Shown here: positions 1 through 7,153 of the stretch, one piece after another
Position numbering within the stretch: position 1 is the stretch's first letter
How the letters are laid out: every line of letters begins with the position of its first letter
DNA from: Candidatus Iainarchaeum sp.
GTDB taxonomy: Archaea > Iainarchaeota > Iainarchaeia > Iainarchaeales > CSSED10-239
Reading direction: 5' to 3'
Length of the DNA: 7,153 bases
Assembly (NCBI GenBank): GCA_937968065.1
Contig: CALBUD010000072.1
Coordinates: forward strand, 1 to 7,153
The notes under the pieces: model-generated
Told to the model about the DNA's origin: nothing
The model's input: only the letters and a program-made list of their open reading frames with translations
The model's database searches: none
Made by a program: the position numbers and the translations under genes

Positions 1-1488
1 GGAATTACTAAAATATATAAAATTATAAATAAAGAAAATAGAGAAGCTATAGAATTTATATTAGATAGTCAAAGTAAATTAAATTATAAATATGTAACTT
101 TACCAGAAGTTAATGAAGGAACATTTATAACTACCAGAGATATTTTTTCTCAATTTGGATGAAATACTGCTGAAATGAATAATGTATATATTTCTATAGA
201 ACAACAAAAATTATCTCCAAATGAAGAATGAGTTGAAGCAAAATATATAATCCCAGAACAATATGATATTAATGAATTAGATATTTTAAAATCTGGAAAT
301 ATATTAAGAGGTAAATTTCTTATTGAAAATCAAACTATTGATCCCGGATTTAAAGATGTTACTGATGATTTAATTGTTAAATTAAGTGAAAAAAGAAATG
401 TAGATAAACCGGAAGGATTATTTATAAAACGAAAAGGAGATTATAGAGTAAGATATAATGCAAATTTATATCAAACAGATTATACTTCTGATAAAAATAA
501 ATTTGTAAAAGGAAATTCATTTGTAGTTTTAACTTCTGAACAACAAACATCAGAAGGATATTCTAAATCTGGAAACAAGACATATAGAGTAATAGGACGA
601 TCTAATGAAAAAGTAACATTAGAGTATAATGCTTTTAATAAAAATGGTAAATTATTAAGTATTATTAAAGAATTAAAGATTGATGAATTTTCTGAAAAGA
701 TAAAATGATTATATGTTATGAAAGGAAGTCCTGAACATCATCAACTTAAAGAAATTCAAAATAAAAAGGAATTAAAACAAGTTGAAAAAGAAGCAAAACA
801 AAAAGCAACTAATAAAAAAGAATTATACAATACTTTACAATTAAAATTTCAAAAAATTTTTAAAATAAAAGTTGAATTACAAAATCATGATTCAGGTCAA
901 TTTAAAAATAAAAAAGCATGGATTAATGCTGATCCTTTAGGTAAACCTACTATTGTATTAAATACAGCAAATATTAATACATCAGAAGAAGATTTGATTC
1001 ATGAATATTTACATTTATTTTTAATAGCTTTAAAATATAATGAAACTGATCCAAAAGGACCAAGTTCTTATGAAAAATTATTGTTAGATTATAAAAATTC
1101 TTTTGAAGGTAAAACTTCTGAAGATCCAAAAAAACAACAAAGAATTGATTCTATAGTAAATACAAATAATATAAATACATTAGAAGAATTTTTTGTTCAA
1201 GATATTAGTAAAATAATGGTTGAACAAAATTATCAAGACCTTGATGAATTTAACTTTGATAATTTTTATCAAGCAATAAATAATTCTTTAGAAAGTTTAG
1301 AAGTAGAAAATACAACTCCTTTTGCTGATGATTTATTTGGAATATTAACACATAAAATGTCGTCTATATTTCCAAGAATGAGAGATAGTCAAATGAGTAA
1401 TAATAGTTTAATCTTATTTGACGCTAACTTTAGAAATTGATTAGATAACCAAATTAGTAAGAAGAAAATTGAAATTTTATGTCAATAA
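1..1488 (+). CDS. 5'-truncated large protein (495 codons visible). The C-terminal part has a coiled-coil-like segment and an HExxH zincin-like metallopeptidase motif. Requires TGA=Trp.
   Basis: Checked codon by codon, frame 1 is open from base 1 to TAA at 1486-1488. The only interruptions are TGA at 160-162, 229-231, 706-708 and 1438-1440, with no TAA or TAG. Track ORF 718..1440 is the largest standard-code fragment of this gene. The sequence has a Lys/Glu-rich stretch (...LKEIQNKKELKQVEKEAKQKATNKKEL..., about 745-830) and then ...GKPTIVLNTANINTSEEDLIHEYLHLFLIAL, with HEYLH at 1000-1014. Confidence 0.8.
1000..1014 (+). other. HExxH (HEYLH) candidate zinc-metallopeptidase active-site motif within the 1..1488 CDS
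   Basis: The codons are cat gaa tat tta cat. They follow a predicted beta-like stretch (PTIVLNTANI) and an acidic turn (SEEDLI). They are followed by a hydrophobic helix-like stretch (LFLIAL). This is the usual zincin context of strand, then helix carrying HExxH. I could not identify a third metal ligand. Confidence 0.4.
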
Positions 1489-4400
1489 GTCAATGTACAT
1501 ATTCAATTCCTGATGAAAATAAAGTCGGATTAGATTTTATTTCGTTAGTAAAACACTATTATAAATCAACAAAAATATTAAAGAATAGTAATATATTTAG
1601 TTCTGATGAAATAGTAGAAAGTGTTACTAAAAAATTAAAGGAACAATTAAATTTAAAAGATGATATTATCAATAATATAATTACGGATGGTAGAGGTAAT
1701 AAAGTACAATTAGATAAGAACGATATTAAATCTGCTTTGGATTTTATTGTTGCTAATAATTTACAATTATACAAAGAAATTGGTATAAGTCAATCTCAAT
1801 TATCTCCAGAATACATTAGAGAAAATAGAATATTAAATTTTATTAAAAATTCTCTTTCTGATCAAGGATTACGTATTGAAGAAAAAGACACTTTATCAGA
1901 TTTAAAAGTTAAATATGCTGATGAAGTAAAACCAATTGAAGAAGATATAATAGAAACTTTAGAAATAGAAGAAAAAACAAATGCTATTGGTAGAGCTTTA
2001 CATAAGACTTTAAATAATATAGTACTTGACGAAGGAACACTAACTCAAAAAAGTTTATATCATTTACGAAAAGTTTTAGAAGAAAATCAAGAAATATTAG
2101 ATGGAGATTTAGATGATTGAGTAAATCATTTCTCAAATATTGTAAAACAAATTTATTTTTCAATAACATCTAAAGGTAGAGTTTTATCTGAAGTTTGATT
2201 AAGATCCAATAAAGAAGCATTAGCTCAAGTTAAAGGAGCTATAGATATTTTAATTGTAGACGATTTTGGTAATGTTCATATATATGATTTAAAATTATCT
2301 AAACATAAATATGATAATTGAGATTCAGCTAAGAAATTAACAACTGATTGACAGTTAGCGTTTTACAGAGCATTACTTGGACAACATGTTCCAATTAATA
2401 ATACAGAATTAAATTTAATTTCTATTGTAGTTGGAGATTATAATGAATCTAAAAAATTACAATTAAAAAATGTAAGATTAGAACCTATAAGAAATAGATT
2501 AGCTGATGAAACAGGTAAACCTTTACAAATTGTTAATAAAGATTTAAGTACTGATTATGTTCCTGGAAAATTAACATTAGGTAAAATGTATTTAATTGCT
2601 AGGAAATTAATTCCTGAACAAAAGCAATTAGACTACGATCCTAAAAGAACAAAAGATATAAATGATACATTAGCATTAATGTTTCCTAATTATAAACCAT
2701 TAATTAGTAGATCTGAAGCTGCTTTTGATGTAGAAGTTGAATTGAAAAAAGCAATACGAAATTCTGGATTTACTTCAAAATATTCAGATTTTGTTCACGA
2801 AGGAGTAAAAATTAGTAGAAATGGTTGAGTTAGTGTAGATCCTAAAATAGATGAAAGATTTAAAACATCTAAAGAATTAGAAGATGAACTTAGACCAATA
2901 TTACAACATTATGCAGAGTTTGTTAAAAGTAATGAAAATAATATAATTTCTAGACTTAGAAATACTATTTCTCAAGCAATTCAAAACCAATCAGTAACTA
3001 AAATAGATTTAAATAACGCTCAAGAATCTGCATTTGTTAAAAATGTAGTAAATAAATATGTTAATGGAGATTATAGATTAATAAGTAATTCTGAGGAATT
3101 AGATTCTTTAGGTTTAATTCTTTTACAAAATACTAGAACTGGAGCATATGTTATATTAAATGTTACAGTAAATAACTTAAAAGTTCAATATGACGAAAAT
3201 TATTCTATTGCAGATATAGAATATATTAAAGCATTAACTTTTTTCAATTTCTTTGAATCAGAATTACAATTAACTCTGAATAAAATTGAAAATATAGAAG
3301 TTATGAATATTGATGCTAATAGAAATGCTAATAGAAGTTTAGATCATGTTTTTGAAATATACAGTAATACTATATCTCCGACAGGTATAACAAATAATTT
3401 ACATAAAGATCATTTATTGAATAATGTTCAAAGAGCAGAAGAATTAGTTAGACAAGAACACAGAAGAGCTTTTAATGAATTACCTGAAGGTGACAAACAA
3501 GCTATTAAAGAAATTCTTGATGAATATGATGAAGCTGCCGGTAACTTAAGTTTATTTCAATTAAAAGAAATAACTAGAAAATTTGTTAAACAATATCCTG
3601 AATTAGAACAGAAAACATATAAAAGTGGATTTGATTTTAATAACCCAATTGAAAGATTATTTGCTTATATTCAAGTATTATTATTAGCTAAAGCTGATAT
3701 AATTCCAGAAGGAGACCTTGAAGGAAATAATAATTATAATATTAGATTTTCAAACTTAAAAACTTTCTTTTCTGGTTTATTATCTAAAGATATAAGAGTA
3801 TATGATGAAAATGAAAGAAAATTAGGTGGATTAATTGAAGGTTTAAAAACAAGTACTCCTGATAAAATGAAGTCCAAAGATTTACAAAATATTAATGGTC
3901 TTATCAATGGTACTAACAATAGAATAGGTAGTAGATTTATACATGAATCAGTTATACTTAATAATGCTACTAAAAAATACTATAAAGATATAAATTATGA
4001 TTGAGTTTCTGAAAATGTAATTGCTAATCATAGAATAAAATTTAAAAATCTTTGAGTAACAGACAATTTAGGAAATGTAACTGGAGAATGACGTGTAAAA
4101 AATCCATATGATTATAGTCCTGAAAATGCTTTAACTGATGCAGAAAGAGAATATTTAAAACAAATATTATTTAGAATATATATTAATGGAATTAGTTTAC
4201 CTAAAGCTAAATATGATGCTATAGATATTAGTTCTATTGATAGTATTATGAAAACTGCTCCAGAATCTATGATTGAAAAAATTAATAAAGGTACTTATTT
4301 TGAAATGCCTATTATTAGATCTCAACAATGAAATAGATATGATAAAATTTGAGGAAGAGGATATCAAGGAATATTAGATACTGTTAAGTCTTTAGGTCAT

Positions 4401-6212
4401 GAAATCCATGATTATGTTGACGGAAGAGAATTAGAACCAGAAGAACTTCATAATATTAAAAAAGAAGCTGGGTTTTATGAAATGTACGATGTTTATGCTA
4501 AACAAAGTAGACAATTTATTCAAGATAAAGTTGCTGAAAAGGGAGAAGCATATTGAGAGTTAGATTTAGATGCTATTGCACATAGAGTAATTTTTAATAA
4601 AATAAGAAAAAAATATTTAGACAATATTCTTCCCGTAATCAGTGCATATATTTGAACTGCAAAAATTAGTGGAGGAAAACAAAATATAGATATTTCTAAT
4701 GAATTAGAATATGCTTTAAGAAGATTAAAATTAGCATCTAAAGATGAACATATTATTGATGAAGATTTTGAAGATGTAGTAAGTTTAGCAGGAACAGCAA
4801 AAAGAATTACTACTAAAGCAATGTTAGCATTTCGTCCTGCATTACTAGTTAAAGAATTAACTATTGGTCTTTATAAAAATTATATGTTAGCAGCAACTCA
4901 AATGTTAGGTGAAGATCAATTTAATATGTCAGATTTAACTAAAGCTATAGGTAAATTAATGAGTATTGATAACAAATTTAGTGCAGAATGAAATTTAATT
5001 GATATGATTAATTCTGAATATAGGTTTGCAAACTTAGAATTGGGTACACTTCCTAATAAATATAAAACTAATAGAAAAGTTGGATTTTTTATGGGATTTG
5101 GTAAATGGATGTTTTCTATGAATACTATTCCTGATTATTATAATAGACTTTCTTTATTCTTAGCTAAAATGATTCATGATGGTTCATATGATGCCCATGT
5201 TATGGATGAAAAAGGACATTTAATATATGATCCTAGAAAAGATAAAAGATTTTCATATTATTTTGAAAATAGAGACAAACATAAAAATTCAAAAGGTCAA
5301 TATATTCCGGCTAAAAATGATTCAAAATATAATAAACAAAGAAATCTTTATTTGTTATTAATTAATCAAATATCAAAAGAAAGACAAATTCAGGGTGATG
5401 ATATTTTTACAGAAGAAGATTTAATTGATAAAGCTTATTCAGAACAAGAACGTAATTCATTTAAATCATTTACTGATACAGTATATGGTTATTATGATAA
5501 AGATTCTCAAGCAGAATGACATAATGCGTGATATGGAATGTTGTATTTACAATTCTTACAATTCTGACCTGGTAAAATGAGTTTATGATTTGGAACACAA
5601 TATAATAAGAAATTAAGTCCTATTGGAAAACATGTTCATAAAACTCAAAAAGACGCTAATGGTAAAGAACAATTAATGTATAAAAAACCTCTTTATGAAG
5701 ATCCTGCTAATCCTGATGAAATTACAGGATGAGAACCAACTACTGAAGACACTGGGGATCCAATATTAGAATGACAAGGTACAGCTTACGAAGGATTATA
5801 TTTTTCAATGTTACATACATTAAGAGATATTCTTAAAGGAGATTGAGAAAATATTAAAAATGAAAAAGTTAGAAGTAGAAGAGCATTATATGGTTTAGCT
5901 GAAGGATTTTTAATGTATGCTTTTTTCAAATTCTTACAAATGTTATTTGAAGCATGAATTTCACAAAATGGAACTGATGGTATAAATGGAGAAACAATGG
6001 AATTTATGGCATCTGTTAATAGAAAAGTATTAAATGAATCAAATGTATTAGACAATACTTTTGGAGCATTAAGATCTGAACCAGCTTTTTGAACTTATAC
6101 TATGCAAGTATCTCAAGATATGTATGATGTAATGACAGGATCTGGAAATAGAACTCCTCAAAAATTATTAGCTCGAAATATTAGAGCTTTTGAATTTTGA
6201 GATAATCATTAA
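1479..6212 (+). CDS. Giant 1577-aa protein with an N-proximal RecB/Cas4-family PD-(D/E)xK nuclease domain. The rest is unassigned, with an aromatic/Trp-rich C-terminal region. Requires TGA=Trp.
   Basis: Track ORFs 1479..2120, 2586..2828, 3303..4004 and 5004..5519 all lie in frame 3. I translated the gaps between them and every interruption up to TAA at 6210-6212 is TGA. There are 23 in total: 2118, 2196, 2319, 2349, 2826, 4002, 4053, 4089, 5517, 5529, 5565, 5586, 5730, 5772, 5844, 5955, 6090 and 6198, plus five more between 4300 and 5000. No frameshift is needed. ATG 1479 is the first ATG after the in-frame TAA at 1458-1460, and it overlaps the stop of the upstream gene. Only one TGG codon occurs in this gene (GKWMF). 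Confidence 0.85.
2190..2366 (+). other. PD-(D/E)xK nuclease core motifs (RecB/Cas4/AddB-like family) inside the giant CDS
   Basis: The translation is ...LSEVWLRSNKEALAQVKGAIDILIVDDFGNVHIYDLKLSKHKYDNWDSAKKLTTDWQLAFYRALL. GAID (Asp at 2244-2246) matches the GxxD motif II. IYDLK (Asp 2286-2288, Lys 2292-2294) matches the hhDxK motif III. QLAFY (Gln 2352-2354, Tyr 2364-2366) matches the QxxxY motif IV typical of RecB-family nucleases. A candidate motif I Glu lies at 2190-2192. There is no Cys cluster, so this is not an Fe-S Cas4-type variant. Confidence 0.7.
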
Positions 6213-6255
6213 AAAAATAAGCCCGACCACATTACGTGATCGGGCTTATTTATTT
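6211..6255. terminator. Bidirectional rho-independent terminator between the convergent giant gene and the SLT gene
   Basis: A GC-rich hairpin has arms AAGCCCGAcCAC (6219-6230) and GTGaTCGGGCTT (6236-6247), with one mismatch and a loop of about 5 nt (ATTAC). An A7 run lies upstream (6211-6217), which reads as T7 after the hairpin on the minus strand. TTATTTATTT lies downstream (6246-6255). The element sits 7-8 nt after the + strand TAA and about 16 nt after the minus-strand TAA. Confidence 0.8.
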
Positions 6256-6262
6256 AAATGAA

Positions 6263-7000
6263 TTAGGCAGGATACATTTTAAGGTATTCTGTTATATGTG
6301 TTTTATTGGCGTCTCTAAATCCTTGCTTTGCTAAAGGAGAATTTCGTGTACCAAGAAAATAATCTTTAACCGTACCTGCACCTAATAAGTGTGCAGCAGC
6401 TCTAATACCATTTTTTGTTATTTTAATTCCATCAACTGTTTTTCCACTAAACTCTTCAATTATATCTTTTAATCTACGTTCATTAAGTCTAGCTAATTCT
6501 AATGCTCCTTGATGTTGAACCAAAGTATCTTTAAATTGTTCTTTTGTTTTACCAATATCTTTTAAAGCTATGTTTCCAAATTGATATAAACCATAATAAC
6601 CAAGTCTATTTGTAACATCTGGTCTATAACTACTTTCTTTAGCTGCTAATTTTATTAAATAATCTTTATCTTCATCAGATATAGATAATCCTTTTATTTC
6701 GTCAATTATTTTATTAGATACTTCACTCATAGGTCTTAATATTTCAGGTGTTAATTCGTAATCATTAAAAACTTGTTTTGGTTTAGAAACTTCAGGAATA
6801 CTTATATTACTTAAATCTCATTTTTTTGGTTTATCTATGGATTTAGTTCCTTCAATAGAAGGTATATCTTGTTCAGTTATATTAAAATAATTTCTAAAAT
6901 AGGTATTATCAGGAAGAGCTATATTATAAGTATTATAATAATCTAACATCTCTTCTTTATTATTTAAACTTATAGGTTTAAATTCTGCAAATTGTTCCAT
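6263..7000 (-). CDS. Lytic transglycosylase / lysozyme-like (SLT domain) protein of 245 aa from ATG 7000 (251 aa if the TTG at 7018 is used). Has one in-frame TGA=Trp. Candidate endolysin or virion-associated peptidoglycan hydrolase.
   Basis: Track ORFs 6818..7018 and 6263..6730 are in the same minus-strand frame. They are separated only by TGA (6820..6818), and the 87 nt between them contain no stop (...KPKK-W-DLSNISIPEVSKPKQVFNDYELTPEILRP-MSEV...). The stop is TAA (6265..6263). The C-terminal half carries SLT-like motifs: AAKESSYRP (catalytic-type Glu-Ser, Glu at 6637..6635), GYYGLYQFG (the GLxQ motif, about 6599..6575) and AAHLLGAG (6397..6374, equivalent to the AYNxG region). There is no signal peptide or TM segment at the N-terminus. 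Confidence 0.8.
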
Positions 7001-7022
7001 AATTAATAATTTTATCAATTAG

Positions 7023-7054
7023 CAAAGTTAAATATATATTTTCATAAAATTATA
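7023..7054 (-). promoter_or_regulatory. Candidate promoter region for the SLT gene: a Bacteroidota-type -7 element TAnnTTTG and/or a TATAAT box
   Basis: The minus strand reads 5'-GATTTTTATATAATTTTATGAAAATATATATTTAACTTTGCTAATTGATAAAATTATTAATT-ATG. TAACTTTG (7030..7023) matches TAnnTTTG and ends 22 nt before ATG 7000. TATAAT lies at 7054..7049. There is no clean upstream TTTG at the expected spacing, and the AT-rich background makes chance matches likely. No Shine-Dalgarno-like purine tract precedes the ATG. Confidence 0.25.
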
Positions 7055-7062
7055 TAAAAATC

Positions 7063-7108
7063 AAAAAAAATAGGGGAATAAAGCAAATACGCTTCATTCC
7101 CCATTTTT
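7063..7108 (-). terminator. Rho-independent terminator, probably ending a minus-strand transcript that enters from the right edge. It also has a weaker T-run on the + strand.
   Basis: The hairpin arms are GGGGAATaAAGC (7073-7084) and GCTTcATTCCCC (7091-7102), giving 12 bp with one mismatch and a 6-nt loop (AAATAC). An A8 run at 7063-7070 reads as T8 following the hairpin on the minus strand. A T5 run lies at 7104-7108 on the + strand. These are the only GC-rich islands in an otherwise AT-rich spacer. Confidence 0.65.
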
Positions 7109-7153
7109 GTTGTGCAAATTATTAAATAATCATTAATTAAAAAAAATAATTAA

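Follow-up and report, generated by a model that had tools for sequence, protein, structure and literature searches.

The locus described here raises the question of how TGA is read in a stretch of DNA in which it recurs inside every long gene. The window (the whole stretch of DNA analysed, 7,153 nt) is AT-rich, with a G+C content of 24.6%, and under table 4 it contains three ORFs, referred to below as g1 (1-1488, plus strand), g2 (1479-6212, plus strand) and g3 (7000-6263, minus strand). Their 2326 codons include neither TAA nor TAG, while TGA occurs in frame 28 times (four in g1, 23 in g2 and one in g3). TGG is found only twice, at 919 (KAWIN) and 5106 (GKWMF), and TGA thus makes up 28 of the 30 Trp-type codons (93%), which in turn represent 1.29% of all codons. 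All three genes stop at TAA (1486, 6210 and 6265-6263), and TGA is never used as a stop. These counts are identical to those of an earlier sequence-only reading of the same DNA.

The length of the reading frames is far beyond chance. The longest ORF free of TAA and TAG spans 1583 codons, whereas in 200 shuffles it averaged 107 and never exceeded 192, and the frame of g2 has no TAA or TAG versus 146 and 178 in the remaining two sense frames. Under table 11, the longest ORF in the window is 391 codons. The base after TGA shows no bias, i.e. TGA acts as an ordinary codon, and g1, g2 and g3 can be read intact only when it is taken as a sense codon. The expectation that a standard-code gene caller would fragment the locus and favour spurious antisense ORFs was borne out by the splitting of the 1577-aa g2 protein under table 11. 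For this reason the locus needs to be called with table 4, and a block-wise caller such as Mgcod would be better.

To identify the residue encoded by TGA, g2 and 13 homologs were aligned codon by codon; the 23 TGA sites are covered by 299 aligned cells. These cells contain TGA (98), TGG (54), and codons for Phe (40), Ile (19), Leu (14) and Tyr (14); Gly is found in two. TGG is present in at least one homolog at 18 of the 23 sites, and at 13 of them in L001, a relative that uses the standard code, has no in-frame TGA and terminates four genes with TGA. An earlier alignment of g2 had given Trp in 137 and Gly in 2 of 253 cells at the TGA sites. None of the homologs, all 1535-1644 aa long, ends at a TGA position of g2. 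In g1, both L001 and L019 have TGG opposite the TGA of residue 480. The TGA of g3 must be read through, because a conserved N-terminal segment precedes it and the SLT domain follows. The alignments therefore support TGA as a sense codon, as the sequence-only reading had proposed, with Trp as the right assignment.

Two other meanings of TGA are hardly credible in the light of these data. Phages of Absconditabacteria or Gracilibacteria use code 25, in which TGA is glycine. Their existence and the low G+C, which suits their hosts, favour such an assignment, but it is refuted by the near absence of Gly from the aligned cells, where TGA and TGG prevail and the rest are mostly Phe, Ile, Leu and Tyr. 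That the TGAs are true stops, in pseudogenes or through assembly artefacts, has nothing in its favour beyond the standard meaning of the codon; 28 TGA and not one TAA or TAG in so many codons at this base composition speak against it, and conservation refutes it, since 11 database proteins and over 40 loci preserve the g2 protein over its whole length and its TGA sites coincide with conserved Trp columns. As for selenocysteine or programmed read-through, which would fall under the same heading, no SECIS element is present, Rfam gave only weak, below-threshold chance matches on the window, and 23 selenocysteines in one protein are implausible.

The plus-strand genes appear to be the end of a block of late genes. 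The 5' end of g1 is cut off by the window edge, and positions 1-1488 encode the last 495 codons of a putative late protein of about 1150-1300 aa, with in-frame TGA at 160, 229, 706 and 1438. In tblastn searches of the relatives' loci, g1 was 57% identical to its counterpart in L005 and 32% to that in the standard-code relative L001, and no match was found in Pfam or PHROG. The end of g1 and the start of g2 overlap by 10 nt (ATGTCAATAA), an overlap also found in the gene calls of L005, L007 and L010. The g2 gene would encode a late protein of 1577 aa, with eleven full-length homologs (P0001-P0011) of 69-21% identity. Its TGA codons are located at 2118, 2196, 2319, 2349, 2826, 4002, 4053, 4089, 4329, 4350, 4554, 4653, 4989, 5517, 5529, 5565, 5586, 5730, 5772, 5844, 5955, 6090 and 6198, next to a single TGG (5106). 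Residues 165-304 (1971-2390) form a predicted PD-(D/E)XK nuclease-like domain (Pfam PF12705, E = 5.7e-8, 33.4 bits with a cut-off of 22), in which the motif D256 ... D270-L-K272 is invariant in the family; the invariant columns are G253, D256, G264, D270, K272 and S274.

On the opposite strand, g3 (6263-7000, stop TAA at 6265-6263) encodes a predicted 245-aa lytic transglycosylase, i.e. an SLT-type lysin. It has matches to Pfam SLT (E = 1.8e-4, 21.5 bits with a cut-off of 21.3) and to PHROG 27932 (tail lysozyme, E = 1.3e-6), and its putative catalytic-type residue E122 (6637-6635) lies within AAKESSY...GLYQFG. The only TGA of g3 (6820-6818, residue 61) is found at the same site in the L005 ortholog, which is 53% identical, and g3 has no TGG. 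While the in-frame TGA and the TAA stop assigned to g3 by the sequence-only reading held, its start, given there as the TTG at 7018, is most likely the ATG at 7000: the resulting N-terminus, MEQFAEFKP, resembles MFAEFTP in L005 and MENSNFASYTP in L010. L001 and L002 have a glucosaminidase lysin at the position of g3, and that of L001 matches a PHROG endolysin (E = 2e-46).

The non-coding DNA on both sides of g3 suggests how it may be transcribed. Between the convergent g2 and g3, at 6215-6251, a G+C-rich hairpin of 17 pairs (7 G-C) is framed by an upstream A run and a downstream T run and resembles an intrinsic terminator that works in both directions. Upstream of g3, the minus strand carries the sequence TAACTTTG (7023-7030), which is located 23 nt before the ATG and matches the -7 box of the Bacteroidota sigma-A promoter (TAnnTTTG / TAHHTTTG; consensus from PMC6847099 and PMC9723704). 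Because TAHHTTTG is not enriched in the window (15 found, 13.6 expected), the argument for a promoter relies on conserved position: in nine of ten sequences, the window included, it is found 27-41 nt ahead of the ATG of the lysin. Further upstream, a second hairpin on the minus strand (7073-7102; GGGGAAT...ATTCCCC, 13 pairs, 6 G-C) is followed by a T run, and in the relatives a GGGGA...TCCCC hairpin with a T run likewise precedes the lysin promoter motif. This element looks like the terminator of an upstream minus-strand unit, so that g3 would be a transcription unit of its own.

The relatives indicate where in the genome TGA is used in this way. In L002, L005, L007 and L009, the late block and the lysin gene together contain 104 TGA and 28 TGG, whereas the replication genes, which lie on the opposite strand, contain 12 TGA and 120 TGG (Fisher p = 1e-32); none of the called genes in these four relatives ends in TGA. 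In the L010/L011 relative, read over 81 kb, the late strand has 45 TGA and 11 TGG; for the early strand the counts are 33 and 224, respectively. The lysins of L002, L005, L015 and L019 are recoded as well, with 2-3 TGA and no TGG each. Across the g2 protein family, codes 11, 4 and 15 all occur in different branches, with TGA supplying between 0% and 96% of the Trp codons. We infer that the recoding would be confined to late-expressed genes, namely the giant proteins flanking the DFDID polymerase and the lysin; this restriction is drawn from relatives with 39-69% identity in g2, as no early gene falls within the window.

The same relatives point to the kind of phage involved. Directly upstream of the g1 homolog, a giant protein with the sequence GSDFDIDKAY, in which DFDID is the motif of virion RNA polymerases, is encoded on 12 contigs of relatives, among them L005, the closest. 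This DFDID protein, which falls outside the window, measures 2000-3100 aa in L001, L005, L010, L012, L015, L019 and others, and showed no sequence match to solved structures, gp66 among them. The Pfam family crAss_MUZ (E = 3.7e-30) was found in L036 only, a distant gut relative with 26% identity in g2. As judged from the neighbouring genes in the relatives, the window having no hallmark gene within it, the phage would be crAss-like. Strict Shine-Dalgarno motifs precede only 6 of 91 gene starts, and an A is present at -3 in 70% of them; together with the crAss-like lineage and the TAHHTTTG box, these features make a host from the Bacteroidota probable.

In our opinion, the window therefore quite probably comes from a crAss-like phage that translates UGA as tryptophan, and covers the site where the end of the late block meets the convergent lysis gene. 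In such a phage, early genes would be translated first under the standard code of the host, which is able to translate the replication and nucleotide-metabolism genes because, in the relatives, these use TGG almost exclusively and avoid TGA. A phage-made UGA decoder, most likely a Trp-charged suppressor tRNA and possibly aided by interference with RF2, would then build up, and the late proteins and the lysin would be completed only once it is present. For 10% of g2 products to reach full length across 23 UGA codons, read-through must be at least 90% per site, and this implies near-complete reassignment, not leaky suppression. Afterwards, AT mutational pressure would push TGG towards TGA.

The search for the decoder suggested in the sequence-only reading, i.e. 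for a UCA tRNA and release-factor genes, came out negative: neither the window nor 1.6 Mb of related loci, which are parts of genomes, yielded a tRNA with a UCA anticodon, a release-factor (GGQ) motif or a TrpRS motif. One relative, walked over 81 kb, has an island with at least 21 tRNA genes, among them a tRNA-Trp(CCA) and a CUA tRNA-like gene; no UCA tRNA is present in those 81 kb.

This result is relevant to two further explanations. It would be expected if the host itself supplied the decoder, that is, if the whole phage genome and its host (one of the Mollicutes or another UGA-Trp bacterium) natively used code 4, with no code switch during infection. The G+C content and the share of TGA among Trp codons in the window indeed resemble Mollicutes usage, and the window contains only TGA-rich genes. 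However, a code-4 host would not impose the almost exclusive use of TGG seen in the replication genes of the recoded relatives, and the crAss-like lineage, the gene starts with A at -3 in place of a Shine-Dalgarno motif, the Bacteroidota-type box ahead of the lysin and the use of TGA as a stop in the closest standard-code relative all argue against it; we regard this explanation as quite improbable. Alternatively, UGA may be decoded with no UCA suppressor, either by a phage tRNA-Trp(CCA) with an altered body or by the host tRNA-Trp favoured through phage inhibition of RF2, and the single UGA of the lysin gene, which would be transcribed on its own from a host-type promoter, could then serve as a translational lysis timer; both the decoding route and the timer appear unlikely. 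A precedent for an altered body is the Hirsh suppressor, a G24A change in E. coli tRNA-Trp, and the tRNA-Trp(CCA) of the walked relative has a U11:A24 pair in its D-stem. This pair proves nothing, because it is equally found in ordinary tRNA-Trp genes, for instance in B. subtilis. Suppressor tRNAs were reported in just 35% of code-4 phages (Borges et al., bioRxiv 10.1101/2021.08.26.457843), as this route would allow, but a UCA tRNA may sit in the approximately 90 kb of the relative's contig beyond the part searched, the Zeta crAss-like phage Lera does have a tRNA-SUP-TCA (PMC12386605), and read-through of about 90% or more at 23 sites would be hard to achieve by near-cognate reading.

A suppressor-based switch to UGA-Trp, the explanation preferred here, has close parallels. 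The TGA recoding in the window is real, and recoding of this kind is already well described in crAss-like phages, including its restriction to late genes (Yutin et al., 2021, PMC7886860; Borges et al., bioRxiv 10.1101/2021.08.26.457843); recoded metagenomic phages were thus the right context for the earlier reading to invoke. The Zeta group (PMC7886860; Lera, PMC12386605) is similar in having in-frame TGA at Trp positions, mainly in structural or late genes and lysins, replication genes compatible with the standard code, changes among codes 11, 4 and 15 over short distances within one group, giant proteins around a DFDxD polymerase, and homing-endonuclease or intron insertions in conserved genes. 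Lera also has a tRNA island within its replication block, as does the walked relative, but differs in its suppressor tRNA, the relative having no UCA tRNA in the part read. The nearest relatives of the window (39-69% identity in g2) are absent from the annotated phage collection and have a lower G+C (22-27%) than the Zeta group, and the likeness of the window to that group is one of shared features. Against a strict confinement of the recoding to late genes, a few genes within the early-oriented blocks of the relatives carry TGA, and most of these resemble homing endonucleases.

The model of Borges et al., which covers Agate, Jade, Sapphire, crAss and other clades, shares with the present case the loss of TGA as a stop, the existence of a close standard-code relative and a recoded lysin. 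It differs in that the survey dealt with gut microbiomes, while several of the relatives bear environmental IMG sample numbers, and in its 'code-change operon' of RF1, TrpRS or suppressor tRNA, which was not seen in the partial genomes available here; a regulatory role is a hypothesis in that survey as well as here. Further comparison is offered by phage phi14:2 of Cellulophaga baltica, which uses the standard code. Its injected polymerase transcribes the early genes, and the host RNAP the middle and late ones (bioRxiv 10.1101/2020.03.07.982082). The virion RNA polymerase of phi14:2, gp66, has the same DFDID motif as the giant protein of the relatives, although the two share no detectable sequence similarity, and the host-type -7 box before the lysin would fit transcription of late genes by the host RNAP.

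The g2 family, with codes 11, 4 and 15 in one protein family, provides a useful comparison set, and the question of the UGA decoder is approachable in the relative with a full tRNA island and no detectable UCA tRNA. For the biology of these phages, the finding would place an AT-rich crAss-like lineage among the known phages whose late and lysis genes follow a code unreadable by the uninfected host.

When only TAA and TAG were taken as stops, three open reading frames were called in the window (7153 bp, G+C 24.6%): g1 (positions 1–1488, plus strand, 5' end cut off), g2 (1479–6212, plus strand, 1577 aa) and g3 (7018/7000–6263, minus strand), containing 4, 23 and 1 in-frame TGA codons respectively. 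None of them contains an in-frame TAA or TAG, all three end with TAA, and TGG was found only twice (at 919 and 5106); this recount reproduced all the figures of the sequence-only reading. TGA and TGG together account for 1.29% of the codons of these ORFs. The g2 frame is free of TAA and TAG, which number 146 and 178 in the remaining two sense frames, and the longest ORF free of these triplets spans 1583 codons, whereas none of 200 shuffles exceeded 192. With table 11, the locus is split into fragments of at most 391 codons each. The long TGA-open ORFs are not a chance signal. The start codon of g2 lies within the end of g1, in a 10-nt overlap (1479–1488, ATGTCAATAA) that is also retained in the relatives L005, L007 and L010, which hints that the two large proteins are coupled in translation.

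Searched at the protein level, g2 returned 11 full-length homologs (1535–1644 aa, identity 69–21%). DNA of homologs was fetched, and g2 was aligned at codon level with 13 homologs. One relative, L001, is a standard-code 163-kb contig (G+C 31%), whose g2 homolog contains 22 TGG and no TGA, and TGA is the terminator of four genes of its locus. At 18 of the 23 TGA sites of g2, TGG is present in at least one homolog, and at 13 it is present in L001. The cells aligned to these sites hold mostly TGA (98), TGG (54) and Phe (40), followed by Ile (19), Leu (14) and Tyr (14). Residue 480 of g1, encoded by TGA, corresponds to TGG in both L001 and L019, while the single TGA of g3, located between the SLT domain and a conserved N-terminal segment, is found at the same site in L005, the closest relative. 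Because no homolog among those compared terminates at any TGA position, and in view of the residues aligned there, TGA is a sense codon and means Trp; the proposal that it encodes Trp in all three genes is thus supported. Reading TGA as Gly (code 25) is excluded, Gly occupying only 2 of the 299 aligned cells, and so are selenocysteine and the possibility that the ORFs are pseudogenes interrupted by true TGA stops. The share of TGA among Trp codons of the g2 homologs varies widely: it is 0% in L001, 45–53% in L019, L013 and L002, and reaches 96% in the window.

In the relatives, the homologs of g1 and g2 are located at the end of a run of giant genes, encoding in order a helicase-like protein (~2160–2530 aa), a protein with the sequence GSDFDIDKAY (2000–3100 aa), and the g1-like and g2-like proteins. 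In the crAss-like phage phi14:2, the virion RNA polymerase gp66 has DFDID as its catalytic motif, and every crAss-like phage encodes a DFDxD protein (bioRxiv 10.1101/2020.03.07.982082). The motif is present in L005 (69% identity in g2), and the distant gut relative L036 encodes a Pfam crassvirus muzzle protein (E = 3.7e-30). In L002 (1–6279), as well as in L003, L004 and L017, an ORF for a LAGLIDADG endonuclease splits the giant gene right before the catalytic DFDID (...IIT*DTDFDIDKAY), which suggests an intron at the active site; a similar arrangement occurs in L007, L009, L013 and L014, and the gene is unbroken in L005, L010 and L015. A nucleotide search with the window gave no match among annotated phages, and the protein-level search retrieved only three unannotated 'Bacteriophage sp.' records (identity 24–27%), the largest of which, MT835470.1, follows the standard code and lacks tRNA genes. 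An exact 47-mer gave no hit among metagenome contigs, and no record existed for two fragments called with table 11.

The N-terminus of g2, whose gene neighbours that of the virion polymerase, contains a PD-(D/E)XK nuclease-like domain (PF12705, E = 5.7e-8) with invariant D256, D270 and K272; the canonical motif IDILIVDD...IYDLKLSK is encoded at 2241–2303 (residues 255–275). This region of the late protein may represent a nuclease packaged or ejected alongside DNA. The rest of g2 has no match in Pfam, PHROGs or PDB. The g1 product is a C-terminal part, 495 residues long, of a protein of ~1150–1300 aa with no known domain in Pfam or PHROGs. PHROGs gave no match for g1, g2 and their neighbours, and the PDB sequence search was likewise empty for both the DFDID protein and the g2 family. 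The g3 product gave a borderline match to an SLT-type lytic transglycosylase (21.5 bits, cut-off 21.3) and contains the ES...GLYQ motif. Since L001 and L002 have a glucosaminidase endolysin at the equivalent position, the slot is that of the lysin gene. A terminator-like site scan located a 17-bp hairpin at 6215–6251, where g2 and g3 converge, and the only Rfam matches in the window were weak, below-threshold ones on the terminator hairpin.

Because the genes of the window are all of the late type, the contrast between late and early genes was tested in relatives, using gene sets from database gene calls for L002, L005, L007 and L009. The giant genes of the plus strand contain 104 TGA and 28 TGG, whereas the convergent block (ligase, dUTPase, helicase, RNR, Thy1, PNK and others) contains 12 TGA and 120 TGG (Fisher p = 1e-32). 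No gene in these four loci is terminated by TGA. All 12 TGA of the convergent block belong to L009, where they lie in genes for a GIY-YIG endonuclease and an endonuclease VII and in an unknown ORF. A further relative, L010/L011, was walked over 81 kb of its 172-kb contig (IMGVR_UViG_3300030685_000016), and showed 33 TGA and 224 TGG in 84 early-strand ORFs, compared with 45 TGA and 11 TGG in three late genes. The lysin gene is recoded despite its 'early' strand in L002, L005, L015, L019 and the window. The few TGA-bearing genes in early blocks that otherwise use only TGG (L009 18773–19558 and 21854–22393; L061 1067–2209; L066 2835–3221) include several homing-endonuclease-like ORFs (a GIY-YIG, an endonuclease VII, and one that is rich in repeats and has a Vsr-like C-terminus) and others that are unidentified, hinting that the late code extends to mobile genes. 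A TAnnTTTG promoter motif as a mark of such genes was promising in L009, but failed in the walked relative (84 ORFs, p = 0.27).

The early genes would then be translatable by the host's own code, and the late and lysis genes only after the phage has altered the meaning of UGA, a pattern in agreement with the model of Yutin et al. (PMC7886860) and Borges et al. (bioRxiv 10.1101/2021.08.26.457843). It can be calculated that a 10% yield of full-length g2 across 23 UGA codons needs at least 90% read-through at each site; as there is also no bias in the base 3' of TGA, UGA appears to be effectively reassigned late in infection. The search for the decoder used ARAGORN (default and relaxed, with and without introns), the tRNA models of Rfam and a regular expression for the T-loop. 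The window contains no tRNA, and none turned up within 10 kb of the locus in any of 57 loci from relatives. In the early block of the walked relative, at least 21 genes form a tRNA island (features at L079 8552–8627 and at L159 8795–8880 and 5146–5259), which includes a tRNA-Trp(CCA) whose D-stem has a U11:A24 pair, an amber-type (CUA) tRNA-like gene with anticodon loop AUCUAAG (32 bits with the tRNA-Sec model, below threshold), and two long-arm (Leu- and Ser-like) tRNA-like genes with variable arms of ~44 nt. A tRNA with a UCA anticodon was found neither in this island nor elsewhere in the 81 kb walked of the 172-kb contig, and release factor and TrpRS motifs were absent from 1.6 Mb of loci; the check for such a tRNA and for release-factor genes proposed in the sequence-only reading was therefore negative in the window and in the relatives' loci searched. 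However, only 35% of code-4 phages have a detectable suppressor tRNA (Borges et al., bioRxiv 10.1101/2021.08.26.457843), so that its absence is not unusual.

In front of g3, a hairpin of the form GGGGA...TCCCC and its T run (7102–7073, minus strand) probably terminate the preceding unit, and TAACTTTG (7030–7023, minus strand) lies 23 nt 5' of the g3 ATG; as judged from these signals, the lysin gene is predicted to form a separate transcription unit. The module (7019–7110 in the window) has equivalents in L001, L002, L005, L010, L013, L015, L019 and L023, and the hairpin with TAHHTTTG located 27–41 nt 5' of the ATG was found in 9 of 10 sequences, including the window and the standard-code L001. 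The –7 box of the Bacteroidota primary sigma factor is TAnnTTTG, refined to TAHHTTTG (PMC6847099, PMC9723704). Across the whole window, neither TAnnTTTG (15 vs 13.6 expected) nor sigma-70 promoters (52 sites vs 57 expected) are enriched. Gene starts have A at position –3 in 70% of cases, and GGAG/GAGG upstream in only 6 of 91 (background 3%), matching the Bacteroidota style of translation initiation. From the crAss-like lineage, the TAHHTTTG box and the initiation style, we infer that the host is probably a standard-code Bacteroidota.

Code calls by ORF coverage for the 41 IMG/VR loci encoding the g2 protein family assigned the standard code to L001, L033 and L036–L041; L002–L032 use code 4 (TGA recoded) and L042–L050 use code 15 (TAG recoded). 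In L035, recoding is apparently limited to part of the locus. The presence of three codes within the family agrees with what is known of crAss-like phages, the Zeta group above all (PMC7886860; PMC12386605). The TGA recoding in the window is real and had been interpreted correctly from the sequence; as it is already on record for such phages, the window is one more case, adding another member and not another phenomenon, to a picture in which one protein family is written in three genetic codes among different relatives.

Follow-up and report, generated by a model that had tools for sequence, protein, structure and literature searches.

Results

Organization of the locus

The window (the whole stretch of DNA analysed here, 7,153 nucleotides) is largely occupied by a giant ORF, which is preceded by an overlapping ORF on the same strand and followed by a convergent gene. 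The features to which we refer below are as follows.

1..1488, plus strand: upstream ORF, truncated at the window edge so that the C-terminal 495 aa are present, with a conserved HEYLH (HExxH) at nt 1000-1014
1479..6212, plus strand: giant ORF, 1577 codons followed by TAA (6210-6212), with TGA as Trp; overlaps the upstream ORF by 10 nt
1479..2468, plus strand: N-terminal nuclease module (aa 1 to ~330), a helical lead-in and then a PD-(D/E)xK core; homologous to crAss001 gp47 aa ~1572-1882
1494..1496, plus strand: Cys6, the only cysteine of the giant protein, invariant in the family (46/46)
1971..2390, plus strand: Pfam PDDEXK_1 (PF12705) match, aa 165-304 (E 5.7e-8; 33.4 bits against a cut-off of 22)
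Catalytic residues within that match: E238, D256 (2244-2246), D270 (2286-2288), K272 (2292-2294), Q292 (2352-2354) and Y296 (2364-2366)
2676..3818, plus strand: middle alpha/beta region (aa ~400-780), family-specific, with invariant G545 and N551; confidently modelled by AF2 on a proxy
3816..6209, plus strand: mainly helical C-terminal module (aa ~780-1577), common to phi14:2 gp65 and crAss001 gp49
5130..5261, plus strand: C-terminal signature, PDYYNR (aa 1218-1223)...DG..DAH...YDxxKDxRF (to aa 1261)
5904..5960, plus strand: conserved hydrophobic helix (aa 1476-1494), ~100 aa from the C terminus
6215..6251: hairpin of 17 bp separating the convergent genes and flanked by T-runs on either side; resembles a bidirectional terminator
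6263..7000, minus strand: convergent 245-aa gene with an SLT lytic transglycosylase domain (Pfam SLT, E 1.8e-4)

The giant ORF is one gene in which TGA is read as Trp

Across its 1577 codons, the giant ORF contains 23 in-frame TGA codons and not a single TAA or TAG, where ~124 of the latter would be expected from base composition (probability of none, ~7e-57); the other two frames of 1479-6212 contain 146 and 178. In the homologue P0008, which comes from a standard-code contig and encodes its Trp residues by TGG, Trp is found at 13 of the 23 TGA positions, and Phe, Ile, Leu or Met at 7 further ones. TGG accounts for 1 of the 24 Trp codons in the giant ORF. Because none of the TGA positions lies in an alignment column dominated by Gly, code 25 (TGA = Gly) is excluded. 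When the bacterial code (table 11) is applied, 1479-6212 splits into ORFs of 56-233 aa, as it would if the giant ORF were an artefact in which several genes, or a pseudogene, had been read through genuine stops. However, the chance that this is so is vanishingly small: the codon counts and the alignment of TGA with TGG-encoded Trp already refute it, and collinear full-length homologues are present in standard-code genomes. We conclude that the giant ORF is a real gene with TGA read as Trp, in agreement with the preliminary description of this DNA, which had proposed the 1577-aa ORF under table 4 and had counted a single Cys.

The preliminary description had also raised the alternative of several genes with internal promoters or starts. 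Full-length homologues (P0001-P0009) are 39-69% identical to the giant protein. Of the more than 1000 homologue clusters, nearly all consist of single collinear proteins of 1450-1700 aa. Among 168 family proteins fetched, 132 are 1400-1750 aa long, and in these a C-terminal profile matches one collinear stretch from aa ~400 to the end. Further, promoter-like sites show no excess (52 against 57 expected). The giant ORF is thus one gene, not several.

The giant protein belongs to a metagenome-only protein family of probable crAss-like phages

The family comprises at least 1059 representative clusters at 50% identity, all metagenomic; the representative search and the structure predictions described below were run on the proxy P0001 (full length, 69% identical to the window protein). 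Megablast of the window against phages returned no match, nor did phmmer of the giant protein against PDB sequences; an exact 65-mer from the window was absent from IMG/VR, and a profile re-search of a word-indexed database produced no additional homologues. When distant members were compared with 50,697 phage records by tblastn, the only matches were three unannotated metagenomic phages, and therefore no cultured relative is known. One 23%-identical homologue, MT835470, is accompanied by crAss-like TerL (E 2e-27), portal (E 2e-13) and Tstab (E 8e-4) genes; the close relatives were read to 10-kb flanks. Code switching and introns (LAGLIDADG inserts) in related contigs of 163-165 kb would fit the Zeta-type group (PMC7886860). 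An origin from a Mollicutes phage was rejected because a gene for an SLT peptidoglycan hydrolase adjoins the giant gene and the relatives are crAss-like.

The N-terminal module is a PD-(D/E)xK nuclease with an intact predicted active site

The preliminary description had placed a PD-(D/E)xK core at residues 238-296, and the PDDEXK_1 match, within which all six catalytic residues fall, bears this out. The motifs D256, D270-x-K272 and Q292-x3-Y296 are all present in the giant protein, and the Pfam domain was found in 11 of 12 homologues. The catalytic residues are kept in 34-48 of 48 diverse family members (38-45 of 48 for D256, D270, K272, Q292 and Y296), and K285 (K284 in P0001 numbering) is present in all 48. 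In the AF2 proxy model, pLDDT is mostly 86-97 over residues ~40-350 and 62-80 at the N terminus. A profile search of PDB sequences with the nuclease region returned only PD-(D/E)xK nucleases (ACE1 and the AdnAB-type helicase-nucleases 6ppu and 7sjr, with Cas4 4ic1 weaker), and Foldseek matched the nuclease model to Exo5, AdnA/B, Cas4 SSO0001, MGME1 and RecE (probabilities mostly 0.8-1.0; E 0.0065-0.16). The four Cys ligands of a 4Fe-4S cluster, as in the Cas4/AddB/Exo5 subgroup, are absent, the whole protein having one Cys. From its motifs and profile matches, we assign the module to the RecB/Cas4-like branch of PD-(D/E)xK domains. The same module occurs in crAss001 gp47 (nuclease module HMM A4, E 1.8e-17; hhalign probability, 94%).

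Ordinary searches recognized nothing else in the giant protein, in line with the preliminary description: Pfam and PHROG gave no domain besides the nuclease, the tail families were also unmatched, and PHROGs on their own yielded nothing significant. The giant ORF contains no Walker A, HExxH or CxxC motif, and its sole D.D.D string is a DGDLD at aa 208, inside the nuclease module. Helicase, methylase, tape-measure and RNAP identities were rejected on the basis of Pfam, the motif scan and hhalign comparisons. The option of an unusual polymerase, which had been entertained earlier, falls with the last of these: the protein has neither a DFDxD motif nor similarity to the virion RNAPs phi14:2 gp077 or crAss001 gp50, and in related contigs a DFDID RNAP is encoded by a separate upstream gene.

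Because the closest solved relatives (AdnAB, RecE, Exo5 and MGME1) are recombination and repair nucleases, and some family members match PHROG "exonuclease" families, we considered whether the giant protein is an unpackaged replication/recombination exonuclease of the RecE/lambda-Exo/AddAB type, the C-terminal part of which would serve as a scaffold for replication partners. On this point, we note that the replication block of crAss-like phages contains PDDEXK genes of its own, such as crAss001 gp70 (PMC7886860). The remaining evidence on this explanation comes from the C-terminal module and from gene order.

The C-terminal module is probably shared with virion proteins of phi14:2 and crAss001

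The middle region has no PDB match and no match to the giant proteins of crAss001 or phi14:2, and it diverges in one subgroup of homologues. The C-terminal ~800 aa of the proxy were predicted by AF2 with a pLDDT of 85.6 and a pTM of 0.87. Against the PDB, the best Foldseek matches of this model were TolC-like and transporter helical bundles (E 1.9), which we rejected as noise. Against BFVD, there were 22 matches at E<=1e-3, including the phi14:2 structural protein S0A048 (E 3.5e-9, TMq 0.55). Most of the named matches come from crAss-like viruses or from the Cellulophaga crassviruses phi14:2 and phi17:2, and they include crAss-like virus proteins that carry the annotations "putative RNA-polymerase subunit," "PD-(D/E)XK..." and "Exonuclease."

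At the sequence level, hhalign of the C-terminal module with crAss001 gp49 gave a probability of 90% (E 1.8e-6 over 362 columns) and with the gp49 family one of 84% (E 8e-6), but the probability falls to 34% under another column setting. The 12 other giant crass proteins used as a control remained at E>0.07. For phi14:2 gp65 (Yutin/Drobysheva numbering; GenBank Phi14:2_gp076, AGO48954, 1421 aa, adjoining the virion RNAP gp66), the sequence comparison gave weak collinear matches only. Residues R1223, Y1250, D1255 and R1257 of the C-terminal signature are invariant, and the signature is partly kept in crAss001 gp49 (NR...DAY...WD). Overall, the C-terminal module is probably homologous to the gp49/gp65 virion-protein module, with moderate support from sequence and resting largely on Foldseek comparison of predicted structures. 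The ~1250 further residues, in which the preliminary description had found no signature, thus include ~800 aa with likely relatives in phi14:2 and crAss001. The preliminary description had stated that clear full-length homology to a characterized family would make the protein ordinary. This applies in part: the module does have a family, although "virion-packaged, RNAP-associated" is the only description available for it.

In 124 of 132 family members, hydrophobicity over 19 aa peaks at a distance of 98-152 aa from the C terminus, as it does in both gp49 and gp076; the peak is less pronounced in the window protein (KD 1.25). This helix could be membrane-inserting or a buried core helix. A large, mostly helical protein with such a helix near its C terminus recalls the channel-forming ejectosome or tail-internal proteins, such as T7 gp16 or N4 gp51/gp52, and the giant protein might form a trans-envelope conduit of this kind, with a minor or inactive nuclease. 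The adjoining SLT gene would suit this explanation, as would weak Foldseek matches to sizeable internal proteins from other podoviruses: "large polyvalent protein" fragments at E 0.003-0.05, the structural protein of KPP25 at E 0.027 and the internal core protein of RSB3 at E 0.19. However, the matches to T7-like core proteins are not significant, and the proposed membrane-spanning cargo of crAss001 is gp45 plus gp46, not gp49 (PMC10172136, PMC13434306). Further, the nuclease active site is strongly conserved and therefore no dead passenger. We consider a conduit improbable, although not negligibly so.

Gene order and codon usage place the giant gene with late virion genes

In five related contigs (L002, L003, L011, L013 and L001), RNAP genes are followed by a protein of ~800-1300 aa, the giant gene and then a convergent replication/nucleotide block; the DFDID protein of L002 matches the phi14:2 virion RNAP, and phi14:2 gp076 occupies the same gene position as the giant gene. 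Of the late block with the RNAP genes, the window includes the immediately upstream gene, and it contains no RNAP gene or capsid marker. In related contigs, the giant gene comes after a gene for a protein of 1198-1298 aa, to which the upstream ORF is homologous; among the five contigs, the HExxH motif of the preceding protein was checked only in L002. We keep the putative zincin assignment of the upstream ORF at the level of the motif because its hhalign comparisons with phi14:2 gp076 and crAss001 gp47 were not significant (E 0.17 and 0.51, respectively). All upstream proteins have a Cys near the C terminus, which the overlapping start codon (xxATGT) can explain where the genes overlap; the L002 protein keeps this Cys despite having no gene overlap.

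Downstream, the SLT gene, which has a PHROG match to tail lysozyme or transglycosylase and an orthologue at the same position in L011, has one in-frame TGA and no TGG, and TGA is again Trp. In relatives, TGA encodes Trp in both the giant and the SLT gene, whereas Trp is encoded by TGG only in the neighbouring replication genes. As judged from codon usage, this late-gene recoding points the same way as a late virion-protein status of the giant gene. That the giant gene abuts the replication block may seem to favour the replication exonuclease considered above. However, the giant gene shares both its strand and its block with the virion RNAP genes, whereas the replication genes run towards it, with a strong hairpin in between; it has the late-gene code and the replication genes do not; and the proteins matched by its C-terminal 800 aa have been found in virions. 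We therefore regard the replication exonuclease as a long shot.

Discussion

A probable nuclease-bearing internal virion protein

The giant protein consists of three parts: a gp47-type nuclease, a family-specific alpha/beta middle and a gp49/gp65-type helical C-terminal module of ~800 aa. We propose, with a probability of about 0.72, that it is an internal protein (cargo or ejection) of the virion of a crAss-like phage, expressed late and bearing a nuclease. The preliminary description had guessed at a virion-packaged, ejected or polyvalent protein, and the C-terminal homology to virion proteins, the synteny and the late-gene code favour that guess. Packaging is suggested by the known cargo: phi14:2 gp65 and gp67 and crAss001 gp47, gp49 and gp50 have been detected in virions (bioRxiv 10.1101/2020.03.07.982082; PMC10172136). 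Synthesis of the giant protein would be late, after TGA has come to be read as Trp, and the protein would be packed into the capsid alongside the HExxH protein and the virion RNAP. When infection starts, it would be expelled through the tail, partly unfolded; the C-terminal module and the hydrophobic helix may then join an ejection or early-transcription assembly at the envelope, and the nuclease would act inside the freshly infected cell, where it may degrade the DNA of the host or of competitors or else process phage DNA as it enters.

A more speculative extension, to which we give long odds, is that the co-packaged nuclease makes the phage genome transcribable by the virion RNAP, that is, that it acts as an ejected transcription-priming nuclease. 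In vitro, the crAss-type virion RNAP works efficiently on single-stranded or denatured DNA and barely on native double-stranded DNA, and a promoter motif is lacking from its early transcripts (bioRxiv 10.1101/2020.03.07.982082). If ejected along with the polymerase and held by the gp49/gp65-type module, a RecB/RecE-like exonuclease might resect or nick the entering DNA end and so expose a single-stranded template.

Save for the polymerase itself, the giant proteins packed beside the crassvirus virion RNAP have no assigned function, and the structures of crassvirus ejection proteins are still given as unresolved in a 2026 paper (PMC13434306). The present analysis defines a large metagenome-only family with an intact predicted nuclease site and contributes a confidently predicted fold of ~800 aa that has no solved relative. 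Further, it reveals shuffling of modules between lineages, with a gp47-type nuclease fused to a gp49/gp65-type C-terminal module and the HExxH in a neighbouring gene, which argues for joint action of the modules. No new kind of system emerges from it: the giant gene belongs to a large crAss-like protein family, the architecture of which had been noted before.

Comparison with known systems

The preliminary description had taken a nuclease near the N terminus of such a protein for a non-standard architecture and the giant protein for the best candidate for something undescribed. Neither view holds: PDDEXK domains have already been reported in transcription-block proteins (PMC7886860), Yutin et al. 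(2021) noted them in these giant crAss-like proteins, and crAss001 gp47 has the same nuclease module. That protein (AXQ62690, 2341 aa) is an "RNA polymerase-associated" virion cargo (PMC10172136) and differs in that its nuclease is internal, lying between ~1570 unrelated residues and an HExxH at aa 2157, and in that it lacks a gp49-like C-terminal module. Conversely, crAss001 gp49 (AXQ62692, 1349 aa), an "RNA polymerase-associated" capsid cargo encoded right after the DxDxD RNAP gene gp50, aligns through its C-terminal ~390 aa with the module of the giant protein, including NR...DA[HY]...[YW]D...[YH]G.Y[DN], but it lacks a nuclease domain, and over its N-terminal ~880 aa it bears no relation to the giant protein.

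The counterpart in gene position is phi14:2 gp65, the last gene of the giant late block, right after the virion RNAP and convergent to the replication block. Its C-terminal helical module is the one that matches the model of the giant-protein C terminus in Foldseek, and it has a comparable hydrophobic helix ~130 aa from its C terminus, although sequence similarity is at the edge of detection. It differs in having an N-terminal HExxH zincin region (HEIMH, aa 245), whereas the giant protein has the PDDEXK module and a middle region of ~380 aa, with the HExxH in a separate upstream gene. No PDDEXK domain is detectable in the phi14:2 cargo proteins, and the nuclease is therefore not a universal part of the system.

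With the RecB/Cas4/AddB/Exo5-type nucleases (PF12705), the giant protein has in common the fold and the motifs D, (D/E)xK and QxxxY, but it lacks the 4Fe-4S Cys cluster and a helicase partner domain, and its nuclease is embedded in a virion-type protein of 1577 aa. The polyvalent proteins (Iyer et al. 2017, PMC5512222) represent the same concept, being large multidomain proteins encoded among virion genes and predicted to be co-injected with DNA; they likewise combine an enzymatic domain with helical modules and are associated with a zincin peptidase and a virion RNAP, and there are the weak fold matches (E 0.003-0.05) to "large polyvalent protein associated domain" proteins. In the giant protein, no LPD, MuF or ArdC Pfam domain was detected, and one enzymatic domain is recognizable.

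The giant ORF and its genetic code

Under the bacterial code, the span 1479-6212 is split into a run of short ORFs. All internal stops of the giant ORF (23/23) are TGA, its 1577 codons contain no TAA or TAG, and the frame closes at the TAA at 6210-6212. At 24% G+C, a frame this long should contain about 124 TAA or TAG codons (probability of finding none, about 7e-57), and the other two frames of the span hold 146 and 178. In the full-length homologue P0008, which lies on a standard-code contig and has 22 TGG and no TGA codons, the residue at the 23 TGA positions is Trp in 13 cases and Phe, Ile, Leu, or Met in 7 more; none of the TGA positions in the homologue alignment is a glycine-rich column. 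TGG accounts for a single one of the 24 Trp codons of the giant ORF. From these codon comparisons we conclude that TGA is read as tryptophan, and the preliminary description of a 1577-codon ORF was correct on this point and accurate overall. The protein has, as described, a single cysteine and no Walker A motif; HExxH and CxxC motifs are likewise absent, and DGDLD at aa 208 is its sole D.D.D string. The cysteine, Cys6 (1494-1496), is invariant together with Tyr8 in 46 diverse homologues and lies outside any Fe-S motif.

We considered whether the span might represent several genes, a reading left open in the preliminary description. Nine homologues of full length (1535-1575 aa, 39-69% identity) and two distant ones came from a word-indexed protein search. 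When a family profile built from the part that follows the nuclease (from aa 400 onward) was scored against 1.84 billion cluster representatives, 1059 reached E<=1e-3, of which 438 had E<=1e-30; 132 of the 168 family proteins fetched were 1400-1750 aa long, and the match typically ran collinearly in a single stretch from near residue 400 through to the C terminus. Further, the ORF contains no more promoter-like sites than chance would give (52 observed versus 57 expected). Nearly all homologues of this large family are single collinear proteins, and the several-gene reading is refuted. No annotated or cultured phage with a family member was found by tblastn of 50,697 phage records, in which the only three matches were unannotated human-faecal "Bacteriophage sp." records.

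Genomic neighborhood

The features flanking the giant gene, and those used for comparison from related contigs that carry the same gene (L002, L003, L011, and L013), are as follows.

Features of the window and of related contigs
Window 1-1488, + strand: truncated upstream ORF, homologue of a ~1200-aa protein, with HEYLH (HExxH) at 1000-1014
Window 6215-6251: hairpin with a 17-bp perfect stem, 7 G-C pairs, and T-runs on both strands, exactly between the two convergent stop codons
Window 6263-7000, - strand: SLT lytic-transglycosylase gene, convergent to the giant gene
Window 7102-7073, - strand: second terminator-like hairpin, upstream of the SLT gene
L011 14760-15500: SLT gene orthologue
L003 2475-3164: LAGLIDADG homing-endonuclease ORF interrupting the virion RNA polymerase (RNAP) gene region
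L013 2726-3424: LAGLIDADG homing-endonuclease ORF interrupting the virion RNAP gene region
L011 18983-19855: LAGLIDADG homing-endonuclease ORF between two ORFs with weak RNA_ligase/PHA02142 matches

The ATG of the giant ORF overlaps the final codons of the upstream ORF by 10 nt (1479-1488, TTATGTCAATAA). In L011 and L013 the two ORFs likewise overlap by 10 nt and in L003 by 7 nt, and in L002 a single nucleotide separates them, a tight arrangement that suggests translational coupling. Fusion of these proteins into polyproteins is reported for other crassviruses. The hairpin at 6215-6251 looks like a bidirectional intrinsic terminator. In five related contigs, one or more giant plus-strand genes are followed by a gene encoding ~800-1300 aa, the giant gene, and a convergent block for replication and nucleotide metabolism with DNA ligase, ThyX, dUTPase, thioredoxin, PNK, and RNA ligase; in L011, the closest relative, this block opens with the orthologue of the window's SLT gene. 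The giant upstream gene of L002 encodes DFDID, its catalytic region is 35% identical over 103 aa to the virion RNAP of Cellulophaga phage phi14:2, and the protein also matches gp50 of crAss001. We note that, in this standard-code 163-kb contig, the catalytic DFDID lies near the N terminus of a separately called 1121-aa ORF with a TTG start (3036-6401), upstream of which are ORFs of 987+, 476, and 190 aa. In L002 the virion RNAP appears to be split into several ORFs, whereas L011 carries a single ORF of at least 3000 aa. A 23%-identical homologue occupies the same position in the 117-kb MT835470, a phage with crAss-like TerL, portal, tail-stabilisation protein, and PolA; other family members lie on contigs of 163-165 kb.

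Code usage varies among the relatives. The giant genes of L003, L011, and L013 also encode Trp by TGA (18-20 TGA versus 2-4 TGG), and the SLT gene has 1 TGA and 0 TGG in the window and 2 TGA and 0 TGG in L011. The minus-strand replication genes beyond the SLT gene in relatives use TGG only, and the code is standard throughout L002 and MT835470. By its code, the SLT gene is a "late" gene placed at the edge of the early block; the giant gene is real and recoded as late genes are. This usage matches the picture drawn for crAss-like phages, and especially for their Zeta group (genomes of 145-192 kb), in which TGA, TAG, or standard code differs between close relatives, recoding is limited to late genes, and RNAP genes are intron-riddled (Yutin et al. 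2021, PMC7886860). The LAGLIDADG inserts fit the intron-rich groups of that study, and we infer that the window belongs to Zeta.

The C-terminal module is related to crassvirus virion proteins

An AF2 model of the C-terminal 818 residues of P0001, a 69%-identical proxy, is mostly helical with a small beta region (pLDDT 85.6, pTM 0.87). Foldseek found no PDB match to it (best E 1.9), and 22 matches at E<=1e-3 among predicted viral structures. Among these were family members with the annotation "Exonuclease V [Siphoviridae sp. gcode 4]", proteins of crAss-like viruses named "putative RNA-polymerase subunit", "PD-(D/E)XK endonuclease-like", or "Exonuclease", and S0A048, a 1421-aa "structural protein" of phi14:2 (E 3.5e-9, TMq 0.55). 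The gene for S0A048 (GenBank gp076) directly follows that for the virion RNAP (gp077, 2180 aa), and the convergent replication block begins after it; the giant gene is placed likewise. Drobysheva et al. number the protein gp65 and describe it as occurring in virions and having a zincin-like protease domain; by their account, some phages have RNAP, gp65, and gp67 in a single fused polyprotein (bioRxiv 10.1101/2020.03.07.982082).

Profile comparison also aligned the C-terminal module with the C-terminal ~390 aa of crAss001 gp49 (90% probability, E 1.8e-6, 362 columns); the probability was 84% with the gp49 family alignment and only 34% with another column setting. Because twelve other giant crassvirus proteins gave no match, we consider this link specific, with moderate support from the profiles. 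Both proteins share the signature PDYYNR ... DA[HY] ... [YW]D ... [YH]G.Y[DN], and R1223, Y1250, D1255, R1257, and G1337 are invariant in the giant-protein family. Hydrophobicity averaged over 19 residues peaks 98-152 residues before the C terminus in 124 of 132 full-length members; gp49 and gp076 have such a stretch at the equivalent place, and it is weaker in the window protein. Weaker fold matches, to "large polyvalent protein associated domain" fragments (E 0.003-0.05) and a KPP25 structural protein, loosely tie the module to virion proteins of the large internal or "polyvalent" kind in other tailed phages (concept in PMC5512222). For the middle region (aa ~400-780), an alpha/beta domain is predicted with confidence; it matched no PDB structure and no giant protein of crAss001 or phi14:2.

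The nuclease module

In agreement with the preliminary description, Pfam and PHROGs recognize PDDEXK_1 alone (Pfam, aa 165-304, E 5.7e-8, above the curated cut-off). The RecB-type catalytic set (E238, D256, D270-x-K272, and Q292-x3-Y296) is present. Of 48 diverse members, 34-45 retain these residues, and a further one, Lys285 (K284 in P0001), is invariant. PDB-sequence matches of the family profile in this region are only PD-(D/E)xK nucleases (ACE1, AdnAB-type helicase-nuclease entries, and a Cas4 protein as a weaker match). The AF2 model of P0001 residues 1-800 (pLDDT 84.7, pTM 0.80) matched only Exo5, AdnA/B, Cas4, ACE1, MGME1, and RecE in the PDB, over ~190-230 residues. Cas4, AddB, and Exo5 have an Fe-S cysteine cluster, whereas the giant protein does not. 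The nuclease site is intact and conserved, and activity is predicted. The N-terminal module of ~330 aa, over its whole length, has a homologue in crAss001 gp47, at residues ~1572-1882 (HMM E 1.8e-17; hhalign 94%). With a mass of 262 kDa, gp47 has been found in virions and placed in the capsid cargo zone (PMC10172136).

Proposed role and comparison with known systems

By homology and synteny, the giant protein is related to proteins detected in virions of two cultured crassviruses. It would share the capsid with the virion RNAP and be ejected in a partly unfolded state when infection starts, a route that has been proposed for gp47, gp49, and gp50 (PMC10172136). The C-terminal module may help to assemble or anchor the ejected complex, and the nuclease would act on DNA in the newly infected cell. 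Host or competitor DNA and entering phage DNA are both plausible targets. The latter is attractive because crAss-type RNAP transcribes single-stranded DNA in vitro but hardly native double-stranded DNA, and its early transcripts have no promoter motif (bioRxiv 10.1101/2020.03.07.982082). However, the early region is tens of kilobases long, and phi14:2 itself shows no detectable cargo nuclease; we regard cleavage of phage DNA in the service of virion RNAP transcription as improbable.

Overall, we conclude that the protein is probably a giant RNAP-associated virion protein of crAss-like phages, from a metagenome-only clade. It had been put forward as a candidate for something undescribed, but PDDEXK domains in such proteins are already in the literature. 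Our analysis adds the family size, a confident fold model with no solved relative, and links from the "blank" C-terminal half to the gp65/gp49 module and from the nuclease module to gp47. The upstream HEYLH, also present in the 1198-aa L002 orthologue, may mark the zincin-like peptidase found inside phi14:2 gp65 and crAss001 gp47; in profile comparison with those peptidase regions the motifs align, with a score that is not significant. The three modules are arranged differently in three lineages, with HExxH in the window lineage assigned at the level of a conserved motif.

Module arrangement in three lineages
crAss001: gp47 = ~1570 aa, nuclease, HExxH at aa 2157; gp49 = ~880 aa, C-terminal module
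phi14:2: gp65 = HExxH at aa 245, C-terminal module (PDDEXK undetected in the cargo proteins)
Window lineage: upstream gene = preceding region, HExxH; giant gene = nuclease, middle region, C-terminal module

Follow-up and report, generated by a model that had tools for sequence, protein, structure and literature searches.

ORF C, the minus-strand gene of the window (the whole stretch of 7,153 nucleotides of DNA that was analysed), is likely to encode a soluble muralytic enzyme of the SLT/GH23 type from a divergent crAss-like phage, in which the late genes are read with genetic code 4 and the host is a walled, standard-code bacterium, most likely a member of the Bacteroidota. The features of the window are listed below, with positions counted from its first letter.

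1..1488, plus strand: ORF A, the last 495 codons (C-terminal part) for a protein of ~1020-1260 aa that belongs to the block of ORF B; 4 TGA codons and 1 TGG codon
1479..6212, plus strand: ORF B, a giant late protein of 1577 aa with a PD-(D/E)XK nuclease domain at aa 165-304; it ends the crAss-type transcription gene block
6215..6251, no single strand: hairpin terminator acting in both directions, where ORF B and ORF C converge (17 pairs, 7 of them G-C; -21.4 kcal/mol)
6263..7000, minus strand: ORF C, candidate soluble peptidoglycan lytic transglycosylase of the SLT/GH23 type (245 aa, code 4), with its TAA stop at 6263-6265
6263..6730, minus strand: predicted catalytic lysozyme-like domain of ORF C, residues 91-245, defined by invariant columns, pLDDT and lytic transglycosylase fold matches
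6380-6400, minus strand: A201-G207 (AAAHLLG), in the catalytic domain
6581-6592, minus strand: G137..Q140, in the catalytic domain
6632-6637, minus strand: E122-S123, in the catalytic domain
6818..6820, minus strand: the sole in-frame TGA of ORF C (Trp61), within the variable linker that joins the N-terminal module to the catalytic domain
6857..7000, minus strand: conserved N-terminal module of ~48 aa (F..F.PI...YY..N.....N..F..Y), from the alignment of homologues
7023..7030, minus strand: TAACTTTG, a TAnnTTTG element 23 nt ahead of the ATG of ORF C, a possible Bacteroidota-type -7 promoter box
7073..7102, minus strand: hairpin and T-run terminator closing the upstream minus-strand operon (13 pairs, 6 of them G-C; -25 kcal/mol)

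The reading frame of ORF C extends from stop to stop over 251 codons (6266..7018, minus strand). Its start is placed at the ATG at 7000, because the motif M-x-x-F-A-x-F opens every homologue. The frame contains a single TGA codon (codon 61) and no TGG codon, and ends at TAA. When it is read with table 11, it is split into ORFs of 66 aa and 155 aa. Neither a signal peptide nor a transmembrane segment is found in ORF C. Its N-terminal module gives no match in a Pfam search and contains no recognisable PG_binding_1, and an HMM of this module matches the SLT proteins alone among 929 ORFs of the related loci. The linker also contains an in-frame TGA codon in the SLT proteins of three related loci, L179, L007 and L008, and the TGA site of L179 ('YKwDFS') corresponds to 'KKwDLS' of ORF C. 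An internal start at Met90, which would give the domain in the standard code, is rejected, because Met90 is not kept in L007 and L008.

The first-pass annotation had assigned the ORF at 6263-7018 to the SLT/lysozyme-like enzymes, based on the motif series ES...GLxQ...(A/H)xxGxG. All of these motifs are present in ORF C and are conserved across 48 homologues. In the alignment of these homologues, E122, S123, G137, Q140, A201, L205 and G207 are invariant, and the conservation of A202, A203 and H204 is at least 90%. SLT motif II (G-L-x-Q) is present as G137-L-Y-Q140, and the position of motif III is occupied by A-A-H-L-L-G (A202-G207) instead of the classical A-Y-N-x-G, which is a similar place with other residues. 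The Pfam SLT profile (PF01464) matches ORF C with an E-value of 1.8e-4, with a score of 21.5 bits that passes the cutoff (21.3) marginally, and matches 38 of the 48 homologues, with a best E-value of 6.8e-9. The AlphaFold2 model of ORF C has a mean pLDDT of 85.9, with values of 89-98 per ten-residue block over residues 91-245, and places E122-S123 at the C-terminal end of helix 109-123. When ORF C is compared with the PDB by Foldseek, as the first-pass annotation had proposed, the top 50 matches are all lytic transglycosylases, among them phiKZ gp144, MltE, MltF, Slt70, MltC and MltD. The probability of these matches is at least 0.93 in 50 of 50 cases and ~1.0 for most, whereas the E-values are only 2e-3 to 7e-2, and the identity in most of the listed alignments is 13-18%. 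The structure matches in BFVD are phage proteins of the LT_GEWL/SLT kind, with a best E-value of 1.6e-9. PDB sequence searches with ORF C alone and with the family profile give no match, so that ORF C is linked to the solved lytic transglycosylases by fold comparison only. The earlier assignment is upheld by the Pfam profile, the motifs and the fold matches, which support ORF C as a candidate soluble lytic transglycosylase of the SLT/GH23 type and a member of a divergent subfamily.

The best PDB fold match of ORF C is phiKZ gp144 (PDB 3bkh), a modular endolysin of a Gram-negative jumbo phage. In both proteins a linker separates a small N-terminal module from a GH23-type domain at the C-terminus, and both are soluble without a signal peptide, but their identity is only 16%, and ORF C has AAHLxG as its motif III. 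Like the family 1 SLT/GH23 enzymes (Slt70, MltE, MltC, MltD and MltF), ORF C has E-S at the end of a helix, G-L-x-Q and an all-alpha lysozyme-like fold. Unlike them, it lies at the Pfam threshold and has AAHLxG in place of AYNxG. Among the matches listed, the cellular proteins nearest to the catalytic domain are chromosomal 'LysM peptidoglycan-binding' proteins of Flavobacteriia, including WP_237603839.1 (Aequorivita) and a 212-aa protein of Flavobacterium ginsenosidimutans. These proteins are 36-46% identical to ORF C over residues 118-243 and share TxxGxxAAAH with it. At the N-terminus they have a membrane anchor or signal, in place of which the phage proteins have a private module. The Flavobacterium homologue is membrane-anchored, and its gene adjoins an MltG-like gene.

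The three ORFs of the window contain 28 sense TGA codons versus 2 TGG codons (23 versus 1 in ORF B and 4 versus 1 in ORF A). The G+C content of the window is 24.6%, and the stop codon is TAA in all three genes. Opposite the TGA codons, the orthologues have TGG at 7 positions, TAT at 11, TTT or TTC at 8, TTA at 7 and GGN at none. A standard-code homologue has W at 5 of the positions opposite TGA, Y at 5, F at 6, L at 8 and G at none, and G accounts for 6.4% of the residues of this homologue. As judged from these alignments, TGA is Trp in the late genes of the window, in agreement with the first-pass annotation.

The window itself contains no early genes, and the coding of early genes was analysed in four relatives that share its gene order (L007, L179, L004 and L001), the SLT proteins of which are only 50-67% identical to ORF C. 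In the replication and nucleotide-metabolism genes of these relatives, Trp is encoded by TGG 69 times in L007, 46 times in L179, ~51 times in L004 and ~50 times in L001 (~216 in total), and TGA is limited to 0-2 questionable cases per relative. These few TGA codons sit where genes end, and three belong to ATGA overlaps of a stop with a start. Sense TGA is avoided over 19-23 consecutive early genes at 25-28% G+C, and is present in the late genes of the relatives (early versus late split, Fisher p = 1e-17, 9e-18 and 2e-4). A host that natively reads TGA as Trp would not impose such a split. The earlier proposal that the code of the element differs from that of its host is thus borne out by four relatives with standard-code early genes. 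It had been argued from a peptidoglycan-cleaving enzyme having no substrate in a wall-less host, which is a reasonable but weaker argument; the codon split is the decisive evidence.

The SLT gene is the first TGA-containing gene of its strand in the window, L007, L008 and L179, and is free of TGA in L004 and L001. In the sub-clade of the window, sense TGA is present only in the SLT gene among the genes of the standard-code strand. This suggests late, code-gated expression of the SLT gene in this sub-clade. Searches for tRNA genes over 21 loci find none, and neither the window nor ~60 kb of a relative of 172 kb yields a suppressor tRNA, a release factor or TrpRS. Of the code-4 phages, only 35% have a detected suppressor tRNA (Borges et al., bioRxiv 10.1101/2021.08.26.457843).

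According to the literature, crAss-like phages have a transcription block of giant proteins, one of which contains a DxDxD (DFDxD) motif, and in some of these phages a PDDEXK nuclease lies inside a large protein of this block. Residues 165-304 of ORF B match PF12705 with an E-value of 5.7e-8. In the relative L178, a protein of 2952 aa, in which DFDID occurs once, at residue 1972, is encoded directly upstream of the homologues of ORF A and ORF B, and this DFDID protein of the relatives is the virion RNA polymerase (vRNAP). The DFDxD motif is not found in the examined parts of the giant proteins of MT835470. MT835470 and MT835492 carry homologues of ORF B, vRNAP and the structural proteins. A crAss-type TerL, portal and major capsid protein are seen only in MT835470, a more distant relative, and its portal gives matches to Crassvirales only. 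A 1468-aa structural protein of the lineage of the window weakly matches virion proteins of DAC15/DAC17 (E=2e-4). When ORF B, vRNAP and the structural proteins are compared with the Zeta and other Crassvirales genomes of the phage collection, there is no match except a faint one. A nucleotide search of this collection with ORF B gives no match, PHROGs contains no families for the giant proteins, and no Rfam family is found in the window. The relatives of the window are phage contigs of 150-172 kb, and no housekeeping genes are found. The homologues of NCBI source are contigs from a bulk metagenome assembly, not genomes, and the sample accessions of the related contigs are not mentioned in the searchable literature. 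These results support the origin of the window from a divergent crAss-like phage of ~25% G+C. By its predicted gene content, the window is the junction between the crAss-type giant 'transcription' block and the end of the replication module. The first-pass annotation had taken it for a phage-type element, not a Mollicute chromosome, and the crAss-type giant late block and the relatives on phage contigs agree with this view.

ORF C is preceded and followed by hairpins. The hairpin at 7073..7102 is conserved throughout the orthologous loci. The TAnnTTTG sequence, which we take to be the Bacteroidota promoter consensus, is present 15 times in the whole window versus 13.6 times expected; it is not enriched and is common by chance in A+T-rich DNA. 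What argues for a promoter box is its conserved position alone, 23-33 nt before the ATG in five of six orthologous loci. We infer that ORF C forms its own transcription unit, consisting of terminator, promoter-like box, gene and terminator.

A scan of genomes for cellular homologues, seeded with one peptide pattern, was also carried out. Among the matches listed, the best 80 cellular homologues of the domain include 78 from Flavobacteriia or other Bacteroidota and none from a Mollicute. A Shine-Dalgarno-like site is present in only 3 of 70 genes. The prevalence of Flavobacteriia among the cellular homologues and the genes without Shine-Dalgarno sites indicate that the host is probably a member of the Bacteroidota. 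Low usage of Shine-Dalgarno sites is not exclusive to the Bacteroidota. A wall peptidase, Peptidase_M15_4, is also encoded by a relative of the L004 type. Together with the TAnnTTTG box, the homologues and the SD-poor genes point to a host that is probably a walled, standard-code Bacteroidota bacterium.

Two other explanations would place the window in a host that shares its code. If TGA were glycine (code 25), the window would come from a phage of Gracilibacteria or Absconditabacteria, and the ORF maps are indeed identical under tables 4 and 25. Code-25 phages of Absconditabacteria are known (Borges et al., bioRxiv 10.1101/2021.08.26.457843). However, no Gly codon is located opposite TGA in ~60 aligned comparisons, in which TGG, TAT, TTT and TTA dominate, the TGA columns hold W, Y, F or L and never G in the standard-code homologue, and TGA is a stop codon in the early genes of the relatives. 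Code 25 is therefore rejected, as it is effectively refuted by the codon and residue alignments. Alternatively, the contig may be a phage or chromosome of an organism that natively uses code 4, such as Mycoplasma, a Spiroplasma-type organism or an endosymbiont, in which case the SLT-like domain would have a role not related to peptidoglycan. TGA as Trp combined with a very low G+C content is typical of Mollicutes, TAA ends all three genes of the window, and SD-poor initiation occurs in some Mollicutes too. This explanation is very improbable, in view of the early genes of the same-order relatives, which avoid sense TGA and end at TGA in ATGA overlaps, the lack of housekeeping genes in phage genomes with a crAss-type vRNAP, the cellular homologues of the domain, which among the matches listed are from Bacteroidota and not from Mollicutes, and the second wall hydrolase encoded by a relative.

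For ORF C as a late muralytic enzyme of a phage with a standard-code host, the following sequence of events may be proposed. In the sub-clade of the window, the Trp codon or codons of the SLT gene are all TGA and lie in the linker that precedes the catalytic domain. With a linker TGA as the only Trp codon, active enzyme could be made only after the cell reads TGA as Trp, which would be late in infection. ORF C would then cut the MurNAc-GlcNAc bonds of the host peptidoglycan. Its most likely role, tentatively assigned, would be at lysis, as an endolysin built in modules like phiKZ gp144, in which a linker joins a small N-terminal module to the lytic transglycosylase at the C-terminus. No holin or spanin is found among the neighbours of the SLT gene in L001, L004, L007 and L008; the sole hydrophobic stretch above threshold lies inside a 154-aa protein of L008, encoded two genes upstream. 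The linker TGA might even be a programmed code-dependent gate, which gives two products per gene, a 54-74-residue N-terminal peptide before the switch and the full-length enzyme after it, but we regard this as rather unlikely.

The domain could also be catalytically inert and bind peptidoglycan or another glycan without cleaving it. Its motif III differs from the classical AYNxG, its identity to the characterised lytic transglycosylases is low (13-18% in most of the listed fold alignments) and its family profile gives no PDB match. Nevertheless, the invariant Glu-Ser pair and G..Q motif in 48 diverse homologues represent the conservation pattern of an active site, which makes inertness improbable. 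An active enzyme may instead be a virion component, which is packaged with the giant cargo proteins and vRNAP and opens the peptidoglycan at entry, not at lysis. Such a role is possible, though not the one we prefer. N4-like and T7 gp16-type podoviruses also eject giant proteins including an RNA polymerase, and their lysozyme-like domain is virion-borne. A domain from the subfamily of ORF C occurs in two fusions, at the N-terminus of vRNAP in the N4-like phage pYD6-A (34% identity) and at the C-terminus of a PJNS034 phage protein of 1610 aa. The homologue in pT24 carries the annotation of a tail lysozyme, and tail lysozymes, T7-type internal core proteins, PRD1 P7 and phi12 muramidase account for many of the BFVD matches. 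The SLT gene always adjoins the cargo/vRNAP block, ORF C has neither an export signal nor a holin neighbour, and the separate M15 peptidase of the L004-type relative could serve as the endolysin. On the other hand, the domain of ORF C is free-standing (245 aa, opposite strand), whereas that of pYD6-A is fused to a cargo protein. The SLT gene is opposite in strand to all structural genes, in a separate unit insulated by terminators, and is absent from the standard-code relative MT835470. Its N-terminal module is found in no other virion protein, and its small modular layout resembles that of the endolysin phiKZ gp144.

Phages of such a recoded kind, with code 4 in standard-code hosts, have already been documented (Ivanova 2014; Yutin 2021, PMC7886860; Borges et al., bioRxiv 10.1101/2021.08.26.457843; Lera, a Zeta crAss-like phage, PMC12386605), and the window represents an additional one. 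Recoded phages infect standard-code hosts and preferentially recode their lysis genes, according to the literature. Like the known code-4 phages, the lineage of the window has low G+C, sense TGA as Trp concentrated in structural and lysis genes, and standard-code replication genes. L004 encodes a recoded homing endonuclease of the GIY-YIG type, as Agate phages likewise do, and lysin genes that carry TGA are common to the lineage of the window and phage Lera (PMC12386605). The lineage differs from the known code-4 phages in its G+C content (24-28% versus 28-38%), in having the recoded lysin as an isolated gene on the standard-code strand and not within a late lysis cassette, and in the lack of a suppressor tRNA so far in the loci and the ~60 kb of a 172 kb relative that were searched.

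These findings do not overturn the current understanding of recoded phages. For annotation, they mean that table 11 fragments the contig, including the lysin into its 66-aa and 155-aa pieces, and several database entries for the family of ORF C appear to be truncated by calls of the table 11 type. They widen the range of crAss-like phages to a lineage of 150-172 kb with very low G+C, the giant proteins of which are barely detectable from known Crassvirales, and define an AAAHLxG subfamily of lysozyme-like domains that is common to Flavobacteriia chromosomes, the vRNAP of an N4-like phage and phages of the type of the window. They also provide a clear two-code phage genome, in which TGA is a stop codon in the early ATGA overlaps and Trp in the late module. 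If the linker TGA is a programmed gate, the N-terminal peptide might have its own early function, and the SLT gene would be a built-in lysis timer independent of any holin. The two codes meet exactly at a gene for a peptidoglycan hydrolase, in keeping with the published proposal that lytic functions are delayed by recoding.

The window, a contig in its full length, has 7153 nt and a G+C content of 24.6%. It gives short ORFs when it is read with table 11, and three genes when it is read with table 4 (TGA as Trp) or 25 (TGA as Gly). These genes and the hairpins on both sides of ORF C, the SLT gene, are as follows.

1..1488, plus strand: ORF A, the final 495 codons of a larger gene; TAA stop; sense TGA:TGG = 4:1
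1479..6212, plus strand: ORF B, 1577 aa; TAA stop; sense TGA:TGG = 23:1
6215-6251: hairpin of 17 pairs at the convergence point of ORF B and ORF C
6263..7000, minus strand: ORF C, 245 aa; TAA stop; sense TGA:TGG = 1:0
7073-7102: hairpin with a T-run, 5' of ORF C

The start codon of ORF C is assigned to the ATG at 7000, because its homologues open with M-x-x-F-A-x-F. Four terminator-like sites are found in 6100-7153, where 0.2 are expected by chance, and ORF C, flanked by hairpin terminators, thus forms a unit of one gene. An A+T-rich element, TTTTAT[GAC]AAAA[A]TAT, separates the upstream terminator from a TAnnTTTG box at 7031-7072 of the minus strand; it is conserved in the window and in the related phage loci L004, L007 and L008 and may belong to the promoter or be bound by a late regulator.

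ORF B was aligned codon by codon with two orthologues to score the columns containing TGA. The codons opposite TGA are TGG (7), TAT (11), TTT/TTC (8) and TTA (7), and Gly codons are absent. The residues in the TGA columns of the standard-code homologue from the gut phage MT835470 are Leu (8), Phe (6), Trp (5) and Tyr (5), again without Gly; the composition of this homologue is 6.4% Gly and 1.6% Trp. The assignment of TGA to Gly (code 25) is ruled out by the absence of Gly from the TGA columns of both alignments. TGG, aromatic and Leu positions, but never Gly, opposite TGA indicate that TGA encodes Trp (code 4), as the first-pass annotation had assumed.

The SLT-type motif series read from ORF C is real and is conserved across 48 homologues, with invariant E122, S123, G137, Q140, Q162, T195, G198, A201, L205, G207, D230 and Y239 and almost invariant A202, A203 and H204. 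Pfam SLT hits 38 of these 48 sequences (best E = 6.8e-9), and the protein of the window barely passes (21.5 bits against a cutoff of 21.3). The AlphaFold2 model built from the alignment has pLDDT values of 89-98 per ten-residue block over residues 91-245, with E122-S123 at the end of helix 109-123. In a Foldseek comparison with the PDB, the best 50 matches are all lytic transglycosylases, including phiKZ gp144, MltE, MltF, Slt70, MltC and MltD, with a probability of at least 0.93 in all 50 and about 1.0 in most, and with modest E-values (best 2e-3). The matches in a viral structure library are SLT/LT_GEWL proteins, tail lysozymes, T7-type core proteins, PRD1 P7 and phi12 muramidase. No PDB entry matches ORF C by sequence alone, indicating that ORF C represents a divergent subfamily, with AAHLxG in the third motif in place of the classical AYNxG. 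Clustered at 50% identity, the family has 1103 clusters when the cutoff is E ≤ 1e-3, of which 31 remain at E ≤ 1e-30. The protein consists of a conserved N-terminal module of ~48 aa, a variable linker and the catalytic domain, and contains neither a signal peptide nor a membrane segment. Among 929 ORFs of related loci, an HMM of the N-terminal module hits SLT proteins only. ORF C is presumably muralytic.

Full-length ORF C homologues come from metagenomic contigs, the longest of 172 kb, and their gene arrangement is the same in every case. The SLT gene closes a long series of genes for replication and nucleotide metabolism on its own strand, among them RNR, dUTPase, ligase, Thy1, PNKP and thioredoxin, and lies tail to tail with a run of giant genes on the opposite strand. 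The late block of the IMG/VR relative IMGVR_UViG_3300030685_000016 (172,188 bp) encodes proteins of ..., 1468, 450, ..., 1274, 623, 2899, 2952, 1176 and 1533 aa, with at least seven consecutive proteins of >600 aa. This block leaves the contig at its end and re-enters at its start, and given this wrap-around the contig probably represents a complete genome, circularly permuted. Its 2952-aa protein contains a single DxDxD motif, DFDID, the signature reported for the virion RNA polymerase throughout the crAss-like phages. ORF B contains a PD-(D/E)XK nuclease domain at residues 165-304, just as crAss-like phages have, as a described peculiarity, a PDDEXK domain within a large protein of the transcription block. 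Clear homologues of ORF B, the vRNAP region and the 1468-aa structural protein are found only in the unannotated gut phages MT835470 and MT835492; MT837483 is the third and last phage with a detectable ORF B homologue. The gene order of MT835470 is TerL, portal, MCP, tail and giant proteins, and its portal matches Crassvirales only; TerL, portal and MCP are read from MT835470, a more distant relative. The 1468-aa protein faintly matches virion proteins of Bacteroides phages DAC15 and DAC17 (E = 2e-4). These features bear out the suspected phage origin, and the window therefore most probably closes the 'transcription gene block' of a divergent crAss-like phage. In MT835470.1 a deoxynucleotide monophosphate kinase (24064-24795), not a lysin, occupies the position equivalent to that of the SLT gene, which makes the SLT gene an accessory in the clade of the window and no core gene of crAss-like phages.

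Because the window holds no early gene, a difference in code between phage and host was judged from codon counts in the relatives L007 (the closest with long flanks), L004, L001 and L179. The 19 early-side genes of L007 contain 69 TGG and two doubtful TGA, whereas its three late genes contain 27 TGA and 5 TGG (p = 1.5e-17). The corresponding counts are 51 TGG and no TGA against 33 TGA and 8 TGG in L004 (p = 9e-18; GIY-YIG gene left aside), and 50 TGG and no TGA against 8 TGA and 21 TGG in L001 (p = 2e-4). The early side of L179 contains 46 TGG and two TGA, both at gene ends. All apparent in-frame TGA of the L004 and L001 early modules lie within ATGA overlaps (L004 2033 and 5759; L001 2821), in which TGA ends one early gene and ATG opens the next, so that TGA is a stop codon in these modules. 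Table-4 gene callers run through these stops and lengthen the upstream early genes by 1-19 codons. The split probably results from selection for readability by a standard-code cell early in infection, because genomes of 25-28% G+C shun Trp-TGA in one module and favour it in the other. The same early/late split is published for recoded phages of standard-code hosts. It supports the earlier proposal that the code of the element differs from that of its host, and is a stronger argument than the SLT domain against a Mollicute or any other host with native code 4. The window and ~60 kb of the 172 kb relative contain neither a recognisable suppressor tRNA nor another code-change gene; a suppressor tRNA is detectable in only about a third of code-4 phages (Borges et al., bioRxiv 10.1101/2021.08.26.457843).

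Two endonuclease genes stand out in these relatives. The GIY-YIG homing-endonuclease gene of L004 (7396-8127) has four sense TGA and one TGG within an otherwise TGA-free block, paralleling the recoded intron endonuclease reported for Agate phages. The RNA-ligase-like gene, an unbroken ORF of 450 aa in L007, is split in two in L179 (4650-7238) by a LAGLIDADG_3 endonuclease gene at 5376-6248, which is probably an insertion of the intron or intein type.

The SLT genes of the window, L007, L008 and L179 contain no TGG and one or two TGA, all in the linker, 3' of the N-terminal module and 5' of the catalytic domain; 'KKwDLS' of the window corresponds to 'YKwDFS' of L179. In these four, no other gene on the standard-code strand requires code 4. 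The orthologue of L004 and L001 has one TGG and no TGA. With a strong terminator 5', a promoter-like box and a terminator 3', the SLT gene would stand as its own unit, and these elements and the linker TGA suggest a late enzyme that could not be completed before TGA is read as Trp. A domain-only product starting at Met90 under the standard code was considered and rejected, as Met90 is not conserved.

Several independent hints point to Bacteroidota as the host. In a scan of GTDB species representatives seeded by one peptide pattern, 78 of the best 80 loci of the domain subfamily listed belong to Bacteroidota, Flavobacteriia included (36-46% identity), and Mollicutes are absent from these 80. 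The homologue of Flavobacterium ginsenosidimutans (L062 4264-6426) is a membrane-anchored protein of 212 aa whose gene directly follows an MltG/YceG-like gene, a setting that would suit a wall enzyme of the periplasm. Its distance from a contig end is similar in many Flavobacterium assemblies, suggesting a conserved chromosomal neighbourhood. Tenacibaculum phages are among the phage relatives with known hosts, and cultured Crassvirales infect Bacteroidota. An SD-like site is found in 3 of 70 genes, below the 10% background. The TAnnTTTG box, which matches the Bacteroidota -7 consensus, lies 23-33 nt 5' of the SLT start in five of six loci; the motif is common by chance in such DNA. One relative has, besides the SLT gene, a gene for a Peptidase_M15_4 wall peptidase.

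ORF C may well act at lysis, a role that falls a little short of being probable, because it is free-standing, soluble and modular like phiKZ gp144; recoding of lysins in related phages also counts for this role. Action at entry is possible but somewhat less likely: members of this subfamily are joined to the vRNAP in an N4-like phage and to a protein of 1610 aa in another, the SLT gene always adjoins the cargo block, and no holin is found near it. The domain forms the N-terminus (about residues 30-163) of the vRNAP of Pseudoalteromonas phage pYD6-A (L013 3914-8402) and the C-terminal 150 residues of the 1610-aa hypothetical protein of Escherichia phage PJNS034 (L014 1-3474), neither of which is annotated as a wall hydrolase.

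The first-pass observation on ORF C is confirmed, and its interpretation as part of a recoded phage is supported. It is already well established that low-G+C phages of code-11 hosts, crAss-like ones included, may write their late and lysis genes in code 4. Modestly new are a crAss-like lineage of great divergence and very high A+T content, a code boundary placed exactly at an isolated lysin gene, and a lysozyme-like subfamily common to Flavobacteriia, the vRNAP of an N4-like phage and the phages of the window.
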